A stretch of 59,615 nucleotides of DNA, counting the filler, from Bipalium vagum (Eukaryota), in the NCBI GenBank assembly GCA_037834085.1. It is 3 parts of 3 records of this genome, joined end to end, with 100 filler letters (N's around TTAATTAATTAA, not from the genome) between each part and the next. Parts side by side here need not be neighbours in the genome. Positions count along the whole stretch, not along the records: positions 38,075 to 59,615 come from JBBMKC010235921.1; 2 more parts are not named here. The stretch is one strand, 5' to 3'. Shown piece by piece: positions 1 through 59,615 of this stretch. The position numbers were made by a program, and so were the translations under genes. The first letter of the stretch is position 1. Each line of letters starts with the position of its first letter. The notes under the pieces are model-generated. The model was not told the DNA's origin, searched no databases, and saw only the letters and a list, made by a program, of their open reading frames with translations.

Positions 1-82
1 TTAATAATAATTAATAATAATAATAATTAATAATAATAATTAATAATAATAATTAATAATTAATAATAATTAATAATAATTT
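1..82. repeat. (TTAATAATAA)n / AAT-rich simple repeat
   Basis: Tandem ttaataataa(taa) units visible at the window start. Confidence 0.9.
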
Positions 83-894
83 AATTTAACTTTGAATGAA
101 AAAAAATTATTATAATTTTAAATTCATTAAATTCATTTAATATTTCTCATTACATTCTTCCATTTCCTTCGATGAATTTATGTCGAATAACATTTTTACG
201 TATTGCATGTATTTCTATCTCTAATAGAGAAATTGCTGTAACTGTCATTAATTAATTATTAATTAGTCATTTATTATTATGCTATTTAATTTATTACTTT
301 TCATAAAATTTAATTTAATTTCTAGTTTTCACAAATATTTATTGCATTTATTTTTTTTGTATTTTATGTATTATCATTATTCAATTTAGAAGTAATTTAA
401 TATTATCACTGTCAAAATGATAGATACTAATCTTGAATTAATTCTCATTTAACTATAAATTAAATATTAAATGATCTTTAGATTCTCATATCATTTAGAC
501 AAAACTCTCTTGAATTAATAATTTTCAAAATATATAATATAAAATAATTATTAAAATATATTAATAATATTAAAAAAATATTATGATAATTAATAATAAT
601 AATAAATAAACAATTAACCTATAATATATAAACAATATAAAATTTTTTAGAGATTCCCGACCCGGCAGTCAAATCCAGTATCAATAAAAAACAAAAAAAA
701 TAGGAGATTGACTATTGTGGTCCATGGTACAAAACCGTTGCTTAAAACATCTCACATTTTAGTAATTTAGTGTGATAAAACTTCTTTATATCTTATTGAT
801 TTTTAAAGCATGAAACATTATTATTATTGGAATAAATGTCACATGTTTGAATAAAAATTTGGATTTATGTTTTGCTGTAATATTAACAACAACA

Positions 895-951
<57 letters not shown>
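895..951. repeat. (AAT)n microsatellite
   Basis: Perfect aat tandem run. Confidence 0.95.
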
Positions 952-2937
952 TTTATATCAATAAAAGAAAATTAAGTTACTAAAAACCGGAACGAAAATT
1001 GAGAGTATTATCAAAAGTTAAAAATAATAACTTCTGTTATTAAAAGGAAAAAAACAAAAAGATAAATAATAAAAGTTATAATCAGTAACCATTGTTACAA
1101 AATTATTTTATTATCACTATAAAAACGGGAGAAATGTCACAAGACACAATAAACAACAACAAAATTTGTAATATAATAAAATAATAAATAAATAAAATTA
1201 ATAAGAATATTAAAAGACTATTCTTCAGCCAATTTTAATATTATGCAAAATTATCTTCAAAAGATATCACGTTCACGATGTTCCTTATAGATCGTAATAT
1301 TTAATTTAACTTCCTTATTTTTGGATATACTCGTTTTATCAATGGACAACGAAATTTGTTTAAGCATTTATTATGAATATATATGTTTCGAACTTTTTAT
1401 CAGATTTTTTCAATCATTCATATTTGATTTTATACATTAAATGGTAGTATAATTATTAATTAAGAAAATTTTCTTATTAAATAAGAAATTTTGTGCGAAT
1501 TCCTTTAGTAAACTATGATGAAGGTCATAAATCATTATTTCCGAATTCTAAATTATTTTTATAAACCAATAATAATTTTTCACATTTTCATTTTTTTAAA
1601 AATTTGCATTATGGCCAAAAGAACAAAATGATTTAATCAATGTAGACCTTCAATCTGTCAAAAATTTCTAAATTAAATTAAAATAATAATTATTTGACCA
1701 ATTAAAACAAAGTAATTCATTGTAGAATCCAAAAAAATTATATATTAGGTATCAACTGTTTAAAGAATAATAATTTTCATAAAGAATATTTCAGTAAATA
1801 TATTATGTATACATGAAGAAAATAAAATAATTTTTTATTGTAATCTTTGTGAAAATATCACATATAAAATTACATTAAAATATTTTTCGGAAATTTAAAT
1901 AATTTCAAATTAAATATTATTTTATTATTTTAAGAGGAACGTTTGTTTTAATGGAGTCATATTTTAAAAATAATACCTCTTTATTCATAAAACGACAAAA
2001 GGTCATTTTTACTGTGAATATCTTTATATATATGAACATTGACACAATACTAATAATAATAATAAAAAAATCTGTTGTAAGACATTATTCCATTTTTATC
2101 AATATGCCTCGTTTCAAAGCATGATTGTTTAAACAGATGGCCCACGTTTAATATTATTCACAGGGAATGTTCACAATTTTCCATTAAGCTTTTTGAATAT
2201 TCTTATCAGGGGCTGTTTAAATACAAAAATTTCCTTTTCACTGTTTGATACTGAATGAAAAACGACGGTTTTAGAAGGCTTGCAAAGTAAAAAGTTATAT
2301 TTTCGTTTAATAATCTAAAAGAAATAAAAGAAAAATATCTTTATATGAAATAATATAAATTATTTATTAATAAAATGATTCAATCATTCTGATATGTCAA
2401 AAAGAGATAATAAGAGAATATAATATTTTGTTTTAATAGACTATTTATATCAAGAATCAAAATAATCGAGTATTATTTTGTATTTACTTTTCTCAACCTG
2501 TCAAGACTAATTTCTAGAAATAGAGATATATTAATTATTTATAATACATTATATTTCATTATATATTATAATATATATTAATTATTTTTATATTGACAAT
2601 TTTGTATATCTAAGTTACCAAAGAGGAATAAGGTGAAATATCTGAAGAGAAAGTAACAAGTGTACCAAGATAAAGCAGGAATAAATATTAGGTTTATAAA
2701 TATAACTGCTGCTATTTTAAAAAAAGACTTTTCTTTTAGGTTTGTTTTAAAAGCATTAATCGGTTGTCAAATATGAAATCTGTAAAATGAAATACAAAGT
2801 TTATTGATAAATAACAAGTACAAGAAATTATGTAATTCATTAAAATATGAATCCTTACTTTCTGTAAACGATCGTCATTTATGCGGCAATTTGTTCAGGA
2901 CGGTTATATATAACCCTGGTTAATAATTTCCTGGAAG

Positions 2938-3260
2938 ATCAGTTTTACACTAAGTCGGATTTGGATTTTTCCTAAAAAAAATTGTCAAAAGAGCGGAAAA
3001 TATGGTAATCAAGGGGGACTTCGTCTGATGAGTATTGAGGATGATTAAGAAGTTCCCATTCATACAGTTTTGCCACAGTCATTTGTGCAGTGTGCGGTCT
3101 GGCGTTATCATGCAATAAGATAGATTTAAACATTAATCTGATTGTTAATCTAATTGTTTTTTTTAAAGCTTTTGCATATTGTGGTCCAGTTGATTACAGA
3201 GTATTTATGCTGTGATTGATAACCTAGTTTTATAAAGTCATAATTAATCACACCTATGTT
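2938..3260 (-). mobile_element. Mariner transposase C-terminal fragment (pseudogene)
   Basis: Minus-strand translation LLHDNARPHTAQMTV...ELLNHPQYSSDEVPLDYHIF, matching the mariner HDNA.PH and HPPYSPDL.P.D motifs. Confidence 0.85.
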
Positions 3261-3544
3261 AGAACTTGACCGTGTTACTGCTTGACTCAACAGAAGTTTT
3301 TTTGTTGAATATCACAATTCTTTTAAAAATGAATCTTTGTGACAAGAAAACAACATCAAAAAAGTAAACTCTTTTATTTATTTTTCATGAAGTTCATCTT
3401 TCTTATTTGAACTAAAAGATTTAACATTCTTTACTGGCATCAAACTTTAACAAAAATAGCCACTGAGACATATTAGTCTCAACGATGATCTTTATTTGTC
3501 ATTACTGAGTTTTAATACTGAGATATCGCGTGAATAATCTGGTC

Positions 3545-3715
3545 ATCGAGATCCCAATTACCTGTACGAAATGCGGTGAAATAATTTGATATTGTTTACT
3601 GTGTAGTAACACTGTAGCCAAATACACTATTAATGTGTCGGGCAGTCTGCGATGCCGTTTTGCCACGTGAAAACTCATACTTCATAATGATACGACTTTT
3701 TGATATATCCATTTA
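3545..3715 (-). mobile_element. Mariner transposase N-terminal HTH fragment
   Basis: Frameshifted YEFSRG..ASQTARHINSVFG...TISNYFTAFRTGN, typical of a mariner N-terminus. Confidence 0.7.
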
Positions 3716-4239
3716 GTGATTTCGAACAACTGCATGTTACAAAATACTTTCATCTCTGTCAGTCAATTCTGATCTATTCTTGGATTACTTGGTATCAACA
3801 ATGTTCATCATTTCTGGTTTCTGATGGTTTTAGCACTTTATAATAAATGTTACATTCTTGATAAGACTTTGGACCGATGTACATTCTGTTTCGAAGATAT
3901 AACGAGTTTACCAGGCTTCAGTCTAAATATTTTACGTTTTCTTGTCTGTCTAAAGAAGGCCATAATAAATGTTGTTTGGCTGAAATACAATTGCAAATTT
4001 AGAATTTATATACAAATGTATTTGTGAAATTTATTAGGTCCCGGAATGCTGAGCGTCGTTTTTGGACTCGACTTTTATTTAGTCTTTTATTACAATCAAT
4101 TATAAATTTTCTTTAAATAATTTAAATTGATGTTTAAAGATTATTATGTTGTTCATTGATTTAAATAATAATATTAATGATACATTTATTTTTTTTATTA
4201 ATTTTAAGTGAAAAATATCAAAATTTTAATAGTTCTAAT

Positions 4240-4375
4240 ATCAAAATCATGACGTGTTTCTTTTACGATTTCAAAGTAGGTCTGAAGGCCACTGAATCAG
4301 CCAAGCGAATTAATAAAGAAATTGGCAAGGGTACCATCTGTATTCGAGATGCCCATCTATGGTTCAAGCCATTGC
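4240..4375 (+). mobile_element. Mariner transposase N-terminal HTH fragment
   Basis: FFYDFKVGLKATESAKRINKEIGKGTICIRDAHLWFK within ORF 4177..4416. Confidence 0.75.
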
Positions 4376-4830
4376 GAACAAGTTCAAAGTTAAGCAACCC
4401 TTCAAAATTCCAATAAATAGTTATCATCACTTTCATTCTGAACCGATTCTGCCTTGAAACTGATAGAGGAGCCTGAGTTCTTGAAATCCATTTCATCTGT
4501 CAGTTGTGAAAAATATAAATCCATTTTTCATCAAATCTGACGATGCTTCGCTAAAATCCGTCGTCCATAGAGTTTTGGAATAATTGCCGATAAAATTCAA
4601 AGCTACGATTAGCTTGTGATTCTGTCAGCTCATGTGGGTCTAAATGGGGCTTCTTATGAACATAATCAAGTTGGTTCAAGTATTTCAAGACTGTTCTGTA
4701 AATAACAGAATAGACTGATCCCAAACTCAACTGCTTGATGATTCATCTTCGAGAGTGTCAATCAAGTCCTAATTGTCCAACTATGATAGTAGTCCAGAAC
4801 AGGATGATCTTCCAAGTTGACGTTACATCA
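4376..4830 (-). mobile_element. Mariner transposase central fragment
   Basis: PHELTESQANR...IVRFDEKWI and KVMITIYWNFEG (WVPHEL, DEKW and KVMLCVWWD motifs) on the minus strand. Confidence 0.8.
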
Positions 4831-5014
4831 GTTAAAACAGTAGTGTCACCGAGAATAATGTTTTATGATTGACTGTTTCAATGTCTTTAGCATCAATCAT
4901 CTTCTTTGAAAATTCATTGAATTCCAATAATATCGAATGAGGATTCGAATATCATTTCTATTTAAAGGTATCCATAATAAGCAAAGATTATTGTTTTTGA
5001 TTTCGTCTTCATTG

Positions 5015-5185
5015 TGATCTACTGGACGGATAAATCGCCCTTTCGGAATTTCTCAAACCAATTCCGACAGTGGTCTTCTTTTAATGCATTTTTGCCATAA
5101 ACTTCACATATTTTTTGCAAACTTGTGATGCACCTTTTTCTTATCGATTAATAGAAAAGTAAAATATCCTCAAAGTGTGTTTCAA
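5015..5185 (-). mobile_element. Mariner transposase N-terminal fragment
   Basis: KKICEVYGKNALKEDHCRNWFEKFRKGDL on the minus strand. Confidence 0.75.
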
Positions 5186-5529
5186 TATAACCAAATATAG
5201 TAATATAACCAAATATAATAATATAATATTAACTTGTCAAAACCCTCTCCGCAATAATCAAATTTAATTGTCTTACGGATTTGTAATTATATTTACCGGA
5301 CAGAGAAATGTTTATTTTTGCAAATATTTAACACATTTCAAAAATATAATAAATAACAATGACAAATAAAAACGATATTGCAATGTTTGAAATGAACGTT
5401 GCTGATTCAAAGGTAAATGATTCAGAGAAAAAATAGCTCAAACTATACAGCTTCAGGTGGTAGCGCTGTCCAACCACCAAAGAGATGTATCGCTACAGCA
5501 TCCATTACTGACTTGAGGAAGTTGAAGTA

Positions 5530-6140
5530 ATAAGATTCCCTAATGGTCTTTCTTTTGGATGATTAAAATTTAATAAACAATGAACCACGATTGTTGTATT
5601 ACTGTGTCAAGTACAATTTTTTTCTGGAAGTTGTTGTCTCTCCATTAATGATTTTATGCTTGTGCCTATGAATATATAATGATAATAATAATGCATTGTC
5701 CTTTTATAAATTTTTGTCTAAGAGGAAACATTTTTAATATTATTGACACAATCGTAGATGTGCCATGATCATGGAAATCTTTTTAAATAAGTCTGATATA
5801 TTGAATCACAAAAATATCTATGATACTTCCACTGGTGACAAATCATGAGTATGTTCATATCAGCTAGAGAAAGATATCATTGAGTATTCCTGGATAAAAG
5901 TGTAGGTAACTAAAATTATTCAATTTGTTTAGCCTTCCCAAAACTGATTGCTTGCTTTGTAAAACAACTCTGTCATCTGAAACATTCTCAATATCATCGA
6001 GGTAGAGTTGACCATGACTGGCATAAGCCCCTTTGTGTAAACCTCCTCAATGAATAAGAGAAGAGTAACTCAAAGCATTTAACCATTCTTCTCACACATG
6101 CCACCAACAACCAATTATAGGAGGAATAAAAATTTCGAAA
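5530..6140 (-). mobile_element. Possible BEL/Pao integrase 3' fragment, heavily decayed
   Basis: FIP..VVGGMCE/RMVK resembles the BEL FIPP.AP..GG.WERMVK motif, and RPLGNL lies near the end; many frameshifts. Confidence 0.35.
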
Positions 6141-8332
6141 AATATTTATTCTGACTTCGTAACATGAGAATTATTTATATTTTTATCAACAAAAAATAAA
6201 CTGGAATTTTCCTAGAGGATGTCTGTTTTTGACTGAAACAAATGCTTCCAGGATTGGTTTGAAATAATGAAAATGTGACTATTATTTTGAAAAATAATTA
6301 TATCATCTTTTTAGAAAAATCTTGTCAACGGTTCCCCTTAAAGTTAGGAATAATTTTACTTTTTTTCTTAACCAAAACCTATTCCGTTTTATTTCTAAAT
6401 GTAAATGAATATACAAATATCAACTGGACCCAGTACCGATATTTTTAATATTAGAGAAAGAGAGTTGAGTGAAACAAATTAATTAAGATTTGAAAATAAG
6501 TGTTCATACTGAACCTACCCACAAGCCCGGATATTATGACCATAGATTAAAACTTCTTTACCATTGTGTGGATATTTATTAGAACGAAACTACCACTTTG
6601 AGGACGTTTTTTATATTAAATTTTATAATAGTTTTCTTGTCCTTGAAGAATAAAAGGGTCTAATTTATTCTTCAAGTGTAATCAGATTTATCTAAGTTGA
6701 CTTAAAAGGAGCTCTTAATTTCTTTGAACGAAACACTCAATATTTAATGAATATTTTAAAGACATTGAAATTATGAATTGTGAAAGGTGTTTTTCAAAAG
6801 TAATGAAATGGACAAAGGAGTGTCCTTGAGATAGCCTAAATAAACTGAAGTAGGGGTCTAATGTGATATCCATGTAAGAAAACACTGACTTATCTGCGTA
6901 TTAGTCAGTTCTACATGTAATTAAAATAGCAATGTCTATTTTAAATCAAGTGTAAGATTATTCGGTGTACAAGTTGAAAATGACGATTTAATAAACGATA
7001 TTTCTATTTATAAACCAATTGCGTTAATATTCATAAATATTAGTTTATAAAATATTTTTCACGAGCTTTCATTCAAAATGTCTGACATCAGAAAAATGTG
7101 TGTAATATATACTTTTTTGTCAATAAATGTGTGTTAAATTTAATATTAAGGGATAATATTAGAAAAAAACGTGAAATAAAAATAAGAAAATCAAAAATAA
7201 AAGTTCTATTTGTTAATTATAACGTTTATTTTTCACGAATTATGAAAAGGGGTTCATAACTTTATCAAAAGAAAGAACATCTTTACTGAAAAGTCTGTGT
7301 GAAGAGCTAAAGCCATCATATACACATATATTATTATTCTCTTTGGTTTTCTTTCGTTGTTTGCGAGTTTATTTTATTTTTACATATTTATTATATACTT
7401 TTTGAAAAATATATAACGAAATTAATTTAATTTGAGGAATAATAAATAATAATTTTATAATGAAAATGAAAAAAGGGATAATTGAATTTTCAAAGTGTTG
7501 TCACTTAGTAAAACAAAATAATAATTTACAAATACACTTATTGAAAATTTTCTTTTATATCAATAAAACAATAATAGTAATATAATTAATAATAATATAT
7601 TATTCATGAAATTTGCATAATATTTTCACGTTTAGGTCAGAGAACGACTGGGATATATATCTTTAGAAAAAAACAATAAATAAAGCACTGATTTATACAA
7701 CTTTTACTATCATTTCAAACTCCTGATACATAAGTTCTTGTCGTCAGTTCACATCTTTAATATTCAGCTGAAATAAGTCCGAAAGAAAAATCGTTTCCAA
7801 ACTTTTCATTGTGATAAAAGAGACAAATCATTAGAAAAACTATCATTTCAGTTGAATCTCTTCAAAATTTCGTAGGCATATTGTTGGGATATGATTGAAA
7901 CGGGGGTTCCACCGAGCTATAGTGATTTGCCATTGAATACGGATAACTGCTGTCAGTACTGTAGTCAGGGGTCAACGGTCTTTTCTTTGGTAACTGAAAT
8001 GAAATTCAATCAATAAACGATTGGCAAAGACAAATTAAAATCGATAAAGAAACATTAAAACGAAAAACAATCATCAATAAAAAACATCAATCTTTCAAAG
8101 TCAACAAGTCAACCCAAACCGGGATATTAAGACATTTGTCTTGATGGACCGAGATGGTAGAGGGTTTCTCAGACGGGATTTATTGGGAATAATGAAGTTA
8201 TGAAAAATGTGTAAATCAGTTTTCCTTTCTTTTTATTTTTCATTATATTTCAATAGTATATTTGGATGGTTTGTACCAATTTGACAAATTAAAACCGAAC
8301 CAATAAACAAAATGTCAAATACCATCTTTTAG

Positions 8333-8421
8333 GCCACGAAAACCCAGAGGGGGTCGAACGATGAGTCTAATGAACAGCAATCTTTCGATTTTAGCAGCCA
8401 GCATCACATGTTGAAAAAAAG
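8333..8421 (+). CDS. Candidate upstream exon of the host gene (5' UTR or start, ATG at 8408)
   Basis: ttttag acceptor, AG|GTATTT donor, open frame ATKTQRGSNDESNEQQSFDFSSQHHMLKK; ends in phase 2, which fits the exon starting at 20432. Confidence 0.35.
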
Positions 8422-8777
8422 GTATTTATATATATGTATATCAGGTCTGAATATTTGTGGAAAAAAAATTAATAATAAGAACAATTTTTCCAATTTGAAA
8501 CAAAATGATAAATAGACAAAATTGAAGAAAATTTTTTCAACAGGCATTGAGAAAAAATGAAATTATTTGGAAAAATAATAAAAAAAATAAATAAAGGGGA
8601 AATTTTTAATTAAAATATCAGTTTATAATTCGGCACGTGGGAATAATGATAAAAATAATTTTTCATTTAAAAATTTCTTTAATAATTAATTAAAAGATTA
8701 AAATAATAATTAAAAAATTCAATAAATAATATTAACTTTAAAAAAAATTTCAATGTTATTTTGTTTAAATCTTCGGC

Positions 8778-8831
8778 GATGACGTCATCATCACGTGTTC
8801 TGATTTTACGATTGACATTAATGTAGCCAAT
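8778..8831. promoter_or_regulatory. CRE palindrome + E-box + CCAAT cluster
   Basis: GATGACGTCATC (8778-8789), CACGTG (8792-8797) and AGCCAAT (8825-8831) within 55 bp. Confidence 0.4.
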
Positions 8832-9849
8832 ATGGGATCATTTCGACTGAAATGCTGACTGTAGGGTCAAGTCTGGCGACGGTTTTTTCAACCCTTTATC
8901 AAAGACTGTCAGTGTCTTTAAACGTTGGACGACATAAATCTTTCTCTACATATTTTTAAATATTTATCTACCTAACATGTGTTCTAGTGTGTCTATGTTA
9001 CTTTCTAAATATGAAGGTTTTTTACAATAGTAAATGTTTTGGGACGGATCCACTACAAATAAATCATACGAAAATTTTATGGATCCCACGGAACAAGAAA
9101 ATATATGAAGCGAAAGACAAAATTATAATTAAGACCAGCGAACGGAACTATCTTTTAAAGAATTGTAAAATATCCAGAAAAGGTATTGTTACCAAAGTGG
9201 ACCCTAAGTAAATTAAGCAATAGATCAAAGTCAGTATGATTGAAAGATCATGGATAAAATATTACACAATATAGAATACATATTATACAAAAAATGTCTA
9301 TTATTTTCATTAACAAGCAGTGATAAAGGAAAGTATTCCAATATAAAGCGTATAAAGTATAAAAAGGTTTCAATGACTACTTTTTAAGAGAAGGTTAAGG
9401 TTTACAAAAGGTTAAGTGTTGGAATTGGATTATATACTCTTGAGTTTCTTTGAAAAAATCTGCATTGAAATTCTGACAGCGGATGTCTGAGATCAACTTT
9501 GGAGTAATTGACTAAATATTATGATATATCAAATGATGAAAATATGTAAGTTTTATAATAAAGTATGAGAAACAAACCAGCCTGAAAATAACAGGTTGAG
9601 ATCATAAAAGGATCAGACATAGATATTCGAAACCAGTGAAAAGCTTCTCATGCTTTATGAAGGGATGGACCGAAAATCATACGAATTACAGCGTTTTAAT
9701 AAACAATTTACACAAATATTTTCCCCTCTTAAGAACGAAGATATTTCCTAAAATGTACTTATGAAAGTTCGTAGTATCAGGTAACCAAGGAAGTTCCTGT
9801 GAGGTTTTGTAAGACAGCATTAAAAATCAATTAGCCAAATCCCCTGCAA

Positions 9850-10335
9850 GAATTTATTATGCCAAGAATTAAAGAAGACTTTGGAAATAAAGATTTTTAT
9901 TTTCAGCACGATAGTGCACCTGCACATTACAATCGTAAAGTGAGGGAATACCTTGCCAATAACCTGTCAAATAGGGGAATTGGAAAAAGAGATTCAAAGG
10001 AATTTCCTCATCGATATAATGCCAATGGATTTTTTCTTCTGGAGTTATATGAAGGATAAATATTTCAGTATAAACATCAGCTATCATTAATGACCTAAAG
10101 CTTCCTTACACGAAGAATGTGTCAAAATTCCAAAAGAAGTGATTATCAACCACTTCGCGATATAAACAATTTGAGAACATGCATTAACAAATTATTGTAT
10201 ATTGACGTTATAGACTGTATCTGATAAGCTGATATTTGATAGCTTATTAAAATTAAAATATATATAATTATCTTGACAAAGTTAATGTATGTTATTTACT
10301 TTTAAAAACCATTCACATTTTTGAGACGCTATTTA
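9850..10335 (+). mobile_element. Tc1/maT-type transposase C-terminal fragment
   Basis: FYFQHDSAPAHY..VREYL...IGKR followed by MDFFFWSYMKDK (the WPPRSPDL..DFFLWG family). Confidence 0.8.
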
Positions 10336-10504
10336 TATATACTAATATAATAATATATATAGTTAAGTATTATAATATACTAGTTATTATAAGTTATTAT
10401 TAATAACAATATATATAAATAATATAATAAAAAAGACTAATATTTATATTATTATGATACAGATATGATATAGATATTGATTGTAATATAATAAACTTCA
10501 AATT

Positions 10505-11001
10505 ATTTGCATTTCCTGAAATTAATAGCGATTACTACTCCGGACTTGTGCAAAACACTAGAAAGCTCAGAAGGAAAACCAGACTCTCAGAACTGTATTT
10601 TTTGCATGACAATGCACCTGTGCACACAAGTAATCTTGCAACGTCAACAATTGCTAAATGCGGATTTTAAGTTCTCCGACATCCACCCTACAGCCCAGAT
10701 TTGACCCCATCAGACTTCTACCTCTTCAACTATCTTAAAAAGAACTTGGAGGTCAACAATTTGCTTCCAAGGCAGAACTGAGAGATTCAGTGATGCAGTT
10801 TTTAGAGAATAAATCACCAGAGTTCTTTAAATCGGCTTTCATTGAGTTGGCTGCTTGCTGGCGGAAATGTGTCAATGTACATGGTAACTATACAGAAAAA
10901 TAATTAAACCTCTGTAATGTGCTTGTTATGTTAAATAAAAATTATAATATTCGTGCATCTCTTTCAATGCTAGTATCACTACTTATTGGTCGCACCAAGT
11001 A
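10505..11001 (+). mobile_element. Mariner 3' half with right TIR
   Basis: FLHDNAPVH...HPPYSPDLTPSDFYLF...WRKCVNVHGNYTEK* (stop 10901-10903), then cactacttattggtcgcaccaagTA. 3' end is similar to the element at 31078-31856. Confidence 0.9.
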
Positions 11002-14000
11002 TTTATCCCAAAGGTAAAAGGAAAACATTTACCACAGAAAGAATCTATGACTGGTATATTCCAAATCATTCCATCTAAGAATAAAAAAAAATAAATATAC
11101 TTTACTCCCAATTTTAATTGATTAATTTTTTGACCGCAACCCTAAAATATCAGCTAAGGCCTCATTAAATTGATTTAAACTGCAATTACCTGCAAAAAGG
11201 AAAGTTTTGTTTTAATTAAAAAATATCTTAAGTTTGTTTATGGAAACCGGTGTATTATAAACAACGTAAAATATAAAGTTAAACTATTCCATTGACCCTG
11301 GAAAACATAAAATTTCTGTTTAAAAATGTACATATTTAAAATTAAAATATAAAATAATAAAATATAAATAAAATTACAAATAAAAAATAACTAATTTATT
11401 TAAAAGAAATATAGGAGGAATTTGACAACATTAACTAATTTGACAACACTAAACACAAATGTTTAAAACTATAAAAATTATTTATTAATTTATTAAATAT
11501 TTTATTAATTTATTTGTTCTTCATGAGTTAAAACAAATCTTTAGACCTTTTCTTTTTATCAATTTAATTTAATTAATTATTCGCTGTAATTAGGAAACTT
11601 TTATTAAACGAAATTAATGAATTTAATTACTGATAAATATTTATTTATTTGTTTTGCCAGGTCTCTTGAAATAACCAGCAGTCTGGAATGTTATTACGGG
11701 ATGTTATAATACTAGGTCCTGGATATAATAATTTTCTATGTAACAAACCTTCTTTTGTTTTCTCTCAAGCTCATACGAAGTCAATGTTGCCAATTTAAAC
11801 ACATGATTAATTACCGACTTGAAACTATTATTAAAATTCCACTTAATTATTAATTAATTCATTGAAAAATGTTGCTAGCGAAAAAATATATCTCAATTAA
11901 TTAAACAAAATATTTGAAAACTTGAAATATATTTTATTTAATATTTTCTTTTGCAATATGAATTTATCTATGAATAAAGAAAACCTTTTATTCCATTTAT
12001 TTTTAATTTTTTGATAATAAATTAAAACACGAAAGAAAAATTAACATTGAAGAAATGTTGAGAAATTATCTTTGGGCACGGTTGAAAAGATTTGAAAAAT
12101 TTTATTATTAATTGAAATGAGTAATGACAGAGAATAAAAATCAATATCAAAGAGGAAAAATCCTCCTTATTTCATTAATCTAAATCATGGAATTATTTTG
12201 TTTAAATTGACGAAATTTTTTTACATTGACAATAAAAAAATATGCGAACAATTTAAAAAGATAAAATGAATATATATATTTTCCACTTTATAAATTTGTT
12301 TCTTGTACAGTATAATTTAAAATATAATAATTTGTTTCAGTGAAATTTTCCCATCCAATTAAGCGCATTAAAAGATTATCCCCGTGGGCTAGTGATAGTT
12401 ACAATTATCTGCGGAAAATAAACCATTGTGAAAACCATACAGAAATATAAAAAATTGCTTTGAAGATTTATTTTGTTTAAATTGCCTAAAATAAAAATAA
12501 TTTTATTTATTACATTTTGTTATTTCTGGTTATTATTATTATTTATTTATTATTATTAGCCTCAATTAAATAAATCTTTTTTCACCCCATAAAAAGTTAC
12601 ATTATGAATTGTATCATAAAACAATAAATCAATGTAAAGTAAAGTAAAGAAATAAAGTAATCAATGAATATTTATTTATAATAAATCATCAAATCATAGA
12701 TGACAATCATAATACGAAGTTGTATATTTTGACGCCAAGTCCACTCAAAAAAGTATGAATGTAAAATGGATCCAAAAATGTCTTGCTTGGACTTTAACTT
12801 ATTCTTCAAAGTTTCCCAGAAGCTTTCACTTTACGTGCTTACATGATTTTCCGGATATATATAATTTAATCTATCGCCTACTATTAATGGATTTATTGTA
12901 TTTGGAATATCCATTTTGTTATTATATTATATCAATAATACACATGTTAGAAATGTAGTATAATACCGCATCGTAACATATATATGTTTAAAAAATTATC
13001 ATATAAATATGTCGTATAACATATCTAACAATAATAAATTAATAATCATATTAAATAAGTAAAATATTCTAATATAAAATAGAAATAGAAATATTTCAAT
13101 AGAAATTTCAAAGTGATTATATTTTTAGAATAAAAATAAAATATTTTTAATAATATAATTATATTATATATTTATATTTATATGATATATTATTTAAAAT
13201 ATAATATAATTACATATTAGAAAAATAATTATGATGACTACAAACCAACCTAAAATTTTATGATAATATATTATCATGTTATCCATTTTTAAATTAATAA
13301 TACTTAATAACATTACTTATATTATTATTTATGGATATTTAATATTAAGTATTGAGGATTAATTGATTCATTAGTCTATTATATTACTGATTTTATAGAT
13401 TTAGTCTGAAATGATAATTTCATTTTAATTATATTTTTATTATTTGCTATATGGTAGTAATAATTAAAAATCACTTTCCCTTTAATTAATCATTTCCACC
13501 AAGTTACCAATCCATTTTTCATTATATTGGACAATTTTGACGTTCCATCTGCTTCACATTTTTTATTGACTTTGGGAATTTAATTAAATATTCCGTAATA
13601 ATTACAAAATTGCAAATTGAAAAAATTATGTTAAATTTTTGGGACATTTACTTAAATTGGTTTTTTGTCGTTTTCCCTTTATCATTTCCATAATTTGTTA
13701 AAAAATTTCATTACCCCTTTTGACAGAGAAATGAAAATATTTATAACGAAAAGCTGTTGGCATATTTTATGGAAATGTTTCCCAAAGACCGATGGAAAGT
13801 CTCGGCTTTCTTGTTCTTCTCAAATATTTTCAAATTAAATTTCGTTTTGTTTTATTGCTTGGGTTTTGTTTTTCCATTAAAACAAAATTTTCATTTTAAG
13901 AAATTGAAATAGATTCAATTAATAACAACTTAATAAAATTAATTTTTATTCCAGTTTTTTTTTCCAATATAAAATTTCCTACAAATGCTTTGTGAATTTT

Positions 14001-15197
14001 CATTGTCAGAAAAATAATTTCAAATAATATTGAGGGGTTTCAGGCTTGAGTTTTCATGACAGCTGTCTAAATTGAACAATACTATCAAAAGATTATTTAA
14101 TGAAAAAATCAATTCAGAGATTTTTTAAAGTACTCTGAAATTGAATTATATTTTAAGAATATATTTCGTATTTATTTTTATACATAACAATTTTAATATA
14201 TTAATTTAATAATAATAATAATTAATTATTAATCATAAATAAAATAAATTTAACTAATATAACAGTAAAAAATAATTATATTACAAGAATATATTATTTA
14301 TATTTATGCCTATATTATTTTATTTTAGTATGTCTATAATCTTGATTAAATAAAAAAATAAATTTGAAAAAATGAAGAAAATAGTTTAATAAATAATAAT
14401 ATTATATTAATAAATAATTTAAATAATCAGTTAATAGAAACATGGAAGGAATTAAAATTCAAAGAGCATTTTGCCAGACTGACGAAAAAAGAAAAAAACG
14501 AAAAATAAATAAAATAAAAATCAGTCGAATCTTTCAATCGAATGAAAGAAAAATTCATAAAGAAAATTGACCGATTAAAACAGTCTGGGAAATTATTTGG
14601 CTGCTTTTGTGAGGATTATCTTTAGCGTCTGAGATTGATAGAGAAAAAAAATAACAGAAAAAGTTAATTCTTATTGAAACATATATATTAAAGAAAAAAT
14701 AAATGAATAAATATTTTTAAATTTTCAAATAATTGATACCACTGACTTACATACGAGTGAGGTTTTTGTAATATAATATAATAATGTTGAATGAGACTAT
14801 GTGAATCTATGAACCCAGTATTATTAATAGAAATACAAACAAATAAGCATAAAATGAACACAAATATCTTCCAAATTAATGTAATTACATATTGGATAAA
14901 ACATAGTATATTTAAAGAAACGTATATTCTCTGACACAGATAAAGATAATATTTAATATTTGCTAGTAAAACGGATATTCTAAATCTATAAGCAACAGTT
15001 TAATTTCATCCTTCAAAACCTAACCGACCTATTTGCCAACCAAATATTTTGTAATAAAAGTTCGATCTATTGCAGTCAGTTCGTTTCTCATTTATTTTCC
15101 ATTTAATGTGTACCAACATTAGAGATTTGGTTATGGAATCTTTCAGTCATTTCTTATCTACATATTTCTACTCTCATTCCAAACATAATTTTATATA

Positions 15198-15720
15198 CAG
15201 GGTGTTTCGAAAACTTATATAAAATTTAGATATGAAAAACAACAAATTTAATAGGTTAGTATTTAAAAAGAATGTCCACCTTGAACTTCAATACAATCAC
15301 AAAATCTTTTGACAGCACTGCAAAATACTTTCTGGCAAGTTTCGCCTGAAATTTTGTTCCATTCGTTTTGAATACTTTGTTTTAGTTGATGAATGGTCTA
15401 GAATTTTTTGCATAAACTTCGTTCTTTAGAATTCCTTATAGAAAAAAACACATTGTCAGCTCCTGAGATCTGACAGGCCATTTGATTGGTCCTCAACGTC
15501 CAATCCAGCGTCCAGAAAATGCCTCAGAAAATCAATAAGATCATGCAACAAAAGTCATTCCAAAGACTACTGTTCGCAGAAGGAAATGAATAATAGCGAA
15601 GATAACACCAAATGATACGAATAACATGAAAGGAATTACATGAAAGGAATTACAGCCGTTTTTGATAGCTAATTTTTATTTTATTTAAGTTTGCGGCTCG
15701 GTTACATTTGAAACACCCTG
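15198..15720 (-). mobile_element. Internally deleted Tc1/maT element with TIRs
   Basis: TA-cagggtgtttc ... gaaacaccctg-TA; internal minus-strand RWIGR.GPIKWPVRS...CIEVQGGH. Confidence 0.9.
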
Positions 15721-17591
15721 TATTTTTTCTTAACATAAATAAATACAAAACTATTTAAAATCATAAATTTTAACTGTGGATCCCAAAGTCAATCTTTCAA
15801 CATAATTCCGGTATTATAAATATTTGAAAATTGACAAAGCTTTTAGTGCCACTTCACATGATATTCATTCTTTATTTTCTCTCATAATATCAGTCATATC
15901 CTTATTTGTTTTAATTGTTTTGTTAGATACTTGATGCAGAATTGAGATAATTATATAAGTACTATTTTGGGATTGTAATCAAGTCAAATGAAAAAAACTT
16001 GTAATGATATTATTCATGATTCTAGTAACCCTAACAGAGCGTCATTTTAAACCTCTTTCGTGGTTCCGGGGACATTAAATCACTGGACCGACTAGAATTA
16101 CCGAAATTAATACCAACCGCATCCCATATTTGGATCACATTCTGACAGATTTTTGTAGCTGAAGGTATACAATCCTTAACTAGTTAATCTTAAAAGGTAT
16201 ACTATCAGTAACGTTATTAAAGCATGAAAAACTAAATTTAAAANNNNNNNNNNNNNNNNNNNNNNNNNNNNNNNNNNNNNNNNNNNNNNNNNNNNNNNNN
16301 NNNNNNNNNNNNNNNNNNNNNNNNNNNNNNNNNNNNNNNNNNNNNNNNNNNNNNNNNNNNNNNNNNNNNNNNNNNNNNNNNNAAATTATCACTAAATATA
16401 ACTTATAAATTTTAAAAATAATAAATTTTTATAATAAAAAAAATATTTCTGTTATTAAAAAATAAATTAAATTTTATTAATTTTCGATTTATATTACTGC
16501 GAAACATAAATTTAAATATTTAATTTATTTCAACGTTGTTTGATTAAATATTCTAAAATTGCCGAAATGAGCATTTAAAATTTTCACATTAAATATAAAT
16601 ATAAATATATCATAAAAATTAATTATAAAAAAGAACAAAAATGTTCTGCAACCTAATTAAAAATATTGGAAATGAGGAGAGATTGTTTACGCAATATTTT
16701 ATTAATATTTAAATTTTTTTTATTACTAATAAAAAACCTTTTAAATATCTCATTTATTTTAAAATTAAATATATATAAATTAAATTAAATAAAATAATTA
16801 ATTAAAATATTGATTAAATAATAAAAAATCGAAAAAATATGATAACAATTGGAAATGGTACATTGCGTTATAATATAATAATAATAAAAAAAAAATATTT
16901 ATTTACTTGGTAAACGGTTTTTGGTAAAATAAACAATTTAATTTTATTGTTTATTTAAATAATTTATTTTCAATTGTCAATCGAAACCTGTCAACCTTTC
17001 ATGGCTTTTATAATAAAAATAATGGTCTTTATTGATATAATATTGAACATATGAAATAAGGTTTCTTTTGGAAAATATTCTTATTCTTCTAACAAACGTC
17101 CTTGGTGAACATTTCAAAACTCAGAATATCAAAAAATAATATAATAATACTTTATACATCACCATACACAATTGACCAAAAATTAATAATTAATAAATAT
17201 TGACTTGAAAAGTCCTCAAACACCATTCCTCCAACTCTTCAACAAGAATAAATCTTCTAACGTTCACGTCCTATATTAACATTGTCATCCATTGATCATT
17301 ATAATTATTATTGTAATTTAATAATGCTAAAGTCCTGGAATAAGACTGAAATCGGATACTCTTATAAAGGAATGGGATTAATAAAGTAATAAAAGAATGA
17401 TAAAATATAAATATATTATGCTTAAATGAAAAAGATTAGGCTAATATATTTGTTTCTTTATTTATTAAACTTAAATATATATTTTTTTATTATAATAATA
17501 TTGTTAAAAAATTGGGAAATTTAAAATTGAAGACATACATTAAAATAAAAAATTTTAAATGTATGCATTATCTGAATAAAGAAAAATATAT

Positions 17592-17602
17592 TAATAATAA
17601 TG

Positions 17603-17664
<62 letters not shown>
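17592..17664. repeat. (AAT)n microsatellite running into a gap
   Basis: aat tandem run. Confidence 0.95.
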
Positions 17665-17959
17665 NNNNNNNNNNNNNNNNNNNNNNNNNNNNNNNNNNNN
17701 NNNNNNNNTTAATTAATTAANNNNNNNNNNNNNNNNNNNNNNNNNNNNNNNNNNNNNNNNNNNNTATATAGACCTATAAAGCACATGTATATCATTTTCG
17801 GTCACCGAAGGTCCCTCTATTGTTAATAATTATTTAAAATACGGGTAAAATTTATGGTTATGTTAAAAATAAAATTTTAGGCTATAAATTTAAAATACGG
17901 TTAAAATTTTTAATATTAATAACAAAGCAAAATATATGATTCTATCTAAAAGATCTATA

Positions 17960-18634
17960 TTAAAGAACATGTATAACCAACTGTTTCATGTAACACGTGT
18001 CGGTCACCTTCTGCATAACTGTGCAATGCGCCTTCGTGGGCATTTTCCTGCGATTTCTTGTGTCAAAATGGTAACTGTTAAGAATAAAGGTCACAGTTAG
18101 CAGTTTTCTGCTATAGGTCAGCCGCCACAGCAAGTATTGACACGTTGGGGTACATGGCTAAACGCAGGGTACTTATATGCCTACTGTTCGACATATTGTG
18201 GAAAGTTTTGAAGGCAATGGGGTACTTATTTCTTGCGCAAAGCAATCTGTATCAAACAGCAGTTTGGTTGGAGAACTTATTTAGCTAACAAAATACCAGA
18301 GTTTAAACAAACTAATAGTAGAAGCTGAGAGCACTCAATATACAATTCGTGAAGCTGCAGAAGATCTAGCCAAAATCTTTATCCAGTATGATCCATGTAA
18401 TATAAGAGCATACATTGAAAAGCGCTTATCAAACAACGATCTTAGTTCAATTATCAACAGTAAAAGAAAGGACGTACCACCTGCAACTTTTGCTCTGTTT
18501 CAATCATGTCAGCCAATACCATGCTCTTTGGAGAGAAGCTTTTCCATTGTTAAACATATCTTTCGAAAGATCGGAATGTTGATCCCCATAATGTACGCCA
18601 TTATGTGATTGCCGCGCATAACGGACTATTTTAA
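17960..18634 (+). mobile_element. hAT-family transposase pseudogene fragment
   Basis: FHVTRVGHLLHNCA (degenerate CxxH), PPQQVLTRWGTWL, and C-terminal LERSFS dimerisation motif. Confidence 0.8.
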
Positions 18635-18882
18635 TACAATAAAAAACTTTTGCTGTGTACTTTAAGGTTAAAAATTTAAATAATAAAATTTTAAGAAATT
18701 CTTTAAGTTAAAAAATATTTTGCCTAATTTATATTGATCTCCAGAAAAGTAAAATGTTCTAATAAATGTTTTATGGTTTTGCTGATTTCATTTAGATTGA
18801 TTGATTGGTTTTGAGTTCAGCTTCTCTTTTACTTTTGGATTCCTACAAGAAAATTAAATAAATACTAGTTATTGTTTAATAG

Positions 18883-19834
18883 TGTTGGGTTAGCCAAGAA
18901 CACATTTCTGTAAACCCCTTTAAAAGCATGTTAGAGACCACAATAGGGTCTAGATTATTTATCATTATTATAAATTAATTATCAAGACCGCAAAAGGGTC
19001 AGAATTAAAACACTACTACTACTACTAATACTACTACTACTACTACTAATAATAATAATAATAAAATAAAAATAAATAAATTATTAATTAATTAATTCAA
19101 AAGTACATTAAAACAAAAAGGGGCAATTAATTATTATTTTTAAGGGATCTACTCTTGACAATGGCGAACCTTAATTGCCAAGATTAGATCAGGGTCCGCA
19201 AGGAAGGACCGATTTAAAATTATCGATATAAAAAGGGAATCGACATTCCTCATTAATCAAACTGATCTACGACTGATTAGTCGTCTGATCAGAATGGTAT
19301 ATAAGGAGTTGGAAGTCGCAGTGGATTGCTACAAAATTCTACGAGACGTCGGAAGAAGCAGAACTCTAAGAGACGTTGGAAGCCTTTAACAGTAACCATT
19401 CTTTATGCCCTCTCTGCGACAGGAGCTCATGACGGGTCCTGTGCTGTTAAGAGGTTTCTGAGCGGACCGGATTGGGCTCAGCTAATCACCTTTTGGACCT
19501 GTCGTCACAAGTGGTGAGAATATCTTGATTTTGTTTTTTTCTTTTTAAATTAATTGATATTTAATCCTTGCTGACATTTAATTGATATTGGTATTTGATT
19601 ATTTAATTTTAATTTAATTGATTATTATTCTTGACGTTGGTTTTCAGTGTGATTGATTGGAGACATTTTATTGATTGTTTGGAAACCTTTTTTATTGTTA
19701 TTTTAGGAATAAAGTGTTGTTCGTAGTTGTTTGATTCATTCATTTGCGTACACGTATTGACAAAAGTGAAGGGGTCAGTAAACTTTGCGAGCTAAGTGTT
19801 AAGACAGTATTCATAGTAAAATAATAGCGTAACA
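18883..19834 (+). mobile_element. Probable solo LTR (gypsy-like)
   Basis: TGTTGGGTTA...TAGCGTAACA imperfect terminal inverted ends, TATA-like tatataag near 19298, GC-rich core, T-rich tail, AATAAA near 19708. No clear TSD. Confidence 0.45.
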
Positions 19835-20435
19835 TAAATTCCCGATTTTTTAAATATATATTTACTCATTAACAAGAAACACGATTTATAAACAATATTT
19901 ATTCTAACTACTACCACCTGTTCACCAGGTTGTTGAAGACATGACTCTATCTCTTAATAAAATTACCTTTAAAAAACGTGTCACGAATTACAATCGAGAT
20001 TATGGAATTTTTTTTAAAGGTATTAAAAATGCATTATTTTTTTAGTTATTAAAATAAATAAAACGAAGAATATATATTCAAAAAATATTTTATAAAGATA
20101 ACGTCATTACTTTAGTTCAAATTAAACTGAATAACTTTATATTCATATTTCAAATTCCTTTTATTGATTATGATAATTGAAATAATGTTTACGATATTGT
20201 TTGTTACTTAAATTTAACTGAATATGAAGAATTAAGCGAGAACTAATTTATTTATGAAATTTGTTTAAAATAATTAAAAAATATTTTGTTCTTTATATTT
20301 TGAATTTTTTATTTGTTTTTAAATATTATTTCGTCGCTAATAAGAACGATTTATTGAAAATTCATCTTAAATATGATTTTAATTAATAAAATTTAATTTC
20401 ATAAGATTTTATCATATTAAATAATTTTTAGGAAT

Positions 20436-20507
20436 ATGTCATTTAATGAAGATGTAAAGAGAATTGATAATTCCACAGTTTTGGATATTACTAAGTTAAT
20501 TAGTAAG
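20436..20507 (+). CDS. Host gene exon A (MSFNEDVKRIDNSTVLDITKLISK)
   Basis: ttttag acceptor (exon from 20432), AAG|GTAATT donor, phase 0 joins 27489. Confidence 0.65.
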
Positions 20508-22945
20508 GTAATTTTAAAATAATTACAGTTTTGCATATTAATGTTATGTATAAATTTAAACTAAAGCAGTATATATAATGACATTTTCAAAGAAAATTTC
20601 TTATGACATTATTTTTATTTAAATTACATATTGGTAACACTGAAAAATGCTTTTATATTCGTTTTTCGAAGAATTTTTATGAAATTAATATTAAAAAATT
20701 TCTAAAGTAAGCTATTTTATAATTCAATTTGACATGATTGTTTAAAGTGCGCATTTAAATTTTATCTAAATCTTGTTAATAATCTCAATTCATGCGATTT
20801 TTTTGAATAATCAGTTTATAAATAACCAATATTATTGTTTTTTAAATATTGTAATACCCAAACTTAAGTTAATAATTAAAGAAATGATTACAATTCAAAA
20901 TTTCCAAATCGATTAAGTTCTAATAAAATTAATTAATGATAAATAAGTTATTTAAAACATTTCGTGCTTGTGATTTCGTTGATATGTTGTGTTTTATATG
21001 AAGTTCGAAAACAAATTTTGACCTTCAACTTAAATTTAAACAACTCAGTATTATATGAATTTCCTTTTGATATTAATTATAGTTTGACAATCACCCTTTA
21101 CAGTGAATAGAATATAAGATGCCTTTTGCTCAATATTTATCATTACTTGATGAATAAAACAAGCTCAATAGAAAGTTTATTTGAATTTGACTAACTTAAC
21201 AAAATTTTTAAATGTTTATTTAATTCAATAAGATAATATATTTCATTTATATTTATTCGGTCGTCAGTATGTAGGTAGTTCTTGTGGCTCAAGGACCTTA
21301 TCAATTTCGTGATTAATTTTATGTGACAAATATTTAATCTGATAAACATCAAATATTAAAGATATAGTAGAAAATGTGTTATAATATCAATTTTATGTTC
21401 AAATTCTTGATAGAATAAGAGGAGTAAAGTACATTTTTATTGTATTCGGTTTATGAAAAAGAATAAATAAATTTTTAAAATATAAAAACCTATTTAAGGC
21501 AAAATACATAATAATGACAAAAAAGCCACCATCAATAGCCCACTTCATATTATATTCTGAAATCAGAATCCTGTATTACTAAACTTTTTAGTTAATGTAA
21601 AAAAGTGTTATTTAACCTTAAGTAAAATTTCTTGTTTCGGTAATTTCTTTTTAATTTATATATTTTGTGAATTTATATTCTTTTTAAATCAAAATATTCA
21701 AAAAATAGCTATTAACAATAATTATAAAAATATTATTTTTCTCCTAATTAAAATTTTTCTCATTGTGGTGATGTTTTTGGTTTTTTTATTGTTATAAGTA
21801 AATACTTGTATAAAATAGATTTAATTATTTGTGATATTTTTTCATTATGTTTTATTAATACTTTTATCTTTCAATATTGATTGCTTCTTATTATCGATCG
21901 TTATAGAATTTAATACGAAGATCAAGATTTCAAAAAAAATTTAAAAGCGTTTCACAAAATTGGTAAATTTAAATCAGGTACTTTAAAAATTAAAATAAAA
22001 AAGATCTTGTAACCTATGAGTCATGTTTCATTGTCTGTATTGTGTTAATATGAACATTTTTATTATATATTAAGATTATAATATCTGAAAAAATAAAAGA
22101 AAAGATATTTAATTTGATGTGGAAACATCAGTTTTTAAAATTACTTATTATATAATCTAAGACACGTAAAATTAATAAAAAATATTGATTTTAAAAAAAA
22201 ATCTATCTATAGAAGCTATAAAAATCTTTTTATTTTGAACCTTATGGATATTTGAAAATGTTGATTGAAGTTGTCTCTTTAAATACTGAGCTTAAGTTTT
22301 GATAAAAGTAGTAAGACAATTCATTTCAAATTAAATTTTTCCAGGTTACAAAAATAACATTGAATATTTTTAAATTTTTATTAATTTCGTTTGAAAGAAA
22401 GCTAAAATGATATAAGTTTAAATTTATCAAGAATTTAACAAAGTACCACAAGAAAAAAATTCAGCAAACATTTTCAATGAAATTTTTTTGTATTGATTTT
22501 TTTTATTTCAATGTCATTTTTTGTATGCTTTTGCGATTTTCGAACACATCTTATACCCAAAATTTATATTTGGGATTGTTTTACTTGTTCATCAAGTAAG
22601 TAACCTCAACAATTTGATTTATTTCTTGGGTGACTGCTTTGAACTGCTTAAATTAATTTTAACAGTTGATTTTGATTCTTTTCGAAGACTTCAAATTTGT
22701 TGAAAAGAATATAAGTACACAAAAGTAAAAAAGGTCGAGTTTTCAAAATTTGATAAAAGGGTTGCACAGTGAAAACTTAACGAAAATCAATGAAATTTAA
22801 AATTGATATTAAAGATTTTTTTTCTACTAAATTATGAAAATTAGCTTTCTTGATATGTCTTCCACAATTAAGGTATTAATAGTTGTAATATAAATATTTA
22901 ATTTATTTGTCTCATAAAAGAAATTATATAATAATAATATTAACA

Positions 22946-23164
22946 ATGTCTCAGTTATGCTTTATGACCGGATGCGATCAGGAAATAGCAATGATGCAGT
23001 TGCTAAATTCGGACTACGATCTTCAACTTGCTGCGGATAAAATTCTGGAAACTATGCCAAATAATAAACAGGTTGACAATGGTTGGCAAACCATTAACAG
23101 ACAAAAGAAATCGAAGAAGAAAGAGGTTAAAAAAGAGGATAACAACAACGATGAACATGTTAAA
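22946..23164 (+). pseudogene. UBA-like domain exon, reminiscent of the UBAP2/UBAP2L/Lingerer N-terminus
   Basis: QLCFMTGCDQEIAMMQLLNSDYDLQLAADKIL followed by GWQTINRQKKSKKK; downstream sequence has stops and frameshifts. Confidence 0.4.
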
Positions 23165-24523
23165 GTACGTCTTGTGTAGGCTGTTTGTTATGCATAAAAA
23201 AATTTTCGAAACAGAAAATCGTTTCGAACCGTCCGGTGAAATCTTCTTATAATTCTGATACCAGACCAAGAACTTTTAAAAACGATGAACGGCAAAATAA
23301 TGTAGGAATATAGTTATTTTTATTTTTTAATTTTTAGCCATTCTCTGTTACCACATTATTATTATTATTATTTTATGCGATTGATCAAACAGAGTCTGAT
23401 CTCGTTTGTATTTTGCACCATTATTCCGATTCATATAAATATTTTTATCAAAAGTATTCTGGTTATATTAAAAAAATTATTTTTCAATCCAAAAATGACA
23501 TTTCTTATATTTTGACATTCGTATTTGTTAGGTTATTCAGAATTTATTGATTATAATTCCTATTTTATATATAATTTATAAATTATTTATTATTTATTAA
23601 ATTAAAAGTTATATTATTTTTAATATATAACTGACTCAAATTAAATAATATTTTTCATACTTTTTCTTAGAATGATTATTTCATTTTTATTTTGTGTTCA
23701 TAAGAGCCGAATTGATTTACTAACCTGATTATTTTTATAATATTTATAGAAATGACACTTTTTTGGAGATCTAACCATTTCAATATTGTTTGCAACTCAA
23801 ATTTTTAATAACCTCCTAATAGTTGAATTCTGGAATAAAAATATATTAATCAATCATAAATTTTTTGGCTTGGATATTATTCGTGAGTTGAAACTTCGTT
23901 CACTCTCCTAATCCACTTTAAGTGCATGATTGCTTGTCATTGAGCTTTCAGATTAATTTTAAAAAATCGATTGTGTTACATTATTTTTATATTTTTAAAT
24001 ATTTATAAAAGTTTAAATGACATTTTCAAAGAATATCTAAAATTTATCGTAATGTAAGTGGAAAAATATAATTCCTATTATTTTTAGTTGTATATAATTC
24101 TCTAGTAAAGTATACTCACTGTTATGTTGTGAATGTGATATATCATGGGAATGACAGAAGATTTTTCCAGTTCCACCTATAATAATGAAATACTTGACCA
24201 TTGCGTATCAGTCTTCCTTTGAAATTGATATCGGATCAATTTTTTGAAAAAAGGTCTTCATCAACTTTTTGTAGAGAACTGAACATTTTAGGACCTGGAA
24301 TGATTGATTTTTTGTTACTCGATTATATGTTTTTGAGTCTTATATTACCAAATCTTTTGATTGACAACAATGCCCTTCTGAAAACTCCAGATTGTGGATA
24401 CATCAATAACTTAATTTAGCTTAAAGAAAATCAGAGGATGACTTATTATTATAAATTTATGATATTTGAATGATTGATAAAAACTAGTGAATCTGTTTTA
24501 GTTAATATTTTAGATTCTCGTAC

Positions 24524-26425
24524 TGTTACGATCGAGAATCAGACACATTTAGAGAAGAACACCCAAATGCGAACGCTCCACACGAAGTTGAGTTGATCGG
24601 AGCAATAAACTAGATGAAGTCAACTATCGCGATATTTATATTTATAATATAAGTAATTTATTCAATATTATAGAAGAGGAAGCGGAAAAAAAGATATACA
24701 AAACTAATGATGCAATGGAGAAAGTGTACAGATTTATAAAAATGGAGGGATTGAATATTGATGCAGGCAGAACGAGTAGCGCAAAGCAAGGAAACGAGAT
24801 ACTGCTAATAGAAGAAAGAGGTCAACAGATCAGGTATGATAAGATGAAAGGCAGACCAAGTGTAACAGTTCAGATTCAAGGATACCAATTCGAATGTTTA
24901 TTAGATACAGGACCCAGTATCAACATGATGAGCTGGAAGATTTTCGAAAGATTAAATGACGTTGAATTAAGAGATAGCGAAGACAATCTGAAATGTGCTA
25001 ACAATAGCCCACTTGAAACGATGAGTGTAATAAAAGTGGACATATGCATATGGAACACACGACAGAAGATCAGATTTATAGTAGTAAAAGACATACAGTC
25101 AGGATTGATTGGTGGGATTGAATTACAAAGACAGCTCGGGTTTGCTCTTGAAAGAAAGGCGACAAAAGACAGATATAATGAACAATTACGCAACATAGAG
25201 GCGAAATTTGGTAGGAAAACAAACGATTAAGAAAGATTATAGAGAGCACTAATAATTCTAGTTACGACACCAAACAAAATTTTGGAACGAATTATAAACA
25301 AATATAAAAGAGTATTCATGGCAGATAATTGGGATATCGGTAAAACAAAAATGGCAGAGCATAAAATGATCACCAAAGGAGGACCAATAAACGTTAAACC
25401 TTGGAGACAGCCCATCCATTTGGAGAAGATTGACGAAGCAATAAAAAATTATTCGACAACGACATCATCAGAAAGTACAACTCACCATAGAATTCACCGC
25501 TGATATGCGTATGGAAGAAGGAAAGACGTAAGATTATGTTTAGATTTCAGGAAAAATAATACCATAACGGAGAGTGTAATACCATGTGTGAGAGATGCTA
25601 GACAACTTATACGGAACTGAATACATGAGTACCATTGATCTCGGAAATGCCTATTATCAAGTGCCACTACATCCAGACTCTCAGTAGAAAACAGCATTCT
25701 CCACAAAAAATGGACAATTTTGTTTTAAGAGAATGCCCTTTGGTATAGCAGCTGCGCCAGGGACCTTGCAGGAACTGATGAAAAATGTTTTAAGAGGCTT
25801 AAAAGGAACTATTGTTTACATGGACGATATATTGATATTCTCAAAGGATGAGGAACAACATTACGAAATACTGAGCGCGGTCTTGGAGAAAGTGCAGAAC
25901 GCTGGATTACGAATAAATCCAGAAAAATGTCACTTGTTACGATCGGAAGTGAAATTTCTGGGGCATATCATAGATAAGAGAGGAATCAGAACTAACTATT
26001 ATTACAGGAGATTCATCCTCAATTATTCGAAGAAGGCCAGAGCCTAAGATGCACTGTATGGAAGTACGAGCGCAAAACTGATATGGACAAAAGCATGTAG
26101 CAGAGCTTTCGAAGAAATGAAAGAAGCATTGACAAAAGCCCCAATAGTAGGTTTTCCTAGTACATCCAGTATTTTTATACTTGATACAGACCCAAGTTTT
26201 GACGCGATAGGAGCAGTTCTGTCTCAGAGAGATGAAAGGAATCAAGAGAGGGTTATTGCATACGGATCGCATGCATTATCGGCTCATGAAAAAGGATATT
26301 GCATAACAAGAAAAGAACTACTGGCTATATACTACTTTTGCGAACATTTCAAACATTATCTGTATGGCAAGAAGTTTCTGGTACGCACGGACCACAAAGC
26401 AATAACATTTATGAGAAAAACCATT
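24524..26425 (+). mobile_element. Ty3/gypsy LTR retrotransposon pol fragment (protease-RT-RNase H), frameshifted
   Basis: LLDTG protease site, MPFG and YMDDILI RT motifs, FILDTDPS..IGAVLSQ, RKELLAI and VRTDHKA RNase H motifs; TGTTAC start at 24524. Confidence 0.95.
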
Positions 26426-27019
26426 TACTCTAAAACCAAATTATTAGTAATAGTAAAACTAATCGAATAAAACTCTCTTCAAATCTTTAAACTATTTTTA
26501 AAAAAGTCAAAATTATCTTGTTGTTCATTACTACAATAACTAAGTTAATGTATATAATTCACAGGATTAATAATGAAAAAATAGTAACATAAGGAAGTCA
26601 ATTTAATTAAAATACAAACATTACACATTAGGCAAATAACTTGTATATAATGTTGTATATTTATTATGAAGCATAATTAAGGCAAAGTAAAACGTAATAT
26701 TCATTCTAATACATAGTGGGCAAATAATTTTGTCAAAAAGTGCATACGTAAAAGTCTAAAATCTGCCTTTACAAAAATTCAGCTTGCATTCTTAGAAAAA
26801 CCAACCATAATTTAATATGATATATACTGATAAATATTTTAAAATATATTATTGATTAAAATTTTTATTGATTAAATCTCTGTTTAAATACACCCTATAA
26901 AATCCCATTTTTATAAATTCACGTTCCACAAATAGTTAAATTTCGCGGGACGGAAAATGTGATATTATACAGTGTTGACTGTAATATATCATTTAAAATA
27001 TACAACCATTAAAAATATG

Positions 27020-27400
27020 CAACAATTGGGAAAAGTTTTGTGTGAATATCTTATAGAAATTAATGTTAATCATGTTCCGTCAATTAAAAGAGGCAATCGT
27101 TGGTTTTGGTGATTTCGAAATCACTAATACGAAACCAAAGGTAAAGGCTATAGAGAACCAGTATAGAATTTTGAAAGTGGAGAATTGCAAATGTTAGTTT
27201 ATGAAGGCAATTGTTAAACACAATCTGAACTGACTGCTGCAGTAAATGTTACAAAAGATATTTTGCAGTGTCTCAGATATGGAGGGGACTCAAAAATTGG
27301 AGGAAAGAACCAGAGACTATATTTTGTGATATTCTTTTTCTCGAAGTTTTACAAGACAAAAATAGATTCACTGTGATAGTCCTAAATTGCAAAATATTAT
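27020..27400 (+). mobile_element. Mariner transposase fragment
   Basis: RWF..FRN...FESGELQMLV.E..TQSELTAAVNVT, resembling the mauritiana-type second HTH. Confidence 0.55.
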
Positions 27401-27488
27401 TTCTGAGTTATAACTATTTCATGTTACTGGTGACAATACTATGATTAAAACAATTGTTGAGTCAGTCATAAAATCATTTTATTCTTAG

Positions 27489-27645
27489 GTGGTGAGATCA
27501 CAAAACAAGCGGAACCGAAATATAATAGCGAAAAATAACCTGGAATTGTCCAATAGTAATAACTATAACAACAGTTGCCATAATACCAATGAAAAGACGA
27601 TTGCATCTAATTCCATTGAAATGTTCGATCTACATGAAGAATTGA
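27489..27645 (+). CDS. Host gene exon B
   Basis: ttcttag acceptor, GTAAGT donor; VVRSQNKRNR...MFDLHEEL; phase 0 to 1. Confidence 0.75.
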
Positions 27646-28756
27646 GTAAGTTTGAGATTAAATATTTAAGAATATTTTTCATTTTCTCATCAGTTCCATA
27701 AAAAGCAATTAAGATAAACCGGAGAGTTTATTTTCACTAATAAAAGTCGATAAATCAAAATTTTTAAAAGGAACCAAATACGTTACCATGATAAATATAA
27801 ATAAATTTAGTTTTATTTAATAATTAAAAAAAACAATTTGAAAATTGTGGATTTTTTGATTTTTTTTTGATTTTTTGCAGAATATTGTAAGTTTCTTTCG
27901 ACATAGATGCGAAAATTGATTCGTTTTGATTTTAATTCAATTTTGACACTAAAACCATTTGATAAATGGTGAATTTTGTGTAATGTATAAAAAGGTAAAG
28001 GTGTTATATTTTATCAATGGAGGAAAAAAGCTCTTTGTTGGTTTTATTGACGATTTTAATCTATTTGCATTATTTTTTTGGTTCTAGTGTCAATCTCTAG
28101 CTGGGAATGGGTTTATTTTTAGTTTGAAATGAAGAAAGTTTAGATAATTTTTTTATGATATTTTCAGATTTATGATACATGATTCGTAAATATTAAAAAT
28201 TTATTATTATTCTGTTTTATCATTAAAAAGTGTCAACAATTCAGACATTTTTATTCAAAACTGTCGATTTCTTTTCTTTAATGAGATCACTAATAATTTG
28301 TAATGATTGTTTGAAGTCAATATACATTGTTTACCAGGGACAACAATATAATTATAATAATCATTATTATAATTTTTAATTTAATTTAAGTTTACTTAGT
28401 TGCAGCTTTGAATAATTCTGTATAATTTTTTAATAAAATCAATGTCTGAAATTTATTCAATTTTTAATTAATCAATAATATTTATCTATACTCCAAAGAC
28501 GTCAATTTCTTTGTAAAGTCCATCAGGAATAATTGGTAACTCTGATTGTCTTCTGTTCCTTGTTTCGGTTTGTTACAAAAGCTTAGTGGTCCTTGAATTC
28601 TTTGTCGCCAAGGATATTAAAAAAATATTTTCAGTCATTATTTATTCAATATTTTAATTAATTTACCCTTTGAATTTTACTGATTATATTTATAATCAAA
28701 TTTTAAAATTTTCTATTTTTCGCCTAAAATTTTAAATTTGATATTATTATTATTTA

Positions 28757-29228
28757 CAGTAGAAGTGGAATTAATCGGGGCACTATTTAAATTGGTTTTT
28801 ATTATTTCTTTAAGAGGTATTTCAATATTTGTTTATATCTGTTGTTTGGCTTAAGTAATTGTATTTTAAAAAACTTATAAGTAAAATACATTTTCAAATT
28901 TTATAACTGGTAATCTTGTCTTTGAAAATGGACACTACCATAGAAAAAAGTGCTGAAATGAAAGCTTTTTTGATGCTGGGTTATCACAGAGGTATATTCA
29001 ACTCCAGTTAAAAATGCTCCTATCAATTATTGATGATTTTTGTAAGAAGTTGATTGATTGTATGTCCCGTCGAATCAAAGCTTTAATGAGTAATAAAGGT
29101 CAACTTGCTTCTTATTAACATTATTACACATCTATCTGCTTGCTTTTTGTAAATAATGTTAGTTGTAATTGTAAATGTAATAAGATGATACAAAAATTAT
29201 GGTGTCCAGATTAATCTCGTCTCTACTG
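28757..29228 (+). mobile_element. Internally deleted Tc1 element
   Basis: TA-cagtagaagtggaattaatcggggcacta ... tggtgtccagattaatctcgtctctactg-TA; C-terminal KKLIDCMSRRIKALMSNKG. Confidence 0.85.
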
Positions 29229-29270
29229 TATATTGTTTAATGATTAACTATTTAAATAATATTAGATTTA

Positions 29271-29937
29271 TTAGGTGTATGAATTAATTCTGTCAGTTTT
29301 TTAATACAAAGTTGTCTAAAAACAATTACATGTATACTAATCAATGTATTTTCCATCGTTTGGTATCATTTTCTCCCATCTGACTGACAGTTGTTGGAAT
29401 CCTTGACGAAAAAACGGTTCTTCTTTCGAAATGATCCATTTTTTGCATTTTAAGAACGATTTCACAAAAAATTTTCCTCCTCTTCATGTATCTTTTTTTC
29501 AGTTCATATGGTAACGATCTTTTCTATGAATCTTTCTCAAGAGTATCAAAGCACAGAAGTTGTTGTTCTATCATCCTTTGACAAATGCGAGAGTCCGTGT
29601 AGTGATCGACATGGATCTTGATCGATTATCACATGTAATTCATCGTCCTTGAACTTTTTGGTTGACATGGACAAATTTTGTCATGAACACTGAAATCATC
29701 CACTTTGAAACGTCTAAATCATTTTCAAGATTTATAAGTCGAAAAAAATTCACCAAAAGCTCCTGTGAATATTCGACCAGATTTCTCTTTATGTTTTTCA
29801 AATAGAAACAATTCAATTCCAAACGTTTTTTATTAAAATGTTATTAAATTATCCGCAAACCAAAATATATAAATATGAACTTTAAAAAAATCATTAATTA
29901 ATTGACATAAAAATGAACCGAATTAATTCACACCTAA
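29271..29937 (-). mobile_element. Internally deleted mariner
   Basis: TA-ttaggtgtatgaattaattc ... gaattaattcacacctaa-TA; minus-strand FFRQGFQQLSVRWEKMIPNDGKYID*. Confidence 0.85.
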
Positions 29938-30080
29938 TAAATAATAAAAAAAATTCATTTTGAACCATTTTTTTGTAAAACGATTTAAATAGAATAGAAC
30001 CATTTGTCTTTTCCAAATATATTAATTGAAGACTTCTTTTAACTGAACTTTCAACTTCAAATTTTCCCAATAATCAATTA

Positions 30081-30800
30081 CAGTATAACCTGCTTAAACA
30101 GAACAAAAATAGGACTACAAAAGTTTATTGTTTAAGCTGTATTATAATTAAATTTTATTTCAAGTTAAAATATTCCGTAATTTTTCTCTGAATCAATTTT
30201 TTCTTGAAAAGTTTATCTCTGAGATAATTCTCCACGCTTTTATTTTTGAAACATCTTGGTTTTAAATATTTTCCAATAATGATAACAGACCTCTGTTCAC
30301 CAGTAATAGTAGCACAAAGAAAAACTGTTAAATCGTTCTTTTCATATTTTACCACCACTGCATTTGTCTCCTTTAAGTCTCATAGTTTTATTATGTAACA
30401 TTTTAAAGAAAAGACAAGTCTCATCCCATTAAAGATATTTCGATTTTCATATCAAATCTTAGTTGAGACCATTGATCAATTAACCAATTTTGAACAACCA
30501 ACTGATCCACTATTTTAGATTCACCAGAGGCAATACCATATGTAATTGAATGGTGTTTTCTAAAACGTTCAATCCAAATTACGTTACAATTTAAAAGGTA
30601 AATGAAAACTAAAAAAAGTTGAATCATAAACAAAATCAAAATTATTAAAAGTTAAAAATTAAAAATCTTAAACAAAAATTTGTTCTGTTTAAACATAATC
30701 CCCTATACAGAACAAAAAATAATAGTAAATATAGAAAGACTAAAATATGGAACCGAGATTTGTTTTGTTTAAACGGGTTCTGTTTAAGCAGGTTATACAG
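30081..30800 (-). mobile_element. Internally deleted pogo/Tigger element
   Basis: 24-bp TIR cagtataacctgcttaaacagaac (1 mismatch), TA TSD; WIERFRKHH..SGES, KCSGGK and IGK..KPRCFK motifs. Confidence 0.92.
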
Positions 30801-31077
30801 TAATAACTTCTGATCATTTTATTTTTTTTAATTGAATTATGTTACTAATTGATTGTTTTTTCTCAAACCATTAAACTTCCCAGACAATTGAATCAAAATT
30901 TCAGAATATTTAATAAACAATTTTTATTTTTCATTAGCAATTGTAAAATTTTTATTTCCAAAGCTTAATTTTTGTATGTCTTCAATTTTCTGATATCTAA
31001 AAGTTACTGCTCTGAAAATCTGTTTTTTTTACTTTGGAAGATCTGAAGTAGATTTTCAAGCTTTAATAATCAGAATG

Positions 31078-31856
31078 TGTGGTGCGTCCAATAAGTAGTA
31101 AGAATCATCTAGAATGAAATAAAAAGAAAAATTGGAATTATGCATATGAATAAATATACACATTTATATTTTTTAGATTTTAGTGACAAAAATTTCAAAA
31201 TATCTTTAGAAAAACTAAAATACCCTAGTTTGATTAGGTTCTTATTTATGATGGACATGACTAGGAAGCAATTCTTTTGGACTTAGATGCTGTACATAAT
31301 GATCATTGCAGATACAAAAATTTATCGATAGTACAACAATTTTAAGGATGGTAGAGCATCGATAATTGATGAAAATAAGTCAGAAAGGCATTGTGAAATC
31401 AATTCGAAAATAAAAAAACTAGAAAAAATAGTCAAAATGAAGGAAGAATAACAACTAGAGAATTGACAAACCGTTTACATGTCAAAAAAAGCTCCGAAGA
31501 AAAAGAGATTTTCAGAACTGTATTTTTTGCATGACAATGCACAAAAGTATTTTTCAATGTCAACCATACTAACTCTGGATTGTTTCGACATCATGCAGTC
31601 TAAATTTGACCCATCTGCCTCTACTAAAACTAAACAATTTGCTTTCAGACATAACTGAGGAGCTCAGTGATGGAGTTTTTAGACAATGGATCTTCAGAGA
31701 TCTATAAATTTGTTTTCGCTGGTGGAAATATATTTATGTATATGGTAACTATATATAAAAGTAAAACCTTTGTAATTCACTTGTTATATTATATAAATAT
31801 TATAATATTTGTGCATCTCTTTCTATATGAGTTTCACTACTTATGGGCGCATCACA
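31078..31856 (+). mobile_element. Internally deleted mariner, same family as 10505-11001
   Basis: tgtggtgcgtccaataagtagt ... actacttatgggcgcatcaca TIRs; FLHDNA motif. Confidence 0.85.
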
Positions 31857-32054
31857 TATTGATAAGTATAACTCGTTTTACGTTCTCCTTTAATTTGAAT
31901 ATATAAAATTCAATATTAATAAATAATTTCTTACATCTGAAAGAGGTTCTTGGCAAATTTCTATAATGTGTATTCAATGTACGAGTATTTGATTGAGAAA
32001 ATTTTAATCTGTAGGTTTCAGAAAATCTTAGTTATTTTTTATCAGTCAGTTCTA

Positions 32055-32428
32055 CAAGGTGTTTCATAAATATGTATAAACAAATAAAAATTTATCAACG
32101 AATATGAATCATTTTTAAATATTATTGTAAATAAATCATTGGAAAATATAAATATTTTATAAATTTCTGGAAAAAACATTAAGAAGAAATCAGCCTGATT
32201 CCAGTAGATCTTTGTCAGAAAGTTTGCAGATCTTTATTGTCAAGGTTACAGAAATGTCCAAGGAATGCAAACTGAACTATTTTAATATATAGTATTACTT
32301 AAATTTGTTGATAGCCATGTCTTATTTGAATAGTTTTCGTACAAAAAACGCTTGGATTAATAAATTCGGTTGAAAATTAGTTGATTATTATTGATTTAAG
32401 TTCAGATACATATTTATGAAACACCCTG
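32055..32428 (+). mobile_element. Tc1/maT-derived MITE
   Basis: TA-caaggtgtttcataaatatgtat ... atacatatttatgaaacaccctg-TA. Confidence 0.9.
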
Positions 32429-34129
32429 TATTGATGTTTACTTGCACATTATTTCATTTACCACGATCACATTATTATAATCTTGTATTAATTTTTAAAA
32501 TTTAAATCAAAATAAAAATATTTTTAACCATTAAAAGTTAGCATTCCATTCGACTTTTTCTGTTTTATTGTAAAAGTATCTATTTGGTCTTTACTTGAAA
32601 AAATAATCTAGTCTGTTTTTGACTTCTGAATAAGTTCTGTGAAATTATTTTATAATTATCAAGAGTAAGACAATCTGTTTGAGTAAGATTAAGTTATATA
32701 AAATTTAACTTACGTCACAGTAAAACACTAATAGATTCTAGTCACTCTTTTAGTATTTGATTTTTGGTTGTCATAGCTCTATAGGATATTTTTTTGTTTA
32801 TTAGCAACGATCACCTTTCTGATAAATTTATTTTCAGCATCTTTATAGTTAACCTCAGGTATTATTTTTCTAATTTTCAACTACCAATTCATTTTTTAAT
32901 TCACCTGGACAAATCTTTCATAAAATCTTTTTTGATACCGTAATGTTTAAGTCTTGAATTTATTTTGCTGATTATAAAAGATTCCCTTCTTGTCTCCAAT
33001 AATGATTGTATTTAACAAAAGATACTTTGCGACAAGATATAGCAGTCTGAGTGTTGTTTATAAATGTTTTCTGACAGATATTGTAGAACAATTCTGGTAG
33101 ATCTTGAATTTTGTTATACTGTTTCATTTCATATCAGATAACCGTGGTAGATAAACATTTTGTTCAAATCATATTTTTATGGTTAGATTTTTATGAACAG
33201 CAGTTTATAATTTCTCTGAAGTGATTTAATTGAGCATTCTTTTAATTTTTCCTTTATATTACAGTTTAAAAATTTCATTCATCGGTGTAATTTTCTTAAG
33301 ATTTTTTAATGCTTTTTCTGTTAAAACGTCCAATATGTTTGAAAAAGGTAAATTAAAAATGCCGTTTTTCTACTCTTTTTTGGTCTATTCTAGTGATTTA
33401 CCAGAATTTGTTATTTATCTTATAACCATGCCTGCAATTATCATTGAAAAAGACTTAGAGTTTTTGTTACATGATATTTATTATTAAAAATTGATTTGTC
33501 TCCCTTATCTTTATTTTCTATCTATTAGTGTCCTTTAATTTTTCAGCTGTTTCTAGATAATTTCCAAAATATATTTTCAAATAATTTTTTAACAAATGTT
33601 TCTTATATATATAATTATTCCAATAGACCATAAGTATATTATACTTACAATATAAGAAGAAATTATCGATTGACGAAATGTGGAAACAGAAAAAAACTAG
33701 TTAGTTTGTAAAGGAGTTACAAAATTTATAACAAAAATATAGATTTTATTTATGCCATTATATTTCGCTTGATAAAGTTTAAGTAAAGTTCTTTTGATCA
33801 GGTGAAAATTGATTCTTTATTTAAAAATTTTATAAAAGATCAACAAAAATATTATCGATTTAGTCTAAAAATTATTGATTAGGTTCAATTTAACAGAGGT
33901 TTTTTATTATAGTTATTGTGTCTGTCACATAAGTAATTGTTCAGTCAATAAATCTCAAATACAATAATTATCTTTTGTTAGAAAATCGATTTGTGAATAA
34001 TACTGATTATCTTGTTTAAATTAATTATACAAGAAATCTACAATAATAATTATTATTATAAATGATAATGATAATATTGTTCATAATGATTTTTTTCATC
34101 TTTAAAAAATGAAACAACTTTTATTTCAG

Positions 34130-34298
34130 GGTGGGACAATCTAGGTGATATTGAAGGTGGATTAAAAGAATCTAGAAATAATAGCTTTGCGGACTGCTTT
34201 TATAGTGATGATGATTTCGATTTCCCAGACGATTATAAAAATGAGCCTTATCAGGATATTGGAATAAAAATGGTTCCAGATATGAATAACATATTCGA
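34130..34298 (+). CDS. Host gene exon C
   Basis: tttcag acceptor, GTAAAG donor; WDNLGDIEGGLKESRNNSFADCFYSDDDFDFPDDYK...NNIF; phase 1 to 2, matching both neighbours. Confidence 0.8.
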
Positions 34299-36845
34299 GT
34301 AAAGATTTTTAATTTCTTTATATATTATCGATTTTATATTTTAAAAATTTTTATTGTTGATTTATTATTTTTGAAATAATTTTTTTTATTAAAATATTTT
34401 GCACTCAAATTTTTTAAATATTGATTTTTATATACGATTTAAGAATGTTATTTTGTTTTATTACTAATTTTGTTTTATTTTTTGATATTTTCTGCAACTC
34501 TAAATGTAAAAATATGTGAGTTTAAAATACGAAAATGGTCAATATTTTTCAGTTATATTATCCCTCAATTGTGATTTTCTATTTCGTATTTTTCATGACC
34601 ACTGAAGAAAAAAATCTTGAAATTGTAAATTATTTTTTATATTTAAATCGAAGATGGAAATCACGTCATTTAAAACTTTTTTGTGACCTGGTTCAATGGA
34701 AAATATTTTGCGATACTTTATTTTGTTGAGTCACGAAATATTGATAATTCTTCTCCAGATTTTGACGAAATGCAACAGTTGAAAACAACACTTGTAAATT
34801 ATTATTTGCGAAATTCTGTCAGTTTTTGTCTCTGTAGCTCTTGCTGTTAAGCAATCAGTTTTTCTTATTTTGTGAAAATAGTGTACAAACAACGTTCGAT
34901 GTCTTTTATTGTTTTTTTTGTTGAATCACATAATTAAAAATTTGAACTTTTACAAAGATATCAGTTTTCTTTGATAAGATCTTGATAGAAAATCAGTCAA
35001 GGATTTATTTTTCATTATCTTATGTCGTTTTATAAAAGTTATCTTGATATTTTAAAACTTTCTCATTTTTTGAAAAAAATTATTAAATGTTTCTTCGTTG
35101 ATCAAGGATGTTTTCAAAAATGTATTCAAAATTGTTCTTATTTTTTTCGAGAATCGATACTTAGGTGCAATAAGAATATAAAAGTTATCAAAAATTCTGA
35201 ATTGAATTATAAAGGAAAATTTAAAATGCCTTTAATATTATTTTTCATTATCATAATAAAAAATCATAATAATTGAAGTGAATCTATTGTAAATTTTTCA
35301 ATGAAAATCATTGTATTTAGTAGCATTGTGTTTCAAATACGAACTAACAATGTTATAAATAATTGAGTTTTTATCAATACTATTCTAATGAAATTTTGTT
35401 TTGTATAATTTTGCTATTTTACCGTTTAAAAATTTGAAGATTTATTGTCATTTATTAAGATCTCGATTTATTACTTTTAATGTTAAGTTAAATTCGATAA
35501 TTGTTATCTCAGTGAGTCGTAATCACCAGTAATTATTATAATTATCAGCTTATTGTGAATTTTGTGTACTTTTAGTAATTCGATATGATTAAAGTTCATT
35601 TAATACATATTGAAGTTATCCTGACTTTGAAATCAATAATAATGAATTCTTCAATAAATAATAATTGATTGAAAGTTTATGATTCAGTTGATGACTACAT
35701 GAAAACTATCTTTTCAAACCAATCGTATCTGAAGTTAAGGTTATAAATATAAAAAATTTTCAAATTCTTGTACAAAAGGGTGAGATAGATTTACAAAAAT
35801 TGAAGGACAATAATAATAATAATAAATTAATGTTTCATACTACACAGTTTTCTATAATGTTGCGATGTACCATAACATTTGATGTTTTCAGCACAGATAA
35901 CGGTAAATGTCACTTTAGGTACAGTGAAAAAAATTGTTTATGATTGTAGCTTTGGTGATATCTATAATACTTGCTTTTCTAAATTAAACAAAAATTAAAT
36001 TTTTATTGTGTAGTTCAACCTTGGGTGGATCTTTTTGAAATTATATAATGCATTAAAAAATTAATAAGCCAGATTTTTTAAAAAAATATTTCTATAATTA
36101 TTTACTGCATGTTTTTCAATTAAATAATATTTAAATATGATGGAATAATTATTTATAATGTTATATGTTAAATTTAACATTCCTGAGATTTCCTTGAGTA
36201 GACCATTTTTTTTATATTTTAATGATCAACAAATTTAAATATTATTTTTCTGTATAACACACTTTTTTGTAGAGAATAATTCAGAAAATTCTAAATACTG
36301 AATATAGTTCCATTAAAAAATGGTTTTAAGTGTGTGAGGAGAAAGAAACCCGTTTGAATCAAATTTGAAATAATGTTTTAGGTGAATACGTGAAAAGAAG
36401 CTTCGTCAATTTTAATAATTTCTTAAAAGAAAGGCTCACAGTATATTTATAAGTATAAGTAAGTATTTATGAATAAGTATTAAGTAAAATTATTTTATTG
36501 TAAAAATTCAAAATTGCTGCGAGTAAAAAAATTAGAAATGATGGAAACAGAAGGATACTACAGAGTGAAAATAAAGTTCCCACATTTCCTTGAGAAACCA
36601 TTATTATATGAATAATTACCAAAACAATGCATAGCATATTACAAAATATGTTTGAATTGAGTTATTCTCCAGTTTTTACAATATCTGAGGCGTTTCTTTA
36701 AATTGGTTAGTGTATTCGTAAAGTCTGTAACAGTTATCTCATTCAAAAATATTTTACGATTTCTTGAAATTTTATTATGACATTGAATCAATTGTAATGA
36801 ATGTGACTAACTATTGATTTCTCATTTAAAAATATGATTATTTAG

Positions 36846-37422
36846 TGTGAAAGTAAACTCTGAGAACGATTCGAAGTATTCTGATCAGTCGTCGACGATA
36901 ATAATCAATACTACAACCGCTACGACATCTACAAATAATGAAACTGTGATTTCTCAATCAAATTCATCAGATTCTAAATTGATTCTTGAATGTTTAATGC
37001 ACCAGTTGCCGGTTTTTGGAAAATTCTCCAAAACTCAACAGCCTAAATCTTTACCAATAATTCCAACCAAACCTGTTTCTTTCGCTCTTCCAATAAAATT
37101 ACACAACAAATGTGGAAAATTTCGTTACAATTTCGGAGTAAACTTTTCTGAATTGTTAATTGGGACAACTGCTACGCCTTGTTCTGACAATCGTAGTTTC
37201 ACAATTCCTACTAATACCAATTGCAAACCTTCCGCAATCCCGCAAGTGGAACATCGTGATAATCTATTTAATTTGAATCAGTTTCACAATACATTAATTG
37301 GGGCCAATCATCCCAATTTCAATAATTTAGTCATACACGGACCGGTGCCGAAGCAACAACCAAATGTAAAAGAGATCCTTCATACTATTCTCAAGCAGAA
37401 GCAGGCCATTTTGCTTGCACAG
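36846..37422 (+). CDS. Host gene exon D (S/T/N/P-rich, 192 codons)
   Basis: tttag acceptor, CAG|GTTAGA donor, long open frame; phase 2 to 0. Confidence 0.85.
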
Positions 37423-37506
37423 GTTAGAATTTTCTTGCGTTATAACATTTGTATGCATATTTTGAAATTTCCGGTTATATGTTTATTGATAATACAATTA
37501 TTTTCA

Positions 37507-37548
<42 letters not shown>

Positions 37549-37573
37549 TTTAAGCTTATTTTTACATTGTCAG

Positions 37574-37700
37574 CAACAAGGTCAACCTTATTATCCATTA
37601 TCTAAATCCATCAGTCTGGTTCCGATGACTAATTCAAATCCTATGTATTCTATGCAAATGAATCCCGACAGTCATGTACTATACAAAGATATCGACAACG
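37574..37700 (+). CDS. Host gene exon E
   Basis: gtcag acceptor; QQGQPYYPLSKSISLVPMTNSNPMYSMQMNPDSHVLYKDIDN. Donor uncertain (37701, or 37676). Confidence 0.65.
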
Positions 37701-38074
37701 GTATTCAATATACACTTTTCATTGTTATAATTAACTTTTCAATTTTACAAAATTTCCACAAATCTTTTATAATAAAAATATAAATCAGTTTAGAAAATAT
37801 CTTTCATCAAAAGAACATCGGATTTTATGAAAATGTCGGTTTAAGAGAAAGCTATTTGATCTATCGATATATTAGGTTGTCTAATAAATTCGTGTCTTTT
37901 TTTTTCGATGTCGTTTTGAATGACATTAGATGCATCTATTATTAATTTAATATTTAAATAGACAGATCACGTGTNNNNNNNNNNNNNNNNNNNNNNNNNN
38001 NNNNNNNNNNNNNNNNNNTTAATTAATTAANNNNNNNNNNNNNNNNNNNNNNNNNNNNNNNNNNNNNNNNNNNN

Positions 38075-38142
<68 letters not shown>
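38075..38142. repeat. (ATT)n microsatellite after a gap
   Basis: att tandem run. Confidence 0.95.
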
Positions 38143-38143
<1 letters not shown>

Positions 38144-39799
38144 AATTATTTTGATTACTTCTATATCGAATCTTTCACTATAATCAATGAAATGGAAAAG
38201 AAATCCTTAGTATTTGACTTTGCTTACTAAGAATGATTTCAAATTTACTGATGGATTTTATTGAAATAATCTAATTTCATCATTAAGTCTGATTAATAAA
38301 ACTAAATCTCTTCAATAAATAAATTCTCCACAAATAAATATAGAATTAATTTAACGAAATTTATTTTCTTTTCATTTTCTTTATATGAATTATGCTAGCT
38401 TTTGTATCAATATGAATTATGTCCATATTTTGTTACTTTGAAATAGAAAAGAGAATTTTTGAGGTTTGGATTTTTAGCCTGGATTTTATTTAACAAAAAA
38501 ATTTCCAAACCTTTAGATGAAAAATGCATAAAATAATTATATTGATCGTCAAACAATATGTGGTCAACGCTTGAATATATCTCATTATTATTATATTATC
38601 TCTTTATATATTTATTAGTTTATTACAAGATTTATTTATAGTATATTACTTATTATATCATATTATTTATTATATAAATATTATCTATATTTCGATTGCA
38701 ACAAAAATTTCTAAGAGAATTTTTAAACTGTGCTCTTCAATCTTCTGTTCATTATGAATTTTGTAAATGTTTAACACAATGCAAAACAGGTTTATTTAAA
38801 TAAAGTTATTATAATTTAATTAAATGAAACAATAGTAATCAATTATGTACACATTTGTCTTTACGTTCTTTCTTTAACATTCCTGTTTTCATTGCATTAT
38901 CCAGTTGTATATAGTCTATATTTTATATTTCTTTGATTTGAGACATTTTTTGATCATTGACAAGAACTTTAAAATTTGATAATGATCCCGTTTGTTATAC
39001 CATTAATCATGAAAAGTTAACAATAACGAAAAAAATTATCTTCGATTTAATTTTAATTTGTTCTTTAACTAAATGTCTGTAAAATCTGTTTTTTCTTTTA
39101 TTACCGCAGATTAAAAATTTATTGATAGTTCTTTTTTTATTGATAAAAATGTTAAACATTCAGTAATAAATATGATTGAAATAAAAACAGTGTTGTTGTA
39201 ATTAATGATTATCAATTGTTGATCAATGTGAATTTTTATTGTTTTCACAAGATGATAATGCAACAATGATCTACTGATAAACAATTATAACTAATTTTGT
39301 GTAGCAGTGAGAAATCTGTTAACAAAATTAGATTAAACTAAGAATTTTTTCAATTTATGAAAAATTGAAATTTATATACAATTGGTTTTTTTATCAAGAA
39401 ATTGTGAGAATAAATTTTTTATTATTTTTGAACTGGATATGGGTTTAATTTAAATATTAAATCTTATTTTCATAGATTAGAGTTTAAAAGTGATAATCAC
39501 AGTTAATTTGATTTCACAAAAGTCACTAATATTATTGATGTAAGTTTTAATAAATATATTTAAATAAATGCTTGTCAATTTGGATTATAGAATAAGTAAG
39601 AGTTATTGGATCAAATATTTTTTAATCGGGACATTTCTTATTTAACGCTAATCTGTTATTTTCTCTCAGTTTCCTCTTTGAATATTGCACATCAGACTGG
39701 TAATCGAATGTTTTAGAAAGGTGATTATTGAATCAAACGTATTTTCATTTAATTTTATTAATAATTACTAGTTTGTTTCCATTTTCCTCTATTGAAATA

Positions 39800-40215
39800 T
39801 GTAACTTTCAACTCAAACTTCTCTAATTCCTCACTTTATTAATATCGTGTTCGTTAAATTTAAACTACTACAAAAATCTGGACTCTGTTGAATCAAAATA
39901 ACCCCAATAGAACCTTATCTCCATGTTCGCACCAAAGTGAATTAAAACAATTACAGAAAAAAAATATTATTATTAAAATTCACAATAACACAATCAAAAA
40001 TCGCATTGATCACAACAAATATGCTAGAATATTACTCAAATATCAGTAAAATCAAATATATCAATTAATCGAAAAGTCAATAAAAAAATATCAATTAATA
40101 AAACAAAAAAGAAAACTCTCTCACCCTGATCGACAATGGGTCCTCGGGTTGTCACTAGGCCCTGTTCGGTCGCCTAGAGATTCCCAAACTCGATGGATCC
40201 AATTATAAAATCCTG
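39800..40215 (-). mobile_element. LTR 3' fragment, possibly related to 18883-19834
   Basis: On the minus strand a GC-rich block, GGTGAGA, a T-rich tail and a GTTACA terminus occur in the same order as in the 19 kb LTR. Confidence 0.35.
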
Positions 40216-41316
40216 TTGCAAAACTTTCATAAGCAATAATAATATTTCATGAAATTTTCTTCGAATTGATGATTTTTCCGCATATCGATGAAAATTCTTC
40301 ATATTGCTTCCACACATATTTAATAAGTTTTAATGAGTGAAAATAAAAATAACTATTTTTTTATATTTAAAATATGTCACAAATTATCTTTGAAATATTA
40401 TGGTGATACATAAAATATTTGTTGATATTTTTCTCTTTTCGAAACTATATAATTCTGTTATATTAGAATTAAATTTTCTTCTACTCTTTAAATAAATTCT
40501 TAAAATATAAAATGCTTAAATCAAATTTTACTTAATACATTATATTTTTAATAAAATAGAATAAATCAATTTAGAACTAATTTTATAAATAATTTTATCT
40601 GTAATAAATTATTTTAAAGATTTAAATTTATCAATTGATTTTATTTTTGTAATTTAATTTTTTCGATCTTCTTTCATATTAAAATAAATAATAAAAAGTA
40701 TTTATTAATTTGAATATATCACGCAGGGTTTTGTTTTAAGTTTAAAAAAACTAAATTTTTTATTAAAAAATATCAGATTTTTTGAGTTACTTAGAATTTA
40801 AAATTAAAATGATATTTGAATTTTGACATTTGTTGATTCGATGTTGATGTGATAATAAAAGGTTTATTTAACAATCTAAGCACCAATTTGACAATTTAAA
40901 TAAAATAATAAAATATTTAAAAATATTATATAAGTGCTTTTTAACGTTTCGAATTTGAATATTATTAATGAAAATTTAATTTGAATTATTTAATTATCAG
41001 ATAACTATATATTAATAATCGAAATAGAAATATTTTCTATTTATTTAAAATTATTCTCAAAAATGTTTATTCCCATTATTTTACACTAATTGTGTGAACT
41101 ATTTGCTAATAAGATGAAAGCAATTAAATATAAAAAAATAATATTTAGAAAAACTTTGACATTTCTGTTTTTTAGAATGTTTCAATCGGTTTGTTATTAA
41201 ATTATTTAAAATAAGTTAGAATACTTTACTTTTTATTTATTGATTTTTTAAAATCTTTTCTGTAAAAACTGTGGACAAAGAAAATCTGAGTTGCATTACA
41301 TTTCTATTTTTTCAAG

Positions 41317-41357
41317 GACCACAAGTTAAACTATTCAACAATTCCAAAACCCATAAA
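41317..41357 (+). CDS. Candidate host gene micro-exon
   Basis: ttttcaag acceptor, GTAAAA donor; DHKLNYSTIPKPI; phase 0 to 2 fits the exon at 42101. Confidence 0.35.
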
Positions 41358-42100
41358 GTAAAATTAGGCAGTAGCTCTAAAAGTTGAACTTTATCACATG
41401 TAATAAATTGATAATCAATCAAATATTTCTAATTTACGAAAACAAAACTGAGAAAAAATAATTCTGGTATCTTTTAATGATGGGGAGAAAAATCTAATAG
41501 GAATATGGTGAAATTCTGTGCCGTTTTAATAAATTAAATTCCTTTCCTGATAAATCTTCAAGTTCTTGTTTGTTAGAAATTGACAGCAACAACTGCTTTT
41601 AGTATTACAATTGAATATTTCTTAACTTTGACAGCTTCACAGAAAATTTTGCTCCGTTATGAAAATATCAGAGCTGTGAAATGTTAAAGCAATATTTCTC
41701 CTTTAACTATAATATTTTATATTATTAAATAATATTTAAATTTCTTAAAATGCATATCTTTATTATGTATCCGATATCTTCTAGATAAAGTCTTTCCATT
41801 ATGTTTTCATTTTGTGTCAATAATTATTAGAAAAACTAAAGACTTAATTATTGTCGTTAATGTCTTAAGTTCATAAGGAACAAATCTTTTGATTTTTTAT
41901 TTACTCTAAATATATACAAATGTCGAAACTGAAATAGTTAATTTTTTAGTTTTTCATAGTTTGAAATCATCGCTTTTTAATTTTGTTGTTCATAAGTTTA
42001 ATCTAGAAGACGATGGGATAAATATGAGAATTTTTTCTAAATTTAAGAAATGTGATTAATGAAAATCCAGAATATTTTAACAAGAATTGTTTGTTCGCAG

Positions 42101-42269
42101 ATCAATTAATCAAAAACGAGAAGAACTGAATGAAAATCATAAAGATTTCCTTAGTGAATATCGCCGAGAACCTTATTTTACCAGATCCTCAAGACCAAGT
42201 TCTCTATACAAATCAATTGGTGATTTGTCAAATGTAACAAAATGTGATAATAAAAAAACACAATTTTCA
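42101..42269 (+). CDS. Host gene exon F
   Basis: ttcgcag acceptor, GTAAGT donor; SINQKREEL...RPSSLYKSIGDLS...TQFS; phase 2 to 0. Confidence 0.75.
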
Positions 42270-42487
42270 GTAAGTTTGCTTTTTTTATTTGATATATATA
42301 TTTTTCAAAATAATAATAAAATTTTAAATAAGTAGTCCTTCAACCAAACACCTTTTTCGAAAATTTCTAATCATTTTTTTTTAAATTGACTATTCTATTT
42401 CCATAATTAAGACTAAATTTATCAATCAAAACATTTTGATATATATTTTTCATCGGCATTTACTATAATATATTATATTATGTATTA

Positions 42488-42521
<34 letters not shown>

Positions 42522-42541
42522 TTATTATATAATATATTTTA

Positions 42542-43702
42542 TTAAGTTTTAACAACATTTTTCATGATTTTATTATTTTATGATTTTGTTTTAAGATATT
42601 TATATTAATATCAAATACATTTGTTTGAAAGATCTTTTTCTGCTCTACAGAAGAAGAGTGAAGTTTTATGTCATTTCATTTTATTTAAATTTAACAGTTT
42701 TGAAATGCAGTACCAAGTTGATCAAAAACACCATTTCTCGCACCTATTACCATTTTATTTTAATCGAGGTTTTATAGTTACAGGAGCGGAACAAGAAATT
42801 TGTAATGTATATGGAAAACATTTTTTATTCTGGACTACTGCAAAATGTTGGTTCGAGAAATTTGAATCTTCAATTCAACCTTCAAGAAATCTCACATACT
42901 GATTGGTCATCTAATTTCTATCATGACCGTCATAGAGGACGGCTGTCAAACAGCCAGAGATTAAACAGCAATCCATTGACAGTCTTAGGCCACCAAAACT
43001 CAAAAACGTGGTAATTGTGTGAAATATCGGTAGAATAAAAAACCAAAGAAAGGGTTTTAAGAATTGAATTGATAAATTGCCAGATATCAAGCCACAATAA
43101 ACGGTTTTTGATCGAATTATCAATGGGATGAGAAATGGTGCTTTTAAACAAACTTGAAGCGCAGAAAAACGTTGTTGGAGTCCTGCTTGCACAGTAACGC
43201 TCAGAATTGAATAAGATTAGCATCCCAATAAAACCATGATCTCTGTTTTGTAGAATTGGGCGAGAAATGACCCAGAAATCAAACAGTCGACAAGAACCTG
43301 ATAATGAATCAATTGTGTCGAGTATAAATGAAAATATGACAAATGAAAGACAAGACCCAAAGTCATTCTTCTCCATGATAACACAAAACAGCATACAACA
43401 AATATCATCAAAACTACCCTCAAATCTCTCGATTCTGAGGTTCTTCAACACTTTCCATATGCTTCGACAAGACATTACTATCTTTTCCGCTCTCTGTTAA
43501 ATCATATGAAAGGAATTACTTTTGAGAAGGAAATAAACTAGTTGACCACTTTCTAGAATAAAGGTTTCGATAATCTGGTGGACAGATGGGAGATCCTAAA
43601 TAATTATATTAATGATTGATTTTCCATTATTTTTTTCAAAAAGTTTTATCTCTTATAAATATATATTATTCAAAATCACGAAAAATTATGTTAAAAACAT
43701 AA
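42542..43702 (+). mobile_element. Near full-length decayed mariner (about 1.16 kb)
   Basis: Imperfect TIRs ttaagttttaacaacatttttcatgatttt / aaaatcacgaaaaattatgttaaaaacataa; MQYQVDQKHHFSHLL..FNRG, ICNVYG..WFEKF and LVDRWE motifs. Confidence 0.85.
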
Positions 43703-46700
43703 TATTATAAATGGAAAATAATTTCATTATTCTCAATAATGATGAAATTTTAACAATTTTTAGAATCAAAAAATAAGTCAGATTTCAATTTTTTTTTAAA
43801 AAAAATTTAACTTATTTCGCAAAAAAATAAATGTTGAAATTATTACTGAAGGTTTCTAATAGTTTACGCGGAGTCTTGTTTGACAAATTCTTTTAACTAA
43901 ATTTTCCAGAATATCAGGTAGGTGTAGCAGAAAACAATATTTTAAATCGAAGTTACATATTTTTCATAAAGTTCACCTGTCAATCATAGCGAAGGGATCA
44001 TAAATCGATTTTAATTTCGTCAATATTGCTTAATGGGCATCGGTTCAATTATTTTTGAAAGTTAATTATGAGATGATGAGAAATCTTTTATGTCCTACGA
44101 GAGATAGATCAATTAAATGTGATTATAGATTATAAAGATCATTTTTAGTAAGATTTTCTGTCATTTTTGGGGGAAACTTACTTGACTGTCAATTTCTTTA
44201 ATTTAAAATTCTTTTAAAAAAATTAAAAATTAGTGATTTTAATTTACCTAATTAATATCGATTAAAACGAAAAATTGAGGTAAAAATTGTTAAATTTTTT
44301 CTAATAACAAAGAACCAAAATCAATTGTTACGGATTTTTATCATCTAATGAAGTTTTTATTGTCCATTGTCAGTGCTGTTATCATTGAAATCACACAATG
44401 TAAATAATGTTATTTATTGATGAAAGTCAGTCTATCAAAATAATGGTTTCTCTGTAGTATAAAACGTCACCACATAATTCTATCATCCTTTGTTTTCAAT
44501 TTTTGTTGTTATTAAAGAGTTTTGAATTTATCCAATTTAAATTTTATTTTTAAATATTTTTTTAAAAAAATTAATCATGGAATTTAATTAGAAAAATAAC
44601 TTTATTATCTTTATCATCAGATTTATAAAATAATGAAACTTTTCTGCTTGAAACGATATTATTATTGATCAGACATTAAGTTTTAATTAAAGAAACTGAA
44701 TATAATTATAATATAATTAATGTGTGAATACAAAACGTTTTCGTATTTATTTTTCACATTTTTGGTCTTTAGTTTTGTCTGTTATGTTAAATTACAATAA
44801 GAATTTTTTTATTATAAAATATTTTTTACTGATATGGATTATTTTACGTTACTGATTTATATTTTATTGAATTTTAAAATTTTTTTTATTTCATTAATTA
44901 TCATTTTTCTTATTCTATTTACTCAAACAATCATGTAAGTATATTTTCATTTCTAGAATTCACTTAACAGTTCAAAACTATACTAAGCTATAGATATGAA
45001 AAAATATTTTATTAGTAACATTAAAATAATAAATTAAATAAATATCTCTTGATCAATCAATCTTTAATCTTTCATTTTTATTTGTTTGTTTTTTCTGTCA
45101 ATAGCATAAAAAATATTAATAATATTATGACTATTCACGCCCTGTGTCTGGTGCTCAATTTTGTAAAATGTCACGCCTTAGAATTTGAGTAATACTTTAT
45201 TATTTGTTTTTCTGATCTTTGAAATTGATAAATTGAAATATATAAATTATGGATTTTATAACACAATTTAAATCGATAATCAATATATTAAAATATTTTT
45301 GATTTATCTAATCCCAGTAGTATTTCTATAATTTGTTTTTTATTGATTTCTTTATTTTTATGAAACTATTTTATAAAAGTTATAATAGATTTTAGAAGAA
45401 TAGCAACGTTACATAAATTGTTTGGAAAATATTATTTTTACCTAGTAAAACAGAAACCGTCAGTCGATAATTATAGTCGATTTTCTTAAAGAAATTTTAA
45501 GAATTAATTAATCTGATGATTTTAAAACTGTAAAAAGAATTTTTGGTTTGATACTTTTATTTTTCTATTTCTCCTTTTTCTTATTATCATATACGATTAA
45601 ATTTTTCGATCTTTCTGATAATTGATTTCTTAATTTTATAAAATTTTTAAATTTTATTTGAAATATAATAGACTTGATAATTATTTTTCATGATAAAAAT
45701 TTTAAACATATATGTAAAAAATTGGCATCTGCTAGAATTTTAGTAGAAAACGATTCATAACTAACATGTATAATCAGCCAGAGAGATAAAATCACACCAG
45801 CTTGTTAAAATCGAAGAAATTATGATGAAAATATTTGGCTCTGTTTAATAATAAATTTATTTTGAAAAATCGTTAGACAAGTAGATCCTTTTTACGAAAT
45901 CATATCTGCTTAATGCCTACAGTGTCAACGAGTGTGAACAATATTTTCAATAAATGGTTAAAGTAAAGATCACTTTACATTAGTAAATTTGTTCACTGAT
46001 TCAGGAAAGATGAATGGGCTTTGACTTTGACCATAGTGGGCTTAAGTATTTAATATTTTGTTTAACGTAAGTTAATAAATTCTCATTGTCAGAAGTAATC
46101 TAATAAACTGTTGTTAAAAGTGCCTTTGTTCATAGTTAAGTTATTTTGTAGAATTTATACCTCTTTATTGTAAAAGGCTGATAAGTGTTCGAATTTTTTG
46201 ATAATGAGAATGAAATTTAATAAAAGCTGAATATTATCATAATAAATGATGCAATGATGAGCAAAAATATAATAAATTTATAATACTTTCAAGTGCATTG
46301 TTTCCTTTAATAAACTTTCAATTTAAGTTTTACAAAAAAATAGACTGATAAAATATTATAACAGTGCTATAAAAAAAATCCTGACATTTTTATATGAAAA
46401 ATATTTTGTCAGAGATGATTTCGTAAAATATGTCAAAAGTCGGTAATTAAAGTATTTTCCCCAGAAATAAATATGCGCTTTTTGTTTAATTTGAAGATTT
46501 TTAATTCCATCGATATTTTTCAGATTTATATAATATATTATATACGGGAATTTATTGTAAATTAACTTAAAATAAAAAACCTGTTTAATGTTAAAATTAA
46601 GTTTGAAATTTTTTTGACTTTAACAATATATAATAATATTAATATTAATATTAATAATCATAATAATAAAAATAAAACATTTTTGTTCGACCAAATTACT

Positions 46701-47592
46701 ATATTTACAATAAAAATTAACAAATTCTTATTCTAAAAAGTTAAAATAGAAATTTTAGAAATATTAGTAGCATTGATTTTTAATTGTATATTTGTTCTTT
46801 TTAATTTCTGAGAGAAAATAAAAATTGAAATATTGAGTTATATTTTTCTTTATTTGGTAAAACAATTTTCAATGTGAAAAATAACTGTGATATGATCCTA
46901 CCAATATTTATAGCGTTTTAAATTATCATTTATCGAATATATTTAGTTTGCCGAAAAAAATCAATATAATAGTATTATTTATCAATCTAATAATCCTGTT
47001 TTCATTTACATAAATATGTTATCTGAATTAAAGTCAAAATCGTTATATATTTATCAATATTTTATAATTGCGTAAAAATGGATACAAAATAATTAATTAT
47101 AATCTTAATGATAAATTAATGCACTTCTTAAAATAATGATTTTTTAAATTTTCATTTTGTTAAAAATAATGATAATATTATTTCAAGTAAAGACAAAGTT
47201 CTTTGTGTTAATTGTTGTTATTTTTTATAAAGTAGACTTCAATGTTAACACCAAATTTATTCAAATACCACACTTTTATTCTTGCTCAATAAGATAAGAC
47301 CGATAGGTATAGACTTGATCATTTTCTCAATAAGGTCCTTCAAAATCAATTGATTTAATACTTGAAAAGGATGGATCATTTCAGATTTTTGTTTCTTTTG
47401 TCAAAATTTACTTGTCTTGTTAAAATGAACATAATCAACTCTTGAGGCTTACTAATATTTTATGTTCTGAAGAATTTATGGATTGTTACAAACTTATTTT
47501 CAAAAAAGTTTCATAATAATATATCATTTTACCGATAATCGTTAAATACTCATTTGTTACATAAAATTGCAATAAACAAATGTTTTTTCCAG

Positions 47593-47633
47593 TATTCAGG
47601 TAATAGACGACGTAAGAGGGTTAGTAAAAGTCT
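47593..47633 (+). CDS. Host gene exon G (basic, NLS-like)
   Basis: ttttttccag acceptor, GTGAGT donor; YSGNRRRKRVSKS; phase 0 to 2. Confidence 0.65.
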
Positions 47634-49399
47634 GTGAGTTTTTCAGCAATTTAATCGATTTTCTATTGTTGTTTTCGTTCATTGTCTTGAATGTCTAATA
47701 TAACGCATGCTTTTTACATGCATTGTAACTAAATATTTTTAATTTTTAAAAAAAAGCCCTATTATGAGAAAGTAAAAAATTATTTCTCACATCGTTATAA
47801 GTTTTTGGCTGGACTGGTCTTTTGTTATTATCAGATTTTGTTAAAACGCATTTGCAGTCATTCTGTATTGTCTCCTTAGACAAAATATGTGTCATCAGTG
47901 TCAAATTAAAACTTACGTAGTTCAGAAGGGGAGTAGTTTTATTTTTATGATTTTTTTCTGATTGCTATTATTGATACTGAGGTTAATATTGATGATGAAA
48001 TACTTCATTTTTCTCATTTGCTATTTTTTTAAAGCAAAAAATATTTCCGTTAATTAACGAAAATATCCTTGACAACGTTGGTTTCAATATTTTTTGACGG
48101 CAGACGAAATTTTAAAGGGTGCTCGAATTTTGAAACGATATTTAAGACTCGAAGTATAGACCATCTGAGATGATGGTTTGAAACAAAAATCACACATTGA
48201 CATCATGTTTTACCGATTTTAAAAAATTTAACTCGCAGCTTCGACTTCCATTTAAATTATTTATGAAATTATTCTTCACATGACTTGAATATCTAATTTG
48301 AATATACTGAAAGATCAATTTTATGTGATCTGTCTGGCAATATGCGTTTGCTTGTTGAATAACTTCACAAATACGTCCAAATTCAACAAAATTGGGTATA
48401 CTTTAATTAATTGTGTATAATCAATCTGAATGCAACAGAGATTTTTAATGGCGGTTTCCTATCTCTTGAGATAAGCTCGAAAAGTTTCTTGTCTTAAATT
48501 TCACTGAGAACTTAATAATAATGTTTTAGAAACCTCTTTCTTTTGATGCCTGTTCAGTCTTCTTATCATTGAATTATTGTTTTCCTAGACTGTTGAAAAG
48601 AAATTGACGATACAATTTTGCGAATGATACGATTTTTTTCGCTTTTTGAAAACGAAAATTTTTTTGGCTTACTCTAATAAATTCAATTATTGAAATAATA
48701 TCATCAAATAAGTGCCACAGTGTCTACTTTAGCTCTTATTCTTGAGAACCCAAATGTTCGATGACTCTCATAAATCAAGTTTAATTTTATCGATAGCACA
48801 ATCAATTTCGCCTTGTATTGGGCTAATTGATTGTGGGTTAGTTTTAAAGTAAAATAAATTTATATAATGCCATAAAAATATGATGGTAAGAATATAATAT
48901 GAATTGACTCTTTCATTCATTTGTAAAGAATTTTAATAAACGATTTCATTGCATCTGCCTTATTTTGAAAGATATGTGGGCCAACAATCGGGAAACAATT
49001 GACGGAATTAAAAATCATTTTGCTTTTGTTCTAGAGTCAATTTAAACGTGTTGAATGGATACAAGTGTAACTTATCGTGAAAAAATGTATTCTGATAATT
49101 GAGAAATTCATAATTCGTTAAATTTTGATTATCATCATCACTTTCATTAACAAGATCAATATTGTTTTCTCTGTGCATTTCTTTCATAAAATTAACATTA
49201 TTTCACTTGATTTAAAATTTCTTTACTGTTCCTATATAGGATAGTCATTTTGACCATATACTTTTAAATGTTCATTGTTAATATCAATAGGTTTATAATC
49301 AGAACTACAAGACATTTTTTGAATATATTTATTAAGTGATAAAAACAATAATATTTTAAAAAATTTTCTCAGACTTGAAAATTCCTTTTTTTTCATTAA

Positions 49400-49930
49400 A
49401 TTTTAAAAATTAGTTTTTTTTTAAAATTTCATCCATGCTTTTTAAATAATTTAAAAATTTCCCAGGTTTGAATAACCTCCTCATACCCCCGTTCTCAAAA
49501 ATTTTTTAATTTTCTGTACATTTCTCTCAAATTTCTTTCCGTTTGGCTTTTCTAACACATATCTTTGATCATGGACTTTAAGGACGATCTCATATGATTC
49601 TTCATATATGGTCTTTCATTTTCTTTTGCTCGAGCTTCGGCCTTCACTAGCACCTTTTTCCTACGGAAAATGTCCTCTTTGTATTATATTTGATTTTCGA
49701 AATCTATTTTTCAGCTGCCTTATATATTTTGTGTCTTTAGATCTTTCTACCAAACACCATTTTAGCCGGACTTATTCCGATTGTTTTCTGTAGCGTAGAA
49801 TTGAGAGGAAATTCCACTTCCTGCAGGATCTCGGCCCAGTTGCTTGTTCCTCTTTCTCTTAAAGTTGCGTTCAAAAAATAGCACACAGTTCTGAATTTTC
49901 TTTCTATTTGACCATTTGTGTTGTGCTTAT
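49400..49930 (-). mobile_element. Ty3/gypsy integrase 3' end, PPT and start of 3' LTR
   Basis: NGQIERKFRT..W..L..VEF.LNST...G.SP..MVFG integrase motif; gagaacggggg PPT-like tract at 49486-49496 followed by TG. LTR extent is uncertain. Confidence 0.8.
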
Positions 49931-49934
49931 TTTT

Positions 49935-50293
49935 CCACAACCCTCTGCATCACTGAGATCAAATTTTCCAAGACGGAATTTGTCCAACCACCAACGGGTA
50001 GTTGATTCTGCTACATAACCATCTCCTAAAGGTCTGTTTATATTTCTGGTTGCATCTGCCGCAAAATTTCCAAGTTTAAATTCGTAGATATTTAATATTG
50101 CTCTAATTTGCTGGTTTGTTAACATTTTTAAAAATGTGCCAAAATATGCTTTAATTTAAAGCAGTAAAAAGCAGTATGAATCCTAAGCATCAATTTGGAA
50201 TATCATATGATGCCATTCATACGTATTTTATATAAAATAAAATCATCGAAAGTTGCCTTGTATAAAACGCTAATTTATTTTCGAACAACCTAA
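49935..50293 (-). mobile_element. Mariner 5' end with left TIR
   Basis: TA-ttaggttgttcgaaaataaatt TIR; YEFKLG..AADATRNIN...RWWLDKFRLGKFDLSD. Confidence 0.85.
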
Positions 50294-50859
50294 TAACATT
50301 TTTTGATGATTGGGATATTTCCTCCTCTTTATATTGATTTATGATAAAAAAAAGTTTTCTGTCAAAGATCGAGCACCCATATAGAAAAATTTGTTATTTT
50401 TATCAATATAAATCTATGTAGATTTTCTTGAAATATTTTAATTGATTACTCCTCTCCGGAGAGATATGAATATTTGTTAATTGCCACATGCTTTGAAATT
50501 AAATTTCCAATAATGTTAATTTTCAATAATGATTTCTTTTCATCAAAAAAAATCAAACATTTTCATTGACACTTTATTTTTCGAAATCTGTTATTAGTAT
50601 TTATTTTAATTCATTTTTGTAAAATTGTTTAGTTTGACGATTGAAATATTTAATTTCAAAATCACAATTTTTATACAATTATTTGGTTTGTGCATTGAAA
50701 GTGAGCTTAACACAAACAACATTTATTTTACATAAACAAAACATTTCACATTAATCAAAATAATGAACATCGTTACCAATGATTTTTGTCAGCAAGTTGG
50801 TGAATTTCCTGTCAAAAACTCTTTTTCCTTACTGGCTGCTCTGTGACTGGCCCATTTTG

Positions 50860-51740
50860 AAATCTGTTCAAAGGATTGGAAGTGCTGTTTGGATAAGTGT
50901 GTCATCTATCAAAACAGATGATTATCTGTAGGGTCACAGTCATGTGAATAACCCGCATTGGGTATTACTTAACATCTAAGGATTGCTAACATTTCCCAAA
51001 CTGGTTTTTTAGCATGTGACTAGACATTGTCATGCGAAAAGGAGTTTATGTTGTCTTTTGTCAAACTCTGGTAGTTTTTGGCTCAATTTCCGGTTCATGC
51101 ATTACTTTCGTTTCCATTATTACAGATCACCGGTACCCGTTTGTCCATGTTGTATAATCTCGGATGAATCACATCTTTATGGTTCCACCAATCCATGACC
51201 AAGCTTTCTTTCTGTTGAAATTCCTCTTTTAAGATGTTCTAGATGTCTCGCCGGAGTTGCAAATTGTTTTTCTTCGTTTAGGGTTATGAAAATAAACCAA
51301 TGTTTCATCACTCGTTACAATTACAAGAAAATTTTTTTTCTTTTTCCAGCAATCAAAATTTCACAATTGGTTTTATATTTTTCGAGGTCTCGTATATCCA
51401 TCCTCCTTTCCTGTAGATCTTCTCTATTGTTGTTAAACGTCGGCTAAGTGATGGTCGACAAACATCTAATGATTTTGCAAGTTCAAGTTGAGTTTGACAT
51501 GAATCCTAATACACTAATGCTTTCAGATTTTCATCATCAAACCATTTCTTTTGTCCGAGAGGTTCTTTATTTTCACACTTAAATCCCCCTTCCTGAAATG
51601 TTCGAACAATCTTTTACAAGTTGGTAAAGATGAAACATTGTCTTCATAAAGCTTAATAAGTATTATGGGAGTTTCGGTAGCCGATTTTCTTAATATTGAG
51701 ATGAAGCACCATCACTTCTCACAAATGGTGTTTATTTGGT
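50860..51740 (-). mobile_element. Decayed mariner transposase
   Basis: FDDENLKALV..DSCQTQLELAKSL, HDNV.SH and YSHDCDPTDNHLF motifs. Confidence 0.8.
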
Positions 51741-52548
51741 GAAAAAGAATGTGAAAAATTATAGATATTTCTCTTTACATGAGAAAATTTTTTACTGAAT
51801 AATTTTGAATAATATTCAAACTACATAAATTCTGTTAATTCGTTTAAACAATTAAATTATTTTTACTATAGTTATTTTAAAAATAAAGTTTTTTAAAGGT
51901 AGTTTCAACGTACACACATAATATAAAAAATATATATATAAATTCTAAAAATTAGAATATTATATTATTGACTTATATTTAACTTTAATAAAATCAATAC
52001 TTAAGTAATTAAATTTTACGATTAAATTAAATCAATGAATTTTTTAAAAAAATAATGAACTGAATAATAACAAAGTTTGATAATTAAATTGGTAGAAAAT
52101 TCTGATTGATCAAAGACAAAATTATAAATCAGGGATTTCAAACTTGTTCATATTAAGTTATTATTTTATATATGGGAAATAAATCGTTATTATTTTTGTA
52201 AAGAATTCATTTAATTAACGCTAACTATTTTTAAAACTCTTTGATTACCAGTATTGATCAAATAGCTATTGGTTATATTGGGAAATTACTTAACTATAAA
52301 ATATATCTCGCGCAAAATATTTATTTATTCCCATTGCAACTATGAAATGACTTTGATCTTCTCTGTGAAGGCCCTTTTTTGCTCTTAAAAATTGACTTTG
52401 TAAATTATTTTCATCATTAATTTTTTGAGTTTTTATTTAAAAATTCTCTTGCAAAAGAATATTGATCTATATTTTTATTCATAAAACATAAAAAAATTAT
52501 TTTGACAATCTGATTTTATTTGTGGAAGATTTTGAGAATAATATCTAT

Positions 52549-53100
52549 TAGTGGTCCAATTTTATTATGCGTCCTAATCACAAAACTTTAAAAAATAAAT
52601 TTTATTATTATCATACAAACATTAAATGATTAAATATTCTCTCTCAGTGTTAACTACTCTCTGCCATCTATCTACCAAAGAATGAATGTCATTGGAATAA
52701 AATTCAGTAGTTTTTTTTATCAAAAATTGTTTAAAGTCATTTTTTATGTCGTCCAAATTTTCATAATTTTTTCCTTTAAAATTGTGACTTATCGAGTGAA
52801 ACAGATGAAAATCCGTAGCCGCGATGTCTGAGCTATATTGTGGATGTAGCAATACTTCATAACACGATTCTCTTAATTTCTTTTGTGTCATTTATGATGC
52901 ATGGAATTTATCATTATCATGCTGAAGAATAACTCCTTTGCTGCTAACCAAACTGGGTCTTTTTTTTGAAGCGCCCAATGTAAACTGTCTAATTTTTGGC
53001 AGTAACGTTCAAAGTCAATAGTATCGTGAGGCCTCTTAAGCTTTGGTGCCTTGATCATAATCATACAACAAACATAACCTGGTGTGAGTATTTGTAATAC
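52549..53100 (-). mobile_element. Mariner 3' half
   Basis: VILQHDN..., LLHPQYSSDIAATDFHLF, LVDRWQRVV..EY in ORF 52622..52891. Confidence 0.9.
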
Positions 53101-55845
53101 TTTTTGCCATTAGAGTTTCAAAAAGAAATATTAAATTATTATCTACATTTAAATGTGATGCATAAATGGTATTATTAAAAGAATTTCAAATAGATTTAAA
53201 TTGATTTTATTAAATTAAAACGTTTAAGTTTTGCAATATAAAAATCTAGGTTAAATTGGATCCATAATATATACTGTATATTGTACAAAGTTAGTTTTTA
53301 TGGATTTGCACAGGTCTTAATAGATTTGACTTTGTGAGGATAATTAGACATTTCTGATATTTTTACCAATATATCAATATTAAGAAGTTTTTTTAATTTG
53401 ATCGTATTCACCAATAATATTTAATATTTCACAATTGAATTTTGCAGATTTTTTAAATAGTGAAATAAAAGTCTATAAAGCAACTTTGATCTTTCTTTTA
53501 TTTTGAGATCTTTTTATGAAATGAGACGACGAATAAGTCAGAAAATATGAATGAGAGAAAACAATTAAAATTGTCAAATTATTAAGAAAGAAATACTTAT
53601 TTTTACGAACATTTACGGATTGGAATAAAAATTTTTAAAATTTCATTCTCCCGTGAACTTTGAAAAACCTTAACATAATACATGTAAATTTGATATTGGT
53701 TCAGAAACAATTTTTCAAAAGCGATTCAGTGAAAATTTTCTCTGATAAAAAAACCTTTGATATTTATGTGACTTAATTAGTACTGTTGATCTCCTAAGTT
53801 GATCAGAATGTAAAATTAAATTCATTGAAATATCTTGACTTTTATCTTCTAGCATACCACAAATGTTTGCCGTCACTGTCTATTTTAAATGAGACAGTCG
53901 ATTTTGATCAAATCGTCAGATTTAGGTATTGAAATTATGTTAAATCTAAGAAATTATAGAACTTTGGGAGTTCTTTTGTTGACTTTTTAAAACAAATGAA
54001 AATTATTGATTTAAGAGTTTTATTCATTAAAAGATAAATTACATTTTAAAATCTTTGTTCTATCTAAAAAGTTAATTCTTGACAAGCTGTATTTAAAAAA
54101 AACTCATTCGTTATGTACCGTAACTCGTTAAATTGAAAAGATCATGTGTAAAGGGACTGAAGTTTAAAATATGGAAAAAAAGACTTTAGTTAAATATTCT
54201 TTTTCTTTTCAACTCAAGGTCTTTCTCGAATAATAGGTGAAATAAAATTCTACCTTTGCGTATTTCTTTTATTATTCAAGCATATATTTTAGAATAAATC
54301 AATAATAGGTAGGGTTTTGAAATGTCAGTACATAGGCACAACATTCTGAGACAATTTCGTGACATTGCAGTCAGATTTTTGAAACGTAGGAGGACAAAAG
54401 AAATAAATTCTTGGGTATTTGAAACTATTTTTCTTTTATTAATTATTGATTGTTTGAATAGTATTAATTGCATTATAAAATCAACATTAGTGTTGTCGAC
54501 CCATAATTAATATTCGATTTTTTCGCCTTTTATGGTGTTAATTTCCTAACTTCAACAAAACCTATCTCTATTTATCTTTGTATTGTTAATCAATTAAAAA
54601 GAAAAGAATAAATAAACCCAATATTCAATTTTATGTGAAAATTAATTGATTTGTTTTTTATACTACTTTGATTGACAGAAAAATTGACTTTAATTATTAA
54701 TAAATAATAATAAATTTTTTTTAAAAGTCAATAAAGATGAAATTTCTGTTTACATTATGAAATCCACTGAAATAGGGAATAAATAATTTAGTATAAATTG
54801 GATTGAACTGTCGAATATTAAAATATCAACTATTTACATTTAATGTAAGTATGCTTCTCGAAATATAGTTTTATCATTTTAATTTCTCTGAAAGAAAATT
54901 TAATATTTTCACAATTTTAAATAGTTTCGAATTTAAGCAAAATAAATAAGCATTTTATTGTTAGGTAATCAGTATCATTATTTTTACAGCATTCTATATT
55001 CCTCTAGCCAGATTATTAAGATCATCATTTTAATATAACCAAACAAATGATTGTAGTGATTTTGTGAATTTCTGGATGAATTCAGTTGTCATAAATATAG
55101 GAATTAATGAAAAACATTAATTATTTGAATCAGGAATGTATTACATAAGTTTTTAAGATTGTGGAAACAGCAGTTTCAAGTTTCCGGATCAGAGATTTGT
55201 CAATCATTATTTTCGTGACAAAAAATATCACGCCATTTAAAAGCATCTGAAAATGAAGTGAAACTGAATTGTAGCAATAATAATTAATTATTATATATAT
55301 TTATGCTTTTTATAAATAAATAAAACAAATTTAACTTCTAATTCATAACTGTTAAAACCCCTTTATTCCTGCGATCCTCATGATATCTATTTTCCATTTC
55401 TAGAATTTTAGCTTCGTGTGAGATGTCATGTATATTTAATAAGATTTTTGGTGCATCGGAACTTTTAAAAGTATTTGTCCATTATCTATACTCCTTTCTT
55501 TCTGACATTTCTGAACGAGAATTACACTAAAAAAGTCAAAGAAATTCTAAATCAGAACAAAAATATACCTTTTGTTTCATTACACTTGAAAACAATGAAA
55601 TACTTGTTCCAAATATCACTATATTATGCATTAATTAAGATATTTAATTTTAAATGTTTTCTCAAGGTTTTGTGGCAAAGTATATTTAAATTATTTATTT
55701 TTAAAATATTTGTTAACTTTGTACTGTTACGCTTGTTTAAAATTTAATGCTATTTTATCAAATGTGAGTGTTAATTACTTTAAATGAGTTACTGATTTTT
55801 AATTTTACTTTAGATTTTGCAGAATTTTTATCATTTTATTTTTAG

Positions 55846-55906
55846 TCATTACGGTCGTCGTACGCTCTTTACTAAATTTGGGACAATTCCTAGACTTGAA
55901 GCATAA
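55846..55906 (+). CDS. Host gene terminal coding exon
   Basis: ttttag acceptor; the phase-2 join gives LHYGRRTLFTKFGTIPRLEA* (TAA 55904-55906). Confidence 0.6.
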
Positions 55907-56916
55907 ACAACTGCTCAATGTATAAAATAATAGTATTTTTATTTTAATACACCAGAAATCCATTATTTATAATGTATTGTGATTAATTGTGATATATTTA
56001 TACATATAAGTAATATTTAATAATTTTTTCAAATTCTCAGAAAAAATTATATTTTAAAATAATACTTATGAAAAATTTTGTTTTCAATAAAGATTGTATT
56101 ATAATAATTATGATATTCATTAAATTATAAAAATATGTAGAGTTCTCGGGTCATATTTGTATTTTCAGCTTGTTTTATATTTTATTCAATTAGATTATGT
56201 CATTTTTTGAAAAATGCATTTGTAGTCATTTGATAATTGTAAGATAACTTTAGCTTATTAATAAAAATATACTTATGAAATGATCATTTACCGCAGCTTG
56301 ATATATAAATATCATTTTTAAATAAAATAATTCACAATTTTGCTTTAAATTAAAAATGTTATTTCAATTCTTTCAGCAACATGTTTTATAATTTGTTTTT
56401 AGACGATTTTTAGACAAAAAATGTATTTATTGTTTAAAGATCACTAAAATAAGCAATAGCCATTGATATTTTAAGGTCTACATTTTATTTTTAAAAAATA
56501 AGAAATTATGCCGGCTTGTGTATTTTTAGACTTAAAATGTTTTCAGTAGTTGATATATCATGAAAATATAAGTTTGTCAAAATATTGACAGTGTAATACA
56601 AAATTATGTTGACACAATTAGCTATATTTTTAACAAGAATTAAAATTTTGCGAAAACAAAAGGTTAATAACAGCAACAAAGGACTTTAATCAACAATATT
56701 CAAAAAGCCTGTAAACGCTTTTGAAAATTCTTAACAATCCCCTATTGATATTTTGTTCCATTCTGTCAATAAGGATTCTTCGGTGAAGTTAAACTTTTTT
56801 GGTTGTCTCTTGTCTCTAAAATACACCAAACACTGGAATCCACAAGGTTAAGATCCAGGGACTATGGAGGCTCTTCAGTTGAAGAGATAAAATTCTTCTT
56901 GTAGGACTGCTATATT

Positions 56917-57186
56917 GACCTGGTGTGGTCGCCATGTTAGTTGAAAATTAATCGGAGATACCGGGACTCGAACCCGGGAACTTCACATGCGCATAAACTG
57001 CTATGACTGCTAAGCTACATCCCCCGACTAATTTTCAATTTATTTCACACCCCCCTCCTTTAAAGCTCACAACCATATCCTTAACCGCCCGAGTCTCTTA
57101 ATTCCATTTCCTTTCGTTTTACTTTTCCTTTACACTTTTGAGACCTCATCCGCTGGTTGGTGTCCTGGTGTGGTCACGATGTTAGT
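56917..57186 (-). mobile_element. tRNA-containing TRIM (Helenus/Cassandra-type non-autonomous LTR retrotransposon)
   Basis: Minus strand: ACTAACA + PBS (57162-57179) + internal + PPT AAAGGAGGGGGG (57050-57061) + 115-bp TGT...ACA LTR (56935-57049) + PBS TGGCGACCACACCAGG (56919-56934). Confidence 0.85.
56954..57024 (-). pseudogene. tRNA-Ala(CGC)-like sequence inside the LTR
   Basis: GGGGATG/TATCTCC acceptor with G3:U70, A-box-like TAGCTTAGCAG, B box GGTTCGAGTCC, perfect T-stem; anticodon arm degenerate. Confidence 0.8.
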
Positions 57187-58598
57187 GGTTGCTAAAAAAT
57201 CATTACATTCCATAAAAATTTATTAATTCAAACCGTTTTCTGTTTTGTTCAATTTTCTATTAATACAAAGGAAATTTTAATACTTTTAACATATAAAATT
57301 TTCGCATTTAATTCGAATATATTGAGCTTTAAAATTTATACTTGTTTTTATTAAAAATGTAATTTATACTTTATTTAATTTTAAATTATTAAAATCTATT
57401 AGCTCAATGTACTGCAAATTAAATATGTTACTCAGATATTTTTAAATTCTCACATTGAGGATCAATTAATTTTTTAACTTCAGGTTCCTATAACCTTTTT
57501 CTTTTGTTTATATTTCACACGCTAAGTATGATGGTGAAATAAATTGTTTTCTTTATCAAGGACCTTTGAGCGTAAGAGCCAGAGAATTTTTCTTTAAAAA
57601 ATTCCCCAATAATTTTGAAAATATCCATCACGGACGATACTCACGGTTTTGTAAAAATAATATCATTTTATTCAAAATATACTTTGTAAACTTAAATCTT
57701 TATCTCAGTGATTTTAAATAAAAGCAACTTTCATCGTTAAGTTCTAAATGCATCACTCCACATATTTTACAAAATTTTTAGGAACTTAACAATATTAAAT
57801 ATGTTATATCGAACAAATAAAGAATGTAAGAATACGATTACTCTTTTTTATATAAAGATATTTTTAAAATGATGTGATGTATTTCATTAATGTCAACGTA
57901 ATTTTCTGTAACCCTGTATTACTTTATAAGAAATTTTCTAAGTTTTTCTATTTCATTTTTATAAATAAAAAAATATTTATGATCAATAATATTTTATAAA
58001 AATTTAATCGATAATGAAAATTAGATAATTTTTAACAAATCAAATTCATTTTAATTTGAAATTCGTATTGATATCTAAAATTTGAATTATTGGCTTTCAT
58101 AATAATTTTTTCTAAGGCAGAAGGAAATGAATTTACTAAAATCCCTTTTCGTGAAACTTTAGTTAAGCCGCTTATGTGCAAAGTAAATTTTATTTTTATT
58201 ATATTACTAATATTATTTTACCTTTTACTCTTATTTTCACAAACTCTACAGATTAAAAGAAAGAAAATTGATACTTTAACCAATAATGAAAACTGGAAAA
58301 AGTAAATTAATAATTCTGGAGTTACAAAAATTAATGAGTAAAATGATCAAAAAATATTTTCAGACAAAGAAATAAAAATAATGAATTCTTGATTTATCTT
58401 TTGACTTAAGTGATAAGGAACTTTGAATATGAAAACCAGCTCATGATTACATATGCGAAAAAAACATCTACTAATTGTAAAACATTTTTTGAAGAAATTT
58501 AACTTATCTGAAGTTGGTAAAAATAGTCAAAATTAGATAGACGTAAAATCGAAAGTTTTAATGAAAGCAAGGTTTTGAAATATGCGTTATATCATCAT

Positions 58599-58713
58599 TG
58601 TGAGATCAATTGAAAATTAGTCAGGGGATGTATCACAGCGATCAGAGCAGTGCATACGCATGTGAAGGTCTCGGGTTCGAATCCCGGTATCTCCGATTAA
58701 TTTTCAACTAACA
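58599..58713 (+). mobile_element. Solo LTR of the tRNA-containing TRIM
   Basis: 115 bp, TGT...ACA, aligns without gaps to 56935-57049 with about 15 mismatches by hand count; tRNA-Ala-like core 58624-58694 with B box GGTTCGAATCC. Confidence 0.85.
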
Positions 58714-59539
58714 ACAAATTAAGATTGATTCACAATTAAAATATGATTGTATTCGAATTGGTCTAGCGGTTAGTGCAGTTGCAATGATGATAGGCATTGT
58801 ACATTTGTTGTTGGTTTATTAATTTATATTACTGCTGCAACAGTAGTAATATAGTTTGACGCCAATCACTTTATATTAGTAGGAATGTTACAAATTATTT
58901 GTAAAATTTTCATAATAAGTCGATTTATTAATTAATATACCTAGTTGAATTGTTAGGGGATAAAATGGTAATTAATGAAGAATTGAATAAGCTAAAATAA
59001 TTAAAAAATACTATAAAAAGTGAACGAGAAGATAAAATTAATTAAATTTTTGTTATGAATGAATTGAAAAGTGAAACTAAAAATGAATATTTAACCAATA
59101 TAAGAAAAGTAACTTGACGACTAAATAACTATTTGATATGATTAATACAAATACATTTTAGGTTAATGAAATATGAGTTAGAGTAGTTTAACTAGCTCAA
59201 CAAAAAGACTGCAAGTAATTATTTAAATGGAGTCTGAATTCTAGATTTGGTTTAATTATGTATTTTTGAACAAGAATCGAATGATATAATTTTATAATGT
59301 TCACAAACCCTTAAGCTGCTTCAAAGTTTTTTTCTATGTCTATAATATTGTGAATTAAAGAAATATTTTGGGGGATTCAATCTACACTTTTCATTTCCCT
59401 ACTACTATTAATAATATTTTTTTCATATTCTTATATTTTTGTTTTTTCACATTTCTTCTTTCATATTTATTTTTACTGATTTAGAATAATATAAACATGT
59501 TAATTCTTGTCTCTCTTCCTAAATATTTCTTTCATAATA

Positions 59540-59615
59540 GAGATTATAGCAAACTGCTTCCTTCTTTTTGGAATGAGGTGATTTTTTCTGATGAAAGTCG
59601 CATAGAACTGTTCTC
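59540..59615 (+). mobile_element. Tc1 transposase fragment (runs off window)
   Basis: WNEVIFSDESRIELF, the first catalytic-D motif of Tc1 transposases. Confidence 0.75.

Follow-up and report, generated by a model that had tools for sequence, protein, structure and literature searches.

The window, the whole stretch of 59,615 nucleotides of Bipalium vagum DNA (GCA_037834085.1) analysed here, has about 24% GC and is rich in mariner-type and Gypsy-type remnants. At 56919-57454 it carries an insert of 536 nt, which on the minus strand reads LTR2-PBS-interior-PPT-LTR1-PBS(16 nt). We name LTR1 the 115-nt tRNA-bearing LTR, present at the locus as LTR A and nearby as a solo copy, LTR B, and LTR2 the 275-nt repeat at the other end. 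All positions are those of the window, and the features lie on its minus strand unless stated otherwise.

LTR2 is an AT-rich, high-copy repeat at 57180-57454, whose last 7 nt (57186-57180) are identical to the LTR1 end and stand directly before the PBS. This inner PBS (PBS1, 57162-57179) has 18 nt, with two changes from most family contigs. The non-coding, purine-rich interior at 57062-57161, across which family contigs align, leads to the PPT, a 12-nt purine tract at 57050-57061 abutting LTR1 (56935-57049, TG...CA). A distal PBS tail (PBS2, 56919-56934) follows LTR1 directly. LTR B, at 58599-58713 on the plus strand and thus opposite to LTR A, is 87% identical to it over exactly 115 nt. The same 4 nt are found at 56915-56918, beside the tail, and at 57455-57458, beside LTR2, and flank the whole insert.

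The order of PBS, internal region, PPT, LTR and second PBS described in an earlier note on this DNA is real, as both PBSs, the interior of 130 nt, the PPT and the 115-nt LTR were all located and the duplication goes beyond shuffles. The 26-nt repeat has 23 matches versus at most 19 in 40/40 shuffles, and the 16-nt PBS pattern has 2 matches across the window versus 0.03 expected. The 130 nt from PBS to PPT contain 47 A versus 22 T and no T4 run, a weak signal in that 12% of the window's 130-mers and 62% of GC-matched sequences also lack it. The whole unit folds no more strongly than shuffles (z 0.12), and no ORF of at least 120 aa is present in the TRIM, its sole frame being a 64-aa one in antisense.

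Contigs were taken from the public run X1, which may come from the same sample and is the only run listed as containing the stretch, with no RNA run among the listed ones. They were placed at 80% likeness (n=3292 on 561 nt). The left junction of the insert and the one at 57454/57455 are each spanned by one X1 contig without differences. Pattern matches in other contig sets were taken as chance: the single metagenome-contig match of the 20-nt LTR-end/PBS pattern lies inside a phage terminase gene, and the three viral-contig matches of the 18-nt PBS pattern are GC-rich and have no LTR ends.

Around the insert, the left flank (56760-56918) is a low-copy repeat with a depth of about 110. Its translation resembles by eye what we take to be a Tc1/mariner transposase C-terminal motif, and it gave no match in Pfam, PDB or pairwise comparison. 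In the low-depth right flank, 57490-57549 is hairpin-bearing with a depth of 65,000-154,000 and makes a separate abundant repeat. Broken mariner-type remnants lie at 2975-4742, 9835-10989, 31467-31903, 42778-43538, 49907-50155 and 51526-53109, three pieces being clear in Pfam (Mos1 HTH or Transposase_1) and one weak. Termini at 15196, 15722, 26899, 32430 and 57918 resemble maT-type mariner ends; those at 15196 and 15722 face each other and bound an element of about 530 nt.

A broken Gypsy-type element at 24592-26467 (plus strand) retains protease, RT and RNase H pieces by Pfam, and its nearest relatives are polyproteins of about 1000-1100 aa with identity up to 74%. The family PBS, LTR1 and LTR2 are all absent beside it. 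Another LTR element may have left its leader at 19100-19600 (plus strand), which is GC-richer and non-coding-looking, with a PBS-like start at 19161 after CA. The exon-like frame at 22946-23164 (plus strand) has a weak UBA-like domain, the atlas clusters being UBA-like only and below 0.9; we presume a likeness to UBAP2/Lingerer N-termini. The frames at 27489, 34090 and 36838-37780 are likewise exon-like and may be parts of one host gene with it. Paired 44-N runs at 17665-17764 and 37975-38074, which lie in inverted arrangement beside AAT microsatellites, are filler at the joins and not genome.

The LTR1 family and its primer

The core of LTR1 (56953-57024) is a decayed tRNA-Ala-like sequence with an A box at 57017-57007 and a B box at 56974-56964. 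It matches Rfam RF00005 (tRNA) with 38.4 bits and an E value of 0.00015, has no valid anticodon by ARAGORN and was likened by eye to the S. mediterranea tRNA-Ala rows in the supplement of PMC7962491. LTR1 folds as a long hairpin instead of a cloverleaf, with z of -3.8 and -3.3 in its two window copies. LTR A has both boxes and LTR B the B box only. The arms of a 15-nt inverted repeat, at 57024-57038 and 56941-56955, extend the tRNA acceptor stem, and the sole T4 run of the unit lies inside the right arm at 56947-56944, where it could be a Pol III stop. Speculatively, in a Pol III transcript this inverted repeat (56941-57038) would lengthen the acceptor stem of the 3′ LTR alone and may shield it from tRNA-processing nucleases.

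The repeat unit has 245 nt, as a contig joint going back by this length indicates. Summed contig depth, which is not equal to copy number, exceeds 100,000 over most of LTR1 versus 22 at the unique flank. Among the loose ends listed, 180 and 140 of the 3292 contigs exit into unrelated flanks at the two ends of LTR1 and 36 exit from the distal PBS into the normal interior. Similarly, in the rows listed, 36 of 1025 contigs continue past the inner PBS into a complete LTR1. From these continuations and the 245-nt joint, we infer that the family also has ordinary elements, LTR-interior-LTR, about 360 nt long. The locus copy departs from the contig majority at 17 or more of 245 positions, and it is probably dead, with a decay of about 7%.

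At less than 1000 bp and without coding capacity, the family lies within the range of TRIMs. It also has the hallmarks of Helenus. Its LTR contains an A/B-box tRNA-derived region that is itself not a functional tRNA, and its PBS pairs with a tRNA (Arg) other than the LTR's own (Ala-like). At the family level, like LTRs enclose the PBS and PPT, while the locus copy itself has unlike ones. A 4-bp flanking repeat is found at one of the two LTR1 loci of the window and no TSD was found around solo LTR B. Judged by its sequence, the LTR1 family is a Helenus-type TRIM, since its 115-nt LTR bears an apparent decayed tRNA-Ala-like Pol III promoter. We also considered that LTR B and the 7-nt end were linked by an inversion, and dropped this, with 87% identity and no TSD.

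The family PBS agrees with the 3′ end of S. mediterranea tRNA-Arg(ACG)_1 at 17 of 18 nt when compared by eye, though the host tRNA may differ (PMC7962491). The inner PBS, its two changes aside, likewise fits except at position 11, where both PBS copies of the window share one letter that differs from the S. mediterranea prediction. No majority change at this position is seen among the contig rows listed. If the host tRNA equals that of Schmidtea, the family letter at position 11 makes the distal tail element-derived, against the earlier proposal that it was copied from the primer tRNA. The host tRNA-Arg(ACG) may well match the family there, however, as the other 17 positions fit perfectly.

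A contrast between a canonical distal and a degenerate internal PBS, which the earlier note had brought forward, is no evidence for how the copy arose. In the contigs, the inner PBS is mostly canonical: the canonical letter accounts for 13,937/15,832 of the contig depth at 57176 (88%) and 15,368/15,869 at 57178 (97%). At about 7% divergence, the computed probability of two changes in 18 nt is 0.36. The contrast carries no weight because, besides the canonical contigs, a divergence of at least 17/245 leads one to expect PBS1 to differ at two positions and PBS2 at one. The degenerate inner PBS is most likely a product of later decay.

The 275-nt repeat and the flanking four bases

On the minus strand, LTR2 opens at 57454 with the 7 nt that also open LTR B and, in most contigs, LTR1 (88,649/90,117 of the depth at 57044), a motif with a frequency of 3.6e-4 per nt. 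Between the 7-nt ends, LTR1 and LTR2 have no similarity. LTR2 is 18.5% GC and contains TATA-like and AATAAA motifs. Past 57186 the contig depth is about 2,800-34,000 until the bin 57430-57459 (20,466), and the next bin, 57460-57489, has 397, so that the depth falls about 50-fold across 57459/57460. The alignment of one paralogous contig stops at 57454 and that of another paralogous host contig begins at 57455.

The junction of LTR2, PBS and interior occurs at another locus, as a single-copy-depth contig bridges all three with 17 differences and 7 gap letters over 57094-57260 (about 86% identical). The 275-nt repeat thus appears to be the LTR of a second family, although in the window and contigs it is not seen paired, behind a PPT or beside coding sequence. 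It is therefore doubtful that the upstream LTR is missing except for its last 7 nt, as had been proposed, because those 7 nt are the end of a repeat that also starts with the 7 nt of the family LTR.

Alternatively, the 275-nt repeat belongs to a DNA transposon, as a piece whose end abuts the 5′ LTR or has deleted it. What remains would be a TRIM array after trimming, and the terminal matches would all be chance. The letters adjoining 57187 loosely resemble what we take for Tc1/mariner termini, and the 36 contigs mentioned above do run from 57186 into a normal LTR1. But three coincidences are then needed: that the 7-nt start falls on a depth boundary, that the last 7 nt match as well, and that 4 bp recur at the flanks. 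No partner inverted terminus is found within the window. We regard this alternative as quite improbable.

The distal PBS is exact for 16 nt, differs at position 17 and matches again at 18 and 19, and its positions 17-20 are the 4-mer that recurs at the far flank. The similarity to the internal region does stop within the PBS, as reported earlier, but the exact match ends at 16 nt rather than about 18. Random pairs of 4-mers match in 1.0% of cases, or in about 2-3% allowing 2-3 possible junction positions. The 4-bp repeat is a candidate TSD, and animal Helenus make TSDs of this length (PMC10886601). An empty site was not seen, the joined flanks having no partner within the window.

This repeat makes the earlier report of no visible TSD doubtful. 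Together with the LTR-like TG start at 57454, it also speaks against the proposal that an incomplete cDNA was captured without integrase. An adapted version of that proposal is that an incomplete Helenus cDNA, from a 7-nt LTR stub to the PBS tail, was patched, again without integrase and by way of the shared 7 nt, into a break where a pre-existing solo LTR2 ended. The 4-bp repeat would be an old TSD of that LTR2. It has a precedent in yeast, where 40 of 56 3′ LTR insertions at breaks carried cDNA-only nucleotides (PMC11372161), and it keeps the 4-bp repeat without an integrase using an end that lacks CA.

However, the break must have fallen exactly between the LTR end and the TSD, and the second LTR2-PBS-interior copy indicates that the junction did not arise in a single repair here. 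Nor does the degenerate inner PBS lend this version any support. Hence, capture of this kind is unlikely, while the broader idea of an aberrant reverse-transcription product stands, with its PBS tail, as the best single reading.

Routes to unlike LTRs and a PBS tail

Normal reverse transcription yields two identical LTRs. Where the LTRs differ and the U3 start is intact, the plus strand must have jumped between molecules, or two DNAs must have recombined. Our leading reading, to which we give slightly less than even chances, is that plus-strand DNA of a partner element switched, at the PBS they have in common, to the minus strand of the TRIM. The tail that the TRIM itself had copied from the tRNA would have been left in place, and the hybrid would have entered the genome through integrase. 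More specifically, the locus may be a germline fossil of an event in which a Pol III-driven Helenus RNA and a helper RNA were copied in one particle with the strands swapped at the 18-nt PBS, LTR2 being the LTR of a flatworm Helenus helper. This version is possible, yet we hold it with clear reserve. There, LTR2 and LTR1 would share only 7 nt per end and the primer.

The steps would be as follows. The A and B boxes of the tRNA-like core would drive Pol III transcription of the LTR1 elements, and a Gypsy-type helper that uses tRNA-Arg(ACG) as its primer would package their RNA. LTR2 would belong to that helper or to a sister TRIM that has the primer and the integrase ends in common with it. In a particle with both RNAs, the partner plus-strand strong-stop DNA (LTR2 and PBS) would anneal to the PBS that ends the TRIM minus strand, in an intermolecular second-strand transfer. 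The TRIM's own strong-stop DNA would never move, so its tRNA-copied tail would be kept after LTR1. Integrase would then attach both ends to the target, the left one normal and the right one carrying the tail, and make the 4-bp duplication. Unlike LTRs and the PBS tail would thus both follow from one event, since the partner took the PBS and the TRIM strong-stop DNA stayed.

Several observations favour the hybrid. The 4-bp repeat starts at the very base at which the PBS match breaks down, LTR2, PBS and interior are joined in a second copy too, and the window has a decayed Gypsy-type PR-RT-RNase H element. In the literature, Helenus LTR-1_PTrit shares its interior, not its LTR, with the autonomous Copia-9_PGr (PMC10886601), and an intermolecular second-strand transfer giving discordant LTRs has been proposed for HIV-1 (PMC5651808). 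How the dependence of TRIMs on an autonomous partner is maintained is not known, and LTR homology is unnecessary for it (Kojima 2024, PMC10886601).

Other observations count against it. The TSD is a single 4-mer, LTR B has none and LTR2 is never seen paired. Integrases normally need a terminal CA, which the right end lacks. The tail has 16 nt, neither the 18 nt of primer tRNA that HIV copies (PMC5651808) nor the 12 nt that Ty3 copies and does not inherit (PMC5371799); the 18-nt stop invoked earlier is thus the rule for HIV but not for Ty3. Moreover, Ty3 plus-strand transfer uses R-U5 homology, which is lacking between unlike LTRs (PMC5371799). At position 11 the tail agrees with the family, which favours an element-derived tail if the host tRNA is that of S. 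mediterranea.

The next reading is a tandem or nested chimera, LTR2-interior-LTR1-PBS-rest, made by template switching or unequal recombination at the PBS or interior and shortened by a deletion past PBS position 16. Its tail would be element DNA with the family letter at position 11, and the 4-mer would be chance or an old TSD reached exactly by the deletion. Such arrays are well known, with 97 tandem TRIM copies spread over 38 of the 115 families in sugar beet (PMC13570524), the Cassandra arrays (PMC7215508) and the Helenus LTR-11_DR arrays (PMC10886601). The window is full of truncated transposon remnants and the LTR2-PBS-interior junction is present in another copy. So abundant a family could supply the PBS-to-PBS geometry by two random breaks, which in the 245-nt unit are computed to give it once per about 1100-2500 truncated copies.

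The chimera requires, however, a deletion that stops precisely at a 4-mer identical to that of the far flank, and the junction does not preserve the 3-nt microhomology available between PBS positions 17-19 and the LTR end. A tandem array would have at least three like LTRs alternating with interiors, and the locus has one LTR1 and one unlike LTR. No interior-LTR-interior contig appears among the 8 of 3390 pieces and the 15 of 52 joints listed. The chimera is a serious possibility, though not one we would expect, and it ranks close behind the hybrid.

If the hybrid reading is true, the partner LTR at one end is physical evidence of co-packaging that points to the helper. The shared cis-signals then narrow to the 7-nt ends, the PBS and the PPT, and the integrase would seem to accept an end without CA. 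Should the copy instead be a chimera that was trimmed, it adds another decayed member to a known class and is still informative on the interior and primer of the LTR1 family.

Comparison with known systems

What is new is the family's interior with its Arg(ACG) primer, together with a candidate partner LTR and a putative PBS-tailed hybrid within a candidate TSD, as one decayed copy. Among the matches listed from open papers, we met no flatworm Helenus and no TRIM combining unlike LTRs with a PBS tail.

The closest system is Helenus (TRIMp3; Kojima 2024, PMC10886601), which is likewise a short non-coding TRIM with an A/B-box region in a TG...CA LTR, a tRNA PBS, a PPT and solo LTRs. Its published range of 311-1263 nt includes the present family (LTR 115, interior 130, 360 nt inferred), and its animal families have a 4-bp repeat as the locus does. 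Unlike in Helenus as described in the accessible part of that paper, the family here has a full 18-nt PBS and a 15-nt inverted repeat that encloses the tRNA core. Fig. S2 of the same source, as available, has no tRNA-Arg(ACG) primer, the one that the family PBS fits. Its Table 1 likewise has no flatworm, and the locus copy differs further by its two unlike LTRs and PBS tail. None of five family motifs was found in the accessible supplement, where line breaks could hide a match.

The HIV-1 intermolecular second-strand transfer (PMC5651808) resembles our proposal in that strong-stop DNA anneals at the minus-strand PBS of the other RNA, giving discordant LTRs. That transfer is between strains of one virus and leaves normal ends. 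Here it would be between non-homologous LTR families with the tail retained.

The tandem and chimeric TRIMs of Cassandra (PMC7215508) and sugar beet (PMC13570524) also have an LTR followed by a second PBS, and donation of LTRs by another family is reported from sugar beet. Those arrays run into a further interior, whereas here the second unit ends after 16 nt at the candidate TSD. The Ty1 cDNAs captured at double-strand breaks (PMC11372161) share the 3′ LTR with extra cDNA-only nucleotides. They are end-joining products, while the locus has an intact LTR-like TG start and a 4-bp flanking repeat.

Among flatworms, ta-TRIM of taeniid cestodes (PMC4558846) differs from the present family by its tRNA-Leu primer and 198-nt LTR, and a tRNA-like core is not mentioned in the accessible text. 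It is nevertheless a flatworm TRIM, and its candidate helper, lennie, shares with it the LTR-terminal bases, the primer tRNA and the 4-bp TSD.

What the first reader, a model, noticed from the sequence alone, without database searches (positions are those of the whole stretch)
56917..57186. Miniature LTR retrotransposon whose LTR is built around a tRNA-Ala Pol III gene
Seen: on the minus strand a polypurine tract (AAAGGAGGGGGG) directly abuts TGT; a 115-bp unit ending AACA follows and contains a tRNA-Ala-like sequence (A/B boxes, G3:U70); it is followed at once by TGGCGACCACACCAGG. The 130-bp non-coding internal region has no T4 run on the sense strand. Knowledge: a PBS starting TGG pairs with a tRNA CCA end, and this one fits tRNA-Arg-like 3' ends (...GGTCGCCA). 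Cassandra TRIMs carry 5S rRNA in their LTRs, and tRNA-carrying TRIMs have been described under the name Helenus. Inference: a Pol III-driven, SINE-like LTR parasite that uses one tRNA as promoter and another as primer. It may be an undescribed family in this lineage.
Basis: partly seen in the sequence, partly recalled or inferred. Interest (0 to 1): 0.9.

Follow-up and report, generated by a model that had tools for sequence, protein, structure and literature searches.

The report
tRNA-bearing miniature LTR retrotransposon (Helenus type)
This is a decayed copy, plus a nearby lone LTR, of a very abundant miniature LTR retrotransposon whose 115-bp LTR is built around a tRNA-Ala-like sequence; it is a new family of the kind described in 2024 as Helenus, not a new kind of element.

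Summary
On the minus strand a 12-nt polypurine tract (57061-57050) abuts a 115-nt TG...CA unit (57049-56935). The unit contains a tRNA-Ala-like core (Rfam tRNA 38.4 bits) and is followed at once by a 16-nt primer-binding site that starts TGG (56934-56919).

New facts:
- A second copy of the unit lies at 58599-58713 on the plus strand, 87% identical, with no PPT or PBS beside it.
- A second, mutated PBS lies at 57179-57164, preceded by only the last 7 nt of an LTR. The locus is therefore about 1.1 units of an LTR-PBS-internal-PPT period of 245 bp, not an intact two-LTR element.
- Contigs of a public DNA run of the same organism show a highly repeated family. More than 100 contigs end exactly at each LTR edge with unrelated flanks, and some join LTR-PBS-internal.
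- The single T4 run of the LTR sits 8 nt after the tRNA-like end, so Pol III would have to read through it.
- A 13-bp leader/trailer helix extends the acceptor stem.

The structure fits Helenus/TRIMp3 (Kojima 2024). No string tested matched the published consensus sequences, so I file it as a new family. Pol III drive, target-site duplications, the host tRNA-Arg, the autonomous partner and the organism remain untested.

The parts
57180..57186 (-). Last 7 nt (ACTAACA) of an upstream LTR. This is all that is left of a 5' LTR at this locus.
   Evidence: It is part of the 26-nt direct repeat 57161-57186 / 56916-56941, 88% identical (D3). A suffix alignment shows nothing significant beyond 7 nt.
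57164..57179 (-). PBS copy 1, TCGTGACCACACCAGG, with 2 mismatches to PBS copy 2.
   Evidence: Most other copies in run X1 carry the letters of PBS copy 2 at those two places (table 3, 57176 and 57178).
57062..57163 (-). Non-coding, purine-rich internal region (69% purine over the whole 130-nt PBS-to-PPT stretch), without TTTT.
   Evidence: It is repeated in the genome, with summed contig depth about 11,000 against 25-60 in unique flanks. Shorter internal variants are seen as joints.
57050..57061 (-). Polypurine tract AAAGGAGGGGGG, directly upstream of the LTR.
56935..57049 (-). Full 115-nt LTR, TGTG...AACA. LTR positions 1-11 are the 5' end, 12-24 the leader arm, 25-96 the tRNA-Ala-like core, 97-109 the trailer arm (holding the only TTTT, at 103-106), and 110-115 the 3' end.
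   Evidence: In one search, 120 contigs have loose ends at 57049.
56953..57024 (-). tRNA-Ala-like module: G3:T70, intact box B, degenerate anticodon arm. It is not a working tRNA gene.
   Evidence: Rfam tRNA 38.4 bits. ARAGORN gives tRNA-???. The 5' 15 nt of the family's majority form equal the Drosophila tRNA-Ala 5' end.
56919..56934 (-). PBS copy 2, TGGCGACCACACCAGG, directly after the LTR. Unrelated sequence follows it.
   Evidence: Its first 10 nt equal a PBS that a paper assigns to human tRNA-Arg.
58599..58713 (+). Second copy of the 115-nt LTR, 87% identical, with no PPT or PBS beside it. It is a solo LTR with no recognisable target-site duplication (flanks TCAT / ACAA).
   Evidence: In one search, 135 and 128 contigs have loose ends at 58713 and 58714, and summed depth is about 160,000.

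Best explanation
The 115-nt unit is the LTR of a non-autonomous miniature LTR retrotransposon (TRIM). The model element is LTR 115 + internal 130 + LTR 115 = 360 bp, and its LTR is built around a degenerate tRNA-Ala-like sequence. That makes it a Helenus-type element (TRIMp3).

The window holds two dead relics of this abundant family.
1. 56919-57186 (minus strand) reads LTR tail, PBS, internal region, PPT, full LTR, PBS. This is about 1.1 units of a 245-bp period. It is most simply what is left of a tandem LTR-internal-LTR-internal array, or of a copy that lost its 5' LTR.
2. 58599-58713 is a solo LTR.

Inferred mechanism:
- An RNA starts in the 5' LTR and ends in the 3' LTR. It is probably made by Pol III from the A/B boxes and reads through the T4 at LTR positions 103-106.
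- It is packaged in trans by an autonomous Ty3/gypsy-type element.
- Reverse transcription is primed by the 3' end of a host tRNA-Arg on the PBS, and the plus strand is primed at the PPT.
- The DNA is integrated through its TG...CA ends.
- The 13-bp leader/trailer helix may keep the tRNA-like fold from being cut out by RNase P and RNase Z.

Shown: anatomy, repetition, sharp edges, and junctions in other copies. Inferred: everything about transcription, priming and the partner element. The confidence given is for the identification as a Helenus-type TRIM relic; for Pol III drive alone I would give about 0.4.
For: - Anatomy is in the canonical order and contact: PPT | TG...CA | TGG-PBS.
- A second LTR copy has the same 115-nt limits.
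- Run X1 laid 4824 contig pieces. Summed depth is 84,000-160,000 on the LTR and about 11,000 on the internal region, against 25-60 in unique flanks.
- In the same run, 120, 135 and 128 contigs break off exactly at 57049, 58713 and 58714. Their flank consensus agrees only about 0.45, so the flanks are diverse and not tails.
- 'Goes back' joints 57167>56923, 57175>56933 and 57090>56919 are contigs that read LTR-PBS-internal. One 1786-nt contig covers 56935-57171.
- tRNA likeness is shown, and the tRNA-Arg-type PBS.
- No ORF over 39 aa lies in the element.
- Size and layout fall within published Helenus: LTR 104-323, full length 311-1263. Tandem arrays and an excess of solo LTRs are reported for such families, and small published LTRs also carry a T-run just after the tRNA-like part.
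- The leader/trailer helix gives fold z-scores of -3.8 and -3.3. All 15 differences between the two LTR copies avoid the leader, the trailer and the last 32 nt.
Against: - No intact two-LTR copy was read base by base, because the contigs could not be fetched.
- No target-site duplication is present at the solo LTR (TCAT vs ACAA), and none is testable at the composite locus.
- The T4 inside the LTR would stop much Pol III transcription before the PBS.
- No RNA run is available.
- The host tRNA-Arg and the autonomous partner were not seen. The PBS occurs nowhere else in the piece.
- Summed contig depth is not a copy number.
- The adjacent stretch 57181-57563 is also highly repeated and unexplained, so the element's true upstream limit at this locus is uncertain.
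Confidence: 0.77

Rival explanations
1. The composite locus is not a tandem-array remnant. It is an integrated, unfinished reverse-transcription product, or a permuted one-LTR circle. Before the second strand transfer, the DNA intermediate reads PBS-internal-PPT-LTR-PBS, which is what stands here.
For: The right-hand copy ends within 3 nt of the PBS (16 nt plus CA), close to the 18 nt that plus-strand strong-stop DNA copies from the primer tRNA. A PBS stands at both ends.
Against: Seven nt of LTR tail (ACTAACA) stand upstream of the left PBS, which the intermediate should not have. Tandem arrays are documented for Helenus LTR-11_DR and for Cassandra. This is a single locus with no population of such forms examined.
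Confidence: 0.12
2. The 115-nt unit is the LTR of a larger, possibly coding, Pol II-driven LTR retrotransposon. The 130-nt internal region seen here is only a deletion derivative, and the tRNA-like part is a passenger (an old SINE or tRNA insertion) without promoter function.
For: Contigs show several internal-region variants between PBS and PPT (tables 5 and 5c). The T4 right after the tRNA-like part argues against productive Pol III transcription. An integrase-like fragment lies in the piece at 49740-49949.
Against: The LTR has only 26 nt upstream and 17 nt downstream of the tRNA-like core, which leaves little room for a Pol II promoter and poly(A) signal. The AATAAA at LTR positions 6-11 is absent from copy 2. 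The variants seen are short (20-40 letters between). Pfam did not confirm the integrase-like piece, and it has no matching PBS nearby.
Confidence: 0.08
3. The unit is an ordinary tRNA-derived SINE (or a dispersed tRNA-Ala pseudogene family), and the PPT and PBS beside it are chance neighbours.
For: It has a tRNA-like head with A/B boxes and a T4 terminator, high copy number, and most copies occur without the internal region.
Against: The conserved unit starts 26 nt upstream of the tRNA-like 5' end with TG and ends CA. It has no tail, and its flanks are diverse right at both edges. The PBS occurs twice, each time directly after ACTAACA (0.01 expected). The PPT touches the TG end. Other copies repeat the LTR-PBS-internal junction.
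Confidence: 0.03

Closest known systems
Helenus (TRIMp3), Kojima 2024, Biology 13:119 (PMC10886601)
   Same: It is a short non-coding LTR element with TG...CA LTRs that contain a tRNA-derived sequence with A and B boxes. The PBS starts TGG directly after the LTR and the PPT lies directly before it. Solo LTRs far outnumber internal parts, and tandem arrays occur. A T-run follows the tRNA-like part in small published LTRs. The size (115/130/360) is within the published range.
   Different: No string tested (PBS start, LTR ends, acceptor 3' arm) occurs in the published consensus file. Published insect Helenus (Chalcidoidea, Cynipidae) are aligned in the paper to tRNA-Lys-CTT, have LTRs of 167-323 bp and use Lys, Leu, Trp or Arg-TCT primers. 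This one is tRNA-Ala-like, has a 115-bp LTR and uses a PBS of the GGTCGCCA (Arg) type that none of them uses. The 4-bp target-site duplication of animal Helenus is not shown here. The paper does not mention a 13-bp leader/trailer helix.
Cassandra TRIM (Kalendar et al. 2008; tandem arrays, Kalendar et al. 2020), as summarised in PMC10886601
   Same: It is a TRIM whose LTR carries a Pol III gene-derived module with promoter and terminator. Long tandem LTR-internal arrays are known.
   Different: Cassandra carries 5S rRNA rather than tRNA and is found in plants. Its Pol III transcription has experimental support, which is lacking here.
tRNA-derived SINEs (SINE2)
   Same: It has a tRNA-like head with internal Pol III promoter boxes, high copy number and no coding capacity.
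   Different: The element here has LTR-type termini, a PBS and a PPT, a conserved 26-nt stretch upstream of the tRNA-like part, and no tail. It should depend on an LTR retrotransposon, not on a LINE.

Membership tests
Helenus / TRIMp3 | LTR with TG...CA termini, repeated with sharp edges | tested here: met
   The two 115-nt copies have the same limits. In one search, 120, 135 and 128 contigs break off exactly at the edges with diverse flanks.
Helenus / TRIMp3 | tRNA-derived sequence with box A and box B inside the LTR | tested here: met
   Rfam tRNA scores 38.4 bits against a gathering score of 29, and ARAGORN also calls it. Box B is intact. Box A is imperfect in both window copies but closer to canon in most other copies (table 3).
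Helenus / TRIMp3 | PBS complementary to a tRNA, next to the 5' LTR | tested here: inconclusive
   A TGG-start 16-mer lies directly after ...CA, twice. Its first 10 nt are identical to a human tRNA-Arg PBS quoted in PMC11905727. The organism's own tRNA could not be examined.
Helenus / TRIMp3 | PPT directly upstream of the 3' LTR | tested here: met
   A 12-nt purine run touches the TG end.
Helenus / TRIMp3 | Two LTRs around a short non-coding internal part | tested here: inconclusive
   At this locus there is only one full LTR plus a 7-nt tail. In other copies, joints show LTR-PBS-internal and internal-PPT-LTR, but no whole copy was read. No ORF exceeds 39 aa.
Helenus / TRIMp3 | 4-bp target-site duplication (animal Helenus) | tested here: inconclusive
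   The one solo LTR has flanks TCAT and ACAA, so no duplication. The copy is 13% diverged and may stem from recombination between elements. No other copy's flanks were available.
Helenus / TRIMp3 | Sequence kinship with a published Helenus family (not required; the group is held to be polyphyletic) | tested here: not met
   Strings from our LTR and PBS do not occur in a comparable context in DataS1. The published PBS lists lack this PBS.
Helenus / TRIMp3 | Transcription by RNA polymerase III | not testable with these tools
   No RNA run holds the stretch. It is not validated for Helenus in the literature either.
tRNA-derived SINE (SINE2) | Element begins at the tRNA-like head and ends in an A-rich or simple-repeat tail | tested here: not met
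   There are 26 conserved nt before the head, the end is ...CTAACA, and diverse flanks begin right there.
Cassandra | 5S rRNA-derived sequence in the LTR | tested here: not met
   The Rfam scan finds tRNA and no 5S.

The most novel reading that the evidence does not exclude
This would be a Helenus-type family that arose independently, from a tRNA-Ala-like source and with a tRNA-Arg (GGTCGCCA-type) primer. It would sit in a very AT-rich animal lineage where none has been described, be amplified to thousands of LTRs, and have one of the smallest animal LTRs. Its conserved 13-bp leader/trailer clamp would shield the tRNA-like fold from RNase P/Z, so that a Pol III read-through transcript can serve as the genomic RNA.
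Probability: 0.2. Interest if true: 0.5.

Novelty: new member of a known kind. Interest (0 to 1): 0.3.

Why it matters
If the survey confirms it, this adds a family with a different tRNA source, a different primer and a much shorter LTR to the few animal TRIMp3 lineages. That would support the view that such elements arise repeatedly.

For annotation, thousands of these LTRs would be miscalled as tRNA-Ala pseudogenes or SINEs. ARAGORN and Rfam both call this one.

The T4 placed right after the tRNA-like part, together with the leader/trailer helix, gives a concrete and testable question about how a Pol III-type module can yield a full-length retroelement RNA.

Tried and rejected
- Exact-pattern scans for further copies were all blank: metagenome contigs, bacterial/archaeal genomes and viral contigs. 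This was expected for a eukaryotic repeat.
- The look-up of encoding contigs on the longest ORF of the piece was blank (the first used wrong coordinates).
- The search for homologous proteins on a mariner-like C-terminal piece was blank. The organism stays unknown.
- blastn of the LTR and the internal region against the piece found only the two LTRs and one internal region.
- I considered that 57181-57520 might be a long variant 5' LTR, because it starts TGTGAAATA and ends ACTAACA. Alignment gave nothing beyond those ends, so I dropped the idea.
- Pfam did not confirm my by-eye reading of a Tc1/mariner C-terminal remnant just downstream (56734-56861), nor of an integrase-like piece at 49740-49949.
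Only majority letters reported by read laying are described.

Full report
**Observation.** Read on the minus strand, the finding's stretch holds these parts in direct contact:
- a 12-nt polypurine tract at 57061-57050;
- a 115-nt unit that starts TGTG and ends AACA at 57049-56935;
- the 16-mer TGGCGACCACACCAGG at 56934-56919.

The unit contains a tRNA-like core. Rfam's tRNA model scores it 38.4 bits (gathering score 29, E 1e-05, 57024-56953). ARAGORN calls a tRNA of undetermined type. The acceptor arms GGGGATG / TATCTCC give G3:T70, and box B is intact. The anticodon arm does not pair, so it is not a working tRNA gene. GGGGATGTAGCTCAG, which most copies of the family carry (table 3), is the 5' end of Drosophila tRNA-Ala-AGC/TGC as given in primer tables of PMC10094720.

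The PBS pattern has 2 matches in the window against 0.01 expected. The PPT-plus-LTR-start string is unique.

- The same 115-nt unit occurs again at 58599-58713 on the plus strand. It is 87% identical over exactly 115 nt and has neither PPT nor PBS beside it.
- A second PBS with 2 mismatches lies at 57179-57164. Only the last 7 nt of an LTR (ACTAACA) precede it. The 26-nt direct repeat 57161-57186 / 56916-56941 is 88% identical, and nothing further upstream aligns to the LTR.
- The locus therefore reads LTR tail, PBS, internal region, PPT, LTR, PBS. That is about 1.1 units of a 245-bp period, not an intact LTR-internal-LTR copy.
- The LTR has one TTTT, at positions 103-106, 8 nt after the tRNA-like 3' end, as in a real tRNA gene.
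- The 130-nt internal stretch indeed lacks TTTT, but 93% of its shuffles do too, so this says little.
- The 13 nt before and the 13 nt after the tRNA-like core are complementary and extend the acceptor stem. Fold z-scores are -3.8 and -3.3 for the two copies (I14, 36).
- All 15 differences between the two LTR copies avoid this leader, this trailer and the last 32 nt.

**Evidence from the rest of the genome.** One public DNA run with coded identity holds the stretch. Its contigs were laid on 56400-59300 at 80% likeness, giving 4824 pieces.
- Summed depth is 25-60 in unique flanks, 84,000 and 160,000 on the two LTRs, and about 11,000 on the internal region. The tool warns that this is not a copy number.
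- The more robust figures are the contigs that break off exactly at 57049 (120 contigs, the LTR's TG end) and at 58713/58714 (135 and 128 contigs, its CA end). Their loose-end consensus agrees only about 0.45, so the flanks are many different AT-rich sequences and not tails.
- 'Goes back' joints (57167>56923, 57175>56933, 57090>56919 with 20 other letters between) are contigs that read a full LTR, then the PBS, then the internal region. Some carry a shorter internal variant.
- A 1786-nt contig covers 56935-57171.
- Most copies carry, at the two mutated places of PBS copy 1, the letters of PBS copy 2.

The unit is thus a mobile, highly repeated LTR. Other copies have the expected LTR-PBS-internal and internal-PPT-LTR junctions. 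I could not fetch the contigs, so no whole two-LTR copy and no target-site duplication was read.

**What it is.** It is a terminal-repeat retrotransposon in miniature whose LTR is built around a tRNA-like module. This kind was described and named Helenus, and grouped with Cassandra and Ajax as TRIMp3, by Kojima 2024 (PMC10886601).
- Published Helenus have LTRs of 104-323 bp and full lengths of 311-1263 bp. Animal families have 4-bp target-site duplications.
- Solo LTRs outnumber internal parts several-fold. Tandem arrays are reported for LTR-11_DR, and long arrays for Cassandra.
- Small published LTRs quoted also show a T-run just after the tRNA-like part.
- Our model element (115 + 130 + 115 = 360 bp) fits this range.

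It is not one of the published families. Strings from our LTR and PBS are absent from the consensus file in any comparable context. Published insect families (chalcid and cynipid wasps) are aligned in the paper to tRNA-Lys-CTT, have LTRs of 167-323 bp and use Lys, Leu, Trp or Arg-TCT primers. Our PBS shares its first 10 nt with a PBS that PMC11905727 assigns to human tRNA-Arg.

**How it most likely works (inferred).**
- An RNA begins in the 5' LTR and ends in the 3' LTR.
- It is copied inside particles of an autonomous Ty3/gypsy-type element, from a tRNA-Arg primer on the PBS and from the PPT.
- The DNA is integrated through its TG...CA ends.
- Pol III drive is plausible from the conserved boxes, but it requires read-through of the LTR's own T4. 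On that model R would be roughly the tRNA-like module and U5 only about 9 nt.
- The leader/trailer helix could hinder RNase P/Z from cutting the tRNA-like fold out of such an RNA. This is my hypothesis and is not tested.

The composite locus is best read as the remnant of a tandem LTR-internal array or of a copy that lost its 5' LTR. An integrated unfinished reverse-transcription product is a weaker rival, because 7 nt of LTR tail precede the left PBS. The copy at 58599-58713 is a solo LTR without a recognisable duplication (flanks TCAT / ACAA). At 13% divergence this is only mild evidence against the model.

**Surroundings.**
- The piece is about 24% G+C and rich in transposon debris. Mos1-type HTH_48 fragments lie at 42609-42899 (+), 49907-50155 (-) and 51526-51711 (-).
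- The stretch next to the element, 57181-57563, is also highly repeated (summed depth 12,000-68,000, peaking near 198,000 at 57529-57532). It remains unexplained.
- The organism could not be identified.

**Verdict.** I rate it a new member of a known kind, of moderate-to-low interest.

Noticed in passing
window 57181-57563: The stretch directly upstream (minus sense) of the element is itself highly repeated in run X1. Summed depth is 12,000-68,000, against about 340 from 57564 on. A roughly 35-nt hot spot at 57513-57547 reaches about 198,000. There, GTGAAATAAATTG (plus strand, identical to LTR positions 2-14) and GTGTGAAATAT (minus strand) stand head to head, perhaps the ends of related LTR families.
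   Followed up: partly
window 42609-42899 (+), 49907-50155 (-), 51526-51711 (-), 52891-53109 (-): These are broken mariner (Mos1-type) transposase fragments. The first three match Pfam HTH_48 at E 1e-09, 5e-10 and 3e-05. The fourth has a weak Transposase_1 hit. The piece is a transposon graveyard with no evident host gene.
   Followed up: partly
window 49740-49949 (-): A 70-aa open stretch resembles, by eye, the end of a retrotransposon integrase core (GQIERKFRTV...SPAKMVFGR). Pfam gave no hit, and no matching PBS or LTR is nearby.
   Followed up: partly
window 56734-56861 (-): Just downstream of PBS copy 2, two frames read like the C-terminal part of a Tc1/mariner transposase (SLDLNLVDSSVW...). 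Pfam gave no hit on the short pieces. The TRIM relic may sit in or beside an older DNA-transposon relic.
   Followed up: partly
window 38075-38150 and 46620-46680: A (TTA)n microsatellite lies at the piece's start and an AT-rich imperfect repeat at 46.6 kb. They account for most of the long 'inverted repeat' calls.
   Followed up: no
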